Assembly (NCBI GenBank): GCA_973895155.1
Contig: OZ316896.1
Location: 21,519,643 to 21,583,642 of the forward strand
Direction: 5' to 3'
Length of the DNA: 64,000 nt
Source: Marsupella aquatica
Taxonomy: Eukaryota > Plantae > Marchantiophyta
Shown here: in pieces, positions 1 to 64,000 of the stretch
How the letters are laid out: the number at the start of each line of letters is the position of its first letter
Position numbering within the stretch: position 1 is the first letter of the stretch
Position numbers and translations under genes: made by a program
The notes under the pieces: generated by a model
Told to the model about the DNA's origin: nothing
What the model saw: only the letters and a program-made list of their open reading frames with translations
Databases searched by the model: none

Positions 1-1881
1 GTGTTTGATGCAGCAGGCTGCCCACACAATGCCGTATCTGTTGGAAGGCCTCAGTGCATTACCAAAACAGCAGAGGTGTGTTAGGTCCTCCACTTCGCCC
101 TAATTTTTCTCGCTGTAATCTTGAAGTTGCATCCGTTCTATTTGACGAGTTATCTTTGATATATAGCTAATCGCTGGGGATATTTTGATGCATGTGTTTC
201 TGAAGGGGCCAGATCTCTAAGTTATTTCCAAGGAGGGCAACCGATCATATTGCCAGGTGGGGATTGAAAGACCTTAGAGGTCTGCGAACATTGGAAGATT
301 TTATTTCTCGTGCTCTGGAGTTGAGAGTTTCCTCTTCATCCTCTCATAGGCTAGATCCCGTCTTCGTTTGTTATTACATAATAAATAAAGCAAAAAATAG
401 ACTGTTGCGGACAATGTTTGCAGTATCTCTTCTGACTGAGCCGTAGTCAATAAAACCTTACTCCCCCTGTATTTTGAGGAAATGAAAGACTGGATTATAA
501 TAGATGTTTCAGCCTGCGTTTTCCTAATTCGTGAACCTAGGCAAATTAATGTTTAAATAGATTTTGTTGTGAGTTTTAGACCTCTTCTTCGAGACCCTGA
601 TTGAGGACGTGGAAACTTTGTGCAGTACATGGTGATTGTAGCCACGCTCCTGACGACCTTCGCGCGCACCCAAAGAGACATGATATGCAGAAATGCTTTG
701 GTAACTGGCAATCCCTCTGCATAAGTGTTTTCATCTCTTTCAAGGAGCAATCGATCCTAGAGACGTAGTTTCGAGGTCTCATATCATGAAGGCATAATCA
801 AGGTTTACAGAAGAAATATGTTTCACGTGGACTCCTGGAGACAAAGCTTCAATGATGTTCTCGGTGGACAGAAAGCTTCACGAATGAAAAGCTTCTGAAC
901 TTTGGGATGACAAAAAAATATTTCCAGTGTCCAGAATGCAATTGAACAAAATCTTCTATTGAGACGTCACTTGTACTTGGAAATTATGCTCCTCCAAGGA
1001 TCAAATCAATGGCGACAACATGGAACAGACCTGCCACTGTACTTGCGATCCGAAGTAAATCATCTCATGTTGATTGGTCAGTCTGTCCTATTAAAACCAC
1101 GTGCTCTCCTCTTCTCCGATCTCTTATTGTATATTGTAAGCTTTGCATGACTTTCATGAACGGCTCTTTTCAGAGCGAAAGTAATTCCCCACAAAACAAT
1201 CCATCTAATGTGCACACAGACAAGGAAGGTTTGAAGCAGCCAATCTCATTCACGGGTTTTAGTCACAACGCATGGAGCACAACCGGGAACACCGTTTACT
1301 TAGAACCTTGATGAATATGTCCCCTACAAGTGACGAGACAAACAGTGGTAATTCCAAATCTTTGCGGAATTTTACAAAGCCATTGTTTTTAGAACGCAAA
1401 ACACAATCTAATTGATATTTGGATCCTTCAGCTTGGACATCATCGTTGGTCAACCCGCAGCCACAGCATCAATACTGAACGCCAAGGATTTCAAGAAGCA
1501 GGCAGGTTGCCTTGTCACCGTCATTCTGCTGTATGGAGTCATGGCGCCAATGAAACTTTATTGCAAGAAAACTCTCCAAAACCAACCATCATTCAAGAGT
1601 GAGGGTGCTAAACCTTATTGCAAGAATGCTTTCCATAAACCGTAACCATCATTTTGTAGAGAGGGCGCCAACGAATTCTCTCCAAATCCGAACTACAAGT
1701 CTTTTCTGCATAATCAATTCTGGACTGAAGCAGCTCAAGAAATCTTTTTGAAAGGACTCCAAAACGCTATTAGCAATTATGCACAAGTCAAACTTGAGCG
1801 TGAGGTCTAATGGAACGTGGGCCCTAAGTAGGTGGGCTGGTGTCAAAACGCAGTTTCAGAGAGAGAGAGAGAGAGAGAGAT

Positions 1882-2065
1882 TTATCTCTGCTGCGAAGAT
1901 TTAGCTTCGAGCCTCCCAATTGTGGGGCCCAAGGAATTGATTCAAATCGAGTAGAGCGCATCCATGATCCGAGAATTATCTCTGCTGCGAAGATTCCGCT
2001 TCGGGCCTCCCAATTGTGGGGCCCAATGAATTGATTTCAAGTCGAGTAGAGAGCATCCATGATCC
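1882..2065. repeat. Two-copy direct tandem duplication (~94-bp unit) next to a (GA)n microsatellite
   Basis: ttatctctgctgcgaagatt...gcatccatgatcc occurs at ~1882 and again at ~1976; (GA)n at 1858-1880. Confidence 0.85.
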
Positions 2066-5000
2066 AGCATTCCATCTCACCTACAGTGGAGGTGGTAGTC
2101 ACTTTTACGTCACAGCTCATCATTGCTCGATAGCTAAACAGGATATTCATATCTTTGTCTCAATTGATAATCAACACCACAAGTCCACAATTATCCTCTT
2201 TTTGTATTCTAAATGTCTTGATGTTGGAGATCTATGTGCCTAAGAACTCGGATTCTTTCTTGGAGGTTGTGAGACGACTTTTGTGGCTTGGAACTTGGAA
2301 CAGGAGGCCGTTGGGGCTTGGGCCAGGGTTGTTCCTCAAGGTTAGAGGTGTAGGCGTAATAGACCCCCAAACAACAGTTTCTTGTTTGATCAACCCCCAA
2401 AGTTTACCCCTAATTGGGTACTTCCCTTCTATAGGTTTTGGTAAAAATGTTCTTGTATGGGGCATTATATTGTGTACTATATAGCATATGAGCACGTGAA
2501 CCCAATTCATGGCATAACGGTAAGCTGTCCATGGGTGCAAATGACTTGACCAGACTGTTAACCGCTTGGTTTAGGGCCAAGCAAGACTGCAACTACCGAG
2601 GATTCCAAGAATGACGGGAAGACAATATGTGTAATGTCTTCAAATGTTCATTGTTAGATTTTCCTTACCAAAGGTGATCCAGATCATGTTCATTGTTTCA
2701 CATTTTTTTCACTACAACTTCCATCCATCATAAGGCTTGGGGAAATTGATATATCGGTACTCAAGGTTATTGCGAGGCCAATGAGTGTCTTTTGGTCAGC
2801 GTTCGCATGCTATCTGGGTGGAACTATAGGATGTGTGGTACCAAAGGAAAGGTAAACTCTCCTTTGGTACTCCCAGGTCAGTACAGTTCATGTAACATTT
2901 CAATCATAGAGTCCAATGGCATGCAAAATGTTGTAGAAGCCAAAGAGTTTCTTACACTGGTATTTCCTTTATCCATAGTAACCGCAGGGTTTCTTATGTT
3001 CCCTTGGTCTTCCTGTCTATGTCCATAGTAGCCAAAGGGTTTCTGCGATACCTTGGCAAATATTACAACAATTGAGGAGTTTCTTTCTACCGATTGATGG
3101 TTGTTTCAGAAATTGCTAATAGAAATCTCATACAATTTACTGGAAAACACTGATATATCAAAATCACAACCCATCCAAAAGTTATTTTATTTTACCCCTT
3201 TTCACCCATTCTTTGTTTATTTGAAATATTATCTTTCAGTTTTCCATTGCTTTTATAGCTACAAAAATTGTTAGAGGGGGTAGATGGGTTAGTAACAAAT
3301 GGACTTTGGATGTTGTTAAGGATATGCCTCTCAAGGGTGTGGATGATTGTTGTGGGTTGACGGGACCACATGAGATCAAGATGTGGCAAAAATTTGAATC
3401 AATCTCTCTAAAAAAACTTAGCCACTTTTGATAAAAATTGGCAATTTTACTGTCTTCCATTAGCAGGATTCACATCTAGTTACGCACCTCATTAGCCAGA
3501 ATGTAAGTAACCATTATCCTTAAATCTAGGGAAATCTAACATTCAAATTAATTGAGAAAAATTAGACAGGAAATATTTGTAGCATCTTCTCCTCCAAACA
3601 AGGTGAGAGTGGCCTGGCAAAAAGAAAGAAACCTTCAAAATTGCGCTGGTCCAGGCCCTATCCCAACTCTCTCTCCCAACTGAGCTGAAATATCTTCTTA
3701 GTTTGCTCCATTCCCCAAAGTTTTAAGTTGCTCTGCTCATGCACAAACTACTCAGGGCATCCTTCAAAAAAGGTAAGACTCCTTCCCAAAGTCCTTACTC
3801 ATTCATTGCTCTTGCCTAAACTACTCAGGGAGGGGGCGTCCTCCTTGAGTTCACAAAAGTGAAATGGCCTTCCCAACAATAATGCCACTCATGCCCTACT
3901 CAAGGGTATTTTTTATTTTTACACTTGAGCAAAGCATCGGTTCGCAGTTACTTTATAATATTTGACCATTTTCTCACTCGTCAGCAATGGAGCAACTTAT
4001 CTAAGAAAAATCTGGACACTGTCAAGTTAAATATTGAACATCAGTAAACATGCTAGAAAGCTTTGAGTCTCAACAAAGATGAAAAAGTTATCCAAATAAA
4101 TTTACAAGTCTGCCCAAAACAAATGTTTTACGCTTTGTCACTGGTCTGGAAGGATTACTTTGGATGCCCTCCTCAAAAGTGTAGCAAGTGTCCATCCAAA
4201 AGCAGCCAGTGAGTGTGAATTCAGGGTGTAAAGTTAGGCTGCATGTTCTGCAGTCCACTTGCCAATTTAGTCTCGACACTTGATGTGGACCCCATTAGCT
4301 TTTTGCCACATTTGCTAGGAATGATGAGGACCTTGGTCTGTTTGCGTTACTTTTAGTTCCTCCTTCTTGGGTTTTAGGGGTTTCCTATTGCTCACTTCTT
4401 TTGCATTTGGTTTTGTCCCCGTGGAATCTCTTTTGTTTGTTCTTTTGTACTCTATTTGGCCCTTTTGTGTAAAAAGTTTGTATATTTTAACTCTTAGTCC
4501 AAATTAATTTCATGATCCACAAGTTTTGGCCATAGAGATTGGTCATATGCCACATTGTAGAGGCGAGTGAAAAACCCCCCCAAAACACTTGGACACAACC
4601 CCGTCAAAAAGCTCTGACCATTTGCATATGGCTAAAAGCTATCATCTCTAGATATGAAGCTCTAAGATGCCCTAAAATTCTTATTTCCTGACTATAAATA
4701 TTCGACTGGGTCCCCTACTCGGCTACTCTTCCTCGTCTACACTGGCAGAGAGTGCGCTCGTGCAAAAACTGTTCCCAACAAGAGTAAAAGCTACATAATG
4801 CCAGCAAATCAGGAAAAGTGACAGAAAAGCCAAAAGTAAAGCCACGAAAGAGGGAAAGAATTGTCGGCTTCCCAGGGGCCCTAAACTTAGCTTTTTGGGT
4901 AGAGATTCTCCCTAGCTCACTCTACCCTACTACTGTAGAGTGCCTAGAGTAGGAGACAAGGGCCGCCCTGACTAGCTATGGTGCTGCACCCACACTAAGA

Positions 5001-6201
5001 AAACATTTATTTCAATTATTATAATATGGAATCCGGCCCAAACTCTCCAAGTGTGCTTACCAACTTGAAAGGAAGGAACAGAATCTAGCCGCCAAATGCA
5101 TTGGAGAATTGTTTTTGTCACTATTCGATCGTGTGAAGTGGAGTGCCCAAACAGGGCCTATTATCTTGGAGGAGGAGCTATTTACCATAGGCTACTAGGG
5201 AGTAAGTGGTGTGCGTGCAGATTATAAACATTATAATACACAATCCCTACCTTTTCCCTCATGGTTTGTGCACTTTTGGATGTAACTCATTTTGCTTGTT
5301 GGATTCAGATCTGCATTTTCCTAGTCATGAGATCTAGTATCATATACAATTTCAATGTATAAATTAAAGTATTATGGTACATGGATATAACTGTATCTAT
5401 TTGCTTCACCTTATTGTGTAAGAAGCCTCAACTCTAGTTATGCTACTAACACTAATTGTGTGGCACAGGGGAATTCGAATACCTCTCTAACTAGTCTAAA
5501 ACTTTGGTTTTTAGCAATAATTGCCAATGATTCAAGAAACTAAAGTGGGGATGGAGCTCCACATTGTTTATGAAGCCAAGATGGATTTGGCAAAGCTTGG
5601 ATGGACTTGCTCCCAAGATTAAATTTGAGTCAATCATATAACTTTGTTTACATTTTTGACTGAAATGTGACCTGTAAATGGTCTTCTTATTGTTTGTAGA
5701 CTGTTTCAGTTATGTTACCCAACCGGTCTCCTCGGTAGCATGGCTATTTGACGACCTTAAACATGAAAGACGTGAGGACATCATGCCATTACTAAGGAAC
5801 ACTGGTTTTCAGTTAACCCATATAAAAATTTCCAATTGTAGAGTGAAATCATGATTCACCATATTTGACCATCTCTGTGTTCATTGAAAATGGAGTGAAT
5901 GATCTAAAAAAAGAGTCAAACTTTGTCACACAATGTATTGGACATGAGAGACCATGCTGGAAATTTGTCAGCTTAAATTAGGATCCAGAAGTCCTTCAAA
6001 TAAATCAAACTATCCGCCAAATTCAAAGGTAAGGTTTGTGTGTCAAAATAGTTATCCTTTGTTGAATGTAATGTGCCATTTTTATGGAAAAGAAACCCCT
6101 AGATACTTCTCTACTTGCATTTTCTTTAAAGAGGTAAATTAAATTCAAAAGTGTAACATTTCAATGCATGCTAAAATAAATGAAAAACCTCCTCATATGA
6201 C

Positions 6202-7108
6202 AAAGCTGATTTTTTCCTCGCTACTCGGTAACCAACACTCCCAAAGCTGACAGGGCCCAATGTGATAAACTAAATCTATGTTGCTTTACATGCTATAACA
6301 AAGCTGATTTTTGCCTCCCTATTCGGTAACCAACACTCCCGAAGCTGATAGGGCCCAATGTGATCAACTAGATCTATGTTGCTTTACATGCTATAACAAA
6401 GCTGATTTTTGCCTCCCTATTCGGTAACCAACACTCCCGAAGCTGACAGGGCCCAATGTGATCAACTAGATCTATGTTGCTCTATACATGCTATAACAAA
6501 GCTGATTTTCCCCTCCCTATTCGGTAACCAACACTCCCGAAGCTGATAGACCCCAATGTGATAAACTAAATCTATGTTGCTGTACATGTTATAACAAAGC
6601 TGATTTTTGCCTCCCTATTCGGTAACCAACACTCCCGAAGCTGACAGGGCCCAATGAGATCAACTAGATCTATGTTGCTCTATACATGCTATAACAAAGC
6701 TGATTTTCCCCTCCCTATTCGGTAACCAACACTCCCGAAGCTGATAGACCCCAATGTGATAAACTAAATCTATGTTGCTCTACATGTTGTAACAAAGCTG
6801 ATTTTTGCCTCCCTATTCGGTAACCAACACTTCCGAAGCTGACAGGGCCCAATGTGATCAACTAGATCTATGTTGCTTTACATGCTATAACAAAGCTGAT
6901 TTTTGCCTCCCTATTCGGTAACCAACACTCGCGAAGCTGACAGGGCCCAATGTGATCAACTAGATCTATGTTGCTCTATACATGCTATAACAAAGCTGAT
7001 TTTCCCCTCCCTATTCGGTAACCAACACTCCCGAAGCTGACAGACCCCAATGTGATAAACTAAATCTATGTTGCTCTACATGTTATAACAAAGCTGATTT
7101 TTGCCTCC
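6202..7108. repeat. 98-100-bp tandem repeat array, left part (9 full units plus a truncated one)
   Basis: Unit aaagctgatttttgcctccctattcggtaaccaacactcccgaagctgacagggcccaatgtgatcaactagatctatgttgctttacatgctataac starts at 6202, 6300, 6398, 6498, 6596, 6696, 6794, 6892, 6992 and 7090; the last unit is cut by the transposon. Confidence 0.97.
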
Positions 7109-7290
7109 ATCACTATATTCATTAAAAGTGGAATTATAAAGAAGATTTGGAAATTTGGGCATTTAAAAACACACTTTTAGGCATAAGAATTGTAAATTTG
7201 AAGGATGAAAAATGAAAATTTAAGCATCATGAATTATAAATTTGGGGCAAAAAAATAGACATTTGGGCAAAGAAAATATTAATTTGGATA
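7109..7290 (+). repeat. Left TIR and AT-rich subterminal region with degenerate ~20-bp periodic repeats
   Basis: 25-bp TIR followed by recurring aaattt(g/a)...aaaa motifs at roughly 20-bp spacing. Confidence 0.7.
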
Positions 7291-7693
7291 ATATTAAAAA
7301 ACATTTGGGTGATAAAAAGTGTTCATTTGGTTGAAAATAGATAGAACGTGTGTAATAACACATAAGCTTGGATAGCATCTATACTCAAAACATCTAGCTT
7401 GGATAGGATCATTATCTAAGCAACAATGAAATGCTAGACAAGTTAAATATCTTATATTCAAACTAGGATGACATCCAAGTAACTTAGAACTGCCATCATT
7501 TTCTAGAAATATATGTACTAAGACAAAAATAACAATTTTTATCAAAAAGTCCATTCAATAACTAAGAAAGATCATAGAGTATTTGATTGCAAGCCTTGTT
7601 CTCTCACTTACTTTAGACAAATGCATGGAAATTAACTTGACCCTCCTACCTACAAGTCATTACATAGTGGACACTTGTGACCACTCTATCACT

Positions 7694-10600
7694 CTACTCA
7701 TCAATACCTTCCATGTAAGTTTTGAGAGTTTTCAAAACATTCTTGGGAATTGTCAAACCTCTATCCATAATATTTTGTTCTTTGGCACCTGACTTAAACC
7801 CATACATTGCAGAATTTGCAAATTGCCAACTTTGAGTGATAGTGTTAAACCCAGGATCTAGCTCCCAAGTCTTAGTGGTCTGAAAGCAACGTTCGTATCG
7901 AACATCATCCTTTGCATCATGCTTACCATGTTTAGGCCTCCACCATTGCACTTGGAACATAGGAGCACACCGCTTAGGAATGCTACTTAGGTGAATGCTC
8001 TTAGAAAACCTTGAAGAAGACCCTTCACTAAATTGCAAATCTAGTGAAGAAACCTCATGGTTTGGATCCACACCACCCAAAGCTCGAACTAACCAGAAAC
8101 GCCCTTTGCCATTTTTTTGCTCCCATTCATCCTCTGGACGTAAAAACACAAAGTGACCCTCTTGAATATCTTGTAGGGGAATCCAACGTGCAAGTTCTCG
8201 CTCTTCTTGTGCACCAACGAAGGGTGCAGCTTGACCTTCCATCTCTTCCATGTACTCATTTTGAAGGTCCATCATCTCTGAATTTTGAGTAGGTTCACTT
8301 GAAGGTTGAGAGGTCCCCAAAATCACCTTGTAACCTGTGCCATGGTTAGTCTTTGGCCAGAAATCAGTTGTCAATGACAATTGTCTTTCTCCCTCCCCTT
8401 CTATTGTAATTGCCTCAGAGAGTGCCATAACAAGCCTCTCCCAATATTTCACCAAAGGAAATCTCTCGCAGTATGCTGCAGAGGTCTCATCCTTGCAACT
8501 TTTCCTCAAGAAATCAATGTAACGATTAAGGAATGGGATGATTTCCTCGACTTTCTTTTGTACCTCCCCCGATATAGGTTTTGCAAATGGTTGGCCCTCC
8601 GGTAAAATGAGCGTGTTTGTGATGAGATCAGTTCTCCAAATTGACCTCCCTGTTGCTGGAAGCCAAGGTTGTTTGACATGTGCTTTATATTGATACACTG
8701 GCACATTATCCCTCATGGAGAATAGAAATGCCACTGGTTTTGAGTGACCTTCAATCTCTTTCACTTGGAAAGCCTTCAAATAGTGCTTGTAAGATGCAAC
8801 CTCCTGAATCAATCGTGGTACGGGATGGATGCTTTCACACTCCCAAACCTCAGCCATCAACGCAAGGAGGGTAGCAACCTCTTTGTACCTGACCTGTTTG
8901 GATACTCGAGAAAATAGTGCATCCACATCCTCATGGGTGTGGCCAACCATGAGGAATGACATTTGCATAGTTTCAAACACCCCCTGCTAACAAGCTCGCT
9001 GCAAAATGCCATCACATATTGATTTTTATTATATTTTCCTGAATTGTTCATCTGCAGTGTTAGGTGCCTTGGTAAGGGCTTGAAAGAGCTTGTAGTCTCA
9101 GGATCAACTCTAGAACCAGCATCTGTTGTGCTGGTTTTTTGGCTCTCCTGACCGTCATCAAGGCCTTGAAACTTGAGAATTGAAACATTTTTGGGTTCCA
9201 AGTAACCCGCTTGAAATGCTTCAAAGTCCAAAAGAGACTGAAATATTGGCCTAGTTGCATTCCAATTGAAAGCTTCAAGCATGTCTCCCGTTTTGTCTCC
9301 AGTGTAATCCTCCAAATCTCGAAGGCATTTGGCCAAAGATGTCACAGTGAAGTCTGCATCTCCAGGCCAAAGGCCAGTCAAACTAAAGTGTGCATACACT
9401 CCTGGATCCCTTCCATGGGTTAACATCCCAGTAAGGGCAATGGCCAGAGGTTGACCACTACCAGAGAGAGATTTTGGAGTGGGGACCAATCTGGGGATCC
9501 AAGTCTTGGCTTGGTCCATCTTATCATGAATAATGCAAAGATAGTTTTGAGGATCCTTCTTTGCAAGAACCCTATGAGCATAGTAAACATATCTCCTTGA
9601 CATTTGTTCACGAAGATGTCGTGCTCTTTTCTCTTCAATCTCTGCACGCTCTTTTTTTCTCTTCTCCCGCATCAATTGATCTTTGAACTCAGTGCAAAAT
9701 GTGCACTTGGCAAATGCACTGCCCTTGTGAAAGTCAAAATTATCAAAAGAATTTTTCCAGATGTTGTACATGGTAACTTCAGTAACCTTAGCATAGCCGT
9801 CCAATTCCATCTTTGCAAATACCTCTTGAAAAATCTCCTTCTTAGTGAAACATGATGGGAGTCGATATTCGACAGTATCGGTGCCGTTGGACCCACCATA
9901 GGGAAGATGTGGCATTGGTTCTCCATTTTGGATTAAAATGGACTCCAACAATGCACGAGCATGCAAGGTGCTTGATCGTGTCTTATGTTGCCCTTGATTT
10001 CCATGGAAACCAATTGTGCACCCAGCTTCGTACTGATTTTTGCAATCATCACACTATTCATTAAAAGTGTATTTTATTTTGTTCACTTTTAGGCCTCTAA
10101 AGATTCACTTTTTGATCTCTAAATGTACACTTTTTAAACCCAAAAGGTACACTAAGGTACAATACTCTACACCTAACTGATCAATTGTAAACTTGAGGGG
10201 GCAAAAATGATCTTGACTATAAGGAGTCTCATCCTAGTTCATTTACAAAGGATGAACATGGTGGTATATTTGATGGCCATCAACTTAATTTCTTGCCCAA
10301 TTGTACACTTTTTGAGGGCCAAATGTATACTTTCTATTGCCCAAGTGTTCATAAATTGAATAATAATTCACTTTTAATGAATAGATTGATAATCATAATA
10401 CTTTGCCGTACTAAACCCATGCATTTTTATGAACGCATCCTTACAAACCACACGTCCCTTTAGAACAAAAAATCCTTTTCTCTTGACTTGGTCTTCTCTA
10501 CACCCAAAAAGATTGAAGATATGACTTGTTTTGTTGTCACTTGACATTCCATGAAATTCCCTCCTTATTGCCTCCAAGTCCTCTCAAGTTGGCATGTTCA

Positions 10601-11778
10601 AGCAACACTTTAACCTGCAACAACCTTCTCTTTGGATGGAATCAATGGACTCCTCGGTGATTTTCAAAAGTGCCCTTGATTGCAAATGTTTTTTTTTTCT
10701 CCTCCAGATCCACTTTGGTCCTTCTAATGAAATTATAAGGTCTTTTTGGAGGTTTCCCATCACCATCCAAATCCGGGTCGCTCTCATTTCGACCCGATTC
10801 TATCCACACATGTGAACCTTTCTCAAGGATATCCCCGAGAAACATTTGAGATGAAATCAACAACAAAGATTTGATTTCCCACCTCACCAAACCTGGAGTA
10901 CCAGCACAGATATTTGGAAATAATGCGGGATCGTTGATATTCACAACAGCTACACCCACATGCTCTGGACCAAGAAGTTCATCATCAACAGCACCTGCTT
11001 CAAAAGGAACTGTGATAACCCCTATCGCAACCTTACGACAACGAGAAACATCATACAAGTCAACTTCCTCTGCCATCCAGTTGGAACGCATTGTAAAATC
11101 TTTCAATGGAAGATCCTTAAACAGGTTTGCACCCGGGTTTGCACCAACAAACATGCCAGAACCTCGAATAGAGCCTTTTCTTGAAACATCAGCAACATCC
11201 CACATTACCCAAGTCTGCATTGCCTCTTGCACTGTGTCAGCTCCAGGATGTGGATACGGTAGTTTTCTATTTCCCTGAACAACCTCTGATATTTGTATAC
11301 TGACACGGCCAACACCGAGTCGTTCACTATGACAAGTGTCCATTGGATTGGTATTGAAGACAACTCCTTTTGATACAAGTTCATCTAAAATGAACATCTC
11401 AACCTCCTCTCCTTCAGCAAGGTTGCCTCCTTTACCACCAACATCCATTTCGGAACATCCTTCATCCCCGTCCACTGGAGTAGGAACACCATCCACAGCG
11501 GTTCTTTTCGGCAATGTTGAAGACCTCAAATATGCCAAGGAAGAATCCCAGATCACACACGAGTCAACTGCATCACCTAGGCTCGATGATGTTTTGGATG
11601 GAAATGGTAGTGGACAAGATGTTTCAAGACACCTCTCGATAAGGACCCCAATTCGATTTTTCCCAAGACAAATATTGTGTATAGTGTCTTTGGGATCAAC
11701 CTTTTGGATGGTCCCAATTGCCACTTCAAAACCATCAATTATCAATGAAACTTCATCCCCTCGCATAAATTTACTCAT
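7694..11778 (-). pseudogene. Sola-like DDD transposase with three N-terminal En/Spm TNP1-like repeats (~1245 aa reconstructed)
   Basis: ORFs 10642-11778, 10584-10787, 10374-10577, 8857-9966 and 7694-8980 join into one protein. Motifs: CCRLKCC, VCKDAFIKMHGFS, HGNQG, CTFC, IIHDKMDQ, LQMNNSGKYNKN (expected LQMDNxxxxNKN), SFLMVGHTHEDVDALFS. Lesions: frameshift in the T-run 10689-10698, TGA at 10584-10586, MITE at 10048-10390, frameshift in the C-run 8980-8984, apparent catalytic D to N change. Confidence 0.85.
10048..10390. mobile_element. 343-bp non-autonomous element (MITE) of the same TIR family, nested in the transposase gene
   Basis: TIRs ATCACACTATTCATTAAAAGTG and ATCAATCTATTCATTAAAAGTG (20/22). 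TSD AATC at 10044-10047 and 10391-10394. Removal restores the frame AKYYD-CKNQYEAGCTIGFHGNQG...LHARALL. Subterminal tacacttttt-type repeats are present. Confidence 0.93.
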
Positions 11779-11956
11779 GGTAGCGAAAGGATCTCTGCAT
11801 CCAAAAACATTTAAAAATTGTTCAGCTGATGTGCATACTGATAAGCACTACTCTAGATATTACAATATTAGATCTAAACATTTGAATTCTATTTAAAGGA
11901 AAAAAATATTTGGGAGTTTATGTGTATTGGCTTTACACAACAGGATTCTAAGGTCA

Positions 11957-12387
11957 GGGACGCTCTTGGAGCGAGGCAAGGTTGCGACGCTCTAGGGGCG
12001 AGGCGATTGAGGGACGCTCTAGGGGCGAGGCGATGGAGGGTCGCTCTAGGGGTGAGGCAATGGAGGGTCGCTCTAGGGGCGAGGAGATGGAGGGTCGCTC
12101 TAGAGGCGAGGCGATGGAGGGACGCTCTAGGGGCAAGGTGAATGAGGGTCGCTCTAGGGGCGAGGCGATGGAGAGACACTCTAGGGGCAAGGTGAATGAG
12201 GGCCACTCTAGGGGCTAGGCGATGGAGGGTCGCTCTAGGGGCGAGGCGGTTGTGGGACGCTCTGATGGCGAGAAAATGGAGAGCGGATGCCCTTGGAGAA
12301 AAGAAAGGGCAGGATGCTCCTGATGAAAGGTAAGTGTGTGACGCTCTTGGAGCGAGGCAAGGGCATGACGCTCTTGGAGCGAGGCAA
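11957..12387. repeat. 27-bp minisatellite built on an imperfect palindrome, upstream of the transposase ATG (probable 5' intron)
   Basis: Unit gggtcgctctaggggcgaggcgatgga, about 11-12 copies at 11957-12270 plus two more near 12340 and 12367. A minus-strand acceptor tgcag lies just upstream of ATG 11778. Confidence 0.92.
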
Positions 12388-13109
12388 CGGGAGAGCAAGA
12401 AAAGATGAGCACAATCCTGGAGAAGCAAGAATTGTGAAGGAAAAGAGAAAATATGGAAATGAATAAATCAGGGGAATGATTAAGCTGAATTAGACCATTG
12501 AAGTGTGTAGACGTGTGGGTAGACGAGTGTGTCGTTAGGAACCCTACATTATCTAGGGCTTAGTTAGGTCCATATATTAAGATAAAGCTAGGGCCAAATA
12601 TTTGGTGGATATCATAGAGAAGAAATTAAGAGAATGGTAGATGAAGTAATACCTCTCTTAAGGACTATAGAAGACGTGTCGCCAACCAAGGACACCAAAA
12701 CTAATGCAATATACTTGAAACAGGACTTTCCTTGCACGAACTCTTGTAACCATAAATGTCCAAGTCAGTCGAATCAGTCACCGAACAGAAGCAAGATAGA
12801 CAAGGGCCGAAGGGCGAGACCGAGAGTGAGCAATGACCAGAAACGCACGCGCCATACAAAAGAGAGAAATGATTGGAACTGTAGAGCTTTATACCATTTG
12901 TGAGCAAGCTTTAGCCAAGTTTGTCCTGAAGGGGTTCACAACATCGAGAGGCCGAAAGTCTGATTACTCTGATCGGCATTCTGTGGACACCCGTACGACC
13001 GTGCATCATTTTTCAAAATCTATGGATACCCGTACAGCTAGGTCATTATGAGGGTTGCGAGTTCACAGGCGCGTGGAAGGGAGCAAGTGGCTGGGTTGCG
13101 TAAGGTCGG

Positions 13110-13160
13110 GTACGATCGGCCGTGGCGTACGATCGGCCGTGGCGTAGGATCGGCCGTGGC
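13110..13160. repeat. 17-bp tandem repeat (x3) in the divergent promoter region of the transposon
   Basis: gtacgatcggccgtggc repeated three times, one with a variant base. Confidence 0.9.
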
Positions 13161-13447
13161 AGTGAGGGTATAGGAAGGCAAAAGGCAAAGACATTACCTC
13201 ATTTGCCTCATTGTCTTCTTGCATCCATCTCCTCCTTCATTGTCTTCTTGCCTGGCTGCCCTGGTTTCCCTCCTCCCTCTTGCCTCGCTCATAGTAGATT
13301 TTCTTGCCTCGCTCTGTTGATTTTTCCTTGCTCATAGTAGATTTGTTTCCTTGCTCTGTAGCCTCGCTCCGTGGTGTGGTCTAGCTATAGGTGTTCTTGT
13401 ATACTAGGCTGCCACGTGTCATCTAAACGTTTGTGAGGCATTTTTCA

Positions 13448-16400
13448 ATGGCTACTTCCTCTAGTTCTGATGATTCTACTAGCACTTCTAGTTCTGGGTA
13501 GTCCCTAAACTTTGATTCTAGTAAAATCTTTGAGTATGATTCTCAAGACACTTTACTAAAGATGTCGGTGGAATCCACTTTGGCCGCCTCAAGGGGATTT
13601 CATATCACAGTTCCACGTAAGTATGATTCAACAATTGATGCAAGTTAGTCTTTGAAGGGTCACTCTTAGAGCGACCTTATCTTGCCTAAGATCTGTCGTT
13701 GTTATTGGTTGGATGTTGATTTAAGTTTTCCTAGGGTCGCTCCAGGAGCGACCCAACTTTGTTGTTGGTTGGACGTTGATTTAAGTTTTCCTAGGGTCGC
13801 TCCACGAGCGACCCAACTTTGTTGTTGGTTGGACCTTGATTTAAGTTTTCCTAGGGTCGCTCTTGGAGCGACCCAACTTATTTGTCGGTTGGACCTTGAT
13901 TTAAGTTTTCCTAGGGTCGCTCCAGGAGCGACCCAAATTTGTTGTTGGTTGGACCTTGATTTAAGTTTTCCTAGGGTCGCTCTAGGGGCGAGGCAACACA
14001 GAAGATCTCTTGCTTTAATGTTTGTCGTTTCAATTTGTTTTTCTAGGAGAACAACTTGGATCCCTAGAGTTAAATATTATGGCCGAGGATGTCAAGGACT
14101 TTATTTTCCCTGGACAAGATAAGGCAGGATTTTTGTGGGCACTTGAAGTAGGGATCATGGAGAATGACTTGTCGATGATTTGTATCAAGGCAATCACTGC
14201 TGAGACAATGAACGACAAGAAGATAGTTGCGTTGGGCCCTGTGGTCCTTGTAAATTGCAGTGATAACCGCAATGTTACAATCATTATTGAATCCAGAGAA
14301 AGATCTCAGTGGATGAGACTTTACTTGCCAATCAAGATGTACTCGTCAATTATCAACGTGGAGTGGATAGCACGCTCGGAGGCTAGTATTTGTTCAATGG
14401 GATTTCTTCCAGATGGGTTCACTGCAGAGGATCTTCTTGAGAGGCATGGAAGATTCAAATTGAGTGGGGTTGATGTTGTCTTTGGATTCCTCTCTGTGAA
14501 GCGGTACATGCATGATCATCCGGACCTTATAGATCTTCCTAACACATGGGTTGTCCAGAGGATGATTGAAACAGCACGCTTTTCATATGAGCAAGCAATT
14601 GATAAGAGTTTTATTTTCTCTGATGAGTTTGACGAAGATGCTTGCATGAAGTGGATTTCAACTCAAAAGAAGAAGGAAGAAAAGCATCGAGGTAAGGCGA
14701 AGATGAAGATGAAGGCCAAAGAAATGACGTCGGCTGAAACACAGAAGAAGAGAAAACAAAGAGAGCCAAGGAGTGAAGGAAGTACTAGAGGAAAAAAGGC
14801 GGCGTTGAAGAAGAAAGATAAGGACTCCGACAAGAAGCCCAAGAAGAAGGCCAAGATTGGAAAATCAAAGCCCGTGTCAGCGTCAAAAGCAAGGTTGGTC
14901 TTGGATCCGGAGGATGATACATGCCCAACAGATGCACCAGAGGAACGAGATGTATTGGAGGGGCAGAAAGCTTTGCGGAACATCGAGCAATACTACACTT
15001 TTGGAATCAGGGAGGTTTTTGAAATCCCGGTTAAAAGTATTCTTCCGCCTACTGCAGTTTTTGTGTATCGGATGTTCAACCAGGCTCATGCCTTAGAGAT
15101 AGCAAAATCAATGATGAAAAACCCTGGCCAGGAACCACATGTTGCAGATTTGATTCCATTTCTAGAGCGCACTAAGCAGTTGTTACATTTTGACAATACC
15201 GCATGCGATCGGAAGCAATTTTTGTTTGGTGTTAAGAAGCAAGAGATACAATTTCTTGCAATCAGTGGGCAACATTCTGCAAAGGCTGCACAATGGATTC
15301 AAGGGTGGGCAGACAAGGATGCCAAGCTAACTGATCTTGCTAGCAAACTCCAATATCTGAAAGCGAGGATCTTATCAGACCTCACTCCAAGGGCAATTTT
15401 GGTCGAGCACTCGAGCCTTTCAAATGCAGTAAATCAGACCATGCAGTTTAAGTCTTGTTTTCTAGAGACAGTTGTTCATGCGAGAAGGCAATTTGATGAA
15501 TGTGGGAAACCACCGCGTCCAGGAATTGGAACAAACCAAAGTACAGACAACCAGAGATACCAGGTAAACATTTTCATTAGTTGGAACTGTAGTTTAATTT
15601 TGCCTCGCTCTTAGAGCGACCCAAATGAAATTGAATGATGAATACAATGATTGCCCCAACCATTTTCATATGGCTTTGTCATTTTCTTCGCCTCGCTCTA
15701 GGGGCGAGGCAGAGAAGTTGAAGTTTCTAAGTTTAAACATCTAACATGTTTTTTGGTGGATGAATGTAAATGCAGGATTGGTTTGCCCTCGCAAAGATAA
15801 CAATGGGAAAGTCGAGCTTGAAAGCCATTTTTTGGTTGCTCTTTGCTGAGGATAAGCTTTTCCATTTGTGGCAAACTGTTTGTTGGGATTGGTTGGCAGG
15901 GAAGCTCCCTGGCGGGGCAGGAGAGTATGGTGGGCCGTGGCCACTAAAGCTGGTCACGCCAACTCTTTTTAGATGTTTTGAAGGGGAGATCAGTTCTAAG
16001 GATATCATTGATATATTGACCGCGGTTTATGAGAAGAAAGCACTTCTCAAGAAAGATGCCTCCAACAAGATGGATCTGGTGTCAATGCCAAATATGGCTC
16101 ATACCATCAAGGTAATGACTAAATTGAAGCAAGTCATTGTTGAGTACTTTGTTGAGAAGCACAAGGAGAAGTTTCCCGGGGGGACATCGTGGGCTTCGGT
16201 GGTCAACATCATGCCGGCCTTGGGATCTCAACTTGAGCTGACAAAATTGCGAAGAGCAGCTGGGGAGGTCTACCTTAGCAGTTTATTAAGGAAGAACATT
16301 GTGAAAGAGGCTTTCCCTCAAAGTCTAATGGTGAGATTAGACGGGTTGTACTACAAACAATTTGGTGGAGTTGGGCGCACACGAACAGAGCCTTTCTTGA

Positions 16401-19400
16401 CGTTCTTCAGTGAGAATCTAATGAAGACAACCACGCCAGACTTATTGGAAGAGGCGACGCCAATGTGTCCACTTGCAATTGTTGATTTTAGTAGGGCACG
16501 ACAACATGAATGGACAGATTCGGAAATTTTTGTATTGCTCCAATATATTGTGGAGTTGCCAAGGAATACAACCATTGTAGTTGTCATGACTACTCATCCA
16601 GGGCCACTTCCAGCCAACATCTTAAGTGCCCTAAGGAAATTAGGACATGAAAAGCATTTGGCCATCCATGTTGAATACGGGAGTTATGATCGGGAAGATC
16701 GCCCAAATCCGCAGGGCTTAATTTTTACAGGAGCGATTGAGCAGGTCATTTTTGCTGGAATTACAGGTGAAGACAATTTTGATTGGAATCAATTGTTTAA
16801 GCCAGAGTTCAATTCAAAATTTAGTTTTCACCCCGATGTTGACTGTGATTTCAATATTGAAGTGAAGGCTGACAAGCAAGAGAAAAGCAAGGGAAAAGAG
16901 AATGAGACAGAGGAGCAGTCTCCCGCATTTGATATGGCAGATTTATTGCGGCAAGCTCCAATGTTTGAGATGGTCGAAAGTCGAGGAGGATTTGTCAATC
17001 CGCATGCCAAGCCCTGACACATGCTCAAAAATATTATTGAATGTTTTTCCGGTGAGGGGGAGACTGTCCTCGATTTTTTTTCAGGAGGGCAGGTTTTGAA
17101 GGTGGCCTTGTTGGCATACCGAGATTGTTTTGTCTATTCAGACACTTTGCAAGAACACCATTTCACCCAAGCATATGCAAGGGTTTTGTGCAACAGGATT
17201 CCCTCCCTTATGAAAGAGCGAATGGGAGTACATGGTCCTAGGAGAGCTCATCTAAGTGTTCTTTGCGGGCCTATGGACAACCCCCAACCGGGCCCTCAGC
17301 GAGTTGACCTTGAGGATGGTGAGTTGCAGCATGATGATGGAGGTTCAAGTCCTATGGTAGAGGAGGATTTTGGCGGAAATTGGGATGCTCGAGCAACAGA
17401 AATGGTTGGCATTACTACCTACGGTGTTGAAGGGCTACCTCAACTCGACATAGTGATGTCGGGTCGCCCTGAGAGCGACCCTCCATCAAATCCTCTCAAC
17501 CCTGAAGTATCAAAATTGCATCCCGAGAGACCGCAGGTATCGTGCACATTGGATGCAGGTTGGCAGAATATTGGGGCCACTACACCCACCACGGACCTAC
17601 AAGTTGGTATTGCAGAAGCGATTGAAGACAACCTTCCACTTGGAGAGACAACAAATGTTGAAGCTGAAGAGGCAGGTGCTTCAACTTGTTCCGAGTCTCC
17701 TCAATTATGTTCGTCAGGGAATAAATTGGTCTTCACAAGGATGTCAAGCGGAAGCCCCATAATATTACGCTTGTCTCAAAAGTCTGGATCTGAGATAGGT
17801 AGAACAAGATATATGAAGACAGTCCGTCATGCAACTCATTTCATTTGGAGAAATGGACCTAAAGTTGGATTGAAAGAAACGTTGGAGGATGCGCCTAAGT
17901 TAATGGTCAAACCTCATTACATAATAGACAAATTGAGATTGAGTCCAGTGTTTGCGCCGGCAACGTTGGTGGAGCAGCTTCCTGTTGGCGTCAATTTTGA
18001 TATCCAAAGTGATCTAGGTGATAAAATGATAGATGAATATGGGTCATTTAGTAGTGGAGGTTAATATTATGGTTTAGTTCTTCTATTTTTCACAATAATC
18101 TAAAATATTATGTTTGGAAATCATATATGGACAGACCAAAGTTTTGTCATAGCATCTCTTCCATCGAAGGATATTATTGGTCTACCTTCAGCAAGCGGTA
18201 CCCTGGTCCAAGACAAAGCATTTGAGCAAGGTACTTCTACATTGATATATCAAAATGCTTTGACATTCAAAAATGATATGTTTGTTTTCCCCATTAGGTC
18301 GGGTCGATCCAGGTTCGACCCTAAGTTCTTCTTTTATATCTTTTAGATATAATTTTGATTCATTTGGATCTTTGCAGATTTCACTCCTAAATTGCACTCT
18401 GATATAAGAAGAAAACTCTTGATTTTGGACCTGAACAAAATTTGTTGGGATTGCGTCAAAACAAAAAGCTCGGGACCGTTAAGATCTACAACAACTGTGC
18501 GGGGTGTGCATTGGGGGAGACGGGGTGGATTCAATTTCATGTACGTGGAAAGGCCAGGGTTGCACCAATTTTTGGAGGTGGCTTTCAAAGGTTTTGATGT
18601 CGCATTGTGGACTTGTGCGGGGAGGCCAAGAACTAATGAAATGATGAATTTGATTTTCAAAGAAGAGGAGCGGAGGCAATTTAAATTTGTTTTCACACAA
18701 GAAGATGCTTTTGATACTGGCATAAAAAGACCGGACGTAGCAGATGGGAAAGGAAATATTATGTTGAAGGATTTGCTTGTGGTGTGGAGTCGTTTTGGAG
18801 ACAAGTATGATGATACAAACACTCTACTTATTGATGACTCTCCAGTGAAGGCTTTTGCAAATCCACAGTATAGTGGTTTGTTCCCAACTCCCTTCTCACA
18901 CGTTGCTGAGAGTGACACTTTTCTACCAGAGATACTTTGGCCATTCCTTAGAAAATTGTGGAAGGCTTATGACATCCGACAATATATATCTGTCAACAAT
19001 CCACTTTGGTCATTTGTTAATATAAATGATGACCGTGAAAGTAATGCTGCAATCACTTTCCCATAAGTGGGGAAGTAAGATTTGGCGTTCCAAGATTGAG
19101 TATACCATCTTGGATGTCACTGGAGATGAGATATGTTGGGAAGTGAGGGATATGGTACAATCCTACCCTACATTTGAGAACCTGACCGAAGATGATATGA
19201 AAGATGTGGTCAACAACTGTTTGGGCGAGTCTTATGCAGGTCCCTTCAGAGAAAATCCTCGCCGATTTGTCTGGGAAGTTCTAAAGACTAGGGATCTCAC
19301 CTCTAAGTTTAAAAACCGTTATCCCAAAGACACTTGCACTCGTGACAGACTATATGACCCAAATGGAGAGCGACTCACTTGTTCAAATCAGTCATGTAGA

Positions 19401-19442
19401 CATATTCATGGAGGCATAGAATTTGAAATTTTAGATGATTAA
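13448..19442 (+). pseudogene. Transposon cargo gene, 5 exons (13448-13616, 14047-15563, 15776-18059, 18135-18230, 18378-19442), ~1700 aa: Lys-rich region, ParB/Srx-like, N4/N6 DNA methyltransferase-like and FCP1/NIF phosphatase-like domains
   Basis: All four GT-AG introns join in phase (1,0,1,1). ParB-like motifs: EIPVKSI..VYRMFN..AKSMMKNPG..FLAISGQHSAKAA. MTase-like motifs: NPHAKP*HMLKNIIECFSGEGETVLDFFSGG..ALLAYRDC. NIF-like motifs: LLILDLN, ERPGLHQFL, VALWTCA, KDL, NTLLIDDSP. Lesions: TAG at 13499-13501, TGA at 17015-17017, +1 frameshift at ~19026-19063. Confidence 0.78.
13705..13995. repeat. 60-bp tandem repeat (~5 copies) in intron 1 of the cargo gene, each copy carrying the 21-bp palindrome
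   Basis: Unit ttggttggaccttgatttaagttttcctaGGGTCGCTCcagGAGCGACCCaactttgttg with an exact 60-bp period. Confidence 0.95.
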
Positions 19443-19729
19443 TCATTATGTTTGTGTACATTGTAGGACACAAGATTGGAGTCATGCAATCATTTTTCTA
19501 TTTCACAGGTCATAGAACTACTTTGGACTTTACACTAGCTTGACCATTGGAGTAGGATCGACATTATGGCTAGCCAACCTTGAATATATGTTATGATAAA
19601 TGAGATGATTAATCTCACTTTGAATTTAATCATGAGTTTTTACCAAATGATACATGTTTGTCACTTATCTATTTAATTTCAAATACAATTAATATTAATA
19701 ATTTCTGTATTATGATTAATTGATTAAAA

Positions 19730-19896
19730 TCAAATTTGGAGTGCAAAAGTGTAATTTTAAACCAAAAAGAGTGTATATTTAGTCTTGAAAAATTGTTTAT
19801 TTGGAGCAAAATTAATGGACTTTTTAGAGACAAGAATGTAAATTTGAGGATCACAATCTGGACTTTTAAATTTCCAGTTTTAATGAATACTGTGAT
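19730..19896 (-). repeat. Right subterminal region with degenerate ~20-bp periodic repeats and the right TIR
   Basis: Recurring aaaa(g/t)tgt..ttt motifs; TIR at 19872-19896. Confidence 0.7.
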
Positions 19897-20567
19897 CTCC
19901 CTATTGGGTAACCAACACTTCCGAAGCTGACAGGGCCCAATGTGATCAACTAGATCTATGTTGCTTTACATGCTATAACAAAGCTGATTTTTGCCTCCCT
20001 ATTCGGTAACCAACACTCGCGAAGCTGACAGGGCCCAATGTGATCAACTAGATCTATGTTGCTCTATACATGCTATAACAAAGCTGATTTTCCCCTCCCT
20101 ATTCGGTAACCAACACTCCCGAAGCTGACAGACCCCAATGTGATAAACTAAATCTATGTTGCTCTACATGTTATAACAAACAAGCTGATTTTTGCCTCCC
20201 TATTCGGTAACCAACACTCCCGAAGCTGACAGGGCCCAATGTGATCAACTAGATCTATGTTGCTCTACATGCTATAATAAAGCTGATTTTTGCCTCCCTA
20301 TTTGGTAACCAACACTCCCGAAGCTTACAGGGCCCAATGTGATAAACCAGATCTATGTTGCTCTACATGCTATAACAAAGTTGATTTTTGCCTCTCTATT
20401 CGGTAACCAAGACTCCCGAAGCTGACAGGGCCCAATGTGATCAACTAGATCTATGTTGCTCTACATGCTATAACAAAGCTGATTTTTGCCTCCCTATTTG
20501 GTAACCAACACTCCCGAAGCTTACAGGGCCCAATGCGATAAACTAGATCTATGTTGCTCTACATGCT
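19897..20567. repeat. 98-100-bp tandem repeat array, right part (~7 units)
   Basis: Same unit as 6202-7108, resuming at ctccctatt immediately after the right TIR. Confidence 0.97.
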
Positions 20568-22849
20568 GCTGAGAAAGCTACTCTAGCTGGATGACGGTTG
20601 GCTCTTCTCAAAGGAAGCAATCCCATCAGCTCGGATGATTACATTTGAAGTCTCTTTCTCCTACCGTATCCAGTACTCTACCCAACCTTGGACTCGTCGA
20701 GTGGCCAGCCAGGCTGGCCAGAAAGAATTCGGCAGTCTGGCAGAGTCCGGGACTTACGGGAGAGTGTACCACCTTAATATTTCTGATAAACTGATGAGTG
20801 AATGCAATTCATATGTTTGATCGCTCACTGGTATTACTGGATCTTGAAAGGAAGGAAACTTTTTCTGGCGAAGTGTAGGTCAGTCAGTCAGTGTACTTTT
20901 CACGTGCTGCGGATCAGCACGTGATCGAATTTAGAGTGTGTTTTCTCGTGGTGGACAACGATATAGAAAATCGCTTTGCTGTCGAGACGGCGAGCAGACA
21001 ACCAAACATCCTGAAGAGAGGAATCTGTAGAGAATTATTTGCAGTCGCATTACTGTGTTGGCAGACCACAGAATCACAGATACTCTCGAATTGAAAGAAG
21101 GATAGTAGATTTGAAGGACTTCAGTCAGCAGTTAGCTTACCGACCCTTCAGCTCGACGCTGAAAGGTCGCCACGACAACACTTTATCTCATCATTAGATG
21201 GAGTGTTCTTCCTGGGCGACCTGGAGATTTCAGCCATGCGGAGAACGAAGCCGCCTCTTGATTGCCATACCGCATGCTCAATGAAACCTGAAGCAGTAGT
21301 CAGAACATCTTTACTTGTCCAGTAGAAGTGGCAGACTGTCTACGTTGTCACTCAGATTCAGAAGAGAATTACATCGAGTATGGGCCGAGTGTCTCCCAAT
21401 GGAGGAACACATTTTGAACGAACCGGACCGAAAGGAAGCATTGAATGAACTGGAGTGTACAGGAGAAACGAGTTATGAATGAATGAAAGCACGATGAACT
21501 CGCTCTCCACGAATTATCGGAAGTTGGTATCATTGCAGGGAGTGAAGTTGGAACTGACAAGAATCAATCAAGATCCGTTGACAGCTCTCACTGAGAGTTA
21601 AGTTTTACGCCACTGAATCGTAAGTATCGGCTGTTTAGATCGTATGCACCTCTGAGAAAGATCTGGTTGCATGAGACTGACTATCTTTGAAGAGAGTCAG
21701 CTTGTTTCAGTTTAACAGTTTCGTCGTTTTGGATTTGTTCACATTTACTGCTGCGAGAAAATGGTATGGCGGAAACCGCTGATCAAACTACCGGCCTGGT
21801 CGGGGCACCAGATTCCTTTTCGTTCAATAAACTTCGCACAGATTTTGCTCTACCGACACCAAACTATAAGGAACAAAACAGGGAATCGGATTTAACCAGG
21901 GATCAGTCATGGATGCTTTCTTTCGAAAGCTGCAGTAGCTGGTTAGTTCCAAAAACGAGTACTGGCTGCCTGAATGTTTTCGGACTCTAAGGGTTGTTAA
22001 TTTGGTGTCATGTATTCCACTGTCTATATTGGATTCACTCCGGTCAATTATCAATTTCCCGTTGAAAAAAGCTACAGTAGTTCAAAGTGAGTACAAGGTT
22101 TTGCCTTTTTGTATAAAGTCAGCGACCACAAAGCTTTCAACTTGTAAACAGTGCCTGACGGTTTTTCTGGTTTTTAAATCCGAAAGAAAGAGATTACGTG
22201 TGTGCGAACGACCATAAATGTTTGCCATTATGTATTGCAGTTGCAATCATTTTTTACCTTTGCCACTCGCAATCATTACGTTTCCCTTCGTAGCACACGT
22301 ACAAAGCTGCAAATAACTTTCCAAGATTTCTGAAAAATACTGCGAACATGTCGCAATGTCGCAAGGTCTGATCAAAACAACGTGGTGGTTGCTCAACTTG
22401 TAAAGCAGCACACAACTACATCGAGTGATACTCAATCCCGTTGTGAAAGGTTTACTTTCAACCCTGGTCCGATCGAGGAGACGGAAAGGAGTCACAAAGT
22501 CTGACCGGGAAGCTCACTGAGAATTGGCGCTGGAAGCAACAAAATTCTTCGTCACGCGAATGGAATCACCTCCTACCACATCTAGACGCGGGGGAGAGAG
22601 AGGTGTGGGTGGTGATCTCAGCTTACATGCGACCTTAAATAGCTAAATATCATAAGATAATTACGTTTTTTTCTTCGTGGATATGATAAAGTTTGGGGGT
22701 TAGCACTACCTCGATTGCAAGAAGACTTGATGGGGCAGGGAGTGGAAAAAGCTCCGAATAAGCCCCTTCTTTGCGAAAGGACTTCCTGGCCCCACTACCT
22801 GCAACTCCTCTCTTCTCCCTCTGGTCAGATGTCCAGACAGTCATTATTG

Positions 22850-22980
22850 GGCCCTATGTGGTCACAATTTAGGGAGGCAGCAAGTGCATTCTTGGGCTGT
22901 ATGTGGTCACATATAGGGAGGCAGCAAGTGCATTGTTGGGTCGTATGTGGTCACTGCTTAAGGAGGCAGCCAGTTTGGGG
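22850..22980. repeat. Degenerate ~45-47-bp tandem repeat (x3)
   Basis: tatgtggtcac....agggaggcagcaagtgcatt.ttggg repeated three times. Confidence 0.8.
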
Positions 22981-25900
22981 CACAGCAAAAATGGGAGGCA
23001 CCAACTAAGGCCTGATATGGGTATGAGAAGCCGATGCATATGACCTCGATCAGAAGACATTTGTGGAACTAAGTGCATCAGCAATTTCATATGACAGGCA
23101 CATATGAAGAAGTGCAACATGCACTTGTGGTCTCCACTTATGATGAAGTGCATAACTTGGATAACTGCAGGCTTGGGGTAGCTTCCCAGGAGCCTGCACT
23201 TAGACATGGTAGACTCTACATGATTCTTAATTTGATATTGGTTATCCTAACAATTGAAAAAACTGAAATTTGTCATGAATTATGCCCAATGTTGGGTATA
23301 TGTGACAACATCATTTCATCAAATGTGTAATGGGTCCTTCTTTAAATTAGCCCGATTACCTATTTCTTGAAAGTAAGTAGAGGTGACAACAACAAAAAGA
23401 CATTGCACAAATTACTATTTCCAATAATTCAACTTTGCCCCATCCTTGGTTTCTGTTTGTATCCACATTTTGAATTATCCCCTTAGATTCACAGTTCACC
23501 CCTACCCCTGTTTTTTGTGGGCACTTACTCTCACTTTCAATTATGACCTTAATTGGAGTCACGGTATAGAGACTTCTTTCTAGACAGTGGCCTACGTAGT
23601 AGTTTTTGATTGCAATGATATATTTACTCATATCTTGAATGTGAATAGAAATGATAGCAAAAAAAATAGGAACAAAAAAATTTATTTGCTACTTCTCATC
23701 ATCTTTGCCCCATCCTTGTTTTGTGTTTGCACCTCACTTTTAAGTTATGCCTCTAGTTAGGGTCATCGTCTACAGGTTTGATTCTAGACTATAGGTCGAG
23801 AGCCACAGTCTAAAGGCTTCACTCTACAGATTAGACCTGGGAGTCAGTTTTGATTACGCTCAGTTAGTTAGATTTTGGGTAGTCCATACCAGTCAGAGAA
23901 TCCTGTGCACAAAGCGATTTATGATTTGAGTTACTTCAATTTGCTCGAGCTAGGAGTTAGACATACAAAGTCCCACTGTTACCATTAAAATGAATTGATA
24001 ACTTGTTTAGGATATATGGACAAATATTCTAGACAAAGTATTGATATAATCAAGTGTGACTCAAGTACAGACCGTCTCATTTCCTCTATGCTACTGTGTG
24101 TATTTCTTTGGTGCTATTATTGAACAGTAGAGAACTACTGTAGCCATGGATGCACCCTCACAGTCACAAGACACGACGTACTGCAGTTATATATGGGAAC
24201 TCAATGAGCGCAAGGGGAGACAAATTCATTTGTTTGCAAATGTTCGTAGCTACCCCAACAAACCAGATTGTGAGGATCCCTCAGCATTAAAGGTGATCTA
24301 CAAGCCAACAACTGACTCACATTGCAACACAACACATGTATGTGAGCGTCACGTATTACTTGGGATGCTGTACCCAACTCAACAGAAAATAAAAGGGGTG
24401 TTGCTGACCCAATGGATGGATGGACGGACGGCATGTTTGAAGTTTGTTGGCTGGCTGTTTTGTACCCCCTCAGAGGCAGCAGGAACATTCACCTCAAAGG
24501 GACCCCAGTTCTAGATAAAGATATCTTTTAATTTATTTTCTAAAGTGAATGATGGTAATCGCTAAGTGATTCCAGATCCTTCATGGTCCGCTACAAAATG
24601 TAAACCCACTAATTATGCATTAGATTTTGGCTCATGTACACCCATAATCATCCCATTTCAGCACACCCAGGTGCTGTTGTCGATTGCTTTACTGGATACC
24701 CACAGGGATTTTAAATCCTGGGTTAATCAGAAATTTTCAGATAATCAATATTGCATTTGGTTCAGAAGTTTAAGTAGTGCATGGGTATAAGTCACAAATG
24801 GACATTGGTAAGAGACACTCACAAGATAGACCCATTGCACCACATTATTGATGAGTGGGTTATCCAGACAATTCTGATTTGGGCCACTTTACAAGAATAT
24901 TAAGAGGACCAAAAATTAAAGGCCACTTGTGTTTTACAATACCTGATCCACAGGTCCATCTAACTTGCTATTGACAGCTACTCTTCAGGCCTGTATATTG
25001 TCTAGCATCCGTGAACTAAGCCTCAAGACCATGGATCTGCCGTACATTTGAAGTTGGGGGTTTGAGTGAAAATATAGAGATTGGGGGTAAAGTGAGGGTG
25101 AGATTCTGAAAATAGTTAGGTGGGCTTGAAAGTTTTTACCTAAGTGTATGTTCAAAAAATGTGTACTCGTGCTAATTTAAGCTATCTCCTGATGAAAAAA
25201 TTAGTCAAGTAGTGCATATGTTTAATATTGCACTCACACAGTGAGGATGGACCAAGAGGTCCTTTTAAAATACTATCTCCCCAGAGGTGGTCTAAACTAC
25301 AGCCAAAATTGTATGCTTCACAGATTAAGCATTTTGGGGGATGCACTCTAGTCCATTACGAGTGACCTCTTGATTCATGGAAAGTCAAAATGGACTAGTC
25401 CCTTCTATTAAGTGTTGTGACTACATTGAATGTAGAAGCAAAATCTTGGAAGGGACTACTCAATTGTTATGAGGTATCGTATAATGTGAGCAAACAGGAA
25501 TTTTGTTAGCAAGACACTACTATGGTTGTTTGCTTTTTGCTGCCTTTTATATTTGTTGTGCTTTTATATGACTCAAGATGGCTAGCGAGTTTGCTAGCAA
25601 AAGGAGGAGTCCCAAAATGTATGTTATCAATCAGGTCCTTGTTAGTGAGGGTGGTTGGACATATAAAATTTAGGGGTGATGTGAGGAAAAAAATTCCTCG
25701 TGCAAGGGAAAGTTTTACTGTTTCCTCCCACATCAGAATGACCCAATTGTTATCACACCTTGTAAAAAAACCCCCAAACTCGATAAAGGGACATTTTTAC
25801 TTTGTAGGAGCATTCTTTTTTTAATAATTTTTAAACAATTAAATCCATCGACTCTTTATTAATACTCAACAAGGACCCTGCCTGGGAGGAGGAGGCAGGT

Positions 25901-27479
25901 TCGAATAAGAGAAATTAAGGGGGCTGCAAGAAGAAGCACACCCAGAGAAAAGTGAAAGGGCATACTCCAACCTGATCGCCTAAAGGAAGGAGGTCAATCA
26001 AAAGAGAGGGGAGGACAATTTTACCTCGTAAGAGCATTCTTTAGAAACGAAGTTGGTGCTACTGTGAAAGTCACTTGAATGGTCTAGAAATCATTAGGGT
26101 TTACCCCTCCTACAGGTCACGCTCGGATCTACAGTATGGGGCATCTTGACTAAAAGAACTCAAGCAATCCGTAGCCCTAGATGCAGCCAATCAATTCTTG
26201 GTGCAACAGAAATCTTGCCGGTGGGGTTGGGGAGATGAGAACGACAACATTAGATCAAGCAATTAATTTTAAGGGGCCCAGTAATAAATTTTGGTTGTTG
26301 TTGCACTTGTCTGAGTGCGCTGACCGGTTCCAAATAATAGGACCTGCAAAAAGACAACTTAACCATAGTGAAACTACCCGTTTTTTTGCTGAATAAGGAA
26401 ATTTTATTTAAAAGTATGAAGAACCAGCTAGCAGGGAGGGGAGGGGGGATAGTTTCAGAGTTTAGGGTTTAGAGTAGGCCCAGCAGTAGCATGTATGATT
26501 GAATGCCATAATTGGCAGCAGTGTGACGTATGTGTGACTCGCACTTACATGTTACTACAGAAAATATTCTGAAGTCTGAACATAAAGTGAGAGGGCCAAT
26601 CATGGTCATTTATCCAGCTTGACGGGCTGTGTCCAGCTCAGCAAACTTTTTAAACCTTTTTTTTTTGGCAGATGTTGGTCTATGTGAAGGAGAAAATGTT
26701 AGGACCATTTTCTTATCTGTGTTCTTGAATAATCTCCCTAGATTTAAGGATGACCATAGATTTTGCCAATTGGGTGGTTTGAAACTATGAATGGGAGACA
26801 AACAATGAAATTTTGGCCAAAAGTGACAAAAACTTTTAGAGTAGGTCAAATCTGGCAAAAATTCTCATCTAGAAATAGGCTGGTCCAGGTGGCTTGAGCG
26901 CAAAATTGCCAGTCCTTTGGAGGGAAAAATGCCCAGCCTCCACATTGGGGTCTGTAGGCTGGAGCAAGGTGGAGCTTCAAAATTTGAGCTAATTGGTTGG
27001 TCCTGCTCCCGGTCCAGCTACAGAGTACTCCCGGACAAGCCCAATAGTGTAACAATGATAGTGCTCTTACTTGCATCCCCCATCCCACCTGGAAGCTATT
27101 GAATCGGCTACTGTAGATTGAACCTAAAAAGCAGTAGCTTCCACCCAGACTGTCATAACATTTTTGGGAGCAGTCTGGTGTGCGAATGGCCAGTGTGGGA
27201 CAGTCAGCCCCAAAGGAATTTGGTTCTTGTTATTGCAGGTATGCACACTTGTGACCCCACAGGACATAGTAGACATGATTCGATGATGCCAAAGAAACAA
27301 CAACAACAGTAAAGGGGGAGACAGGCCAAAGCCGAAAAGCAAACGATCCAGAAAGGGGGAAAGAGGAAACATGAAAGAACTCAAGAAGACCAAAGAGGCC
27401 CCACAAACGTAATGAATGTTTGGGGGCTTTCCTGTCTCTACTTTTGAATTGATATGGTTTTAAAATATTGCAATTGACT

Positions 27480-28080
27480 GCTCTGCGCCAGGGAGCTGTA
27501 TTTGGTGGGATTGATCATGTCCTCTAAGCCGAGAACACCACTGTTTACCCTCGGATTCTTTGTGCTTTATCAAGTTCTGTGGATTATCTGGCTGGCGGGC
27601 AATATTCAGACTTTTGATTTGACAAGGAAAAGGAGATTTAATCAAGTGCTTGTTATTTCTGAGACACTCAACCATCTCACTGCCATCGCTGTGGCTGCTG
27701 CGACTATCTGGTGGTAAAGAGCTCCTGATACTTGAACGCAATCAGCTTATGAGGAGTCAAATTGCTTGTGAAGTATCACTCGGTAATGATGCTTTATTCC
27801 CCCCCGGTGCTTGTCATCGGCTTACATTTGTGGGGGACGCCTCTGCTCCCCTTTGGTGTCCTGGGTGGTGTACTTGGCTTTGCTTTAGTGCTGTTTGTCT
27901 CGTGTTTGGGATGACTCTGGGTTGGGGTCCGATCTCCTTGTTTGTAGGGCTTTCCCTCGTCCCTTCTTAAGTATCCTTTGTTTTCTCGCCCTTTAATTGT
28001 GGCTCTTTTGCCTTTTGGCCAGTGGGGTCCCCCATCCATGGGGTTTACGCAGAATAAACATATTTAAAAAAACTAAAAAA
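27480..28080 (+). mobile_element. 5'-truncated L1-like LINE fragment (ORF2 C-terminus, 3' UTR, A-tail)
   Basis: LWIIWLAGNIQTF resembles the L1 ORF2 C-terminal LWxIWxxRNxxxF motif. T-rich 3' UTR, AATAAA at ~28053 and an A-rich tail at 28066-28080. Possible degraded TSD tattgcaattga / tattgaaattgg. Confidence 0.6.
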
Positions 28081-31000
28081 GTATATTGAAATTGGCAGCC
28101 ATTCAAAAATTCAAAGCACATGGTCAGACCCATGTGCCTGGATATTTTTGCATGGTGTCCATGCATCCAGCAAATGTTTTAAATTGTTTTAGAGAGTAAC
28201 TATAGTCTACAACCTGGCTGACTGGTTTATTGTATTCCCTGTCTCATAAAAATGAAATACTCACGGGTCACTAACGAAACGGTCCTCAAGTTGTTTTTTT
28301 AATGATATGGAAAACGCAATAAGAAAAAAACGGGTTCCCACTCCATTGCAGGAATGTTTTATTGTACTTTCTAGTAGAAAGTACTTTGCTTTTCGTCTTT
28401 GGCCATTGAGTCCAATATGATATTAGGAATATCTATCCGTTCCCCGCACATGTGGTGAGGTTATCTCGATGTCGTAGGCATACGTTTATATGGGCGTCCC
28501 AATCCATAAAAGTCACGATGATTCATCCATATCTCCTACAGCACAAGACTTGCCATGAGAATTATGACCAAAACTTGTATGGTAATGGATAGCCCAGAGG
28601 GTCTAGATATAGTGGAGAATGAAGATGAGGCAGGGAATTGTGCCACCTCCTTTCGAATTTTGCATCCAGTTCCAATACACGTAACCAATATATTCCAAAG
28701 CACTACATTGAGACACCCATTATCTGGTAGAATCTTAGAGTTCTAATTCTATTCAAGTTTTAAATATGTATGATAAGAATTCTACACAAATATCTAGACA
28801 AAATAAGCATTCACTTGGACCCACCGCTTTTCATGTAGGGTAGGTAGACACGATACCTGAATGGGCCCCAGTTCTTTTGAAGCCAACTGCAGCCCTTTCT
28901 CAATCATTGAATAGTTCAGATTCAATCTCAGGGAGGATAAAACTAAGACTAGGGGGCCCTACATCTTGTAAAGCCACCCTACCATTCCTTTGCTCATGTG
29001 TCGAGCTCTTGAAAATGTTCAATGACTGAATTACCGAGAAATGCACCTGCAGGCCCACTGTAGTTCTTTAATTAAATAATGAAAATTAACTGAAATGAAG
29101 TGTTTGAAACTAAGATCGACATTTTTTTATTTAATTTATTTTTTGCCCGAAATTGTGCCACCTCCTTTAGTGCAAGCACCTATTGGCTTGTGCCATGCTT
29201 TGGAAGTGTGTTCCTTAATGGAGCTCCAGTCTCACATTGTTTCTTACAAATTAAGTATAGGGTTTGGACCATCGTATTTTGGAATACCTGATATTTGGAA
29301 ATTCTTTAGGGACACTAGCATGCCCTGCCGGTCGAGGCCTGCCTCTATACTTTTACTCCGCAGGTATAAAGAAAACCCTAAATGCCCAACGCTCCTTTCA
29401 ACCCCTGCAGGAAATGTTTTCACTAAACAACCACTCTATAAGTGCATACACTCTCTAAGTCTATATGAACAGTTGTCGGTCAGCACACAATTCCAGACTT
29501 ATATGGTCACTTATTGTTAAAACACAACTGCCCTTCAAAAGCTATGGGTTCCCCTTAGTTACCATTAGAAGAAAATTTTTCCTGAAATTATGGAGTAAAC
29601 TGGCATGCTAGAGAAGAAAAATGATTGAAATGTGGAAAAAGGGAGAGGTCTTGGACACTTCCCCTTATATAGGGCAAGTTGTGGTTTAAGTGCATTTATC
29701 TCCACATATACTAAAAGTTGCATTTATAGGGTAGTGGATCAGGTTTAAGGCAGGGACTCATAATGTTCGGATATTGCAGTGTGGGATTCTTTGTGTCATC
29801 TGGGTACTCTGTAGCATGTATATGTGAATGTGATATGCTGAAATCCCTATTGCTGTTCATTCACTTAGTGGAGTTTGATCTGCCATTGCCAACTATGCAC
29901 ACCTTGGCAACGTTCCCTGTGATACCTTGATAATTGCACATTTAGCAAATAGATCTAACCCACACTCTTATTTATCAGTGCACAGTCCACATTTTTTGCA
30001 ATAACATAGCGCAATCTGCAAACCTGCACTAACACACCAGATGCCTCTTCCTGGCAGTGTGCACTTAGCGAGAGATTACTGTAGTTCTAATGAATTCTCT
30101 TTCCCGGGGTTGCCCGTGTTTGTGTTTTGCATTTTTAAGACGACCAGAGAATAAAGGACTTGTTCCATTTTTCCATTTTCCAAAACATGTCATTACCTGT
30201 CACATTTCCTTCTCTGCCTCGAAATAAAAAAGGAAATTAAACTGAAAGCAATTCCAATCCGCGAATATCTTAATCATCACCGTGTCGTAAGGAATGATGA
30301 TGAGAGACATGGAACGAATTGAATTGCTAGGACCGGTACGTGTACAAGATCCAAGCACGGTGATTTAGGGTGGCGGAGGTTCATTCATATCACACGTCCC
30401 AAAAAGCACAGAATGATACCATTTGTCCTCAGCCAAGATTTCCCGAGAAGAGTAATGATAATATGCCAAGATTTATCGTAGATTTTAGTGGTTTTTTATC
30501 GGGACTGTAGGAATCCATTGTTCATACAGTGTACAGTGGCGCTCTGCAAATCTCTCGCTAAGTTCTGCTAAGTTGGTCCCACCCAAATCAGACTTGCATC
30601 ATGCATTATTTTCCTCATGGACCTACTGTACCTTCCTCCCAACTGCCAGACCATAGATTCTGGCTCGAAAACCATCGCCGAACCTGGTTGCTGGCACCAA
30701 GAAGCATCATGGTGAGAAATCCATTACAATTAATTAGACACCCTCGATCCAGCGTAATTTTTATTTAATGGTTTGTGCATTTTCGCTCCTTTTTGGGTAT
30801 TGACACTTGGTTTCATGGCTCCTGTGTCACTTTTCTGGTTCGTCCGCAGTGTCACATATGTTTTTCGTCACATTTGACGCTGTTACTATGCGAGATCAGA
30901 AGATGCTATATATGAGTATTTATTTAGTTATCTAATCTTCCCACTAATCTGACTTCCTGCTTGACTCTCATTTCTCCCTAGAAATAAGAATGACCATTAG

Positions 31001-34000
31001 ATTCTAGCTAACAGGGTCTGTGTCTAGGTGTGAAGCTTGCTTACGGGTGACAGAAAATCTAGCCAAAAGCTGCAAATACTATTTAGAGAGGTAGAATCTA
31101 GTCTGCCACATTTTTTTTGGTTGGGTGAGCAAGTGGAATCTACTGTAGTGATCCTGCCTTTTCTTTTATTTGTAAGCAGAAGTCCCCCATTTCTGAAAAA
31201 AGATTGTTTATTAAGGTGTTTGATTGCAAACGAAAGTTATTTAAGAAGTGTGAATGATGACTAAGTTCTGGGTAGTAAAAAAATTCCAGGCTAGCAAACA
31301 CCCAGAGGACTCCTGGTCAATAGCATGGCAGAAGGAGTCACATTAACAGGCTCCATGTCCTTGGGGCCCCTTCTCCCAATTCCAGATGAGCATTCTTTGA
31401 AAACTCATTTTATTGCTTACTTCAGGTCCTGCTTTTAATGTTGCCCATTATCACATATTGCTGGATGCACACAGAAAGTTAAAACATAAGGGTGTATGTG
31501 GTACTCTGAATGCTACCTAAGCCCGTACCTAAGGAGTGCAGATCAACACAAGTGCAGTGTTTACTCGAGACTAGTCATACCAAAAACCATAGTCCAGTGG
31601 TAGCAAATCTTCATTGCCACAAATGAAGCCCAGAGTTCAAGCTGCATAGCTAAATCAACTCTGGCACAAACCAAGGCACAAACCGTCATCCAAAAGTGGG
31701 ATTCACCAAAGTTCTTTGCACATAATATACTTGACACTTGAGAAAATTGGAATTAAGTTTAAAAGTCTGGATGGATTGAGGGGTTTGCCCATTCCCATGG
31801 ACTGTGACATACGCTCCTTCACATTACAATTAAAATTCACACTGTCAGGCTGTCTTTGGAAGTAAGTTTCACTTTTGAGAAGGAAGCCATGAGTAGTGTT
31901 TCTAGGTGTCCCCACCAACTGTGATGATGGTTTTAATAGACTTATTTACTTATTTGGACAACTATTTAAGTTCAATTTTTTTAGCATGTTCTCTTATGTA
32001 CAACCTATTATCAGGCAAAGTTTTAGATTTTTCTTAAATGATTGTTTCATTGCCAATGAGTGTAAAAATGGTCAGTTCGTTCACTTTTGTGAAGGATGCC
32101 CGGGAGGACACCCTGAGTAGTTGGTACATGAGTCGTGACTTGCCACCGCGTAGCCAATGGAAACCATCTGTGAACGGTCAGGAGCCTATTATTGAGCTAC
32201 ACTTCAGTCCAAATGGTAACGAGTACTATCCAAGCCTTTTGGATGGTGTGAATCAGTCCATCCCAGCTTTGGAAATGGGGGTTTCATAGCAAACCCCCTC
32301 AGTCCTTCCAAGATCACTTTCTTATATTAAATCTATCACCTAAAAGAAGATGAGTTCAATTAGACAACATTCAAGGGATTAGTATAAATTCAATGAGGGC
32401 ACATTCAACGCGTTTACTTTACTGAGTCACGATAAACTGGAGCTTTATCTTTACCACAATGTAAGTTTATACTCATACAGGCACAATCGAATCAAATCTC
32501 CCATTCAGAGCTCTTCTCGGGTTGGAGACTAGCTGACTCAGGAACAGCTTACTTTATAAGGTTTTTCAAAATTTTGTGTTACCTTCAGTGAAGAAGTAGA
32601 TACTAAGAATATTCTTTATCTAATTGTTTTGGATTACTTTCAGATCCTCAGATCTCCCTAGATAGAAGGATGACTGTTAGATACTGACTTACTAGTGGGG
32701 TCTTTGGCTAGGTCTGTGGCTAGGTGAGAAATTGTCTAACGGAACACAGAAATTCAATTTAATTTCTTCCAAAACTGGCAAGCAGTTTTTCGAGAGATTC
32801 TAGCAAAGGTTTGCCAAAAGGCTAAGACTTTTTAGAAAGGTGGAATCTAGCCAATTCTCCTGACTACAAAAATGCCTGCTCATGATCTCATCTTTGTTCG
32901 CTATCACTCCATTTCTTAAGGCAGGCCAGTCCCATCTTTCGGAGTAAAACTAGAAGAGATCGTCACCACGTAGGGGAATGTCATTATAATTACGTAGTCT
33001 GTGAGTGAGGTTTGGAAAGTAGGGCACCACGTAGGGAAATGTCATCATATTCATGTACAGGAGTCATCTCGTTCAGACTTGGATTCCTTCATTGCTTGAG
33101 TAAGAACCTTGTTAGTTGTGTGGACACTAACGCTTTTGAATTATCTGCAGTATGTAGGTCCAATATGTGTTTACATTCGGGGATGCCCATTGAATGCACG
33201 AAGTGTCCTCCCACATGTAACTCGACCATAAGCCAATGATGATTGAAATCTATTTCTCGGGCTATGATGAGCTTTCTACAACAAGTCTGGATGCTCACTT
33301 GTTAGATTGATGCCCCAGTAAACCTACGCTCCTACAGTAAAGCTCATCATATGGGTGTGCATAGTTCTGCTAGAGGAACTTCAAGCAAATTGCTACAAGT
33401 TACTAACGAAATACTGAATGGGCACCTAAGTTATATTCTGGATACCCACATGCTAGGATGGGTGTTATAATAGAAATGTGATTCTATTAAACCAGCATAT
33501 GGTAAAGCACAAAATGGCACATGCTTATGGATCTCCGGGACCTCTAAAATACTAACTTCATTGGGTCCACACTCCACAAACACTCAACCATACCCTTCAC
33601 ACATCTGCATGCATATTTTCTGGGAGGACTTAGGAGTACCTTCACCCGAGTCAAAAACCGAGACAACAGAACCCAAGAATTCCTTTTTCAGTCCGTTTCT
33701 TTTTGTTAAGGGTGCTGTGAATTCAATTAAGGAATGGTAAGGGATATTTGTGCTTTGATAACTCCAAATATGAACATTCCATTGGTAAAACACTTCTAAC
33801 CTTACCAGCTAATGAGCTCCCAGGAATTCAATCCTATCCGGACCATTGAATTTTTTAGTGGCAAAGATTTGCCAAATTCTACCTGATGAATAATTTTCGC
33901 TCTTTTTGCTTCAAATTTGGCCGGTCTTTGTCTTAGGCTAGTCAATTTGCACCTAGTCATAAATCCCATAGACTGGAATTTGATCGGCATTAATAGCTAT

Positions 34001-34975
34001 ATCCAGGGAGATCTATAGGTCAGAAATGAAATTAATCTAATAGAGTTAGATAAACAAAATTGTCATCATCTTGCCCTTGGCACAATCTAACATTCGCCAC
34101 CTTTGCGCCAGACAAAGAAAGTTAGCCTTAAAAAACACCCTGGCCCTACCCACTTCTAACACGAAGTTCAAGAAAGATTTGCTAAGTGCTAATATTTATC
34201 AGTGTAACTGAAGCCTTTAAAACCTCAAATAAAGTGTCAATAATGCTCAAACCCAGAGGACATTACTAATTGAAACGGTGCTACATTAGATTGTTTTCTC
34301 AACGAATCCAGAAAGGCCTTCTCCAATGTATAATATCAAAAGCATTCATATTTGGTACGGCACAATAAGCCCGTACCATTTCGGGTTCAGCACTTCAGCA
34401 AGCAAGGGTACGCTTCTTTCTGGAGGAGGTTGATCTGATCTGATGCCCGTGTATTAATTGTAAAATGGCAGGCACTCTAGTAGGACCGGTTTGTCATGTG
34501 TGGTGAGGTCGCGAAACTGCAATCGGTTCCAAGGCGTTCATAAAGCACTAAAGCAGGATCTGGGACGACCTCCAGACGGGGGCCCAGGAAGCGTAATAAT
34601 AAGCACAGCAACTGCAGGGCCTCATGACACTGATCTCACTCAGAGATGGAGTTTGGGAGTGGGGCGTACTTGGGAATCCCTGCCATCCACCGCCTTCAAT
34701 GAACTTTTGGCCGCTCCTCCTGTAGTCCTCTCTCGCCCCTTGGGACGACGGTCCCAGCGACGACACAGATTTGCCCGACCTACCTGCCCGTGACGCCTTG
34801 AAGAGTTGAAGGCCCATCATGATTCTGTCCGTTCGTTCGTAGCAATTGGAGTCACTGGTGTGGTACGTGGTAAACTCGTAGTAGTCATTGCTTCGATGCG
34901 ACTCTACATTACGAGGCGGTACTGCAGCGGCGGCAGGCGAGTTTAGGAACGGAAGTCCGGAACACTCAGTCACAG

Positions 34976-35038
34976 ACGGTCTTCGGAAATTTAAGCAACA
35001 ATCATACGGTCTTCGGAAATTTAAGCAACAATCATACG
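34976..35038. repeat. 30-bp tandem duplication
   Basis: acggtcttcggaaatttaagcaacaatcat twice. Confidence 0.9.
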
Positions 35039-36519
35039 ATCTGAGGAAAAAGAGATGATGAGCTGGAACTCATGAGTGACGAGGTGAAGGAAGAGAGTGA
35101 TGAAGCTGAAGATGACATGAAGACCAATGATTTTTTTCACATTGTACCCGAGTTCCAGAATTATGGATCGGTGGGGGGGTGATTTGGAGCAAGAGGTCAT
35201 TTCAAAGCCGGTGAGTTTGCTGGCGCGACTCTGCGAGGGGCCACGGGCGAAAGGGAGTTTGCTGGAACACGCAAGAGTTGTGCTGATGTGCAAACTAAGA
35301 GAAGGTATTTGATTTGCTACTTTGGCAAACCAGTCTGAGTGTGCAAATGTATATTTGACTTGGTTTGTGTTTTGACATTCGGATAGATGTAGATTTAAAG
35401 TGTAGTTTGGCGTGAGAGGGAGAAAAAAAACAAATGCTAAACTCTGGTCAGGAAACCCAAACTCCATCGACTGCTATCAAGACAATTATGCTTTGTTGAA
35501 CAAGAGTTGAACTTACTTGTATATACGCAAGAGAGCAACTTCTCATAGATGTTATTCTACGAGTCTCCTTTGTATAGGGTAACACAGATTTTTGATGACA
35601 AGACTGGGACCAAAGTGAGAGTATGACACCAAGTATGATTCAAAAAATGAAATTGGTACGAAAATATCAGCAAAAGTAAGCTGATAACAAACAATGGCCC
35701 CTTTCAAAACCAACTAAGAGTCATGCGGATATACTTTGCATAAAAGATAATAGCTGAGGATGAGTTTCCTTTTGACCTGGTTTTGGCTGAACTAAGATAT
35801 TGAAAACTCCCTTGTGACATGATCTGGAGGTAGAGTTTGGGGTTTATGGTGAGGGTGACTTTCTAAGACTCTGGGGCAATTCTAACCAAATAATGCAAAT
35901 TGAAGGGCCACTTTAAGTCTAAAGACTGAGCTGTGCTCATGCCCACTGTGCCTTCCCCACCCATTACCTCACCCCCAAACCTTGCTGCCACCCAGGGTCA
36001 AGGTGTAAAGGCTTCACTTTAGCCGAGAGGTTCCCATTGCAAATTATTAAAGCCTAGATAGATTTCAGACCAAAAATCTTTTGAGATGAAGTTCAATAAA
36101 TGCAAATTCTTCCCAAATGTTTGGACCACTTCTAGAGAAAACAGTTCACATCAGTATTTGCTTGGGCCCACTGTTTGACAGGTAGGATCCCTAGAGACCA
36201 TACCTCATGGGCCCCATTTTTGTAAACCCCACTGACCCTTTTCCACGCATTACAAGGTCCTTATTTAATTTAATATAGGAGAATAAAACGAAGTAACTGG
36301 CCCAAGGCCACCAAGGCTAGTAAGCAGTTGATGATATCATTATTGGAATTTAAGCCCAGACACTATGGGGAGGATTCGATGCCTGCCTGCCTCAGCGTGA
36401 TGAGGCTATAGTTACACGGAAAATAGATCTGACTAAGGATTCTGCTTAGAGTCTGATCAGGTGTATATCAGGAGTTAAATCATAGAGTGATACGGAAGGT
36501 AATTGGAGGTCATGTGGGG

Positions 36520-37610
36520 GGACTGGCTGGCTGGCTGGCTGGCTGGCGACAGAAGGCTTTTTAAGAAGTAGTGGAGACATAACAAAATGGATATCCAAGA
36601 GTAAATTGGTTGTGGGTCGTTGAACACCTTTTGGCTCGCCTTTTTTTCGCGTCTTTTCTCCTTTTCCCCACTTGGGATGCCGGAGGTTGTTCAGAAGTCA
36701 GACGGTGAGTCAGCTCCTGGATGTGCAGGGCAGTCGTCACTCATCAGGCCGGTCTGTCTGTAGGGGAAATGGAGGACGAGTGGGGACGGGAATGGTAGGA
36801 CAGTAGTAGTGTTGATCGAGGGGCAGGCCTGCTGCTGCTGCTGCTGATTTGTAGTGCTGACGCCGTGCTACTGCTGCTTTGTTGTTGTTGTTGTTGTGTT
36901 GTTGTCGAGTGCCAGAGAGAAAAAGGAGGAGAGATCTCCGCCGCACATGTCAATGCACCAACAAAGGCTGGCAGCCAAACCCGGGCAGGCACGAAGGCAG
37001 TAGGAGGCGGTGGAAGGGAGAGAGTAGTAGTAGTAGTAGTAGAGAGGGTTGAAGAAGATTGGAAGGAAGCCTCAGTGTGATGCAAGAAAGAAGGCACCGC
37101 GGGCTCAGCTTAGCCTCCACAGATGTGACTTGAGAGTTTTTCGGGCTCCAGCAAGCAAGCAAGCAAGCAAGCGAACAACTCTGCGCAGCCGGGAGTCCAT
37201 TCAAACGAGGGATGGTGGTAGAGTGGTAGAGTGGTAGTAATTGTATGTGGAGTTAGGATGTTTCGACTACACATTGCGATCAAACGCTAGCGTTGTTTGG
37301 AAAGAAGACAGAGGCTGCGAACTTACTCAGCTCCCACTGCACTCCCGCAGCAGCGGATGCGCTTTGTTTGGCTGTTGCTGTTTGTGCTGTGGCTTCTACT
37401 GTATTTCTGGGTATTTTGTTTGAAGGGATTGTACTTAGGACGGAAAGGGTGGGCCACGTGCTCCTGCCGTAAGATTGAGGGCAGATCCTCCTTGGGCCTA
37501 GGAGGTGCTACTGCTGTTGTCCGGTCGTGGTGAAAAACAATCTCGCTGCGAATCTGCTCTTTCGCCCTCCGGACCCTCTTCCTGTCTCTCCTGTCTCTCC
37601 TGTCTCTCTC
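36520..37610. repeat. Microsatellite cluster upstream of the SPL/SPEAR gene (probable promoter/5' UTR)
   Basis: (GGCT)n ~36525, (GCT)n ~36830, (GTT)n ~36880, (GTA)n ~37024, (GCAA)n ~37151, (CCTGTCTCT)n ~37581. Confidence 0.8.
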
Positions 37611-38155
37611 GGATTTCCTGCGGACTACCGTTGGACGTAAAGAGGTGTAGCCAAGGGAAGGTCTTGATTCTTTCTACAGCGGTCAGAGCAGTCAAGCTAT
37701 AAACTCCCCAAGTAGCCAGCCTTGGTTGCGTAATGGGTGCGCACTCCGGTTCTGATTGTCAATAAAGCACCTGTTTATTTTCTACTCAATGCGAATGATG
37801 AGCGACAACAAGAACAACAGCAAGCGGATAGCGTATGGTGTCCTGGTCAATTAGAATTGTTGCCTAGGAAGTCGGATACGAGAAGGAGGAGGAGACGATT
37901 TGCATCTGAAGGTTTTTCCTTTCGTGTGAATAATAGGAATCACTACTTGTGGAGAGGATTATGGTCTTCAGATTTCTGCAAGGAAAAAGCTAAGCGAGAG
38001 AGAGATAAAAGGGAGGAGAGAATTGGTAAGGCGGATTGTGTGCTAATCAGACATCTCGTAGGAAAACCATAGACGACGAAGGGGGAGAAAACTGAGAGAG
38101 GATTTGAGCTTGAGAGCAGATGATGGACGCGTAACGAGCGCAGAACATTCATGGT

Positions 38156-41100
38156 ATGGCGACGTTGCTGATGAGACCGGGGGATGGTGGGAGTGGGGAC
38201 AAGAAGCGCCGAGCGCGGAAGGGCAAGAATGCGCAGAAAAAGCAGCCGCAACGAGGGCTGGGAGTGGCGCAGCTGGAGAAGCTGCGTCTACAAGAGCAGA
38301 GCCTCCTCTGCCCGACTCCGCCGTCGTATACTTTGCGCCTCTCCGCAACGGATTCGGATCACCACATGGCCCGGTGCGACACCGATGCTTTGTCGCAGAC
38401 TGTCCTCTCGTTGACCACTTCGAATGTGCATGGCCAAGCAGGCGGAGGGGGCTCCACCAGCAGCGTGGTGCGTGGTGCGGAAGGGGGCACCTTGTCGCGC
38501 CTAAGTTCCTTGAATGGACACTCCGCCGCCCAGAGCTGCTTGTCTCCACATCTAGCTCATGATATGAGCAAGTGCAACGTCGCTGAAGCCTTTCATGCTG
38601 CTGCCAAGGTTGCCGTGGCATCCAGGTCCTTAGCATGTCTGAGTCAGACCTCCAAATTCTCGTCCGTCAATGCTTCGTTCTTCTCGAATATGTTGACCGC
38701 CACTCAACTGCAGATACTTGAAAGCCAGGCTCAGGCTCAGCAAAAAGTGGCGGAAGAATGGAGGACAGCTGCTGCGACTGGGGTCGTAGAGCACTCTGGA
38801 AATCCTGCTCCCGCGTTCGTCTACCCTTCGGGCACCAATCACCTCAAAGAAGCTCCAGCAAATCATGTCAACAATGAAGACCTTAAGCTCCACCCGCTGT
38901 TCAAAGATCATGTACAATCCAGCGCCCTCTTAACTTCCGCTGATTTGCACTGCCTTGAATCACTGATCTGATCAGACGAGTCCCTTGTTCTAAGACCGCA
39001 TCGAGTCCATTTATCTTGTGGTTGTTCTAATACTTTTCTATGCACGCTGCTGTTCTCGACAATCATCTTCAATTGAAGTGTCTAGCCACGGCAGCTGGTT
39101 CAAACCAATTGCGTGCTCTTCTCTTCATGATCAATTGCGAATATTGATCTGGTCCGTTGTTCTAATTAGGATATTAGTCAGTCTTCTTTTGGTCAAAATC
39201 TCGTCAGCGTGCCAGTAAGTGAATGTCTTCACCAACTTATTTGTTGAATCATGAGGATTGGGCACACACCACGGAAGTACAACGCACTCGTAATATATAT
39301 CGTATTGCATCTGGTTTAGGTCGTCGCACCCACAAACATCGTGAGAACGAACTCAGCAAAGGAGCTCTCTTCTTTCCAAAACTATGCAAGTCAACAAGCA
39401 TGGCCACCGGTAGAGAAGGTAAGATCCGAATTCTCCTGTAGGCACAGAAATCACCGGAATCTGATGAGTTTGTCGAGTCAGACCTTGTCGATTCTTTTAC
39501 GCCAACCCTGCTCTTTGGTCGTCCGTGGGAGTCATATCAGTCAAATGGATGCTCGTCTCCGGGGATACCGTCAGGCTGCTTCTAGATTGGATGCCAAGAT
39601 CATATATCCAATTTGTTTGGAAGAATTTTCCATTGAATGCGTTTTAGGCAGAACATCCAGTGGGGTGGAAGACTGAAGAGGCTAGGCTTGCTCGTATGCC
39701 GTCTGGACGCCAAACACCTAGGCAGAAATTTCATGCCTTGCCCAGTCCTCGAGTTCATGACTTGGGAACTGAGATTGATTACCGTAGCGTGAGTACAGCG
39801 TTCTTGTGACTCATTTGTGTGACACGGTTGTACTCATTGTGAGTGGATTGTTCAGAGTTTTTAATATAGACTGCTTTAGATAAAGGCTGCAGAGCGATTT
39901 ATACGCGTCTTCTCAAGTCGTTTCCCCTTTCATCGTATAGCGTCAAGATTCTGACTCTACTGGCAATTTGGTACATGAATGGTACGGCTGGACGGTGGGT
40001 AGGTAGCGGGAAGGAAACGGCCATGGCTTGCTCTGCAAGAGAGTTCGAGGCACGGTTGTTACGCGCAGGCTTTAGACCTAAACGCTCCTTTCGAGGAAAC
40101 CGATGCTGCCTTCAGCGAACGCAGACCAGTCGGACGACCCAACCAAGTTCCTGAGTTTCGAGTCGGAACACACTACACAACCGGCATTGTTCGGTAATCA
40201 CGAATCACATCCTATTCCGTCTATTCCAATTTCTGCATGTTTGCCACGTCGCCGTCGCTCACTTAACAATAATTAATAAATCTAGCCATAAGTTTTCTGA
40301 GGAACCGTAACCTCCTGAATTCGGTGTGCAACGATAGTACTTACTATTGAATGATGGCCGATGTAGCACATCCATATATGATAATATTTAAAATCCGCGA
40401 TCAGGCCCACGAGATGCGCAGTAGGAGCAGTTTTGTAACTTCACCAGAGATATGATACTTGTTTAAAGATTGCCTGAAGATTGCCTACATTGATGTGGCC
40501 CTTTGACTCTCTAATCTCTAATTGATTGATTGATGTGCAGAACTGCGCTCGGTAATTCATCTCTTCCTCCCATTGCGAAGATCAAGGTGTGGTCGTCGGG
40601 GTCACACTGGCAAGACAATGAGAGTCCGTCGCATGTCACTGCGTATTTCCCTGAAATGGGGGTGTGCGCAGAGAATGCGGTAGGCTTCAGACAGTGCCCA
40701 AGCCAGTCTTCGATCAAAGATAGCTGCTCGAGCGTCACGGGTCCGAGCAGCTATTTCTCTCGTAATCGGCAGACTTCCCTCAAAGATCCTGACCACACCC
40801 CTTCCCCAGTCGTTGAGAAGGAATCAATTTGTAGTAATTTCCTCACCCTGGGCATATCGAGCTCGTCCTACCCGGATCGCAAGGGGTGGACCGAGCCTGA
40901 AGAAAGCATTCAGGACAACACCCCGACGAGCATCATGAACGATATCAACAGATTGAAGCAGCACGAGACGACCACCACAAGCGGGTGTTGTGAAGCTGAT
41001 AATCATTGTTCGCAGGTTCGGATTCCACAGGTTCGGATTTCCATCTGTACGCAGGTAAAGAGTTCTTGCTGCGCGCAGCTGGATTACAATTTCCTTTTCT

Positions 41101-42104
41101 TGCTGTGTGAGTGAGTGTAGCTGCAGCTGGGAGCTGATAAGTACTGTATTGAGGTTGTTTGGATTCCGACTTTTAGTAGATACGTAAGCATGCAGGATTG
41201 CCATGATTTGCATCGTTGCATGTATAAGCACGTGGTTGCAAATTTGCTATTGAATGTTCTTGATGTTCTAATCTTTGTCATTCTGGCTTGTCTTCACTAA
41301 TGTCCTAACTTTTCTTAGACAGGGATCCTGCTTTCCGCTAACTAGCCTCATATAGGAGGAATACTGATTGTTGAGCGCTGTCTTGTTAATGAAGCTCTTG
41401 GGATTGATATCAGCCCTACTAATAATACTCATAACTTAGATGTCATGTTTCGTCGGTAGTCTCCAGGCTCCAAATCCCAAATCCAGCAGGTGTCTGTTCT
41501 ATTTTGGGCGACATCTGACACGAAGGCGACCGCGGTTATGCATTGTGATAGAGTGGTTTTCCTTTTGACAACATCATTCATGGAACCCCGCCGATGAACG
41601 CGGTCATGGTAGAGACGTTGAAGATTATAGGAGTCTTTTTCCCAAGTTTTGACAACATGGATGGATGGATGGACATCACGCGACAAGGCGAACACGCGGT
41701 TATGCTCAGGACTCGCCATCGGCTCCACAGCCCCTGGCGAGGACTAGCAACAAGTTCCCTGGCGACGATGTTCTGATCTTTATGTGCCTTGACTTGATTG
41801 AATACAATTTCAGGAAGTAGGCGGATTTGATTTGAAGGAGGATCCGAGCCAATCCCTTTCTTTGGAATACGATTGCGGTGGCCTCATGAAGGGGAAGAGC
41901 TCCATTCTTCTACTTGATTCCCACATGGCCTCGTCGTCTCATTACAACGATAGGTTCCCCTCCTCTTTGACACCGCCGTCCATAGCCAGTAACAGCCCAA
42001 GACACCATGCAGATGAGTGTAACACTGATTACGACCCGTTCAGCAAATCTACCAGACCAATCGTGGAAGACATCCTTGACCTTCGTCTCAAACTAGCCTT
42101 ATAG
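38156..42104 (+). CDS. SPOROCYTELESS/NOZZLE-like (SPEAR family) EAR-motif transcriptional repressor, 5 exons: 38156-38911, 39320-39418, 40003-40193, 40541-41054, 41814-42104 (616 aa)
   Basis: Basic region and SPL motif KKQPQRGLGVAQLEKLRLQE; internal KELSSFQ, GRKRPW, LDLNAP and NFLTLG motifs; C-terminal EAR motif LDLRLKL. Introns are GT-AG with consistent phases (0,0,2,0), 1851 nt in total with no stops. The exon 1 donor (CAT/GTACAA) and exon 4 donor are the least certain. Confidence 0.88.
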
Positions 42105-43404
42105 ATCCCTATGCCGGGATCAATCTCTCGCACGAGCCCCGTACTCCATGTTTCCTCCAGGTGAAGTGGAGAGCTCTTCGTAGATCACCATCACTGTCAT
42201 GCAGTCAGTCAGAATTCGCATGCAGGTCCCTCTGCAAGTCAGACGATGGAGCAGAGCATGATTGTAGCCGTCCACCACTCGTGTGAAAGAAGGATGTATC
42301 TTCAATTTCAGGAAAGTTGGGCCCTAGGTTTCTCGAAAATCGCGCGCCTGAAGATCACGTGAAGTCAGTGCATTTGCATGAGGAAGGGGGCCAAATCTCC
42401 GGAGGGGTACATTTTGCGACTTAAGGAGCACTTTACATGTCTCACAGTCAGGAAGTAGGGACATTAACCATACGTTGTCCATTTGTCGGATAGATTTTGT
42501 AAATAGATTAGAAGTATTTTACATGCACAAACATCAGACACTGTAGAATTGGGAGGACCATTCCAACAGAATTTACATTACAATATTTTGTACTTTTGAG
42601 ATAATTATGTCACTGTACCATACCGAAATGACTCCACGGAAATATCAATTTGATGTGAACGATTCCTTTTCAATACGTATACTTGTTCGAAATCGAAGTT
42701 TTTGTAGTCCGTCTCTTCATTGTATTTCGACTCGTCAAGAGTTTTGGAATTAGTAAAATGTCTTCTCCTGCAATGACGTCTCCTTTCCATTTTTTTCATC
42801 TCGGTTGGCGACACTAATTGAAGTCGTGCGTCACGACGGTAACTAGCTTTGACAACTGATTAGCTCGCAAGGCCTTGCCTGGAAGTGGTTTCCCCTCCAG
42901 ACTCGTACAAGTCTCAAGACGTGCCATCCTCTCACATGATGGACGTCTCAATTCAATTAATCTCTTATACCAGGAGCTCTGTGCTCTTTACAGTCATGAG
43001 ATATATGTGCATATTTCTCTTCGGGCAATGTCTCACCACAGTCGTCATCCTGCCAAATCTTGAAAATGTACAATCTGATTGTGCACTGACCTTTGGAAGG
43101 TTTTGTGCCTGTTATCGCGAGCAAAGTGGTCACTAGTTTCGTACACCAAGCTTGGAGCGTCATATAGCGGTGAGGGCTTCTCACATCGTGCTCGCTAGAC
43201 AGATCCAACAGAAGCGTCACCCTGCCGATTGTCCGGACGGTTGTTTGGAATTCTTGTAAGTGTAGCTTACACTTGAGCCATCTTGGATCATTTCTTCATA
43301 CTCCAATTGAGGAGTCGTGCGACTCACATCGTCGCTTCTCAGGCTAGCTAGCTCTTCACAGAATGAAATTGCATGTCTTGAGTAAGTCGAGCTATCCAGA
43401 TTAG

Positions 43405-43512
43405 TGGGAGAGGACTACCGTCGCAACCGGGCCCGAAGTACGAGCGTCGCACACCGAGAGCTACTGGGGAGAGTACCGTCGCAACTGGGGAAAGTACGAG
43501 CTGCTCACACCC
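43405..43512. repeat. Degenerate ~58-bp tandem duplication, with a third diverged copy near 43588-43630
   Basis: gagag..taccgtcgcaac.ggg..aagtacgagc...cacacc twice. Confidence 0.65.
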
Positions 43513-44901
43513 GTCTAGACCAGAACACGTCTTTGCAGGAAGTCGTGCTCTAATAAAGCTATCTGAAAATCTAGACTAGATCGGTGCGGAGAGTCCATCC
43601 ATCACAACGGGGCCCAACGTACTGCAGCTCGTCCTGATCTACTATCCACACCGTGCGACAAGCAATACTGTACATTGGGCTTCTCATTGTCTGCTCTGCA
43701 CGCGAAAACCCTCTTCACCGCTGTTCATGATCGATCATGGCATGCAAAAGTCTTTCTAAAGGCAAAAATGCTTTCTAGAACCAGACGAATTGACCATCAT
43801 CTGTGGCCGTACGCATTCGGAAGTGTTCGGTTTTCTTGCAATTGTCCCCACCAACGAGTACAGTACAGGGAGAGTAGGCTGGCAGCAGCAAGTCTTTTTC
43901 TCCCATACGTGAGTTTCCCACGTATGACACCATGAGGCGTATGACTTCCTCCCTCGGTCATTCCTTCGTTCCTCCGGCAGCCGTGATCATTGAATGTGGA
44001 GGGTGGATTCCTACCTCGATGATCTCCGTAGTGTACCGTGCAAGCTTTTGAATCGTTTGGATGAACCCGAATTGAATTGAGCGAAGCGAAAATGATGTGA
44101 ATCAGCAATAAAGAGAGGGGACGCCCCCATGTGCACAGGCGACAACTTTAAGTCTGCTTTCCACCCATCCAAACAGTGAGTTCTTCTAATGATGTTAGAG
44201 AGTCGACGAACTATTAACACCATTCTCAGTCTTAAGTGCCATGCGTCCTCAGGACGTGCATTGTCGGCATTGATATGATCCAGACTTCCAAAGGGGTTGT
44301 TGACCGAAATCACCACACGAACCGAGCTGTGACTTCAACAGACTGAACGGCAATTCAGTGGTCAAATTCTTTCATTCATTATTGTGTGCTCCATCGAATG
44401 AGATCTAGCGTGATGAAATTGCAACTTACTGCACGATCGATAAACCAAGAGTCGTATTCTTTCATCCGGAGTCAAGATCTACAATTAACGTCGACAATCA
44501 ATCTTGCTTTCCCGTATTAGCCCTCAGCATTACTTCGCAGATTCGAAATCAATCTATTTCCCTCTTGTTTCGCGCAATGACTGGCCAACGAACACGCTCG
44601 AGTGCGGTACTGCGGTGCCAGCTAGAGCTAGAGTTAGATCGAGACCGGATCCGGACATCTGCAATTCCGCAGCAGCGTGCTCAGATTGAACTCACTCACA
44701 GATTGATACAACTCACTCCCACAAGGATCTTGTCCGAAGGACGAGAATTGCTGCCATGCACGCAACAGCGTCGCTACTACAGTGGTGGTAGCAGAACTCC
44801 TGCTACTATTTACTTGGAATTAGCAATTTCGTATGGGCGGCAATCACACGTACTGCATCACACAGCAATGTTGTCCAGGACAGGCTACTCAACGATCATA
44901 T

Positions 44902-44952
44902 CCACCGAAAGGTCCACCACCATTAGCCACCGAAAGGTCCACCACCATTAGC
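44902..44952. repeat. 25-bp tandem duplication
   Basis: ccaccgaaaggtccaccaccattag twice. Confidence 0.85.
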
Positions 44953-47552
44953 TATGAACCCCGCTTGCTTGCAGGATCTATTAGTGCATAACCACCGGCG
45001 TTTCAGCTCCCTGAAGCATTTTTCCCAGCTGCTGCATGAGTGCATGGGCTACAGCTTCGTGCATGCAGCAGCTCTTTCGACGCACCGCTAAATTACGTTG
45101 GGGCCCTCGGGTGGGTTGGTGGGTCGTCTCGTACCGTATCTGTGGGCCGAGGACGGCCATAGCTCCAGAAGCTTGTACCTTTCGCCAATGTGGCCGTAAA
45201 TTTCGACTTGTGAGAAGACGAGCATGCTAGTAAATATTGTTTATGAAATGTTAGTATTCATGTAATGTTAGTAGATTGAGTTTTGACCGTCAGATCTCTT
45301 TATATTTTAAGGATGATGCTTAGATTGTGGCTAATGGGGCTTGTTGATCGGATGGAAAGTGGCAAATCCCTCCCCAAACTGGCTAAACTGGCTAATGGTA
45401 ACAGTAGATAGGGAACCTACCCATTGCTTCTTTCCTCACTTGCTACTCTCAAGTACTCCCCCAAAAATGAAAAATAAGAGTTTTAGAAAATGTCACAAGT
45501 TTTAGAAAATGACCCCCAAGAGAATAAGTTGGGATCCCATGGTCTGCCAAGTCCCCGAGTGAGATGTCAAAAGTTTCTCTCCCGGACCCACAAAGTTGCC
45601 CGGACTAGCCTACTTTTGACAGTTGCCTAAATCTTACATATAGAAGATTCATTGGGTAGGAAATGCTTTGGCCATCCTTTCAAAGAAAAACATGAGTAAG
45701 AAACAAAGGCCATTTACCAAATAAACATGACTCTGATTACTAGTTAAACGTAAATAATTGTGACCAAAATGAGAAAAGTTGTTGTATATTCTAAGTTAGT
45801 CTTGTCAAATATCCTTGCCCGCATCCCTGTTTTCTGTATGCACTTTTCATTATCCCCTTGGTCTAGAGGTTTCTCTCTAGGCGTAGCCCTGACAAGTAGG
45901 TTTTTCTCCTGATTTATTAGTCATATTCTGTCTCATCCACCAAATGTAAGAAGATTTATTAATGGCTGTCTGTTTTTTTTTAATTATTAACAGCTATATG
46001 TATCCTTGGGTAGATCTGCTGGTGGATACAAATTCATACACATTCACTTTCAAATTGGCTCTCTCCTGCCAGAATAAAACAGCCGCCACTCTGAAGCGTG
46101 CTATGAAACACTTCCTAAACCCCCTCTCGCTAGATCTTCCTCTTCCTCCAACCTTAGCTCCTCTTGTTTTTCACAACACCATCTTTTCTACTACTTAGGA
46201 ATGTTCCAACAACTCCACCTTGCCAAGCAGCTTTAAAACCATTTGGCCATATAGCATACTCATAGGGGAACATGAAAAGTTATTTTGTCCTCTAGCAAAA
46301 AGTTTAAGTTTTTTAGTGAAATACAAATGATCTAATTTTTGTGTGACAAATATAAATAGGATATTGATTAGGAAGTCTGACATTGAAAAGTTGTGCACAT
46401 AAGGTACAAAAGTAAAAGTACACATGTAAAGAAAATTAATAATGAAACGAAAAAATTAAGTCTATGGTATTAGGTTCTGCACATACTATACACCAGTAAA
46501 GATATTTATGTACTTATCTTAGATTGACACTCAAATGAATAGAAACCATAAATATAGGACACAAAACTATGAGTAGAACTTAAAGATATGAGTAGTGTAC
46601 TTTAATTAGATCATTTCTTCTTCACTCATCATAATAATGGCTAGAACTTAAGTGAGCTTTGTTAAAGGGTGGATGATCAAAAGTATAGCAAAGATTGAAA
46701 AATTTAGAGGGATACCAGATTAAATTCAAAATCTAAAGGTATACAAGGGATGCACCTGACACATTGAATTAAAATACACAAGAAAAGAAGTTTGAATACT
46801 GGAATATGTATTCACCATATAGCATGCTCATCCTGGAAAAAGCCATATTTAGGGAAAGTTACTCTAGGTTTGTCAAAATGTTGTCATGAATTTTTGCAAA
46901 GCATATGGACCTCAATTTACTCACAAATGTCACAAGGAATATTACTAATATTGGTCCATCTCGATTGTGGGTTTGTGTCCATGGTCCATAGGAGCATCGT
47001 TTGCGTTATTGAAATCTTACTAGAAAATGTTGCACTAAGTCACAGGGTCTATTATATATAATCTGACTGCTCTCCTTTAATCTATGAAGATCTAATAGGC
47101 AAAAATAAATACACTTAATTTAAAATTTAAAAATATTCTTATAGGACGTAGACCGAGAGAGATGCTTAGTAGACACTTTCAGTAAAAAGTTTGCTTAATC
47201 AACCCCTCCATATTTATTTACAATCTGGATCGTTGATGAACCTTTCGATAATAGATCTGGACCGTTGATAGACCTCAAAGGGTCGATAAATAACAAGTTT
47301 CATTTTGGGGTGAATCAAGCAAACACACTCACTTAACGTAACATTCGCCACCCTGGCAAATTAATAAATACCTTAAAAATTACCCTCGTGTCCGTAAGCC
47401 CTCGGGACCCTCCCTACACGCAATCCATGGTTTGGTCCTTCCTTCCCGGTGCCGTCGGGAACTCGCATCATTAAATTAAGATATTCTTGTCCGAGGGTTC
47501 CGTAATCCCGTACACTCAAACGTACTTGGTACCTCTGCGGCTGTCCTCCTTC

Positions 47553-47908
47553 ATGCCGGGGATCTAGCATTAGTTTTCTTGCTTCAAAGACATTTTAAAT
47601 CAATGAATGGGATCGATATCAAATGACCTGCCCTGCTGCGCCAGGGTGGCAATGTTGTGCTACAAAAGGACGGATCGATGTTTACCGGGAACCAGCAATT
47701 CCAGGAGAGGGGAGGAGAGATGCCGGGGATCTAGCATTAGTTCTCCTTCTTCAAAGACATTTTAAATCAATGAATTGGATCGACCAAATGACCTGCCCTG
47801 CCGTGCCAGTATGTAAATAGTGGAACAAAAGGACGGATCGATGTTTACGGGAACCCAGCAATTTCAGGAGCGAAGAGGAGAGGAGAGGAGAGGAGAGGAG
47901 AGGAGAGG
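47553..47908. repeat. ~167-bp tandem duplication followed by a (GAGAG)n microsatellite
   Basis: atgccggggatctagcattagtt...ggacggatcgatgttta...agcaatt.caggag at 47553 and 47720. Confidence 0.88.
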
Positions 47909-50900
47909 CGGATGAGAGGTTTGCTGCATAGATTCATTTGCTGTTTGACACCCACACACACGGAGCAATTCCAGGACAGTGGCGGTGGATATTATGCCAA
48001 AACATTGATGATGTACTTACTGTGCTTTCCGAACCAACCGCGGAGCAATCTTCGCATTTGGATTTTTTTTATGACCATGAGCGGAAACCTTTTCCATTGT
48101 TCAAAGCTGTTTAGGCGAAAATGAACTTCCAACTTTGGAGCCTGGAAGATTTTGCCTACGATTGAAAGTTTACCAGAGAATAGTGAGGAACCCCCAAAAG
48201 AAGGGGACTTTTCACCCGCATTTCATTTCAGCAGGCTGTTTGCAGCATCATTGTGGTACTCCTTCTGGAGCATCGGAAGGACGGGCATGATGACAGGATT
48301 GCTCAAATAATTCCATTCAAATTACTTTCAAGATCTTCATTCACGGAAATACGGAGTATTCCGTGCCTGTTTCAGTCCATTGTACCATTTAAGCGCGTTA
48401 GACGTTCCTTTTGTCAAGTAAGTTGTTGAGAACGGAAAAAGTGTGCAAAATTATTCTCTCCGTCCTTAGTTCTGACCTCAAATGCTCGAGATGTTTCAAG
48501 TCTGAGCTTTGAAAATATACAACGGTATTAACAATGCAGGGGCAGGTCATACTTATGCAGCAGTACTGTTGAATAATCTACACTTTGCTCGAAAGCCGCA
48601 TGCAAACGGGACTGTGGAGGTCGTCAGAACACTAAGTGGGGGAGATATGTCATGCACGTACTTTAGTCTAGGCTGTTTCTTAGAAATAGAAGAAGGGAAA
48701 GGTCACTCGACATACAAAATGAAAGAATGGGACGCTTGAAAAGGAATACAGTGGCTTACTCGGATATGGATGGCGTTGATGGTGAGGTCAACTTTAGGGG
48801 GTAATTGCTTGTTGTTGTAGATACTTATAGTTGCAGGACAACCTCTCGATCCGTTCCTTCAAATACCCATGATTGGTCTCGGCGTTCTTATTAACCTTGC
48901 ATGAGATACTTCCATCAAGACAGTGCCCCACAGAATGCCTGGTTGAGGTCCGTGATCGTAAACAAGCCAGCAAATGAAGACATTTATGGCTAGCTCCTCA
49001 ATTGAGGACGAGGCGGTAACTTAATGGAGCGTATCACACGAGGGCTGTCTCTCTCTATTGTGAAGATTCTTCACGTTAGAACAGCAACACATCACACGTT
49101 CGAACGACCAAGACGAAGACTCGATCAGGTCCGTGCTCTGGTGTTCTCGTACTGTCCTTGGACGGGCCTACTACTGCGTCTTGTCATGTGGTACCTCTCC
49201 TCTCGCATGTGGGCTCTTGTTCCCAACGCAAAGTGCAGAGAATCAGAGATCGAGCGCATAATCCATGAGCTCGATACTCTCTTACTGTACTTTCTAATTT
49301 ACTGCTACTAGCTAGCTTGCTTGCTTGCTGCAGTCCTACAACTCGTTTTCATCACGGAATACGGATCTAAGGTACGTACTGTTGTTAATTTGGCCGTCTG
49401 TCGCCAGGATTTCTAATTGACTTGGCGGCACAAACCATCATCATCGTAAAATGTTTTCCCTCGTGGAAAGCTTCCACGACGGCACAACCTGCTGCGTGTC
49501 GCAAGGTACGCGTCTAATCTATTGCAATTCCAAAATTCAATACTGTTTGTAAAGATAGATGCCTACTTTATAAGGACAAGAGCAAGAAATTTGGACAAGC
49601 AGGGACTAATTAATGGTCCGTAAAAGTTTTCAAAATTGAAACTCTTTCATTTCTATAATTATTGCAAATTGACAGGACTGGTCGATTCTTTGCTTTTCAG
49701 TTCAGATTCGACGCTACTAATTCATACATCTACACTAGCTAGAAGGTAACACTGGTCTGTAGAATCTCCAGAGATCAGACTGAGTGATGGTTGGAGGGGA
49801 ATAGCAAAGGATTTCTGTTCCCCACGGAGCCCCCCACAATGGCCCTCCTTATGAAGTCGCTCAAGGGAACGATCCGAGAGTAGAGGGGGTCTGGAGAGAT
49901 GGAGGACTGACATACCAAAGCATCGTAGTCGTACACGGAGTCCAACTGGTTCTGCATCATTGTTTTCAGCGCGGAAGGATGCGGACAGTGAGTCAATTAT
50001 AGTCCTAGCAAGCAAAAATATTAACTGGGCAAGCAAAATTTTGAACAGATCATGCAAGGATATCCTAGAATATTGAAACTTGGGCATTGCTGCCTGAAGT
50101 GGGTTCATAGTGTGGTTATGGAAGTCTTGATTAACCAAGTCAAAAGTTCTGGAGAGTAGTTAAGCATCTGTTTAAAATGATCTGTTCAAAGAGAGTAGAG
50201 ATTTTGAAATATCATGCAAGCGGAAAGTGACTTTGTCCATGATGTTGCTTTTCCTCTTATTTTGAAACTTCGGTGGAGGTAGTGATGAATGTGGTCCTGC
50301 GATTAAGTGCGTGTGCCAAAGTCAGCGGTGATGGTAGGTTTGGTGCCGCTCTCTACAGATTCAAAATAAACACATGATTTGTTTATCATTTTCTAGTCTA
50401 ATGATCACGGTTGATGGAATGATCTTGCTCAATCTGTCCTGCCCAATCCTTACATATCTTGAAGGTCTTTAGCTTGACATCAAGACTAACTCGAGGGCAA
50501 GCAGATTTGGGGACCAATGAGAGCATCAAACTTATTTTTGTTTTGATACGATTGTCCATACTCATCCCAATGCAAGTGATGTTTTCTTTGGGAGGATAAA
50601 TATTGGACATGGAGAATTATTATAAACCTTCACTCTACGCGTGTTCTTCCTTAACTAAGACAAAAGAGAAATCTCAAGCTGCAAGTGACCCACAGTCTCT
50701 ATATTTTTTGTAATGTTTTAGTACAGTTATCATTACCCATACAACAAGATTCAACAGTAATGTTAAGTTATCACTGAGTCCAATACAACAAGAGTCAGGC
50801 TAACAAAGATTGAATCTGTGTGCACAACATTGTTTGAATGAAATTGTGAGGGGCTGGAATTTTGCTGTGCCACCAGAAAATGTTCTAAAAACTATGAAAA

Positions 50901-52974
50901 TTTTGCTCATGGAAATGATGGTGCTCACAGGTTGAACATAGTGAAGAGTCATTGATCGAGGACCATAGCACTGATCCCGTTTGCTGTAGACAGATCAGGA
51001 TTGGGAGTCTGCCGAACGATGACTTCTCGGGAGTCAACATTGCTGGGCTCAATGTTCACGCCGTATCCAATGCAATGCCTGTTCACAGCCCCAGAACAAA
51101 CAGCCCTCCTAGGACGTACTTTTTGTTTTGAACCCCAAGAAGGAGCAGGACGTGGTGCTATAGCAGGTCTCCTACTACCGCCACCACCTGTATCATTCTC
51201 TCTCAAAGAAGAAGATTCTCTTTGCCTCTCTATATAAGAGAAGGCAGATTTTCATCCAATTGAAGTCTGGAAATTCATCTGGACCCCGAGGCTCTCTCCT
51301 TTTATCCTCCCTAAACCTTAGTGCACGTACTTGAGGTAGATATCTACGCTGGTAGGAGACCCTCCGTGCGCCTGCAACTCCATATGAAGAACTCTTTCTG
51401 TGAATGTAACCATATGTCAGTATCAAAGCGGAGCACCAGCTCAAGCTTGTCTGAAATGGGGCCGTGTGAAAGGCGAAAACACATGCAGATAAAGGAAGGA
51501 CTACAATCTTACTTATACAATCTTACTTATAAAGCACCAAGTGCCAACTACAAGCTAGAGTTTCAATCTTACTTATAAAGCACCAATTAGTTAGAGTGGG
51601 GCCCCATAGTAAAAAATAGAGAGAAAGAAGTGCATGTTTTGGAATCCACTCTCAAACTACTCAAATTATGCTTGTCTGGAATGCATACCTTGAACAGGGA
51701 CAATTAGCTTGACCTAAATGACAATCAGGACAGAGCATTTTGTTGTGGGTCTAAATTAAGCTTGAATGTGTGACGATCTATCAACCTAGTCGACGGATTC
51801 ACTTTTAGAACTGTACGCTCCAAAGATTTGGTGACAAGACTGCAAGATTCCTGAGTATTCAATTTGGCAGCGAAGCATGGTTCAGGTTGTCGCAGCACTG
51901 AAAATTTTGGATTCGCTAGTGGATTCATTCATGGTGGAATCAACAACAAAATAACATTCTTTGTAGCAGAATGAGCTGCGGGAGCTTGGTGGACCACAGT
52001 GCGGTAGGCCTGCTCCTTAGCTATACTGTAAACCGTAGTTAGCTTCCTCCCCGGCCAAGAACCAGGACGCCACATCGTATGGCGAGAGGGAGAGACAGAG
52101 AGACAGAGAAACAGAGCACCCGACGACGTTCCCACATTGCGTCATCTGCTGTACATCTCTACATCGATCCAGCCAGCAGTTCCCCTAACCCTCCCTTCAT
52201 CCGCAACTCTTTCTCCCTCCAATGATCCGGCCGCTTTCTGCTTTCCTAGCGTAGTATGATTTTTGTGGAGTCATTTCCGTCTGCTCTGCTTAATTCTAAA
52301 GGTTTGAGCCTCTGATGCAAGGACTCAACATGCATTTCTCACTGAATTTGTGGAGAATTGTGTTCTGTTGGAATCGATTGTTTGGGTTAAAATTACACAA
52401 ATGAATACATTTCTGTGGTGCGTAAGCACAAGCACACGAAAGCAAAGAAGGAAAGGAAAAAAAGTCGCTTTGGTTTAAAGAAATGCAGCACGGACATGAA
52501 GGTACGTACACTACAAACAAAATTAGTGTGATCCCATCTGGCCCTATAAATCTTGTCAGGTAACGGACTGGAAATTTTATTACTGCCTTCCCAACAAAAA
52601 TTGGAACATATTGGAAATCTTCAGAACTCGATCGGAAAGTTTTGCCTTGAATGATATGATTGCGCAATTCAGTAGTCTTGTAAGCCGAGTATCATGAATG
52701 TTGCTGATAACGAATGAAAGTAATTGGTCAGATGCAGAGTTCTGGAAGTGGAAAGCAAATGCTCGAGTATTGAAGCAACATTTTAGATGAGCCACTGAGA
52801 AGAAGGTGATCCAAAGGGTGGAAAGAAAAAGCTGCTTCTGAGAAGAAAGGAGTTGAGGAGAAGACTAAGATTGGCAGCTTCAGGTCTCGTAGTTTTCCCC
52901 ATCGTTCTCAAGAACGTTGTGTGTTTGTCATGTCTTCTAATAGAGCTTGTGATCGAGTTGTCGGGTGACGGTCT

Positions 52975-53178
52975 CGACTGAGTTTGCTTGACAAAACGAG
53001 TCATGTATTGATCTAGCTCAAGGGTTGTACTCCGATGGACAGGTCAATGTCGTTGGCCTGATCCCTAGGATTTTCGCGACTGAGTTTGCTTGACAAAACG
53101 AGTCATGTATTGATCTAGCTCAAGGGTTGTACTCCGATGGACAGGTCAATGTCGTTGGCCTGATCCCTAGGATTTTCG
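52975..53178. repeat. Perfect 102-bp tandem duplication
   Basis: cgactgagtttgcttgacaaaacg...gatccctaggattttcg at 52975 and 53077. Confidence 0.93.
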
Positions 53179-53262
53179 TGAAATGCTTGATTTTGTTGCC
53201 GCAGGAAGTTTTAACCACCACTTCCCCTGGTCACTTTGTAATACCAGGTTTCAGTATATTTA

Positions 53263-53321
53263 GAAATTGTGGATAAACTCCATCATGTCCTGAAATTGTG
53301 GATAAACTCCATCATCTCCTG
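53263..53321. repeat. 29-bp tandem duplication
   Basis: gaaattgtggataaactccatcat(g/c)tcct twice. Confidence 0.88.
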
Positions 53322-55039
53322 CCCGTAGTCCTGCACGTGTTCCAAGGGAAAGTGGAGAGGTGCTCGAACCCTTGGGTCTTCAAGTAACATGCATGCTTCG
53401 GGACCCGGAAATCCTAAAGGATTGAATATGAAAACCGAGGGCATGTTTGGACATTCCCTCTTTCATACTGGTAGTGATGGTTTAAGCTACCTTTCACACA
53501 TTCCAACTCGGCAGCAATAATTTTCCTACGAGGTTTTTACAATTGTAAGAGTCAATCCATTCCCCCTGTAACTGCTACATGTGTTAGGCATTTCACTAAT
53601 AGGTGAAACGTGGATCTAGATGTTCCTCAGAAACTTGGATCTAGATACCCAAATTGTTAGAGGGAAAACCCAGAATTACAGATACGGCATGGTTTCAATC
53701 CATTGCTCCATCGCAAGCAGAAGCTAACGACTGTGTTACTATTGAAGCTAGTGTTCTTGCAAAAGATTGAGGCACTTGGGAGTCATTGGAGGTGGAGCAC
53801 GTTGTAGGAGTCACGGGAGTTTCTGCAGGAGGAGAATGGGCTTGAGATACGTAGACCGCAGCTACAACATAACTTGATGGCGCTCTTCCACTGGAGCATA
53901 GTCCATTGCAGGCGGAAGAACTGGTGCAAAGATCTCGACAGGTGAAACCAACCGGATCCAGAGTTTGTGACTGCCACTCTTTGAACACCGCGCGGCAAGC
54001 AGGACCGTGTGAGCTGGTGTCTTAGCCGCTTGCAGTAACAAAGCGTGTCGTGTTGAGTACCGGTCCAAAAGCATCAAGACTGTCGAAAATATCACTTGCC
54101 ACACAAATCTGAATATGGTTGGCCATACCATACCTACCATCATATATAATAAAGGAACCCTCAGATGGGTGTGTGTGCAGATTTCCAGCTGGGGTATGGC
54201 GAGAAATGGGTCAAAATTAAAGCTGCACAACGTATGCAATCCGTTTCAATTCAGTAAGGGATGTCAAAATTTAAAATATTCTTGTTAGTGTTCAGTTACA
54301 CTTTTCAATTTGCAATTGCAGTCTACACTGGAGCGTGTATATCCGACCTGAGCCATGGATCAAGCTCGAGAGATCAAGATGTCCCTTCCTAGATGAAATG
54401 GTGTCCTTTCCATAGAAGAGATAGAAGAAGATCCACTTCATGCCATACTGCATTTTCTAATTCTCGTGACAGGAAAGAAGGATGGTCTTCATTAAAAGTA
54501 CTACTGTAGAAGTTTCATAATACGCGCGTGCAAAACAGAGGCAAAATCGCCATTTATGATGCAGCCTGAATTTTTTACTCTTTGCTCTCGTGTTTGCTCT
54601 CGTGACGGATGGGAAGACTACTTACTACTCAGGGCGGCTTTAGAAGGTGTGGGGGGCACTTACTTTTTCTACTACCGAGACGGCCACTTTTTGTTCTAAA
54701 GATACTAAACCACATACCAGAAGCATTTTAAAATGAACGTCAATGGAGGAGCCAAAGTTTGGAAATATTAATGATTGGAACAAATCCCAGGGTTTACGTC
54801 GGCCCATCGGCCCATTGCTTTGTCATGCAGGATCCAAAAATACCATACCCAATGGGGCCCCACGTTCTTGTGAAGCCAACTGGAGTCTCATTATACTACG
54901 CAGAGTTAATCTCAAAGTGAATAAAATGAAGAGAATGGGCCCCCTACAGCCTGTAAAGCTTTTGATCCAGAAAGTGTATAAAGACGGAGGTGGGTAAAAG
55001 CTTTATCGATATCAAAAGGAAGATAAACAAATATAATAG

Positions 55040-55650
55040 TTGGAAGTGACTTTTGGGTTGTGGGAGAGCTTCAATGGTCAATATGTCAGCAGGTTGCTGT
55101 TCAGTGGAAACATATTGTAATTGAACCTCCCCTCCAAAGCTCGCTCGCGTTTCAAGTGGTGATGAACCTGATGTGTTTTGTGCACGGAAACCGAGATATT
55201 TGGTTATCGATTTACTAGTACCTTGGTTGCCACAGCGAATTGGGAGAGATGAATTAGGAAGAACAGAGGTGATCTCAGATTCAGTTGCAATGGACAGAAA
55301 TTTGAGCATCGGGAATGAGCCGGGGAATGACTTGCAGTTCATGCAGAAGATGTTTGAGGGACAATTGCTTCCTGAACGCCAGTAGAGAGCGAGATATAAT
55401 CAGACTCGGTGGAAATCGGTGGTAGCCTGGTGCTTGCTGTTCCTGACAACGGCACTAACTCCAAGAACGGGACTACCACCTAGGATGAACATGTAGAAAC
55501 CAAGAGAAAACAGAGTAGACGGGCAAACAGGGGACAGAGTATGCCCTGGTAGAGAGTGTGTTTAATATAATGCAAAATATGTCGTGTAGCTTGAAGATGA
55601 TCGTCCCGAGGTGCCTGCATTAAGCCGCTAACCATACTGACCGGTATAGG
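55040..55650 (-). mobile_element. Degenerate Ty1/Copia pol remnant (RT C-terminus and RNase H C-terminus)
   Basis: VSGLMQAPRDDHLQATRHILHYIKHTLYQGI resembles Copia VSxFMQxPxxxHLxAxKRILRYxKGT; VQLQYVSTEQQPADILTIEAL resembles the Copia RNase H motif YVxTxxQxADILTKAL. The two blocks are separated by non-matching sequence. Confidence 0.8.
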
Positions 55651-57081
55651 AGTTCGAAACAAATCTGACTAGGTCAAAGCTGCAACAACGCAATTCACAA
55701 CACTAGCACGAAACAATAGTACATTCAAGCAACGACCAACCAATCCATGATTGCAATGCAGTTACGTGATGGAAATTGTCTGAGGACAAACCTGACAATA
55801 GGTAGGTCGAATATGTAGGCCAAGAGCGCAGGTCCAACCGGGAACTCATCATTCGATAAGCCGACAGAACTATGTGAACACATTTCTGCAAATCATTCGA
55901 CTCTACATGGTCACCACAGGGGATGAGGAGGTAGCAGCGAAGACAACTATCTCCACCCTTTCTCATTCTGTCACGCTTATTTCCACTAAGGTGTTTGCAG
56001 GAGTGACAGTATGGGCCATCCAAGAGAAATATATCTTTGCTGGGGACCCCATCAGTCTGTACCAGACAACTATGACAACAAAATCTCGTCGGCGATCCTT
56101 AGCTTGACTATTCAAACCCTTCGTTGCACTGCGGTAGTACCCATGTCCTCATGCCCTGCTCAATCAAAAAACCTTATAATTGTTCGTCTGTGATGGATAT
56201 GAATAAATTATTAATACGTGAAGGACTGGAAACAAATAAATGAGTACCCGAGTCAGTGCTCAACAGTTCACAATCAGATGGAGAGCAACAGTATGCTCCA
56301 TGAACCTGAAAAATTGGGGATTGACCAAAGTCACAAAAGCTTGTGCCCAAGCTTCCGTGTGAGGTGTGGGAATTCCACAGGGACGTGTGGAGTCAAATTG
56401 GGATGCTTTGTGGCCATGCAACTGAGGAAAACAAGCTCATACCATGTTTCCACATTCGTCTCTTCAAATTATTTTTGCATACTCAAACGCAAAGCTTAGG
56501 TAGACTCTTATCACTCACGATTGCTCCAAGTTCAAAGTAAACTGACGACCATAGTCTAAACAAACTGCGCATTACAACATAACTCAACAGCTCAGGTTGG
56601 GGAAAAGTCCCCTGAAGTCATCTCAATGATGAAGTTAGTTAATCCCAGTGGGAATTTGCTGCATGTCAGGTCATGATAAGAAAACAATCACAAATCATAG
56701 CTCTGTCCAGAGTGCCGCTGCAATTGAAACTTGAACCAAAGAAACAGAGCTGACCGCATCCACTCCATTGTCACATTTCACATTCCAATACTATAATTGA
56801 CAGACCTAATTTTAAGCAAACAGAGCCCTTCCACTCTCGACTGAAGAAACTCATTAAGCTGTCATGAAGGCGATAACGTTGGCAGCACTGCAGGAGGTGA
56901 GAGACAAGCAATCACCTGGCCTGTGTGACTATTAATGGATCTCCGCTACGGCTATTAAGGGATCAGCAATGACAACTCTCTATCTCTCCACGCAATTCGA
57001 TTTTTGGAAGCTGCAAGGCACTAATCAAAAGCAAACGGACAATAATTCTCCTGAAACCTCCCTTGGGGATGACAGAGCAAA

Positions 57082-57144
57082 GCAGCAAGTGTCCAGAGAT
57101 GGGAAATTGTCAGAGCGACACTTCCATCTCTGGACACTTGCTGC
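57082..57144. other. Short perfect inverted repeat (hairpin)
   Basis: GCAGCAAGTGTCCAGAGATGG / CCATCTCTGGACACTTGCTGC form a 21-bp perfect stem that extends imperfectly to a ~5-nt loop. Confidence 0.9.
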
Positions 57145-59118
57145 AAAACCCTGACACAACTAGAGCTAAGCAACAGACAATCCGGCTGCCAATTGAAATA
57201 GAACCAAATGAAATTCAATTCCTACTGATTTTGAAGTAAACTTTCGATCATCAATCCTGAGAGAAGATGGATGAATGAAAGTGCTTGTTCGCCTGGACAA
57301 CTCCTTTCACTCACTGTTAAATTTCAATACAAATCATCTACCAAGACTAATAAAGGCCTCAAATAGCTTACCAGATTGTTGCAGCGAAAAGAGGCACTTG
57401 AGAACTAGAGCAAGGAAATGTCCAAGAAAATTAGAATAGCTTGAGCACAGCGTTGTACCACAGACGGTCATCGGACAAACAGGCACCTGTTAACTAGATG
57501 TAGTGAGAATGCCGGAGAAAATGAGAACCGAAGAGGAATGAGAGATTGAAGAACGAGAAAATTTTAGCATCGATCTCTCTCATATACCACATTAAGACTG
57601 GAGTCCGTTCCAAATTTAGGGGCCAAGTATAGGAAGTCACCATATTGTAGACCAACTCCAATAGACGATGGATACCAACCACCTTGCAAGAGAACCTGTG
57701 TTCGAGACCATAGCTCTCAAGTCACTTCTGCCATTAGGCACACACGAACAGGAACTCTAAAAAGTGGGATGGAGTAAGGGGCTAAAGGGAGAAGGTTACT
57801 GGGAGAGGGGACTTACATTAAGTTCTCTATTTTATGTTGCAAGTGCCTTATGTTAGTGCCTACATTTTATGAAAATTTGGTCAAAATAGTAAGAAAACAT
57901 ATTTTTTCGATCCCACATGATACCTGCGGCGCCTGGAGTTGACCCCTGCGCATGTTTGCTGATTTAAGTCAGTTGATTGAATATTTTCTTATTAATTAAA
58001 TTGAAACTGAAGCTCCCATGTACCCCTTGGAAAAAATCAAAACATTGTCATAATGCTCAGATGGACCATTATAACTCAGACACATACTACCACTCTGAAA
58101 TGTCAATTTTTTATCACATAGAACCTTCCATTTGTTTGTATTAATGTTCAATTTGTTATTGTCAACAGGAGTTTGGTGTGTCTAGTGTCATGTATTTGGC
58201 TCTTCAACAAAGAAAACTTATTTGCATCTCACCATAAATTGGAAACTTAACATGGTCAGATCACTTAGCCCAGCACTCCCCGGGCTAGTCCAAGCTCCAG
58301 AGGAACAATAGCTCCATCCAATCTGTTTGTGCTTCCAAAGGAAGAATCCCAAGTGGCAGGTGTCCCCTTGTGCAGCTGGAACTTGGGTGTCTCACTTCCA
58401 CAAAAATGACTCATCATATGCAACAAAGCATAAGGTAGTTTTGTTGGTTCTTAGGGAACACTCCAGGTAAAACTTCAAAAGAATTGTGGATGAACAGTAG
58501 AGTCTTAAAATCCAATTTTGATACTTATAAGAAAAGATTCATTGGGGTTTTAACCAATTTTTGGAATATTCCAAATTAATAGGGGTATCTAGAAGATTCC
58601 CCAAAGAATCTATTAAACTTTAGGGTGTATGAGTTGTCAAAATGTTGCAGGTGATGCGGGGTCAGGGCGCTCCATATAGTGAGACCCCCGAGGGCTAGAG
58701 CAACTTGCCGCCCATGCAATGCAAGACCAAAAAGAGTTATACTGCCATTTGGAAGAGGTTGTTAAAGTTTAGGGTTTTCCCCTACCGAGACCTCTGCCCG
58801 TCACATCACAGCTGGTCTCAGACAGGGTTTCCCAAATGGTAGTAAATGACTCCGCTGTTCTTAGAGAGGGTTTTCCAAATGGTAGTACATGACTCCCTTG
58901 AGTAGTAAGAGTGATTATACAAAGAGCACCCCACCCATGTAACATATTCAAAAGGATTATAAAAGCTGTGTACTTATCAAATGAATCATAAAGTAACGGA
59001 TATGAGTGTAAGGTTTTAAACATGAATCTAGGCACAGCACTCACTGTGTGCTCAGGCCAGGGGTGTGGCCATGGTCACAAACTCCTATAAACCAAATAAA
59101 GTATCAGAAACATTTTAG

Positions 59119-59201
59119 GTGGAGTCATTGTGTAGCACATTAATTTGTGGTTGTCTTCCTTTGAGATTTAGAGGTCAAGGGTTCAAGTCCTGCCCTCTCC
59201 A
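59119..59201 (+). mobile_element. Possible decayed tRNA-derived SINE head or tRNA pseudogene
   Basis: gaggtcaagGGTTCAAGTCCtgccctctcca contains a B-box/T-loop; the 5' half does not fold as a tRNA. Confidence 0.35.
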
Positions 59202-59459
59202 ATTATAGTTTCATAAAGATGCATAGGCCTGAAAATGGGCAAAATTGTAAACTAGATATTTAAGCTGTAAAGATTTATGAGAGATAATTTGCAAAGATGG
59301 GATTAAAAAAAACACATATGGGTTTAAGTAATTTAAAAATGGAAATAATAACAAAGAACACAACCCTCTTAAGCCAAAATTAAAACAAAAATAGCAACAA
59401 AAATCACAAGAGATGCACCATATCACAATGTCAAAAATATGAAATTCTCCTATAAAATT

Positions 59460-59519
59460 ATGTGGACTGGCTACTATCTCTAGTCAATAAAATCATGTGG
59501 AATGGCTACTAGCTCTAGT
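59460..59519. repeat. 35-bp-period duplication
   Basis: atgtgga.tggctacta.ctctagt twice. Confidence 0.75.
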
Positions 59520-62500
59520 GGTACTTGTAAATAAGTTTGGGCAAAAATAATTAATTACAATATTTTTGCAAGTAATTTGACATTCCTGATCAAAGGGATG
59601 GGAAAATAAGAGGCTTTTTGGGACTGTATAAATGGACTACGACCAGGGTTGCTTTCAGTGGCTAAAATTCACTACATTTCACCTCTCAAAGAGCAATGGT
59701 CTCTTTTGGCTAAAATTACCTACAACAGATTTTCTGTGTTCCATTAGGGAGTCTCAAAGCTGACAATTTGATGGACCTTAACTCCCTAGTTGCAGGTTGT
59801 GGACACAAAAAGTTACAGACTATGAAATTCATACCATAAGCTTTTTGCCATAAGGATTGGTTAATGCCAACCATCAGTCACTGTAGAGGTTGGTGACAGC
59901 AAAAGCAAAAAAAACTTTTACATAACATTGTGAAAAAGTTATGATCATTCCTATAAGGTTGAATGTCATCATCCATAATTTTGGAGCTTTAAGACTCCCC
60001 ATTAGGCAGTTTTTCATCTACCCACAGACCCAGCAACCGTAATCTAATGATCATCCTCAAATGTAGGGAGATTTGATGGTCAAACGTTAATCTAAAAAAA
60101 TTAGATAAAGAACATTTATAACATTTCTCCTTCACACAAGGTGACATTAGCGAAACAAAAGCCCGGATGGACTGAGATGTTGTCCCTGCCAATCCCCATG
60201 GACTGCTTAAAGTCACTTTTACACCAAAAAGAAAAAGGAACCGGTAACAATTCCAGTTGACAACTTTGACCACCTTGGAGAGAAAGTTGTCAAGAGGTCA
60301 TGGTGATCCTGAGTAATGACATGACGACTTGATGTTTTTCAGGTTCAAGGTCATCAAGCCATCAACTTACCAAGGAAAAGGGTTGAGTAATGTAATTGAA
60401 ACCGGATGCAAACAGTAAAGGGACCGTTTACAGGTCACATAGTCATAGTGTAAACAGTATTATCTGAGCTAGTTTAGATGTTCTGAGCAAGTCCATCCAA
60501 GTTTTTCCAGTCCATCTGAGCTTCATAGACAAAGTGAAGCTCCATCTGGGCTTTAGTTTGGACAGTAGCCATGCAGGCCGAAAGAAAAAAACCTTAAAAA
60601 TTAGGCTAAGTACCATCACATCTCCCTCAAAATGTCGAGAGCTTTTGGGCTTTGACCATCTTTTCCTCCGCCCCCCTGTAAAAGTGTAGAGCCGTCAGAT
60701 CTTGGGACCAGGTCCAAGAGCATTAGGGCCATCTTGCATGTGAGGGTCCCCAAATTATCAACCCTTTAAGTGATCAGGTGGCACATGCTTACTCTTCGAG
60801 CCTTTCCTGCCTCACCCTCCTCATGTGCCAGTCCTCACGGCAGCAATTCATTTTTTTCAAGGGCAAGGGCCGGAAACTTTACGGCTCTTCACCGTCCTGA
60901 CCTTTCAAATTCATAAACAAAAAAAATACAGTGCTAACAACAAAGGGGTTGAAGCGACAAAGGAGGAAACCCACTGAGTGGGAGCATTGCACGTAATTAT
61001 TGCCACGGAGAGTTGTGTTTTGATTTGCTCATACACTGTTTCCCATCTTTTGTGGGCAAGTAAGGGCCGCTTTTTAAAGGACTCTTGCACATGCAAGACA
61101 GCCCTTAGTTTGGCCCAAAGAGTCCCCACTTTTTCCAGGTTGCACTTTTTGCCGGGCATTTTGAAATAAAGTATGAAGTTGGTGACATTAAACAAATCTG
61201 CCCTTGGCTCCCTGATATAATTGTATTCGCCTGAAGTTGCAGGTTGATGATGTCAAGGTTCCATGGCACCTGCTTTGGACGAACACTATACACGAGTGGG
61301 TTTTTTTCTGGCATGAAAACAACATCCAATATAATTATTTCAAATTCCTGCAAGAGTTTTCTTTCTGTATATTTCTGAACTTAATGATAGTGAACGCCCA
61401 CCAATGCAAGAGCATGTTAAGATTTATCTTCTACTTGTGGAAAATGAAGCCTGGATACACAGCTAGGTTTGTCAAAAAGCTCCCAAGTATTTTGCAACTC
61501 AGATGGACTGCATTTTACTCAAATTGTCACAAGGAATATTCCTAATTACTCCATCCCAATTGTTTGTTTTCTGTCTAGGGTCCATGGGACCGTCCTTTTC
61601 TGGTCTTGGTAAAGAAAATAAACTCTAAGGTCTCAAGAAAGGACAAACATAATCAAAAGTAGAAGGAAAGATTTGGAGTGAAAAGAGATTAACGGGACTA
61701 AAGTGCATCAACTCATGTTATCAAGACAGTAACTAGTAGCTATGTATGTAGTCTGTGAGGTCCCGTTTACAAGGCATTGTGGGTTAATATGGCCCGTAAT
61801 GTTCTGGTAACACAACCTTTATACACTTAAAGGCTGATTGATGAGTTTTAATTACGAACCCCCATGAGAGGTCTCTTCCAAATTCCCTGGCACGAGGATG
61901 CACCACATCAGCGAGGATGGTGACAAACAGGACAGATCAGGTTTTTAGCAAAACAAAAAGGTCTTTGTCGTGTTTGTGGTCATATTCGTGGAAACTACGG
62001 GGATGATAAGCTAATAATTATTAAGTTTTCTTAAAATTTAAAGCGAATCTAATTCTTTAAACTCAAATTTTAATAATTGTTATTAATTAATTTTCAATTA
62101 ACTTATCATCTTGGTCAGTTTGGGCAGGCTACGAGGAGCTCGAGTACTTAAGGCAATTTTAGATTAAAAGGGGTATGGATGGACATGACGGTGCCAGGAA
62201 AACAAATTTTTATTGAAGGGCTATGATTGGTTTACACCTTTAATGAGTTAGTAAAGGGAAGTTTCCTTGAAGGTAGTGCATTGATATGGTCATTGACCAT
62301 TCATTAAAAAGGTGCAACCTTGTATTATAGCTTTTGATACCCAAGAAAAACATTATTTATTAAACTACGAGCCATATGCCAGTGTTTTGCACTGTGCAAG
62401 GAGGGCAGGCCCATAGGGATTGGCCGGGGGCATAACGGGGCAGTGGGAAGCAAATACGTGATAGGGGTGTACATTTTTCTCATCAATGGTGAGCAAAAAC

Positions 62501-63165
62501 AGCTAATCAAATCCAACGGCTGTGGATCTTTCCCGCCCAGAAGCTTTTTTGTATGGGAACGAAGGACAAAAAAAGATGGGATCTCTTATTATAGTTGTAG
62601 ATCATTTACTCGCACAAACCTTCACAAAAACTGAAATCTAAAACTACTCCAACTGCACCAAGATGGACTTCCCCTCCTACAGTAGAGAGAAGCCAGGCAC
62701 CTGATCTACTTAGAATGAATGTTTCTCAATTGACATATCTAGGATCCTTTGAAAGACTTACCTTTGTATTTTTATCCATGTGAAATTGGATCCAACCCCC
62801 CATATAATTTTGTAATCTAATTTATATCGTAGTTTCAAGTAATTATTTGAATTTTTTCCATTTCCACCCTTCTGCCCAAATTGAAATTGGAAGAGGAGCA
62901 CACAGATTACACAAAGATTTTACTTCCAATGACACCACTATGAGAGGAGCTTAGTTTACATTCTATCATGCAGAACTACACCATGTATAAGTGCATTCTG
63001 TGGGTAACTGCAACCCAGTAGTGTAGTCCCATAATATTTACTAGCGCAGGTTGATGTCACTAAATGACAAACACATAACTGCATTTCATATATATAAGTG
63101 CATTTATCAGTTACTGCAACTCATATGCTAGAAGAGCAGGTATGCTACATTTTCACCAATGAGAT

Positions 63166-63265
63166 GGTGAATTTGTGATTACTTGGTTGGGTTTTTCATC
63201 ATAAAATGCAGAGGGGGTGAATTTGTGACTATTTGGTTGGGTTTTTCATCATAAAATGGAGAGGG
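63166..63265. repeat. 50-bp tandem duplication
   Basis: ggtgaatttgtga.ta.ttggttgggtttttcatcataaaatg.agaggg twice. Confidence 0.88.
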
Positions 63266-64000
63266 ATAAATTCCCTTAGATTGATTTTCATTGTGTTAAT
63301 ATTCCATTAGATAGTTTTTCACATCCCCTCCTTCCGTAGTTTCCTTGCAAGTGCAAAACTAAACCTTATTTTAGGATTCATAATCAGCAAGTTATGGGCC
63401 CCAAACTTGCACGGACCACCAATATGTGGTCCATGGGAGCACTGTGTCCAACAAGGTGATCCATCTTGGCTTCAGTTTCATTATTGTCACCAATAGGAAT
63501 CATTCACTCATCCAACTTATTCAGACAGAATAAATGTCCTCTTAGCTTTTCATTCGTCAATTTTTAGGTTTACAATTGCTTTTCTTTTTTCTGGTTAGGT
63601 GTTTGTCTACCCTCCCGCACTCAGTTTTTCTCGGAATCCAGTTTTCTCAGTTGCATTAGCTTGCTCTTGTCGAGGCGCATCAAATCGATATAAAACACGT
63701 CCAAAACGGTGCCGTATCGACATACTTATGGTCACATTCGTTTTCGCCGTTTTTCAGTCGTTTTTCTACGATTTTCGTCTTCCTTTCGACGGTCATGTCT
63801 CGGTCAATCTTTCATGGATTTCAGATTTCTCAAGTGCTTTGTATAGCTCTTCTCCGGGAGCATCAGATTGATCCCAAGAGCGGTCCAATTGGTCTCCTAT
63901 TGCCCCGATTGGACTTTGATTAGCTCTCACGTTTTTTCTTCAATTTCCACCGTTCTCACTTTCAATTAGCTTTAGGGTCCTGTAGCAGTTCCTCGTTCAC

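Follow-up and report, generated by a model that had tools for sequence, protein, structure and literature searches.

Several described mobile elements share part of the organization of the locus analyzed here. The ParB-like protein KorB of RK2 (PDB 8qa8) is a regulator of a bacterial mobile element, VANDAL transposons of plants belong to the Mutator type, and a large Sola1 element of the brown alga Ectocarpus, Sola1-1_Ec32, reportedly carries an accessory gene with ParB-like and N4C/N6A-methyltransferase parts. BisD of ICEclc, also a ParB-like regulator of a mobile element, needs the arginine of its GxxR motif (PMC12409273). The VANDAL elements of Arabidopsis combine an accessory protein, VANC, with tandem-amplified non-coding target motifs that differ between families (PMC5735166). 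According to PMC10741241, Sola elements are mostly 2-9 kb long, have TIRs of 11-1124 bp and are found in Physcomitrella, for which Sola1 is listed in PMC9033089. The Sola2-Fanzor1 elements of dictyostelids are described as having two genes, short imperfect TIRs and 4-bp duplications (PMC3627910). Against these accounts, the earlier note went too far in calling the element giant, since some Sola elements exceed 15 kb (PMC10741241), in treating Sola as single-gene elements (PMC3627910), and in presenting the architecture as new. Neither its size nor a second gene is new for Sola.

How transposons maintain themselves under host silencing has been worked out for few plant families. The present element makes a testable case in liverworts, where a genetic model is available, as it has a single accessory protein, a single short palindrome and relatives with palindromes that are single bases apart. 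Should the protein prove to bind its cognate site and to alter transcription or methylation, the ParB fold would be at work on DNA in a eukaryote, and sequence-specific chromatin tools could be derived from it. Otherwise the element would represent a large, poorly annotated bryophyte repeat family that inflates the gene counts of Riccia and Calypogeia.

Boundaries, transposase and nested MITE

The window, i.e., the whole analyzed stretch of 64,000 bp from Marsupella aquatica, contains a genuine transposon, a conclusion that its TIRs, its 4-bp duplications and an empty-site joint place practically beyond doubt. The present copy is a decayed two-gene cut-and-paste DNA transposon with a Sola-like transposase, and its main parts are as follows.

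7109-19896: two-gene transposon of 12,788 bp, both genes broken
7105..7108: left target-site duplication, CTCC, based also on the empty-site joint
7109..7140, plus strand: left TIR, beginning ATCAC, then 21-22-bp subterminal repeats to about 7290
7697..11778, minus strand: transposase gene, DUF7869 (Sola-like), broken, assigned by Pfam and alignment to P0070
10044..10394: nested MITE inside the transposase gene, including its AATC duplications (MITE proper 10048-10390, 343 bp)
13448..19442, plus strand: accessory gene, about 1,710 codons in five predicted exons, broken
19865..19896, minus strand: right TIR, ending GTGAT
19897..19900: right target-site duplication, CTCC

A 98-bp satellite is split by the element, stopping at 7108 and resuming in register at 19897. 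The empty-site joint 7104->19897 was found in contigs of public runs, with a fit of 4 letters in run X1 and 3 in run X2, and contigs of X1, X3 and X4 start exactly at 7109. The coordinates and length given in the earlier note are right, as are the 4-bp duplication, which is CTCC on both flanks, and the transposase (minus strand, 11778 to 7697) facing away from a larger gene with introns (plus strand, four of them GT-AG). The 25-bp TIRs described there exist as inverted ends; over 25 bp they agree at 22 positions and over 32 bp at 27, and are thus imperfect. The earlier note mentions neither the broken state of both genes nor the nested MITE.

Pfam labels the transposase domain as DUF7869 and nothing else (PF25273, E 9e-22 and 2.6e-13). 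The product is 42-67% identical to the intact 1,230-aa protein P0070 of Calypogeia fissa over residues 5-1230, and it consists of three N-terminal repeats, a CxxC/His region and the catalytic-type motifs HDKMDQ (9528), QMNNS (9054) and GHTHEDVD (8944). Two frameshifts (near 10690 and 8990), the MITE insertion and a stop codon at 10584-10586 damage its reading frame. QMNNS of the present copy is QMDNS in homologs, and this second triad position, Asn here, is an Asp codon in all aligned contigs of all four runs. HDKMD was found in 9, QMDNS in 33 and GHTHED(V/I)D in 55 of 73 homologs, which are mostly partial. A DDD triad appears to be present in the transposase family, its Asp residues probably being those of these motifs, which are similar to DN..GxNKN and GHT...D..F of Sola1. 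The motifs in homologs, together with the duplications CTCC and AATC, bear out the proposal of a Sola-like DDD-type transposase that makes 4-bp duplications.

The ends of the MITE are the same as those of the element at 22 of 25 positions, and a MITE-less joint, 10045->10393, with 4 letters common to both sides was found in contigs of X1, X3 and X4. The MITE contains 22-bp subterminal repeats, which are enriched there and at the ends of the element, with 3.3-14.6 per kb vs 0.2-0.9 elsewhere, from few sites. Some contigs are free of several breaks of the present copy (10689, 19054, 9048), contig depth in X1 is flat across both genes (256-349), and one X2 contig skips 13126-19556, a weak case with 22 letters on its short side. 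In all four runs, at 85% likeness, the depth of the transposase region was several to tens of times that of the cargo region, which indicates abundant relatives either without the present cargo or with more diverged cargo.

The accessory gene and its palindromic sites

The four GT-AG introns of the accessory gene preserve the reading frame. The Calypogeia proteins P0054 and P0056 span the junction of exons 2 and 3, and exon 1 is a prediction only. The gene is broken by stops at codons 18 and 976 and a frameshift near 19054. Its parts and the associated palindromic sites are listed below.

13448-13616, 14047-15563, 15776-18059, 18135-18230, 18378-19442, plus strand: predicted exons
14079..14540, plus strand: N-terminal domain, weak PH/PTB-like fold match, then a Lys/Arg-rich stretch
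14990..15450, plus strand: ParB/sulfiredoxin-like domain (predicted fold), SGQHS motif at 15264
16400..17210, plus strand: beta-class amino-methyltransferase-like domain with the motifs AIVDFS (16475) and LDFFSGG (17069), interrupted by a stop codon (17015)
18410..18990, plus strand: NIF/FCP1-like HAD phosphatase domain, LDLNKI at 18425, IDDS at 18830
11950..12390: tandem array with a 27-bp unit plus trailing copies, lying between transposase and accessory gene and holding 10 palindromic sites
13650..13995: tandem array with a 60-bp unit within intron 1, holding 6 palindromic sites (GGGTCGCTC-NNN-GAGCGACCC)
15600..15712: two palindromic sites in the intron directly after the ParB exon

The PH/PTB-like match (best Z 5.2) is under the noise level of the tool, and the basic stretch has 30 K/R per 70 residues. 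For the ParB domain, the leading Foldseek rows were without exception entries of ParB, Noc or sulfiredoxin, with E from 6e-3 to 0.1 and a probability of 0.93-1.0; no row reached E <= 0.001. The model aligned 98 residues to PadC (Z 8.4, rmsd 3.0) and gave Z 8.3 to KorB, values near the noise level and of moderate strength. The ParB box, whose register was set by its strand-loop-helix position, was found in 85 of 149 homologs examined; it is GQHS in 63 of these, and none of the 85 ends in the Arg of GxxR. Since this arginine is absent and BisD is described as needing it (PMC12409273), a canonical CTP clamp is doubtful. The helical region that follows had no Pfam or PHROG match, and no helix-turn-helix was identified.

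The methylase fold was taken from the homolog P0086 (46% identical), which matched MboIIA at E 6e-9, with 76 Foldseek rows at E <= 0.001, and CcrM with Z 15.1 and rmsd 4.0 over 208 aligned residues. PF01555 scored E 0.013 in the present copy and 2.6e-5 in P0086, and the motif order, catalytic strand before SAM-binding motif, is that of the beta class. The NIF domain matched PF03031 at E 3.4e-16 (59.8 bits vs a cut-off of 21.8), is above the Pfam cut-off also in locus L005 and in P0208, and has UBLCP1 (E 1.5e-8) as its nearest solved relative. The catalytic motif of FCP1/SCP phosphatases is DxDx(T/V). The corresponding residues depart from it, being DLNKI in the present copy, DLNGI in L005 and DVEGL in P0208. 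Both the first Asp and the DD motif persist, so that the domain may or may not be an active phosphatase.

The palindrome TCGCTC-NNN-GAGCGA occurs, with <=2 mismatches, 19 times in the element and 0 times in the other 51,212 bp of the window, and shuffles of the element averaged 0.3 matches and never exceeded 2. The amplified palindromic sites of the earlier note are therefore real and specific to the element. At 3 mismatches, 24 matches lie inside and 10 outside. All but one of the 19 sites are non-coding (18/19), and they cluster upstream of and within the accessory gene; the scan of the element placed no site within the transposase gene or close to the TIRs. The intron after the ParB exon holds 2-4 palindromes in all five distant loci covering it (L001, L002, L003, L005, L006), their sequence being different and lineage-specific, with further copies upstream where covered. 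The palindrome is absent from the 343-bp MITE; the MITE moved without it, so palindromes are not needed in cis for jumping.

Accessory homologs fall into 142 clusters at 50% identity and form several deep lineages within Riccia; they are many and fragmentary. One of the 142, P0227, is spurious, being a DNase II. Locus L005, at about 22% identity, retains the arrangement ParB, helical, methylase-like, acidic and NIF. Of 10 pairs compared in the ParB core, the 6 that were not saturated gave a dN/dS of 0.010-0.072, and one pair gave 0.12 in the methylase part; the family has persisted under selection. In Riccia the homolog R1sor_021779 adjoins the transposase R1sor_021778, and in Calypogeia CAM6091065 lies two accessions from the transposase piece CAM6091067, the contigs of the two being equally long. 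A uniform null puts the chance of such adjacency at about 1.9% and 1.2%, figures that are too small because transposons cluster. Of the cargo loci, 8 of 9 in Riccia and 5 of 6 in Calypogeia have no listed transposase beside them, the lists being incomplete, and none was seen in any of six metagenome loci, where at most about 700 bp upstream was covered. The two-gene combination is very probably a stable bryophyte family. In Riccia and Calypogeia its genes are listed as hypothetical proteins.

Possible roles of the accessory protein

We hold with moderate confidence that the accessory protein is a sequence-specific regulator that grips the palindromes of its own element and keeps the element transcribable, by which the element would recognize itself. 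The transposase would grip the TIRs and the 22-bp subterminal repeats, common to element and MITE, and would cut and paste with a 4-bp stagger. The accessory protein would load on the palindromes, via its ParB-like and adjacent helical regions, in the shared promoter region and in the introns of its own gene. The methylase fold would likely bind DNA or SAM without methylating, and the NIF domain would likely act on a nuclear phosphoprotein, e.g., the RNA polymerase II tail. Together, these actions would probably switch on the divergent promoters or keep host silencing at bay, much as with VANC and TnpA in other plant transposons and with BisD in a bacterial ICE. A bolder form, which we consider unlikely, is that a prokaryote-derived ParB/parS-like system was kept in land-plant transposons across the deepest liverwort split, its protein loading on palindromes specific to the family and spreading over the element via a rebuilt nucleotide pocket, while pseudo-methylase and polymerase-tail phosphatase block silencing; it would be a third independent class of plant sequence-specific anti-silencing factor beside VANC and TnpA, and a natural library of protein-palindrome pairs.

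It is conceivable, though unlikely, that the palindromes are instead the sites of the three N-terminal transposase repeats, leaving assembly of the transposition complex, target choice or similar to the accessory gene. These repeats are alike, one repeat of P0070 matches PF03017 (En/Spm, TNP1-like), and a preprint states that transposases alone can activate cognate copies (10.64898/2026.08.24.746577). However, the palindromes keep away from the transposase gene and the TIRs, their place within introns goes with the accessory gene even among distant lineages, and the ends and the MITE have a separate 22-bp repeat, albeit at few sites. The accessory gene and palindromes might also be a free module on several transposon superfamilies, loosely linked and mainly self-regulating, which we judge rather improbable. 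Most Riccia and Calypogeia accessory homologs are not beside a listed DUF7869 gene, the transposase region is the deeper one in the runs, and Fanzor is a precedent for a hitchhiking module (PMC3627910), but homologs adjoin a DUF7869 transposase in two distant liverworts, and the depth in X1 is flat over both genes. This explanation is partly compatible with the palindrome regulator.

There is little chance that the protein marks element DNA as an active N4C/N6A methyltransferase whose catalytic motif is unusual. The fold is clearly beta-class, near MboIIA, CcrM, PvuII and rotifer N4CMT, the FxGG motif and one Asp are retained, the dN/dS is low, and N4C methylation is used by liverworts (10.1101/2021.02.12.428880). 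Against this, the strand was located in 10 of 13 homologs, and in none of these is Asp followed by PP(Y/F/W), hhhD(F/L) standing there instead; PPY is also absent from this strand in L001 and L005, whereas Marchantia DN4MT1 retains TSPPY (10.1101/2021.02.12.428880). The model suggests AIVDFS as motif IV of the present copy, and the fold is likely inactive. All three domains of the ParB/MTase/phosphatase protein proposed in the earlier note were found, without the ParB GxxR arginine and the methylase PPY, and its "DNA-modification system" overstates a protein that lacks PPY in every homolog where the strand was found. That the present copy made a one-off (Pack-type) capture of a host gene with no role for the transposon is scarcely credible: both genes are broken and the NIF domain has ordinary host relatives, but there are some 140 homolog clusters, with fragmentary homologs of several lineages, low dN/dS in the unsaturated pairs, transposase neighbors in two liverworts, flat depth in X1, and contigs free of the breaks at 10689, 19054 and 9048.

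Comparison with known systems

The element resembles Sola elements in its 4-bp duplication, short TIRs, DDD-type transposase, in-range size and bryophyte presence, and differs, in a comparison by description, in its second large gene. With Sola2-Fanzor1, as described in PMC3627910, it shares two genes, short imperfect TIRs and 4-bp duplications. The Sola2 signature DFAENY / SDG..QYKN / SHGK..CDG differs by eye from HDKMDQ / QMDNS / GHTHEDVD here, the AT-rich target AWWT differs from CTCC and AATC, and the passenger is a TnpB-type protein, unlike the ParB-like accessory (PMC3627910). With transposase signature and duplication sequences both different, the element was not placed in the Sola2 subgroup.

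The VANDAL/VANC system is alike in having an accessory protein and family-specific tandem motifs in non-coding regions; VANC has been shown to demethylate (PMC5735166), and the likeness seen is one of arrangement. BisD (PMC12409273) and KorB are ParB-fold proteins that mobile elements encode; parS-like sites lie on the element itself, and the proteins act on its promoters, as the accessory protein putatively does. Here, in contrast, the GxxR Arg is replaced by Ser, and the gene is eukaryotic, contains introns, and is fused to methylase-like and phosphatase-like domains.

The core design seems to be known already from a brown alga, the present element being a land-plant variant. Compared by description with what is said of Ectocarpus Sola1-1_Ec32, it is distinguished by its land-plant host, C-terminal NIF fusion, degenerate motifs, TNP1-like repeats and intronic palindromes.

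Ends, insertion site and movement of the element

The element and the parts recognised within it are as follows (window positions).

7109-19896: element, 12,788 bp, starting with ATCAC and finishing with GTGAT, as delimited by comparison of its terminal inverted repeats (TIRs)
11778 to 7697, minus strand: transposase gene, with a DUF7869 match
13448-19442, plus strand: accessory (cargo) gene, with ParB-like, helical, methylase-like, acidic and NIF parts
10048-10390: MITE, 343 bp, with the same ends as the element (22/25) and an AATC duplication

The element is real. The coordinates 7109-19896 proposed in the earlier note were borne out by the ATCAC/GTGAT ends and by the CTCC that flanks the element on each side as a 4-bp duplication. 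The 25-bp TIRs reported together with this duplication were also recovered, in imperfect form, being identical at 22/25 and 27/32 bases in the end-to-end comparison. The element interrupts a 98-bp satellite, which halts at 7108 and restarts at 19897 with its register kept, and the MITE, as a second insertion with the same ends, backs the rule of ends and duplication. The satellite array itself (6196-7108 and 19897-20567) holds about 16 copies of the 98-bp unit, with 98- and 100-bp units alternating.

The element was fully covered (30 of 30 bins) by contigs of four public sequencing runs (X1-X4), which come from two studies with two organism labels. This evidence is not fully independent, as the window itself may derive from one of these runs. 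Contigs with the empty satellite site (joint 7104->19897) were detected in X1, with 4 shared letters, and in X2, with 3; contigs of the transposase without the MITE (joint 10045->10393, 4 shared letters) were detected in X1, X3 and X4. A contig starts exactly at 7109 in three runs, the pattern expected at the edge of a repeated element. The element is of the cut-and-paste type with a 4-bp stagger, it has moved, and the MITE has the same ends. Each of the four runs contains abundant and diverse members of the MITE family, several forms of which have internal deletions. Elsewhere in the window, an open frame on the plus strand (38156-38968) without any Pfam match carries QRGLGVAQLE, a motif of SPOROCYTELESS/NOZZLE-type repressors.

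The transposase and its association with the accessory gene

The window copy of the transposase is dead, carrying two frameshifts, one stop, the MITE insertion and a change of the second Asp to Asn; this codon is Asp in all aligned contigs, unlike in the window copy. The copy aligns with residues 5-1230 of P0070, an intact 1,230-aa transposase from Calypogeia fissa, at 42-67% identity, and the remaining named homologs are from Riccia sorocarpa, which makes a liverwort host likely. The N-terminus of P0070 consists of three related repeats, one of which matches PF03017 (En/Spm TNP1 family), followed by a CxxC region and then by the motifs HDKMDQ, QMDNS and GHTHEDVD, all conserved across 73 transposase homologs, mostly partial. 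With the transposase as query, a PDB sequence search gave no significant match and a metagenome scan gave no match. The motifs presumably resemble those of Sola1, and "Sola-like" is the right label for the transposase. They do not fit Sola2 as given in the part compared of the supplement S10 alignment of PMC3627910.

A profile search with exon 2 of the accessory gene returned 142 clusters at 50% identity, one of them spurious, and nine of the ten long matches looked up were Riccia sorocarpa proteins, in several deep lineages. One of these nine, R1sor_021779, adjoins the DUF7869 gene R1sor_021778, and in Calypogeia, with six accessory loci, one of them (CAM6091065) is separated by two accession numbers from CAM6091067, a piece of a transposase. 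The chance of such adjacency under a uniform null was 1.9% (Riccia) and 1.2% (Calypogeia), values that are too small, as transposons cluster; the other 13 loci in the two genera are not next to any listed transposase. The main X1 contigs have a depth of 256-349 across the element, end to end, an evenness that fits the two-gene unit as the repeated unit. Against this, the transposase region is far deeper than the cargo region in 4/4 runs at 85% likeness, which points to abundant relatives without the cargo or with more distant cargo. A less likely alternative is that the accessory gene is a loosely linked, hitchhiking module. Capture of the gene one time only, which the earlier note had named as a contrary outcome, is improbable, being opposed by the clusters, the two adjacencies and the even X1 depth. 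Low-depth variant contigs in X1 have a depth of 12-27 versus 256-349 for the element, and from this depth alone, which is not copy number, roughly 10-30 copies were estimated. One X2 contig skips 13126-19556, the entire accessory gene, with other letters between and a short side of 22 letters; it is possibly a cargo-deleted derivative.

A metagenome scan with the cargo revealed six loci (L001-L006) with distant homologs, and L005 retains the full order of ParB, helical, methylase-like, acidic and NIF parts. The dN/dS ratio of the ParB core was 0.010-0.072 in six of ten pairs, the other four being saturated, and that of the methylase part was 0.12 (one pair). No transposase was found at any of the six loci, whose upstream DNA is covered for at most about 700 bp, and no element end was recognised at L005 up to the contig stop. 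An extra small open frame lies downstream of the NIF exon of L005 (8494-8946) and has no Pfam match.

Domains of the accessory protein

The accessory gene comprises five predicted exons with GT-AG introns and about 1,710 codons, and its window copy is broken by a frameshift near 19054, which the X1 and X2 contigs lack, and by two stops, at codons 18 and 976. Exon 2 was modelled with AlphaFold from 12 sequences (mean pLDDT 69.8); every leading Foldseek row was ParB, Noc or sulfiredoxin, none with E <= 0.001, and comparison with PadC and KorB gave Z 8.4 and 8.3, respectively. A PDB sequence search with the exon-2 profile gave no significant match. The methylase part was modelled on the homolog P0086, which is 46% identical to exon 3 (mean pLDDT 48, most of the core 70-89), and the model matches beta-class amino-methyltransferases (E 6e-9, Z 15.1). 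The protein ends in a NIF phosphatase domain, encoded by the last exon (E 3.4e-16) and nearest to UBLCP1. A PH/PTB-like identity of the N-terminal domain was rejected, its Z of about 5 being below noise, and a two-copy complex prediction of the Calypogeia homolog P0054, with the alignment not used, scored 0.00 and gave no verdict.

All three domains deviate from textbook motifs. GQHS replaces the expected GxxR in the ParB-like domain (Arg in 0 of 85 boxes found among homologs), the methylase-like domain has hhhD(F/L) and lacks PPY in 10 of 13 homologs, those in which the strand was found, and DLN replaces DxD in the NIF domain. Since these departures are common to the family, they are not decay of the window copy. 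Judged by its predicted catalytic motifs, the accessory protein fails membership of both canonical ParB CTPases and active beta-class methylases, which weakens the statement that it is such an enzyme, not that it works like one. That the methylase-like domain is active through a novel motif is an unlikely alternative; it would agree with the fold of the P0086 model, and has the absence of PPY against it. PHROGs and NCBIfam gave weak methylase matches only, with no ParB-methylase fusion family. As to a possible descent from Marchantia DN4MT1, or a relationship with it, the catalytic motifs of DN4MT1 are unlike those of this domain.

Palindromes and comparison with known systems

The palindrome TCGCTC-NNN-GAGCGA, with <=2 mismatches, occurs at 19 sites, all within the element: 10 intergenic, 6 in intron 1, 2 in the intron that follows the ParB exon and 1 in exon 3. 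The transposase, the MITE and the element ends have none, and neither do the 51 kb of the window beyond the element. The distant loci share this layout but use other words: TTCCTCTCG-NN-CGAGAGGAA in L001, L002 and L004, TTCCAGTCG-NN-CGACTGGAA in L003, and TTCCACTCG-NN-CGAGTGGA in L005 and, less exactly, in L006. Two to four palindromes lie past the ParB exon in each of the five loci covering that stretch, which L004 does not cover. Such constancy of position with lineage-dependent sequence is as expected of a protein that may co-evolve with its operator. The palindromes could instead be bound by the N-terminal repeats of the transposase, but a distinct 22-bp repeat marks the element ends and the MITE and is the likelier transposase site.

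The CpG observed/expected ratio was 0.38 in the transposase gene, 0.08-0.12 at the element ends and 0.58 outside the element, but reached 0.79 where the palindromes lie between the genes and in intron 1; the palindromes, themselves CpG-rich, may account for part of the contrast. A 120-bp near-perfect hairpin is centred on the first intron palindrome of L001 (2218-2341) and L002 (1777-1896), and could give small RNAs or influence splicing.

The earlier note called the element giant, and Sola elements normally single-gene and little represented in plants. In the portions consulted of the sources, size, plant occurrence and the presence of a second gene all lie within the published Sola range: the reported sizes cover the element (PMC10741241), plant occurrence has been described (PMC10741241; PMC9033089), and two-gene Sola2 elements are known (PMC3627910). 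The accessible part of PMC4738411 deals with phage ParB loci and with a ParB-HTH-fused Dam family of chlorophytes and chytrids, and does not describe the present element; "Sola" is absent from PMC12885004, and the literature titles and abstract openings searched described no such architecture in a bryophyte. Nor did these searches yield the lineage in liverworts, the fusion to a NIF domain, or palindromes that differ between lineages while keeping their place in the intron.

We propose that the accessory protein would bind the palindromes, both those within its own introns and those round the promoter region shared by the two genes, and would promote expression or resist silencing. It would act similarly to VANC, whose targets, according to the section consulted of PMC5735166, are likewise tandem repeats differing between families. 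It would also act similarly to BisD, a clamp of the ParB type that, according to the excerpt of PMC12409273, is loaded at parS-like sites on the ICE encoding it and switches on the promoters of that ICE.

Follow-up and report, generated by a model that had tools for sequence, protein, structure and literature searches.

The stretch of liverwort DNA analysed here (64,000 nt, hereafter the window) carries a 21-bp sequence that recurs in two tandem arrays and in solo copies, which raises the question of what these repeats are for and which protein might read them. An earlier note on this DNA had proposed that they are cognate sites for a protein encoded by the element itself, either the cargo protein or the TNP1-like domains of the transposase. 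The evidence favours the cargo protein: with a probability of roughly 0.68, the 21-bp repeats are parS-like double-stranded DNA docking sites for the element's own ParB-fold protein.

A Sola-like transposon with two divergent genes

The repeats are located in a 12.8-kb transposon with terminal inverted repeats (TIRs), which occupies positions 7109-19896 of the window and encodes a transposase and, head-to-head with it, a cargo protein. The element and its setting comprise the following features:

6196-7108 and 19897-20567: 98-bp satellite, the insertion target of the element
7109-7140, plus strand: left TIR with an ATCAC terminus, part of a 32-nt inverted pair (84%); CTCC at 7105-7108
19865-19896, minus strand: right TIR of the inverted pair; second CTCC at 19897-19900
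7694-11778, minus strand: transposase gene, three N-terminal TNP1-like repeats followed by a DUF7869 region
10048-10390: 343-bp MITE inside the transposase gene, with the termini of the element and a 4-bp AATC duplication
13448-13643, plus strand: cargo exon 1, inferred from GT-AG and frame continuity
13644-14046, plus strand: cargo intron 1 (inferred), containing the site at 13657 and those of the 60-bp array
14047-15563, plus strand: cargo exon 2, N-terminal domain, Lys-rich linker and ParB/Noc fold (about 14949-15563); 93 homologue clusters
15564-15775, plus strand: cargo intron 2, across which the homologues P0012 and P0095 are contiguous
15776-18059, plus strand: cargo exon 3, helical domain, methyltransferase fold, acidic linker and small conserved domain
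18378-19442, plus strand: last cargo exon, inferred from an in-frame splice model, NIF/FCP1-like HAD domain and Cys/His-rich tail

The left end at 7109 is the exact first base of a run contig (X1), and a MITE-free junction (10045>10393, with 4 letters common to both sides) was found in three runs. The element is Sola-like and does not belong to En/Spm because its target duplication is 4 bp long; CACTA/EnSpm elements duplicate 2-3 bp. Both the element (CTCC) and the MITE (AATC) have TIRs and a 4-bp duplication, as expected of Sola1, and the transposase contains a G-H-T-H-E-D motif, which we take to resemble that of Sola-type transposases. The AWWT target preference of Sola1 (PMC3845634) is matched by neither CTCC nor AATC, the sample being two insertions. 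A CACTA element with a 2-bp duplication was rejected since both insertions restore the target only with 4 bp. A CACTA/EnSpm element with TnpA sites was likewise discarded in view of the 4-bp duplication, the ATCAC termini and the distance of the sites from the ends.

The cargo is inferred to be one gene with five exons and about 1,700 aa, in which a ParB/Noc fold, a helical domain, a beta-class N4/N6 methyltransferase fold and a NIF/HAD domain follow each other; its intron limits rest on GT-AG, frame continuity and homologues. The last exon matches the Pfam family NIF with an E value of 3.4e-16, and the NIF/HAD domain reads D-L-N-K-I where DxDxT is expected. No Pfam match to a ParA ATPase was found among the ORFs of the element. 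The copy in the window is dead. Its transposase is broken by the MITE insertion and by frameshifts near 10689 and 8979, called from indels relative to other copies. Exon 1 of the cargo has a stop at codon 18, where other copies read C at 13499, exon 3 has a stop at 17015-17017 and the last exon has an 8-base gap near 19054, where other copies carry an 8-base insertion. The family appears to have been amplified recently. The 7 runs listed as containing the sequence include no RNA run, which does not bear on expression.

Form, number and confinement of the 21-bp site

The site is a 9-3-9 near-palindrome, G(GG/CC)TCGC(T/C)C-N3-G(A/G)GCGA(CCC/GGC). The earlier description of a 21-bp palindrome holds for the recurrent 9-3-9 layout, but perfect 9/9 symmetry is restricted to 4 of the 25 sites. 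By a symmetric weight matrix, 25 positions in the element score above all window positions outside it. This agrees with the previous count of over 20 sites, to which two (10775 and 18301) are added, and with the statement that none lie beyond the TIRs, as the remaining 51 kb of the 64-kb window contain no site. The core CGCTC-N3-G[AG]GCG was matched 16 times exactly and 21 times with one mismatch, in each case within 7111-19894 and never outside, and the 21-mer pattern with up to 2 mismatches gave 18 matches versus a mean of 0.01 (maximum 1) in 100 dinucleotide shuffles. Matrices built from the 60-bp array or from the 27-bp array alone recovered 24/25 and 25/25 sites, respectively, among them the held-out sites at 10775-10795 and 18301-18321. 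Moreover, GCCTCGCTC occurs eight times in the window, every time inside the element. The sites are distributed as follows:

11957-12385, plus strand: 27-bp array of 12 units (11957-12274) and 2 further units (12338, 12365), 5' of the transposase start
13282, 13306 and 13361 (13282-13369), plus strand: three GCCTCGCTC half-sites in a pyrimidine-rich stretch 5' of the cargo start
13657, plus strand: solo site in the inferred cargo intron 1
13734, 13794, 13854, 13914 and 13974 (to 13994), plus strand: 60-bp array of five sites in cargo intron 1
15602-15622 and 15690-15710, plus strand: two sites in cargo intron 2
17461-17481, plus strand: in-frame site within the acidic linker of the cargo, encoding G-R-P-E-S-D-P
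10775-10795: degenerate site in a coding linker of the transposase, encoding G-R-N-E-S-D-P on the minus strand
18301-18321, plus strand: degenerate site in the inferred cargo intron 4

Sites thus precede the transposase on its 5' side, and others are found within cargo introns and two coding linkers; they cluster on either side of the divergent promoter region between the two genes, and none is close to the ends of the element. The three half-sites reported before were recovered with exact starts. The known solo sites were also found again, but those at 13657, 15602 and 15690 belong to inferred introns, and only 17461, together with the new site at 10775, is coding.

Tandem Repeats Finder (TRF) reports a period of 27 at 11956-12263 and a period of 60 at 13699-13991. 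The units of the 27-bp array are asymmetric (2-6 of 9 positions symmetric); in the 60-bp array the sites at 13734, 13794, 13854 and 13914 are perfect palindromes and the one at 13974 is asymmetric. The latter is identical in 21/21 bases to the 27-bp units at 12146 and 12227, so both arrays descend from copies of a single seed sequence, each of which was afterwards amplified on its own. The two arrays had been described as independently amplified and otherwise unrelated; this is true of their spacers (6 bp versus 39 bp, unrelated) and of their amplification, but their seed is shared. In the 60-bp array the arms are conserved at 0.97 and the central 3 bp, the least conserved part, at 0.73; in the 27-bp array the arms (0.90) slightly exceed the linker (0.81). 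Since the flanks of the solo copies are unrelated, the retained unit is exactly the 21-mer. In a contig of run X2 the segment 13854-13877 is repeated with 26 unrelated letters in between, giving a 50-bp unit (a subfamily), and loose ends in X2 and X3 hold more site variants in new contexts.

All four pairs of outer arms occur (GGG/CCC, GCC/GGC, GGG/GGC and GCC/CCC). Left and right arms change independently of each other, which is the behaviour of a site in double-stranded DNA and supports the cognate-site idea. CpGs in the sites are retained in 43/50 cases and lost in 7/50, and the CpG observed/expected ratio in the rest of the element is 0.47.

The predicted ParB-fold domain of the cargo protein

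The cargo contains a domain with a predicted ParB/Srx-type N-terminal fold. The structural model has a pLDDT of 94.5, and in a Foldseek search it placed Noc, ParB and Srx at the top ranks, with Noc as best match (E 6.6e-4). VIA gave Z scores of 7.5-7.7 to PadC, ParB-N and KorB (PadC: Z 7.7, rmsd 3.1, 98 aligned), values below 8 being middling according to the note of the tool. The Atlas model of the homologue P0073 likewise retrieves ParB clusters. The most conserved residues of the domain, R41 (45/48 rows), G107 (54/57), Q108 (53 rows), H109 (57), S110 (53) and N159 (54/56), align with the ParB pocket. The GxxR arginine patch of ParB is a CTP feature. At this site most of the 57 rows have S-G-Q-H-S instead of the bacterial G-E-R-R, while R41 and N159 are retained; with Q-H-S in place of the arginine pair, a CTP clamp may not operate here.

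The helical domain next to it matches the ParB HTH profile in colinear order but not significantly (E 0.19, similar to the reversed control at 0.27), in a comparison in which the known-homologous N-domain reached only 0.0016. An Atlas feature search with the helical part gave scores below 0.9 throughout, and PDB sequence searches with the ParB profile and the transposase returned nothing useful.

Among viral contigs, neither relatives of the cargo and the transposase nor the site itself were detected, and a tblastn search of phages with P0012 and P0095 yielded nothing beyond short methyltransferase matches (best E 3e-3). Prokaryotic genomes contained 65 single site matches, which were taken as chance; two of the 65 had a second loose copy, and none had a ParB or cargo profile match within 2.5 kb.

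The site in related elements

In relatives with 42-48% protein identity, including Calypogeia, four positions back-translate to a 9-3-9 site with AGA instead of CTC as inner triplet, a variant derived from the protein level only, whose predicted DNA form is G(GG/CC)TCGAGA-N3-TCTCGA(CCC/GGC). When all 64 inner triplets were scanned in 134 proteins, 10 matches were obtained versus 0-3 in 25 shuffles, and 9/10 were compatible with AGA. The 107 non-redundant proteins gave 4 AGA matches at non-homologous positions, while no triplet exceeded 2 in 600 shuffles. Three of the four positions are also site positions in the window, namely the transposase linker, the acidic linker and the intron-2 read-through. 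One of 63 control cores gave 5 matches, which were traced to one conserved SGQHS motif. In Calypogeia, the transposase P0119 and the cargo P0095 are encoded on one contig, and their accession numbers differ by 7.

Related elements thus apparently hold sites at the same places with the three inner letters changed, as far as protein sequences can tell. Most homologues gave no back-translated match (matches were confined to P0006, the P0095 group, the P0115 group and P0118), and the two short loci obtained in a metagenome scan, L001 (46%) and L002 (38%), are free of such sites over 1.6 and 1.2 kb, respectively, intron 2 of L001 included. A 12-bp palindrome in the L001 intron was dismissed as being at chance level (8 found versus 5.0 in shuffles). 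The cognate-site idea is supported by the recurrence of the site in other spacers and, apparently, in distant relatives.

Alternative explanations for the repeats

The transposase could bind the sites through its TNP1-like repeats or DNA-binding region, in the way that TnpA and Mutator transposases bind cognate copies and activate them. Indeed, it has three such N-terminal repeats in addition to the DUF7869 match (E 1.3e-21), one site lies within its gene, Transposase_23 was found in the homologues P0115 and P0119, and transposases can be sequence-specific activators (10.64898/2026.08.24.746577). In the window transposase itself, the TNP1-like repeat region has no Pfam match. However, the sites are 3666 bp and 1575 bp from the ends (3.7 and 1.6 kb), and a motif scan found none in the mobilised 343-bp MITE. 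Moreover, TnpA motifs are located at the ends, lack palindromic symmetry and are recognised by tandem HTH motifs (10.64898/2026.08.24.746577). This part of the earlier proposal is weakened, and we consider a transposase reader unlikely.

Alternatively, the cargo could be an active N4C/N6A methyltransferase guided by its ParB domain, with the palindromes as loading points from which it would write a mark that protects the element, a role also proposed for an Ectocarpus protein (PMC12477816). In predicted models, the methyltransferase region shows both the fold and the motif order of the beta class (CcrM: Z 17.4, rmsd 3.6, 215 aligned; M.PvuII: Z 15.5), and the SAM-side motif D-F/L-F-S-G-G is retained in 14/14 covering rows. 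Active beta-class enzymes carry a catalytic (D/S/N)PP(Y/F) motif. At this position all 13 close covering rows read D-F-S/T/G/A-R/Q or D-L-x-R and none has a PPY-type motif, in contrast to the TSPPY of the Marchantia enzyme MpDN4MT1; the acidic residue beyond the next strand is not conserved either. With the catalytic motif absent from 13/13 close homologues that cover it, 4mC/6mA writing by the cargo is doubtful, and guided marking of the element seems quite improbable to us.

Neutral repeat dynamics, in which slippage and short templated copying start from a GC-rich palindrome that no protein reads, would agree with the ready formation of tandem arrays in non-coding transposon DNA, the copying seen among 12146, 12227 and 13974 (identical 21-mers with the same centre), the CpG decay in several units (7/50) and the lack of sites in L001 and L002. 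Such dynamics alone are nevertheless very unlikely, given that the 21-mer alone is retained between unrelated solo flanks, that two coding linkers retain in-frame sites and that the sites apparently survive 42-48% protein divergence with both arms altered together. That the repeats act as RNA or ssDNA hairpins (splicing, small-RNA or transcript signals) is hardly credible, for although perfect sites form strong folds (z -4.6 at 13729, -3.9 at 15685) and most sites are intronic, the commonest form, which is asymmetric, makes no hairpin on the strand taken to be transcribed (z -0.8 at 13969, -1.6 at 12222 minus) and the outer arm variants are not compensatory.

A model for docking of the ParB-fold protein

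The assumption that the ParB-fold cargo protein docks at the sites is strengthened by its fold, the independent arms and the persistence of the site. A dimer would read two 9-bp half-sites 3 bp apart, probably via the helical domain after the ParB fold. A nucleotide bound at the conserved R/SGQHS/N pocket may enable the protein to load and to spread from the sites, and the methyltransferase-like and phosphatase-like domains, which are without the usual catalytic residues, could serve as binding or blocking modules and not as writers. If selection favours copies with more sites, this would explain why tandem amplification took place more than once and in unlike spacers. From lineage to lineage, the inner triplet would change along with the protein (CTC here, AGA in relatives).

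Family-specific self-recognition may, at a little below even odds and by analogy to VANC, keep both element promoters usable against host silencing or, less probably, regulate them. As a tentative extension, the system could be a domesticated ParB/parS pair, whose nucleotide-gated sliding clamp loads at family-specific 9-3-9 palindromes, spreads and defeats silencing. Such a clamp would deliver chromatin-acting modules (methyltransferase-like and CTD-phosphatase-like) along the element, and site and protein would co-evolve between lineages with the inner triplets CTC, AGA and ATA. Anti-silencing and repression fit the data alike.

Relation to known systems

Algal transposons with this general layout have been described before (Petroll 2025; Dinatale 2025). 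In the Plavaka (EnSpm) transposons of red algae, tandem inverted-repeat arrays adjoin the ParB-like gene PAG3 and self-binding was proposed (10.1101/2025.02.11.637652); here too, a ParB-like accessory gene and inverted-repeat arrays share a transposon and self-binding is a suggestion. However, PAG3 joins ParB to a 2OG oxygenase, the methylase is the separate gene PAG2 and the element is EnSpm, whereas the liverwort element has a 4-bp duplication, belongs to a land plant and combines ParB-fold, methyltransferase-like and NIF domains in one inferred gene. Judged by the published description, its sites also differ from those of PAG3 by their presence in introns and coding linkers and by the apparently lineage-specific inner triplet. 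Sola1-1_Ec32 from Ectocarpus is a giant DNA transposon with a 4-bp duplication as well, and its accessory gene, with ParB-like and N4C/N6A methyltransferase domains, is likewise encoded on the other strand than the transposase (PMC12477816). It differs in its 282-bp TIR with AACCG termini (32 bp and ATCAC here) and in the length of its protein (1104 aa versus an inferred 1,700 aa or so, with the NIF/HAD domain added), and the available text neither reports palindromic sites nor discusses the catalytic state (PMC12477816).

With bacterial ParB/parS, Noc/NBS and KorB the element shares a ParB-fold domain, repeated palindromic sites and conserved pocket residues; unlike ParB/parS, it has no ParA-like gene, the GxxR arginines are replaced, the site is 9-3-9 and the gene is eukaryotic with introns. 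In VANDAL elements, short motifs accumulate in non-coding tandem repeats, differ between families and adjoin the accessory gene VANC (PMC5735166), and the family-specific non-coding repeats beside the cargo gene resemble this arrangement. In contrast, VANC motifs are 8-9 bp long and not called palindromic, VANDALs are Mutator-like and demethylation has been shown (PMC5735166), whereas the cargo consists of ParB fold, methyltransferase fold and NIF, had no VANC-like match in Pfam scans and is accompanied by a DUF7869 transposase. MpDN4MT1, a 4mC enzyme of the liverwort Marchantia, shares the beta-class amino-methyltransferase fold, but it is a host gene with TSPPY, whereas the cargo lacks TSPPY, is fused to ParB and is transposon-borne (10.1101/2021.02.12.428880). 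The literature searched offered no precedent for such a system in a land plant, for the domain fusion or for the apparent co-variation of the site.

Implications

The link between algal ParB-like genes and inverted-repeat arrays has so far been a suggestion, to which the liverwort element adds a defined site. Since the family is recently amplified, an intact cargo gene should be recoverable. The predicted specificity for CTC versus AGA (Calypogeia-type) makes self-recognition testable by a swap, for which Marchantia offers a genetic model. Should the clamp mechanism be conserved, this would explain how one protein acts along a whole element, a question that was raised for VANC. If a domesticated ParB/parS pair is indeed at work, land plants would have, beside VANC/TnpA, a second sequence-specific anti-silencing system of independent origin, and it could provide a programmable load-and-spread tool for plant chromatin.

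The 21-bp site and its arrays

7109-19896, transposase gene on the minus strand and cargo gene on the plus strand: TIR element, 12,788 bp, 32-nt inverted repeats with ATCAC...GTGAT ends, 4-bp duplication CTCC
11957-12385: array of 27-bp units
About 13705-13995: array of 60-bp units
Within the transposase gene: MITE, 343 bp, ends as in the element, AATC duplication

The feature is real. The site consists of two 9-bp arms, G(GG/CC)TCGC(T/C)C, flanking three free bases, and its full pattern has 18 matches, as compared to 0.01 expected by chance. The earlier note had counted more than 20 sites, and a weight matrix indeed recovered 25 that score above the best position outside the element in the window. 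Training the matrix on either array alone suffices to recover the other one, along with the solo sites and the new sites 10775 and 18301, which extend the earlier list. The proposed absence of sites outside the TIRs was borne out in the window, where all 16 exact and 21 one-mismatch core matches lie within the element. The site is the only part that the two arrays have in common, and the flanks of the solo sites are unrelated to one another. The term palindrome is strictly correct for only four of the 25 sites. The arrays had also been regarded as independently amplified. Their units do differ, but site 13974 is identical to 12146 and 12227 across 21/21 bases, and thus a single seed gave rise to copies that were later amplified within different units. 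We read the sites as parS-like sites for the ParB-fold protein of the element, allowing family-specific self-recognition (probability about two in three).

Placement of the sites

Fourteen sites lie upstream of the transposase start, and the inferred cargo introns 1, 2 and 4 contain six, two and one, respectively. The two arrays thus bracket the divergent promoter region, and three half-sites precede the cargo start. Two sites are in-frame coding, one in a transposase linker and the other in the acidic linker of the cargo. At the centre of the promoter region (13110-13160), a 17-bp three-copy repeat with CGATCG/CGGCCG palindromes differs among subfamilies. No site was found within 1.5 kb of either element end or in the MITE, which suggests that the sites are dispensable in cis for movement. 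The transposase matches DUF7869 and has Calypogeia homologues with TNP1-type repeats; with these repeats on one side and the site-free ends on the other, binding of the sites by the transposase is considered unlikely.

The cargo protein

The cargo gene model comprises five exons, in frame from 13448 to 19054; intron 2 is backed by contiguous homologues and the remaining introns only by GT-AG and frame. At 50% identity, the homologues of exon 2 form 93 clusters. The predicted fold of its C-terminal 205 residues (pLDDT 94.5) resembles Noc, ParB and sulfiredoxin, with Z 7.5-7.7 to PadC, ParB-N and KorB. The conserved residues of this ParB-like domain fall on the nucleotide pocket, with the arginine pair swapped for Q-H-S. 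A helical domain follows, whose match to the ParB HTH is colinear and statistically not significant. Next comes the fold of a beta-class amino-methyltransferase (compared with CcrM, Z 17.4), and the inferred protein ends in a NIF/HAD domain with D-L-N-K-I and a Cys/His tail. The methyltransferase fold retains D-F-F-S-G-G, and the catalytic position reads D-F-S-R or variants in 13/13 close rows spanning it; active methylation of the element by its own cargo is rather improbable. In a feature search with the homologue P0073, the closest clusters were DUF3723 proteins of fungi (score 0.94), with 17-51% of members carrying the family, which is a lead to a fungal counterpart of the ParB-like cargo.

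The site in relatives

Close subfamilies retain the site in different spacers, namely in a 50-bp unit in sequencing run X2 and, in variant form, in loose ends from both X2 and X3. For distant relatives, fetched proteins were back-translated and tested for coding by a symmetric site with each of the 64 inner triplets. This yielded ten matches in 134 proteins (nine AGA, one ATA), as compared to 0-3 in 25 shuffles, and the remaining fetched homologues gave no symmetric-site match. After removal of 27 redundant or unrelated rows, 107 proteins had four AGA matches at four non-homologous positions, whereas no triplet exceeded two in 600 shuffles. One of the 63 control cores scored five matches, all being the conserved SGQHS motif. 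The first position is a transposase linker aligning with window site 10775, and the second an acidic linker 135-141 residues after the SAM motif, as compared to 130 for the window protein. The third is the first linker of the homologue P0006, and the fourth its intron-2 read-through, followed by a second, looser match; the window intron 2 likewise has two sites. The matching proteins share 42-48% identity with the window proteins. Against a site shared by the relatives stand the homologues lacking a match and the metagenome relatives L001 (including intron 2) and L002, which contain no site in 1.6 and 1.2 kb, respectively. Judged from the protein sequences, the architecture and position of the site appear to be old and the inner triplet lineage-specific. 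With the copied seed on one side and these positions on the other, neutral amplification of a repeat is hardly probable. Among 65 bacterial motif matches, Acidimicrobiia loci are over-represented and three loose copies lie at one locus (L020); this is probably a bacterial repeat with no relation to the site.

Proposed mechanism

Perfect sites fold, but folding is not seen for the asymmetric form on its inferred transcribed strand, and two of the four outer arm combinations, all of which are present, would mismatch, making hairpins very improbable. Moreover, the centre of the site varies most in the 60-bp array. By known operator architecture, these three features suggest that a dimer recognises double-stranded DNA through two half-sites. 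Self-recognition by the ParB-fold protein includes as observed steps the sites, their positions, the folds of the predicted models and the motif states. The protein would bind the sites as a dimer, may load there and spread, and could then affect silencing. Anti-silencing is tentatively proposed as its purpose; autoregulation is a less likely one.

The element and its copies

The element has inserted into a 98-bp satellite, whose halves (6196-7108 and 19897-20567; about 16 units, 90% identity) it parts; unit length alternates between 98 and 100 bp, a higher-order pattern. The 4-bp duplication speaks against an En/Spm affiliation and for a putative one with Sola1. All named homologues belong to two liverworts, Calypogeia fissa and Riccia sorocarpa, which points to a liverwort or another bryophyte as the probable host. 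The window copy is dead because the transposase carries the MITE and frameshifts, while the cargo is interrupted by stops at codon 18 and codon 985 and shifts frame near 19054. The MITE junction is bridged with four shared letters in contigs from three runs. Sampled words are present at 63-73% in four of seven listed runs, under two organism labels. In run X1, long contigs are less than 2% apart and one starts exactly at 7109, from which we infer a multi-copy, recently spread family. Summed contig depth, which does not equal copy number, is several-fold to 30-fold higher over the transposase (7700-10400) than over the cargo in X1, X3 and X4, suggesting many related elements with different cargo or none. 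An X3 contig omitting 6.4 kb (13126-19556) is a deletion derivative that would drop the cargo and retain the 27-bp array.

Elsewhere in the window, inverted distant pairs (5588-5802/60303-60509 and 32608-32682/60042-60116; 73-84% match) are probably old dispersed repeats. A host ORF (38135-38971, plus strand) in a CpG-rich region (37-45 kb) encodes K-Q-P-Q-R-G-L-G-V-A-Q-L-E-K-L-R, matches Pfam NOZZLE weakly (E 0.23) and presumably resembles SPOROCYTELESS/SPEAR proteins.

Relation to known systems

Tandem inverted repeats adjoin the ParB-like PAG3 gene in red-algal Plavaka elements, and PAG3 has been proposed to bind them (Petroll et al., 10.1101/2025.02.11.637652). Sola1-1_Ec32 has a gene with ParB and methyltransferase opposite the transposase (Dinatale et al., PMC12477816), like the ParB-like and methyltransferase-like domains of the window element. 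Adenine methylases fused to ParB-HTH occur in chlorophytes and chytrids (Iyer et al.), and VANC (PMC5735166) and TnpA (10.64898/2026.08.24.746577) are given as experimentally tested analogues. In the literature searched for a land-plant case, with subscription journals mostly outside coverage, no paper beyond those cited here has ParB on a eukaryotic transposon. The feature belongs to a recently described kind that is so far a proposal. It goes beyond a mere repeat in offering a defined site and an apparent lineage-specific change of the inner triplet, which make a swap experiment possible.

Follow-up and report, generated by a model that had tools for sequence, protein, structure and literature searches.

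A ParB-fold accessory protein, predicted from structure models, and family-specific palindromes in a DNA transposon of the liverwort Marsupella aquatica

A DNA transposon with terminal inverted repeats, found in a 64,000-nucleotide stretch (hereafter the window) of contig OZ316896.1 from the liverwort Marsupella aquatica, carries an accessory gene on the strand opposite to its transposase. The central domain of the encoded protein is predicted to have a ParB fold, its resemblance to ParB being beyond chance by structure. The models and the distribution of palindromes in the element suggest, with a probability slightly better than even, that this protein binds the palindromes of its own element and marks copies of its own family, probably countering silencing or switching on the transposase.

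The window is eukaryotic and rich in repeats. The element and its parts other than the accessory gene are as follows:

7109–19896, no strand: whole DNA transposon of 12,788 bp with inverted ends, seated in a 98-bp satellite array.
7694–11847, minus strand: transposase gene (DUF7869; PF25273 at E 9e-22 and 2.6e-13 in a Pfam scan).
10048–10390, no strand: MITE of 343 bp with the same terminal repeat as the element and a target duplication AATC, sitting in the transposase gene.
11957–12385, no strand: palindrome cluster of 10 copies between the divergent genes; a 27-bp tandem array holds 8.
18359–19442, plus strand: second cargo, made of a NIF/FCP1-like HAD phosphatase frame (PF03031, E 3.4e-16) and a 138-aa frame with terminal Cys/His.

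The inverted arms of the transposon (7109–7140 and 19865–19896) show 84% complementarity; they are flanked by a 4-bp target duplication, CTCC (7105–7108 and 19897–19900), beyond which the same 98-bp satellite lies on either side. The start of the element at 7109 coincides with a contig start in three sequencing runs, and all 30 bins of the element are covered by contigs in each of the four runs. Sola transposons combine a Sola-type DDE transposase with a 4-bp target duplication. Duplications of this length are found at both the element and the MITE, and the transposase, which matches DUF7869, is one that we take to be Sola-like from its motifs. In the present copy, it is disrupted by the MITE, by frameshifts and by one stop codon; the empty site of the MITE (a skip of 347, with 4 letters ambiguous) is present in all four runs. 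The motif that reads DxDxT in phosphatases is DLNKI in the phosphatase frame, and Pfam scans of the long frames of the element found no ParA-type ATPase.

The accessory gene can be divided as follows:

13448–13616, plus strand: putative first exon, predicted from the sequence, whose ATG, donor and phase agree with the acceptor at 14046.
13617–14046, plus strand: putative intron 1, holding 6 of the palindromes; a 60-bp tandem array accounts for 5.
14079–14528, plus strand: N-terminal domain with a predicted PH/PTB-like fold (VIA-align rows of middling Z).
14664–14903, plus strand: Lys-rich, partly disordered linker with 27 Lys in 80 residues (196–275).
15012–15443, plus strand: predicted ParB-fold domain with conserved R331 (15069), P353, G-Q-H-S (15267–15278) and N449 (15423).
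15564–15775, plus strand: phase-0 intron (GT..AG) that follows the ParB domain and bears the palindrome twice, at 15605 and 15693.
15776–16390, plus strand: helical domain of about 200 residues, a candidate palindrome reader that occupies the place of the DNA-binding domain of ParB.
16390–17220, plus strand: predicted beta-class N6A/N4C methylase fold, with DFFSGG retained and VDFS in place of a DPPY-type motif.
17221–18064, plus strand: acidic linker, in which a single palindrome copy lies at 17464, together with a small C-terminal domain common to close homologues.

The present copy has an in-frame TAG at codon 18 of the first exon and a TGA at 17015–17017. Every contig that covers 17015 reads C, in all four runs, so the TGA is private to this copy; the methylase frame is open in other copies. 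The present copy of the element is likely dead. On the plus strand, in the frame of the ATG at 14079, the ParB-fold domain includes FEIPVKSILPP from 15018 and IQFLAISGQHSAKAA at 15246–15290. The junction at 15564–15775 is spanned as coding sequence by Calypogeia gene models, and 40 of the 53 scorable homologues stop at this position, which suggests that the post-ParB intron is old within the family. Upstream, model residues 1–150 were matched by VIA-align mostly to PH, PTB or FERM-F3 domains, at Z 6.1 or less. The Lys-rich stretch that the initial annotation had pointed out ahead of the ParB domain is present; the AF2 model gives it a pLDDT below 50 at residues 218–258, and its composition makes a role as an NLS possible.

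Relatives were retrieved in several ways. A word-based search gave 10 relatives among 254 candidates, four of them from Calypogeia fissa, and a profile of nine members matched 120 proteins at E ≤0.001 among 1.84 billion. The 30 relatives that were looked up include nine from Riccia sorocarpa, one from the clubmoss Diphasiastrum complanatum and one unrelated nematode protein, the named relatives being liverworts and one clubmoss. Of these 120 matches, at least two are unrelated, namely P0089 (a nematode DNase II) and P0101 (a repeat protein), and both lie outside the working alignment. The latter holds 84 sequences, i.e. the window and 83 of 126 proteins hand-picked for domain coverage and a length below 700. 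None of 235 candidates in the word-based search was a longer fused homologue, a null result of little weight because fused gene models surfaced in the profile search. A metagenome scan with the close alignment gave no locus among 140 candidates, and when the distant member P0105 served as query, 587 candidate stretches yielded three (L001 to L003). All three come from one metagenome, on contigs too short to reveal a transposase. Their ParB domains are 25–27% identical to that of the window, L001 and L003 being respectively 97% and 76% alike to L002.

The initial annotation had proposed a ParB/sulfiredoxin-like domain at about 14990–15460, and this proposal is borne out by structure. In an AF2 model built from the 84-sequence alignment (mean pLDDT 85.6), residues 312–455, which correspond to 15012–15443 of the window, are superimposed by VIA-align on the Myxococcus ParB 7bnk with a Z of 9.9 and an rmsd of 2.1 Å over 94 residues. 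The best 14 VIA-align rows are all ParB, Noc, PadC, KorB or pNOB8-like ParB. With Foldseek, ParB, Noc, PadC or sulfiredoxin make up the first 20 rows listed from the PDB (best E 2.9e-3, none at E 0.001), and among viral structures the ParB model is best matched by a siphovirus partition protein (E 1.5e-4). In a Foldseek-free search of 48,161 chains, the first four matches all have a ParB fold (KorB Z 8.1, PadC 8.0), though unrelated folds can come near such Z values. An independent Atlas model of a Calypogeia homologue also gives a ParB fold. The annotation had tied its claim to a profile or structural match: the AF2 model supplies the structural one, and the profile one failed to reach significance. 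PF02195 is matched neither by the exon, nor by any of the nine aligned members, nor by any of 46 homologues, and hhalign against 30 bacterial ParBs gave a score of 18.2 (probability 2.3%), below the shuffled maximum of 19.5. No Pfam, PHROGs or PDB sequence search names a ParB-like domain, and a DndB profile weakly matches four of the nine members (E 0.0055). The top match of the PDB sequence search, a fimbrial fusion, was taken as chance.

As sulfiredoxin and SerK share this fold (Z 7.1 for SerK and 6.1 for Arabidopsis Srx), the domain might be an ATP-using reductase or kinase of either kind rather than a ParB-type DNA module. This is very improbable. ParB, Noc, PadC and KorB reach Z 7.5–9.9 with VIA-align, above the 5.0–6.1 of sulfiredoxins, and ParB, Noc and KorB also give a lower rmsd; the modelled domain would be nearer to ParB, Noc and KorB than to sulfiredoxin. 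The catalytic Cys of sulfiredoxins lies in a GCHR-type motif, whereas the motif found here has no conserved Cys: in the 84 sequences, column 398 is Q in 78, L in five and H in one, and the His and Ser that follow are found in 83 and 75, respectively. Furthermore, the fusion partners and the palindromes suggest an action on DNA.

The domain departs from ParB at one key position. The peptides that had been quoted as a ParB N-terminal pattern are present, but the Arg of the G.HR..A part is replaced by Ser. The G, Q and H, an Arg upstream and an Asn downstream are nearly invariant in the 84-sequence alignment; of the rows with a residue at the position concerned, 68 of 73 keep R331 and 67 of 68 keep N449, the match of both to ParB residues being deduced from position. 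The column after GQH holds S (75), L (4), T (3), H (1), C (1) and never R (n=84). In the hhalign register, which sets SGQHS on SGERR albeit without significance, the Box II GxxR arginine is present in none of the 84 sequences. In ParB-fold proteins, the change of the Box II Arg to Ala is described as abolishing nucleotide binding (PMC12704722). As far as this description goes, the missing GxxR arginine implies that the resemblance is one of fold only, that the domain is by motif not a canonical CTPase and that the clamp cycle of canonical ParB may be inoperative.

About 200 helical residues separate the ParB and methylase folds. The Atlas model of the homologue P0003 (residues 8–322) aligns with ParB_N+HTH_ParB clusters at TM 0.46–0.52. 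The hhalign comparison of the helical domain with the ParB HTH is not significant (score 11.3 vs a shuffled maximum of 11.9), and ParB DNA-binding domains are absent among the VIA-align matches listed for the model of the homologue P0127, the lists being occupied by the methylase fold. This model, whose sequence is 47% identical to the methylase stretch of the window, matches CcrM (Z 16.3, 3.8 Å, 206 residues), RsrI (Z 14.6) and PvuII (Z 13.6) with VIA-align, and Foldseek gives E 4.7e-6. Motif IV precedes motif I, as in beta-class N6A/N4C methyltransferases. The fusion of the ParB-like domain with a methylase, as initially claimed, is confirmed by three Riccia gene models in which GxH and the methylase motif are found in a single protein.

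The protein could be an active self-methylating one: the ParB part would dock on the palindromes and the methylase would write 4mC or 6mA by means of an atypical active site, in line with what has been suggested for algal proteins. The whole beta-class fold is retained, 10 homologues preserve D[FIL]FSG as SAM-site motif, the motif IV strand still holds an Asp in most rows, and genuine 4mC writers are reported in liverworts (Walker et al. preprint). However, the catalytic [DNS]PP[YFW] motif is lacking in all 13 homologues examined and in the window, which has IVDFSR, and three Riccia models (P0056, P0083 and P0111) have lost or lack motif I too, whereas the published active enzymes, as described, retain TSPPY or NPP (Walker preprint; retrotransposon DAM preprint). 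The loss of the catalytic motif makes active methylation less likely, and we regard this explanation as quite improbable; judged by its motifs, the DNA methylase part is likely inactive. The eroded catalytic motifs, like the palindromes, had escaped the initial annotation.

The palindromes have a core TCGCTC-nnn-GAGCGA. With at most two mismatches allowed, the 12,788-bp element contains 19 copies of it (15 with at most one mismatch) and the 49,658 bp outside the element, satellites left out, contain none; 100 shuffles gave a mean of 0.16 and a maximum of 1. The space between the two genes holds ten copies, intron 1 six, intron 2 two and the coding linker one, so that 18 of the 19 are non-coding. 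As 13 of the 19 copies sit in two tandem arrays, the palindromes amount to about four independent places. They might be read by the transposase or by a host factor, or might be by-products of tandem amplification, the ParB-fold protein doing something else, for example as a non-specific scaffold for transposition. Besides the tandem arrays, which hold most copies, the 10 copies beside the 5' end of the transposase gene and the ability of transposases to be sequence-specific activators of cognate copies, as described in the Sasaki preprint, are in keeping with such a reader. Nevertheless, the core is found neither in the MITE, which shares the ends of the element, nor in the element ends, nor in the transposase frames, and the palindromes are thus not transposition signals. 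In addition, the same word is shared by unlike units (27-bp repeats, 60-bp repeats and single copies).

The three metagenomic loci also bear on this point. L002 carries the word TTCCTCTCG-nn-CGAGAGGAA seven times, five of them upstream and two in the post-ParB intron, and L001 has this word four times. L003 carries a word with CCACT..AGTGG arms in three copies, two of which lie in the post-ParB intron; it differs from the L002 word by one base per half-site. The strict cores of L001/L002 and of L003 do not cross and neither is found in the element of the window. When two mismatches are allowed, the L003 word matches L002 seven times and L001 twice, and the window word has one match in L002 and two in a bacterial control locus. 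Two copies are found in the post-ParB intron in all four loci, despite the differing words; in L001 and L002, this pair sits within long hairpins, which would suit tandem amplification or another reader. This co-variation of palindromes covers three word types in four loci. The conserved intron pair, together with the MITE and the unlike repeat units, makes a reader other than the ParB-fold protein rather unlikely in our view.

Recognition of the palindromes by the ParB-fold protein, which is the preferred reading, would operate in the following way. Each half-site would be read by the helical domain that follows the ParB fold, like in ParB/parS, Noc/NBS and KorB, and two subunits, held together by their ParB folds, would occupy the two-fold site. 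Devoid of the GxxR arginine, the ParB fold would probably be a pairing or spreading scaffold and not a normal CTP switch. A non-methylating role of the methylase fold is suggested by its kept SAM-site motif and missing catalytic motif; this fold would probably bind or shield DNA or recruit host chromatin factors instead of performing standard methylation. Import into the nucleus and an effect on chromatin would be further parts of this self-recognition, and the protein would act as VANC does for VANDAL. A bolder version of this scenario, which we put forward tentatively and hold to be doubtful, is a eukaryotic ParB/parS self-recognition system of land plants, in which family-specific protein–palindrome pairs would co-evolve in a VANC-like manner; both catalytic centres would be off, and a CTP-independent clamp together with a pseudo-methylase would shield the element from silencing.

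It had been supposed that the ParB and methylase module was taken as a unit from a prokaryotic or viral source. Part of this stands, as both folds are of prokaryote or phage type, but no prokaryotic or viral sequence homologue was found. For the methylase part, the closest structures in the Atlas belong mostly to phage N6_N4 clusters, ParB_N being found on 11–98% of the members in five of ten rows. Its statement that ParB–methylase fusions occur in phages and mobile elements agrees with the enrichment of ParB_N + N6_N4_Mtase fusions described in phages (PMC12704722). These data, with the siphovirus partition protein as best viral structure match, would fit a phage or bacterial ParB–methylase gene that entered the plant lineage directly as one unit and gained introns later. 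Such a direct entry has a low probability: no phage sequence match is better than E 2, PHROGs yields single-member matches only (n=84), none of 76 candidates in viral contigs was a hit, and the closest clusters by sequence features are fungal (DUF3723, score 0.96). The one bacterial candidate, L004 (36 residues, 47%), is located between frames of annotated length, outside any coding frame of such kind, and was treated as chance. Moreover, the brown-algal Sola1 element, as described, shares the architecture, which fits an old eukaryotic transposon module (PMC12477816). As algal transposons show the same pairing, the more immediate source may be a different transposon of eukaryotes (PMC12477816). 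The transfer of the unit in the deep past is plausible.

The family extends the idea of such accessory proteins to liverworts and a clubmoss, with named protein variants that have predicted cognate sites. Since two loci that are 76% alike carry palindromes one base apart per half-site, self-recognition is directly testable by cross-binding. The family-wide loss of both catalytic signatures argues against simple methylation of self DNA by such genes. If the bolder scenario given above is true, these genes would make up a second anti-silencing system of plants, ancient in age, and would provide a natural collection of orthogonal protein–palindrome pairs; if binding fails, they would still form a divergent, unannotated ParB-fold family in transposons of seedless plants.

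Several known systems can be compared with this one. With bacterial ParB/parS, Noc/NBS and RK2 KorB, it shares the N-terminal fold in the model (Z 7.5–9.9), the conserved Arg, Pro, GxH and later Asn, and the presence of many palindrome copies in one replicon. It differs from bacterial ParB by the replaced GxxR arginine, about 50 extra residues in the fold, the lack of ParA, the methylase fold behind and a spliced gene. Among these relatives, Noc is described as lacking the ParA motif and KorB as regulating genes (PMC12704722). Phage ParB_N + N6_N4_Mtase fusions have the same order, ParB then methylase, without any sequence-level match to the window family. The fungal DUF3723 proteins, which form the nearest look-alike clusters by features, are described as a conserved cargo of Starships (Starship preprint). 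The DUF3723 Pfam model is not matched by the proteins of the window family, and no paper naming DUF3723 together with ParB was found in the literature searched.

The VANC proteins of VANDAL elements offer a likeness in their sites, i.e. family-specific short motifs that form tandem repeats upstream of the transposase as well as within introns (PMC5735166). According to the same source, the proteins have unrelated domains (DUF1985 and DUF287), their motifs are not described there as palindromes, and their anti-silencing function is demonstrated, whereas that of the window protein is only predicted (PMC5735166). In red algae, Plavaka (EnSpm) elements carry PAG3, a ParB-like accessory protein encoded beside inverted-repeat arrays, as here; its best HHpred match, the Myxococcus ParB 7BNR, is the second-best structure for the window domain, and the element also carries a PF01555 methylase in the PAG2/PAG3 system (Petroll et al., 10.1101/2025.02.11.637652). 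Unlike here, PAG3 is described as fused to a 2OG oxygenase, the methylase as a separate gene with a SET domain, and the transposase belongs to another superfamily (10.1101/2025.02.11.637652).

No paper on a land-plant member was found in a literature search that had subscription journals and bioRxiv supplements outside its range. Green-algal versions are reportedly covered by Iyer and co-workers in 2011. ParB-linked methylases of chlorophytes, chytrids and haptophytes are listed by Iyer et al. 2016, land plants not being in the list as described. The closest architecture is that of Sola1-1_Ec32 from Ectocarpus, which encodes a ParB-like and N4C/N6A methylase protein of 1,104 residues opposite to the transposase (PMC12477816). 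Both are large DNA transposons with an accessory gene opposite to the transposase and both domains in one protein of more than 1,000 residues, and the Ectocarpus protein is proposed by its authors to bind and modify its own element (PMC12477816). They differ by their hosts (land plant vs brown alga) and by their size (12.8 kb vs 21.5 kb) (PMC12477816). Relative to the description of Sola1-1_Ec32, the present element adds eroded catalytic signatures, a predicted PH-like N-terminal domain, a phosphatase cargo and mapped family-specific palindromes. Since the Ectocarpus element is published (PMC12477816), the family appears as the land-plant version of an already reported architecture; what is added here is the evidence, in land plants, for family-specific palindromes and eroded catalytic sites.

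As modelled, the protein encoded by the cargo gene of the element would begin with a eukaryotic-type module, placed ahead of two predicted prokaryotic-type folds. This module and the other features considered here are as follows (window coordinates).

14079-14528, plus strand: predicted PH/PTB-like fold, first 150 residues of the cargo protein (structure search, Z up to 6.1)
18359-19442, plus strand: NIF/FCP1-like phosphatase frame (Pfam E = 3.4e-16), then an overlapping 138-aa frame
10642-11847, minus strand: 401-aa reading frame located upstream of the DUF7869 frames
10048-10390: MITE inside the transposase, bearing the terminal repeat of its host element (MITE-free site found in 4/4 sequencing runs)

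The 401-aa frame has no match in the Pfam scan and appears to be joined to the transposase via a slip within an A run. The first motif of NIF/FCP1-like phosphatases is DxDxT, in place of which the frame carried by the element has DLNKI. The 138-aa frame that overlaps it ends with Cys/His residues and did not match any Pfam family in the same scan. This putative CTD-phosphatase-like cargo could affect the transcription of the element.

At window positions 11781-14046, depletion of CpG is milder, with observed/expected ratios of 0.79 for the palindrome-rich spacer and 0.78 for intron 1 against 0.34 for the transposase and 0.08 and 0.12 for the element ends, in part because the palindrome motif is itself CG-rich. 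Two looser palindrome copies with arms GGGTCG..CGACCC are found at window 10775 and 18301, one within the 5' frame of the transposase and the other just ahead of the phosphatase frame. In two of the three distant metagenomic homologue loci, the intron copies of their own palindrome form the centre or the arms of near-perfect 60-62-nt hairpins (L002:2218-2341 and L001:1777-1896).

The element is enclosed by a 98-bp satellite (window 6196-7108 and 19897-20567, 9.3 and 6.8 copies). Subterminal repeats of 21-22 bp are present in the element (7176-7287) and in the MITE (10084-10153), and separate repeats of 17 bp and 23-24 bp lie upstream of the cargo gene (13110-13160 and 13278-13356).

No publication naming DUF3723 and ParB together was found in the literature searched. 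The nearest look-alikes by features (Atlas) of P0003, a Calypogeia homologue of the cargo protein, are fungal DUF3723 proteins (score 0.96), which are described as conserved cargo of Starship elements.

Follow-up and report, generated by a model that had tools for sequence, protein, structure and literature searches.

The locus described here raises the question of whether a plant DNA transposon carries a bacterial-type DNA methyltransferase, and whether such a protein still writes a mark. The window is a stretch of 64,000 nucleotides from the liverwort Marsupella aquatica (GenBank assembly GCA_973895155.1, contig OZ316896.1, positions 21,519,643 to 21,583,642 of the forward strand), and all positions below refer to it. 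A sequence-only reading had placed a beta-class N4/N6 methyltransferase-like domain inside a transposon, hidden by one in-frame stop, and had interpreted it either as a transposon-borne writer or as a catalytically dead derivative.

The two open reading frames concerned (15770-17017, 415 aa, and 17018-18064) do lie in one frame with only the TGA at 17015-17017 (plus strand) between them, and the peptide quoted in that reading matches the sequence exactly. Other copies were compared as contigs from four sequencing runs, possibly made from one or more individuals other than that of the window, and contig depth was not taken as copy number. All contigs covering 17015 (10/10, from 4/4 runs) have CGA instead of TGA, so the stop that hides the domain is a lesion of the window copy; the CGA to TGA change sits in a CpG context, and the residue at this position varies among homologues. 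Stop-codon read-through or recoding of the TGA was ruled out because other copies carry CGA, and two separate genes for the 415-aa and 347-aa frames were rejected too. Since the runs are perhaps from another individual, the TGA may also be a single-base assembly error, and recoding is unneeded. Of 24 differences between the window copy and near-identical contigs in the two main exons, 19 alter the protein and 5 do not, as expected under neutral decay of one copy; the 24 belong to a set of 40 (out of 306), of which 16 were set aside, 12 because they came from divergent contigs and 4 because they fell outside the two main exons. The observed/expected CpG ratio is 0.34 in the transposase (7697-10045), 0.56 in the accessory gene that bears the domain and 0.60 in the region 21000-64000. 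The earlier coordinates required correction: reading begins from the splice acceptor at 15776, the ATG at 15770 not being the start; the domain occupies about 16376-17212 in place of 16440..17160; and the gene is much longer.

With the TGA entered as X, the read-through protein matched PF01555 (N6_N4_Mtase) over residues 402-452 (E 3.9e-5; 24.1 bits, short of the cut-off of 26.7), and of the halves of the split frame taken singly, one had no match and the other reached E 0.013. PF01555 was also matched by 11/11 members of the family alignment A1, and the family profile matched M.RsrI with E 2.5e-8. An AlphaFold2 model of exon residues 1-490, based on a 53-row alignment, reached pLDDT 87.8 and pTM 0.81; it contains a permuted Rossmann methyltransferase fold, with residues 201-479 superposing on beta-class methyltransferases. 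A Foldseek search with the model, a check that the first reading had suggested, found CcrM with E 1.9e-7. In VIA-align, ranks 1-11 were beta-class DNA methyltransferases (Z 17.3-14.2, rmsd 3.1-4.0, 184-228 aligned; CcrM Z 17.3), MT-A70 proteins followed, and the best non-methyltransferase had Z 5.2. Motif IV lies upstream of motifs X-I-II according to hhalign, which is the beta order that had been claimed. On profile matches and the predicted structure, the read-through protein is homologous to beta-class amino-methyltransferases, and the fold and motif comparison delimits a domain at 16376..17212 (plus strand) that is probably catalytically inactive. Mean identity within the family is 56% in motifs X-I-II, 43% in IV-VIII and 21-22% in the linker and loop, a pattern of conservation indicating that the domain is still under constraint, strongest on the SAM-binding side. 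Tblastn against phages and plasmids gave weak matches to the motif X-I part only (best E 8e-3 and 2e-3), and since these matches were picked by likeness, a donor cannot be named from them. A search of the ESM Atlas with homologue P0048 returned scores of at most 0.86 and PF01555 clusters, which we regard as a lead only.

The active-site motifs were mapped by hhalign and secondary structure. The hhalign partners were eight phage and plasmid beta-class methyltransferases, with DPP[YF] in 8/8, and 20 of the 53 rows of alignment A2 passed the length filter. In the alignment (probability 96.8), LAIVDFSR stands opposite DMILTDPPY, and RDCFVYS opposite RKFIGIE; the Asp of LAIVDFSR is at the end of strand E233-237 in the AlphaFold2 model. 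Both observations confirm that LAIVDFSR occupies the motif IV position, where DFSR (16484..16495, plus strand) replaces DPPY/SPPY. Residues were counted over 156 homologues, with 53 rows covering motif IV and 64 covering motif II, and the counts are not independent, since fragments and related copies make up a good part of the rows. The motif IV Asp is found in 49/53 homologues, Pro at +1 or +2 in 0/53, and the residue at +3 is aromatic in 1/53 and Arg or His in 43/53; the family form is D-[FL]-x-[RH] and not (D/N/S)PP(Y/F/W). Inspection beyond the window copy thus extended the loss of PPY to the whole family, and [DNS]PP[YFW] was present in 0 of the 170 proteins collected, including the best 150 of 241 profile matches. 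The SAM-ribose acid of motif II was found in 0/64 rows at the aligned site and in 25/64 one residue later, and the motif III region is variable. Motif I, DFFSGG (17072..17089, plus strand), aligns with FxGxG with a one-residue gap and is kept in about 59/65 sequences per position (59-60/65 at the majority of positions); FSGG may be a shortened FxGxG, as proposed, and this short glycine loop is strongly conserved in the family. The motif X Lys is retained in 65/66 and a Glu in the region after motif I in 58/65. Three homologues (P0088, P0117 and P0148, including the Ceratopteris protein) form a diverged branch in which the region before motif I is shortened and motif X is apparently missing.

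For N4CMT and CcrM, the available text of the structural report describes a target base gripped by the motif IV Ser or Asp, the carbonyl of the first Pro and the Tyr, and a ribose bound by the motif II Asp (PMC10406627), and the activity of N4CMT is reported to be abolished by the change from SPPY to APPA (PMC8885841, as far as available). Because the prolines occur in 0/53 homologues covering motif IV, the dead derivative is favoured over the writer. On the motif evidence the domain probably does not carry out methyl transfer, and it is most likely a pseudo-methyltransferase. An active non-canonical amino-methyltransferase marking its own element seems unlikely to us; given the Asp in motif IV, its mark would more likely be 6mA than 4mC. 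The conserved Asp, the motif X Lys and DFFSGG would also be needed by such an enzyme and speak against the preferred reading. The Glu kept after motif I points the same way, the first Pro gives a main-chain carbonyl in the solved structures (PMC10406627, available text) that another residue could supply, and the Arg or His at +3 could stack on the base. However, a writer would have to work with no motif IV proline in any of the 53 rows, an aromatic residue at +3 in one of them, no aligned motif II acid and a variable motif III region.

The domain belongs to a multidomain protein encoded on the plus strand, in which the order after splicing is PH-like, ParB/Srx, helical, methyltransferase-like and, probably, NIF phosphatase. 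The upstream ParB-like exon had been overlooked in the sequence-only reading, together with the palindrome arrays and a published ParB and methyltransferase gene on a giant Sola1 element. A putative Ser-rich first exon (13448..13616), with GT/AG sites and matching phase 1, has an in-frame TAG at codon 18 in the window copy. The next exon (14047..15563) encodes a weak PH-like match (about 14079-14528; Z at most 5.6), a Lys-rich linker that is disordered in the model and a predicted ParB/Srx fold (about 14976-15509). A 212-nt phase-0 GT-AG intron (15564..15775) with two palindromes (15605 and 15693) connects the open reading frame 14019-15614 to the split methyltransferase frames; homologues P0003, P0012, P0032 and P0169 are continuous across the junction, and P0169 has both the ParB and the methyltransferase domain in one uninterrupted 1009-aa open reading frame. 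A conserved helical region matching no known fold (15776..16375) precedes the methyltransferase-like domain, and a variable acidic linker with a palindrome at 17464 follows it, leading to a conserved C-terminal domain that ends in DEYGSF (17213..18064; possible phase-1 donor at 18060).

The ParB region had no significant Pfam or PDB sequence match, and its structural match is moderate (Z <8, E >0.001). The top 29 rows listed by Foldseek were members of the ParB/Noc/Srx superfamily (best E 3.5e-3), as were ranks 1-6 in VIA (Z 7.7-5.8; best rmsd 3.1, 97 aligned), so by these consistent top ranks at moderate scores a ParB N-terminal fold is present in the model. The arginine patch GxxR of ParB proteins serves CTP binding. 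In the window protein this superfamily signature reads ISGQHS, with GQHS in 12/14 sequences listed and Arg at that site in none. The NIF/FCP1-like HAD phosphatase exon (18378..19442; PF03031, E 3.4e-16) is interrupted in the window copy by an 8-nt deletion at 19054, which splits off the open reading frame 19026-19442; an insertion in other copies rejoins it, and its end then holds a CCCH-like motif. NIF phosphatases usually have DxD at the catalytic motif, and this one has DLN. The NIF domain comes after the methyltransferase part in three homologues (P0051, P0107 and P0118). Phase-matched splice sites suggest the first-exon and NIF joins, and none of the proposed intron joints was found among the contigs of the four runs.

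The location inside a plant DNA transposon was borne out by terminal repeats, a target site duplication and a transposase on the opposite strand. The element (7109..19896) is a cut-and-paste, Sola1-like transposon of 12.8 kb; it belongs to a multicopy family, of which it is a decayed member. Its left terminal inverted repeat begins with ATCAC (7109..7140, plus strand) and is 84% complementary over 32 nt to the right one (19865..19896, minus strand), and both are flanked by the 4-bp duplication CTCC (7105..7108 and 19897..19900, plus strand). Contigs start exactly at 7109 in 3/4 runs, which is what copies with a wide variety of flanks would produce. The insertion target was a 98-bp tandem array, about 16 units in all, which stops at 7108 (left part 6196..7108) and resumes in register at 19897 (right part 19897..20567). 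The duplication and the tandem register mark these arrays as the target, and their interpretation as element ends was ruled out. No Rfam match was found in the window, this array included.

The catalytic part of a DUF7869 transposase (7697..10045; PF25273, E 2.6e-13 and 9e-22) lies on the minus strand, opposite to the accessory gene; a frameshift interrupts it near 8980, and at 9048 it has N instead of D. A probable N-terminal part follows at 10393..11847 (minus strand), without a Pfam match and with a 1-bp slip in poly-T at 10689. Other copies have Asp at 9048 and are free of the frameshifts near 8980 and 10689. Within the latter part, the minus-strand open reading frame 10645-11847 seemingly holds three similar beta-rich units. 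The transposase gene is interrupted by a nested non-autonomous element of 343 bp (10048..10390) with the same end type and a 4-bp duplication AATC, and contigs of 4/4 runs show a skip of 347 bp there. Dozens of contigs per run cover the nested element, which is therefore a high-copy family. The label Sola1-like is used because of the 4-bp duplication, the parallel with Sola1-1_Ec32 and the transposase motifs DNxxxxNKN and GHT, which we take to be Sola1-like, the transposase itself being matched to DUF7869 only. A 4-bp duplication is described for Sola1-1_Ec32 (PMC12477816) and for Sola2 (PMC3627910), and the Sola2 sequences, in the part of that paper available, look different from the window transposase. 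Contigs 85-90% identical over 7030-11900 represent related subfamilies with a common transposase; summed depth is higher there than over the accessory gene, and some related elements may lack the accessory cargo. Pfam matched nothing in 20 other open reading frames of the window. Three 17-bp repeats (GTACGATCGGCCGTGGC type) lie at 13105-13160, between the two divergent genes, and inverted dispersed matches of 73-84% (5588-5802 with 60303-60509; 32608-32682 with 60042-60116) are probably fragments of another repeat family.

What the accessory protein might recognise is suggested by a 15-bp palindrome, TCGCYC-N3-GRGCGA, a pattern taken from the very repeats that contain it and counted in the window copy alone. 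It occurs 19 times at no more than one mismatch, always between 11960 and 17478 and thus inside the element, and 0 times in the 51 kb of the window outside it (shuffle mean 0.07); at two mismatches there are 22 palindromes against 2.85 by chance. Two tandem arrays hold or adjoin 16 of the 19. A 27-bp array with further palindromes (11956..12390) accounts for 10 copies at no more than one mismatch, and the stretch with a 60-bp array in the putative first intron (13660..13998) holds 6. Being found in the 27-bp array, the 60-bp array, the second intron and one exon, the palindrome recurs in unrelated sequence contexts, and we consider it a candidate binding site of the accessory protein.

Our best explanation, to which we give about an even chance, is that the ParB and pseudo-methyltransferase gene encodes an accessory protein that binds the palindromes of its own element and keeps the element expressed and mobile. 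The protein would dimerise and load at the TCGCYC-N3-GRGCGA arrays, which lie near the divergent promoter region as well as in introns of its own gene, and would coat the CG-containing sites, with the dead methyltransferase fold serving as a DNA- or SAM-binding scaffold. By analogy with the VANDAL anti-silencing proteins, the element could thereby stay transcribable and mobile in a host that silences by 5mC, and the linked NIF phosphatase may act on the transcription machinery. Palindrome binding could instead pair or organise copies or aid the transposase, with no role in silencing. Such a structural transposition helper would agree with the ParB fold, the internal palindromes and a gene order, NIF domain included, that is conserved in Riccia gene models, but it is at the promoter region and in the introns, not at the termini, that the palindromes are concentrated, and GxxR is replaced by GQHS in 12 of the 14 sequences listed; we think it improbable. 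A neutral, decaying captured passenger might be supposed from the 19/24 protein-changing differences, the frameshifts and the nested insertion of the window copy, yet these lesions are confined to that copy and domain-specific conservation is kept from Calypogeia to Riccia and Ceratopteris, which makes a passenger very hard to credit. The suggestion that such elements were a route to plant 4mC enzymes is scarcely credible, because MpDN4MT1, in spite of sharing structural class and plant lineage, has TSPPY and groups with prokaryotic N4 enzymes in the available part of the preprint describing it, and is without extra domains, whereas ours is a multidomain family with Asp in that place and the canonical motif in none of the 170 proteins (best 150 of 241 profile matches included). 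We found no link to MpDN4MT1 and no support for transposons as the source of Marchantia 4mC.

The family extends beyond Marsupella. A protein search gave ten homologues at 30-56% identity; when 1.84 billion representatives were searched with a profile, 241 proteins scored E ≤0.001, and the best 150 of these were examined. From 30 proteins looked up and 20 search rows, those with a species name belong to Calypogeia fissa, Riccia sorocarpa and, with one protein, Ceratopteris richardii; among the named relatives Calypogeia is closest (48%). A search for a longer protein gave 0 among 3746 candidates, which is weak evidence; in viral contigs, 35 pattern matches for the accessory protein and 5 for the transposase included no relative of either, and metagenome contigs contained one locus of 1.8 kb out of 101 pattern matches. 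A transposon accessory gene with ParB and methyltransferase domains is already known from Ectocarpus Sola1-1. The literature searched, which was not exhaustive, held no report of a ParB-methyltransferase transposon family in land plants, nor did it list a NIF partner, a defined palindrome or a loss of motif IV throughout such a family.

These results extend the ParB-methylase genes of transposons, proposed in algae to mark their own element, to liverworts and a fern. Since the catalytic motif is lost family-wide and the fold is kept, the motif data suggest that selection has acted on binding and not on writing. The 15-bp palindrome is a concrete candidate target, and other copies of this multicopy family are free of the lesions of the window copy; together they allow a direct test for a second kind of anti-silencing system in plants, besides VANDAL. 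More tentatively, and with appreciable doubt, seed-free land plants may harbour an old lineage of giant Sola-like transposons with a self-recognition system derived from a prokaryotic ParB-methylase, in which a protein would, as a pseudo-enzyme, shield a parS-like palindrome array from 5mC silencing by the host or write 6mA or 4mC on that array with an active site lacking PPY.

Among known systems, Sola1-1_Ec32 of Ectocarpus is alike in being a giant element with terminal inverted repeats and a 4-bp duplication, and in encoding one 1104-aa protein with both ParB-like and N4/N6 methyltransferase domains, opposite in strand to the transposase; its authors propose that this protein binds and modifies its own element (PMC12477816, available text). 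It differs in coming from a brown alga and in its length of 21.5 kb, 282-bp repeats and termini AACCG (PMC12477816, same text), whereas the window element comes from a land plant, measures 12.8 kb with repeats of about 32 bp, has lost motif IV and adds PH-like and NIF domains; the likeness, as far as the published description goes, is one of layout. The Plavaka elements of Bostrychia, with the accessory genes PAG2 and PAG3, are likewise described as giant DNA transposons with PF01555 methylase and ParB-like cargo and with tandem inverted-repeat arrays adjoining the ParB gene, but with an EnSpm-type transposase and with methyltransferase-SET and ParB-2OG oxygenase fusions in separate genes (bioRxiv 10.1101/2025.02.11.637652, available part).

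The bacterial beta-class enzymes CcrM, M.RsrI, M.BceJIV, M1.MboII and M.PvuII share the fold (Z 15-17), the motif order, motif X and, apparently, motif I with our family, which at 8-17% identity differs from them in a shortened glycine loop and the lack of (D/S)PPY and of an aligned motif II acid. MpDN4MT1a/b of Marchantia and the bdelloid N4CMT also have a eukaryotic beta-class amino-methyltransferase fold (8s9n, Z 14.6). In the available descriptions they are active host genes with SPPY, stand-alone or fused to a chromodomain, and not transposon cargo, and the (T)SPPY of such enzymes was not found in our family. METTL14 and the methyltransferase domain of DIRS1 are described as amino-methyltransferase folds kept with disrupted active sites, that of DIRS1 being transposon-borne; they belong to other, RNA-related methyltransferase clades, and DIRS1 is a retrotransposon (PMC4738411, available text). 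Finally, the VANDAL anti-silencing proteins are, in the source available, transposon accessory proteins that act on their own sequence (bioRxiv 10.1101/2025.02.11.637652). They belong to MULE elements of eudicots, and we claim no homology with them; they provide the functional model for how the accessory protein of this liverwort element could act.

Follow-up and report, generated by a model that had tools for sequence, protein, structure and literature searches.

A predicted FCP1/NIF-like domain in the second gene of a Sola-type transposon of Marsupella aquatica, likely joined by splicing to a methyltransferase-like exon

Among plant transposons, VANC of VANDAL elements and TnpA of Spm are second element-encoded proteins that go together with tandem arrays of short motifs (10.64898/2026.08.24.746577, available text). 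The available text of PMC12973397 describes four clusters of Sola transposons in mosses and ferns, with a 4-bp TSD, TIRs of 26-32 bp and a length of 10-11 kb. DIRS1 retrotransposons carry an inactive N6A-methyltransferase domain, for which contact with RNA polymerase II or with transcripts has been proposed (PMC4738411, available text). In Fcp1, according to the available text of PMC4436666, the second Asp of motif I is the general base. A full-text literature search, with Repbase and most subscription journals outside its scope, returned no description of a transposon that combines a methyltransferase-like and an NIF domain, and no match for PF03031 together with a transposon.

The window is the whole stretch of 64,000 nucleotides that was analysed (Marsupella aquatica, contig OZ316896.1). 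It contains an element which we assign, by its TIRs, TSD and transposase, to the Sola-type DNA transposons (Table 1). The two TIRs are 84% complementary, the TSD is CTCC (7105-7108 and 19897-19900), and the 98-bp array runs in the same orientation on both flanks. Short TIRs with a 4-bp TSD, by which Sola elements are recognised, were found here twice, as the 32-bp TIRs with CTCC and as the nested element with AATC. The transposase matches DUF7869 in Pfam (E 9e-22 and 2.6e-13), which we take to be a transposase family tied to Sola, and the 401-aa ORF gave no family match in profile searches. The moss and fern Sola transposons (PMC12973397, available text) are alike in their 4-bp TSD, short TIRs and large size, whereas their termini are GGGTG/AACAC instead of ATCAC, and a search of the available supplement text gave no entry for NIF or N6_N4_Mtase.

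Table 1. Coordinates in the window of the transposon and its parts
Feature	Coordinates	Strand	Remarks
Whole Sola-type DNA transposon	7109..19896	.	12,788 bp (12.8 kb); sits in 98-bp tandem array
Left TIR	7109..7140	+	32 bp; ATCAC...
Transposase gene, broken	7694..10053	-	ORFs 7694-8986 and 8857-10053, two frames; 5' side interrupted by nested small element
Nested non-autonomous element	10048..10390	.	343 bp; same TIR type; 4-bp AATC duplication
401-aa ORF	10642..11847	-	upstream of transposase; from ORF list
Array of 12 imperfect palindromes CGCTC-N3-GRGCGA	11960..12382	.	27-bp repeat; candidate protein-binding sites
Array of 6 CGCTC-N3-GRGCGA palindromes	13660..13991	.	60-bp repeat, directly upstream of gene 2
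Gene 2 coding exon 1	14079..15563	+	N-terminal domain, Lys-rich stretch, ParB-like motif region
ParB-like motif region	about 15000-15480	+	in exon 1; AISGQHS at about 15258-15278
Predicted intron 1, phase 0	15564..15775	+	
Gene 2 exon 2	15776..18059	+	helical region, methyltransferase-like domain, acidic linker, small conserved domain ending DEYGSF
Beta-class amino-methyltransferase-like domain	about 16390-17200	+	in gene 2 exon 2
Premature TGA, private to window copy	17015..17017	+	other copies read C at 17015
Predicted intron 2, phase 1	18060..18134	+	75 nt; G/GTTAAT..ACAG; 23% GC
Predicted exon 3 (linker)	18135..18230	+	96 nt; 44% GC
Predicted intron 3, phase 1	18231..18377	+	147 nt; AAG/GTACTT..GCAG; 33% GC
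Gene 2 last coding exon	18378..19442	+	NIF/FCP1-like domain, then C-terminal domain
NIF/FCP1-like HAD domain	18413..19000	+	DLNKI 18428-18442, WT 18608-18613, K 18767-18769, DDSP 18833-18844
Zinc-finger-like motif C-x14-C-x4-C-x1-3-[CH]	19335..19409	+	end of family-specific C-terminal domain
Right TIR	19865..19896	-	pairs with left TIR

For intron 1 of gene 2, the residues on either side (FQ/DW) are likewise joined in the Calypogeia model P0028, and the relative P0129, which is 34% identical to exon 1 over 261 aa, has them within one ORF. The sequence-only reading had proposed two phase-1 introns with a 96-bp exon between them, through which the methyltransferase-containing exon continues in frame into an NIF exon. 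This join was recovered with the predicted sites of Table 1, and the spliced frame is open from exon 2 into KLLILDLNKICWD, ERPGLHQFL, VALWTCAG, KDL and NTLLIDDSP. When 18032-18400 was base-shuffled 5,000 times, some in-frame GT-AG join arose by chance in 34% of the shuffles, and one with a consensus-like donor and a pyrimidine-rich acceptor arose in 2.3% of 5,000. The real sequence allows 21 alternative in-frame splice paths, so that the frame is robust and the exact splice sites are only predicted. GC content is lower in the predicted introns than in exon 3 (Fisher p 0.014), and lower also than in the coding exons on either side (p 2e-5).

Other copies of the element were represented by contigs from sequencing runs (7 matching runs, none of RNA among those listed, a count that carries no message about expression). 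These gave neither a spliced contig nor a read across a junction. Exon 3 has no listed indel among the copies, and within intron 3 other copies have 4 nt inserted at 18265 and one nucleotide deleted at 18289; because these frame-breaking indels fall inside intron 3, they support this intron only. Two further candidates were discarded as evidence of splicing. A coverage gap of run X4 at 18063-18328 was not taken as such, as X4 was read to 57% and one contig starts inside intron 3, and a joint of X4 between 18014 and 18367 was set aside since it rests on 22 letters in one contig. Donor phases inferred from the last residues of related ORFs were also dropped, being too permissive.

The copy in the window is itself damaged. 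The TGA at 17015-17017 lies upstream of introns 2 and 3, and this copy is therefore unable to make the fusion; in all contigs that cover position 17015 (4/4 runs) it is C. The NIF frame of the window stops at 19066, and 19026-19442 continues in another frame. Both runs that cover the place have 8 extra nt behind 19054, which restore a single frame. Other copies are open at 17015 and 19054 and add the zinc-finger-like tail, for a predicted protein of about 1,645 aa. In addition, a single 2,033-nt contig of another copy runs from the end of exon 2 to the NIF exon, with 10 substitutions.

Linkage was also seen at the metagenome locus L001, which is 43% identical in the NIF domain and has the end of exon 2 about 290 nt upstream of KLLILDCNG. 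The stretch between them has an AT-rich, GC-richer, AT-rich layout. As sequenced, L001 offers no clean GT-YAG path into the NIF frame, and five only if an A-run is taken one base short. Two of the 72 loci of the metagenome scan belong to the element family, upstream sequence being present only for L001. The remaining 70 hold distant DLNG homologues, and tblastn gave no match there to exon 1, exon 2 or the transposase. Across the family the order of exon 2, short exon, NIF and zinc-finger-like tail is fixed.

The same stretch can be read in another way. The unspliced frame of exon 2 ends at TAA 18062-18064, inside predicted intron 2, and the methyltransferase-like protein may end there, with NIF made separately from ATG 18110 by its own transcript, by a retained intron 2 or by re-initiation, and with intron 3 alone spliced. 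We consider this unlikely. In its favour, ATG 18110 lies within predicted intron 2 in the frame of exon 3; in L001, too, an ATG overlaps the upstream stop and is followed by an open frame through the exon-3-like stretch. A separate protein would also agree with the copy indels that back intron 3 only, with the Calypogeia model P0034, which ends 9 aa after EYGS, and with relatives from 14 clusters, which stop 2-21 aa past E[YFH]GS; the ends of these relatives fit a true C-terminus and a conserved intron equally. Against a separate NIF protein, 18060-18134 has 23% GC, its donor precedes the stop by two bases and its CAG acceptor keeps the phase, and from stop to ATG there are only 45 nt without AATAAA, which leaves little space for a terminator and a promoter. 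The NIF frame also has no Met from its acceptor up to motif I. Re-initiation is, moreover, rare in plant nuclear mRNAs.

Two gene models of Riccia join both domains and likewise speak against separate products. P0115 (999 aa) has PF01555 and PF03031 in one chain, and in P0103 the methyltransferase-like part runs into RKLLILDVEG; both are gene predictions, and neither contains the whole NIF domain. They are two of ten Riccia models with the methyltransferase-like domain, the other eight being without NIF. An NIF match was found in only 1 of 115 exon-2 relatives, and a single-sequence search for long NIF-fused proteins gave none among 704 candidates, while an NIF profile search gave only 7 proteins, all of the host DLNG type; both searches are weak tests for spliced genes. 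As for the proposed fusion, the in-frame join and the Riccia models favour it and ATG 18110 leaves room for a separate NIF protein. From these sequences we conclude that intact copies likely splice the NIF exon onto the methyltransferase-like exon, with intron 2 removed.

The fold assigned to the NIF domain was borne out. PF03031 matches over its full length (profile positions 1-160 of 160, E 3.4e-16, 59.8 bits against a cut-off of 21.8), the check that had been suggested, and Foldseek places the predicted model (pLDDT 81) with SCP1, CTDNEP1 and Fcp1 at probability 1.00, with a TM of about 0.75 over SCP1. The element domain shares with SCP1, CTDNEP1, UBLCP1, Fcp1 and Tim50 the fold, the motif II Thr, the Lys and DDSP, but it has DxN (DLNKI in the window) instead of DxDx(T/V). 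What further sets it apart from FCP1/SCP phosphatases is that a transposon carries it and that a family-specific domain, ending in a zinc-finger-like motif, comes after it. The Cys spacing of this motif is the same in 7 of 11 NIF relatives (the other 4 are truncated) and in L001; neither the C-terminal domain nor the motif has a Pfam match, and profile searches gave no BRCT or UBL match beside the element NIF.

The DxN substitution, noted earlier from the window, extends to its relatives. It is present in the window and in 8/8 relatives that cover motif I (11 NIF relatives in total), P0103 of Riccia has DVEG, and wherever motif I could be read in the tree (68/76 rows) it is DxN. With DDSP beside it, this is the pattern of the DLNG type, which we take to be the plant subfamily label for these DxN FCP1-like proteins; the term DLNG did not occur among the papers listed in the full-text literature search. 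Motif II WT, K130 and D152-D153 are present, the last two invariant in 12/12 rows. DLNG-type proteins of land plants and aquatic microbes are the nearest non-element relatives, alike in DxN and DDSP; the host proteins differ in being 25-32% identical and without a methyltransferase-like exon upstream.

Such host genes raise the question of capture. Gene capture by TIR elements is common and plant hosts carry DLNG-type NIF genes, so that a recently captured host fragment with no role in the element might be considered; this is highly improbable and already largely refuted. The NIF exon, which the sequence-only reading had allowed might be absent from other copies, is present in them, and in L001, at 43% identity, it again sits behind the same exon. 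The domain forms its own long-stemmed group, carries the family-specific C-terminal domain and has only 25-32% identity to host proteins. In the tree, a branch with SH-aLRT 96 splits off the 14 NIF rows of element type from the DLNG proteins of plant hosts; it is a quick tree of 76 rows with no canonical SCP1/FCP1 outgroup and with long-branch warnings for P0115, and its 'TE' rows are labelled by similarity, element context being given for the window and linkage for L001. By these comparisons, the NIF domain belongs stably to the element family and is no stray capture.

It had also been suggested that the domain might act on the Pol II CTD. A true CTD phosphatase aimed by the transposon at its own promoters would suit the Foldseek matches to SCP1, SCP2 and Fcp1 (E 7e-10 to 1.5e-6) and its linkage, within a transposon, to a module that likely binds DNA. 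Nothing except the fold connects the domain with the CTD, however, and by Foldseek this fold is shared equally with CTDNEP1, UBLCP1 and Tim50: the best hits by structure and by sequence go to CTDNEP1 and UBLCP1, enzymes with other substrates, Tim50 scores alike, identity to SCP1 is 16-20%, DxDx(T/V) is missing, and the domain groups with uncharacterised DLNG proteins. With Asn family-wide in the place of the general acid/base Asp, the domain is unlikely to be a Pol II CTD phosphatase, and we give very little credit to one directed at the element's own promoters. The earlier caveat of a pseudo-phosphatase fares better than a working CTD phosphatase.

A fused but live hydrolase, working on a non-CTD substrate met during transposition such as a DNA or RNA end bearing a phosphate or a phosphoprotein of chromatin, is rather improbable in our estimate. 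Turnover can persist in HAD enzymes that lack the second Asp, and the SCP1 D98N mutant reportedly keeps some activity. The nucleophile Asp, Thr, Lys and DDSP are retained across relatives 44-68% identical, and homologues from plant hosts and aquatic sources have DxN as a rule too, which points to conserved chemistry and not to decay. The second Asp, on the other hand, activates the hydrolytic water in Fcp1 (PMC4436666, available text) and assists attack in SCP1; a substrate is indicated by none of the analyses, and the adjacent methyltransferase-like domain has also lost its catalytic motif.

In that domain, the earlier call of a methyltransferase holds for the fold and fails for the catalytic motif. 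It matches M.RsrI by profile (E 2.4e-9), and the relative P0129 superposes as a beta-class fold on CcrM with Z 17.8 and an rmsd of 3.6 A across 219 residues. The permuted amino-methyltransferase fold was found with its SAM-site motifs, DFFSGG (17072 in the window) and H/NPxxKP, retained. CcrM, M.RsrI, M.PvuII and bdelloid N4CMT are alike in fold, motif order and SAM-site motifs (Z 15-18). These beta-class enzymes keep [DNS]PP[YFW], whereas the element family has DF[ST]R or DLTH in every relative seen: DFSR replaces DPPY at 16484, and the catalytic motif IV occurs in 0 of 115 relatives. DIRS1 also is a mobile element with a catalytically dead amino-methyltransferase, but it is a retrotransposon, its domain belongs to the PCIF1-derived group, and no phosphatase-like partner appears in the available text (PMC4738411). 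The ParB assignment of the exon 1 region was not confirmed: Pfam, PHROGs and PDB profile searches gave no ParB match and the model (pLDDT under 50-60) was too poor for structure search. GQHS is present in 4/5 aligned rows of this region and resembles GxHR, presumably a ParB-type motif.

The palindrome CGCTC-N3-GRGCGA gives 36 matches at 21 sites, all within the transposon (0.47 expected) and none in the remaining 51 kb of the window; besides the sites of the two arrays, two lie in intron 1 of gene 2 (15606, 15694). Arrays of short motifs of this kind mark VANC/TnpA-like anti-silencing systems. The VANC and TnpA proteins differ in that no homology to the gene 2 product is shown and enzyme-fold modules are not described in the available text (10.64898/2026.08.24.746577).

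On balance we lean towards a reading of these sequences in which NIF lies in the last coding exon of gene 2 and the spliced protein of ~1,645 aa is an element-specific binding adaptor, with no working methylase or Pol II phosphatase. As DPPY and the second HAD Asp are both lost, the product would probably work by binding its targets without modifying them, and it may help the element to stay on. Splicing of intron 2 would join NIF to the methyltransferase-like exon; the N-terminal and pseudo-methyltransferase parts would then attach to the palindromes of the element itself or to modified DNA; the DxN HAD pocket, with its nucleophile Asp, Thr, Lys and DD retained, would bind a phosphorylated partner with slow or no turnover; and a phospho-regulated host factor of the transcription or silencing machinery would be tethered at the two divergent promoters of the element, so that expression is kept. 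This last step is modelled on VANC and TnpA of other plant transposons. The three steps after splicing are, taken jointly, tentative and somewhat doubtful. The palindromes could instead serve the transposase or the 401-aa ORF, and strict conservation of the other catalytic residues suits a live enzyme as well as a trap. A wider conjecture, to which we assign a rather low probability, is that Sola-type elements of seed-free plants have long carried a sequence-specific anti-silencing protein made from two repurposed enzymes, in which a methyltransferase fold of bacterial type would read DNA and an FCP1-like pocket would capture or edit a phospho-mark, carried by RNA polymerase (II, IV or V) or by a silencing factor, at the element's own promoters.

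The known plant accessory proteins VANC, TnpA and MURB come from Mutator and CACTA elements of flowering plants. If the adaptor reading is true, a deeply diverged, large Sola-type family with liverwort relatives, equipped with a pseudo-methyltransferase and an FCP1-like domain, would represent a separate solution to the same problem, and transposon control would be tied to phospho-signalling. The element family also offers an entry to the uncharacterised DxN (DLNG) branch of FCP1-like proteins, for which its many near-identical copies, its candidate binding sites and a small, well-folded and assayable domain would provide a handle.

The two introns, the 96-bp exon between them and all the peptides quoted in the sequence-only reading, which had spliced a ParB-methyltransferase protein of the transposon (gene 2) to an FCP1/NIF-type domain, were found where they had been placed; phase 1 was confirmed for introns 18060-18134 and 18231-18377 (introns 2 and 3), both with GT-AG ends. 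A single frame runs through 14079-15563, 15776-18059, 18135-18230 and 18378 onward. Its sole internal stop is a TGA at 17015-17017, and it ends at the stop at 19066. The introns are AT-rich (GC 23% and 33% in introns 2 and 3 versus 44% in exon 3). A chance in-frame join was obtained in 34% of shuffles (2.3% under stricter signals), and 21 alternative in-frame paths are present in the real sequence. Such a join is cheap, and therefore the case for a fusion must rest on relatives. Since no Met precedes motif I in the NIF frame, intron 3 is required under any reading, and the crux for the fusion is intron 2.

The exon-2 search gave 115 relatives, and those with a named source belong to two liverworts, Riccia sorocarpa and Calypogeia fissa. 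In the relative P0129 a single ORF holds both the ParB-like and the methyltransferase-like parts, and the residues brought together by removing intron 1 (15564-15775) are also joined in the Calypogeia model P0028; the front half of the gene 2 model is therefore secure. Relatives from 14 clusters stop 2-21 residues past E[YFH]GS, the motif closing exon 2 (17 proteins, three of them cluster duplicates; eight more regex matches are truncated ORFs ending at another motif), and the Calypogeia model P0034 terminates after EYGS. Ends just past this motif suit a conserved intron and a true terminus equally. Ten Riccia models contain the methyltransferase-like domain. Of these, P0115 has most of NIF in the same chain and P0103 joins the first NIF motif to the methyltransferase-like part, while NIF is missing from the other eight. 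In the metagenome locus L001 (43% identity), which carries EDSP and EYRS, the exon-2 end lies about 290 nt upstream of KLLILDCNG, separated from it by AT-rich, then GC-richer, then AT-rich stretches. This locus looks decayed, and as sequenced it offers no clean splice path into the NIF frame.

NIF might instead be made as a separate protein, for which ATG 18110, lying within intron 2, shares the frame of exon 3, and an ATG in L001 overlaps the upstream stop and opens a frame across the exon-3-like stretch. However, the stop-to-ATG gap is just 45 nt and lacks AATAAA, and the base composition and boundaries of 18060-18134 are those of an intron. We consider a separate protein rather unlikely and a spliced methyltransferase-like/NIF fusion probable.

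The stretch was found in seven sequencing runs, none recorded as RNA, and the contigs of six (X1, X2, X3, X4, X5, X7) were compared. Position 17015 is C in all covering contigs of four out of four runs (X1, X2, X4, X5), so the TGA is private to the window copy. Both runs covering 19054 have 8 extra nt there, by which ORF 19026-19442 enters the NIF frame. Intact copies, as read from these contigs, would encode a gene 2 product of about 1,645 aa. A single 2,033-nt contig, differing by 10 substitutions, runs from the end of exon 2 through introns 2 and 3 into the NIF exon. Among the copies (X2, X3, X4, X7), intron 3 has an insertion of 4 nt and a deletion of 1 nt, and no indel is listed in exon 3. 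These copies place NIF in the element family and imply no age, as some of the runs may come from the species of the window itself. In the same runs, contigs of lower depth and about 90-93% identity at 17851-18053, 15826-16107 and 17306-17540 suggest that the element has one or more diverged subfamilies.

The NIF domain matches PF03031 over the whole Pfam profile (E 3.4e-16). Its model (pLDDT 81) gave structural matches to CTDNEP1, SCP1, SCP2, UBLCP1, Tim50 and Fcp1; the sequence search found only UBLCP1. Of the catalytic residues, the nucleophile Asp, the Thr of motif II, the Lys and the DD pair are conserved. In motif I the second Asp, described as the general base in Fcp1 (PMC4436666) and as assisting attack in SCP1 (PMC7281111), is replaced by Asn in each of the 68 tree rows, out of 76, that gave a reading of this motif. 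The domain is thus FCP1-like by fold but fails the defining motif, and the CTD-phosphatase-like HAD assignment stands in the former respect only. CTD phosphatase activity is unlikely. It seems improbable that NIF is a live hydrolase acting on a substrate other than the CTD, and highly improbable that it is a true CTD phosphatase. The C-terminal domain is common to all eleven NIF proteins at 44-68% identity, seven of which reach C-x14-C-x4-C-x2-[CH].

In a quick tree of the 76 NIF rows, the 14 assigned by similarity to the element's type lie together on one side of a branch (SH-aLRT 96), and seven plant host DLNG proteins fall apart from them. A captured fragment absent from other copies had been envisaged earlier; NIF is present in other copies, in relatives and on its own tree branch. 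Recent capture of a host gene is very unlikely, given these copies, the distant linkage and the separate branch. Elsewhere, metagenome contigs L047 (9439-11617), L026, L034 and L041-L046, gene-dense and eukaryote-like, carry two tandem DLNG-type NIF genes, with a PPR-methyltransferase, Rad17 and a subunit of RFC encoded next to them. On a gene-dense aquatic contig (L008, 9980-10540), a DLNG NIF gene that is short and stands alone has genes for a PHO4 phosphate transporter and a glycosyltransferase nearby; its type forms its own branch of 30 rows and might derive from large algal viruses.

The middle domain of gene 2 is, from profile and model comparison, a predicted beta-class amino-methyltransferase fold (M.RsrI, E 2.4e-9; P0129 model against CcrM, Z 17.8, rmsd 3.6 A over 219 residues). 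The methyltransferase claim survives as a fold: the catalytic DPPY is DFSR in the window and is kept in none of the 115 relatives. The ParB resemblance is limited to one motif. A small conserved domain, W..GP.KG ... DEYGSF, closes exon 2 (17690-18059), has no family match and is well predicted in P0129 (pLDDT over 90 at about 940-980). PMC4738411 describes a dead amino-methyltransferase in DIRS1 retrotransposons, a mobile-element precedent for gene 2, and ParB-HTH fusions of chlorophyte-type Dam, a different group from the gene 2 domain.

Features of the transposon and its insertion site (window coordinates)
Feature	Position	Strand	Basis or description
Whole element carrying gene 2	7109-19896 (12,788 bp)		32-bp terminal inverted repeats (TIRs), CTCC duplication
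Target array	6196-7108 and 19897-20567		98-bp tandem repeat, about 16 copies, 90-93% alike
DUF7869 transposase		opposite gene 2	broken into two frames
401-aa ORF	10642-11847	-	three internally repeated units; no Pfam or PHROGs match
Nested non-autonomous element	10048-10390 (343 bp)		inside transposase gene of its own family; same ATCAC termini, AATC duplication

The target array has the same orientation on both flanks and is therefore the insertion target, outside the element. AATC at the nested element is a second instance of a 4-bp duplication. The DUF7869 transposase is presumably linked to Sola. Apart from the element, the window holds a host gene (38135-38971) with the motif QPQRGLGVAQLEKLR, which we take to be that of land-plant SPEAR/TIE/SPOROCYTELESS-like repressors. 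Given this motif and the liverwort relatives, the host is probably a seed-free land plant. The PMC12973397 supplement gives values for four Sola clusters, from mosses and one fern: 4-bp duplications, 26-32-bp TIRs and a size of 10-11 kb; the element shares the duplication and its TIR length is in range. It is therefore termed Sola-type, by duplication, TIRs and size rather than by a Sola profile (classification background, in part: PMC4455052, PMC5751038, 10.1101/2021.09.26.461848).

Twenty-one sites (11960-17478; 0.47 matches expected) match the imperfect palindrome CGCTC-N3-GRGCGA, all within the element and none elsewhere in the window. Two unrelated tandem arrays, placed between the divergent genes, account for 18 of them, intron 1 for two and exon 2 for one; the 27-bp array, the 60-bp array and intron 1 have it in common. 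The gene 2 product may be an adaptor whose N-terminal and pseudo-methyltransferase regions recognise the element that encodes it, while its DxN pocket would hold a phosphorylated host factor, and the element could thereby be kept transcribed. The palindromes could also be bound by the product of the 401-aa ORF, which appears similar to accessory repeats found in CACTA elements. Their placing in tandem arrays inside the element is the layout described for VANC targets (PMC5735166, PMC10398659 and 10.64898/2026.08.24.746577).

In the PF03031 and transposon literature searched (Repbase lay outside the search), no transposon was found described as carrying a NIF domain, and searches on Sola elements in mosses or ferns turned up nothing relevant. 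NIF and PF03031 are absent from the supplement text of a 1,007-genome TIR survey, whose long files may be incomplete, and phosphatase, Sola and ParB do not occur in the main text, so far as available, of recent papers on transposon products. Gene 2 is a real, conserved accessory-gene architecture, apparently undescribed so far, in a known kind of element, and fusion of its exon 2 to NIF is likely.
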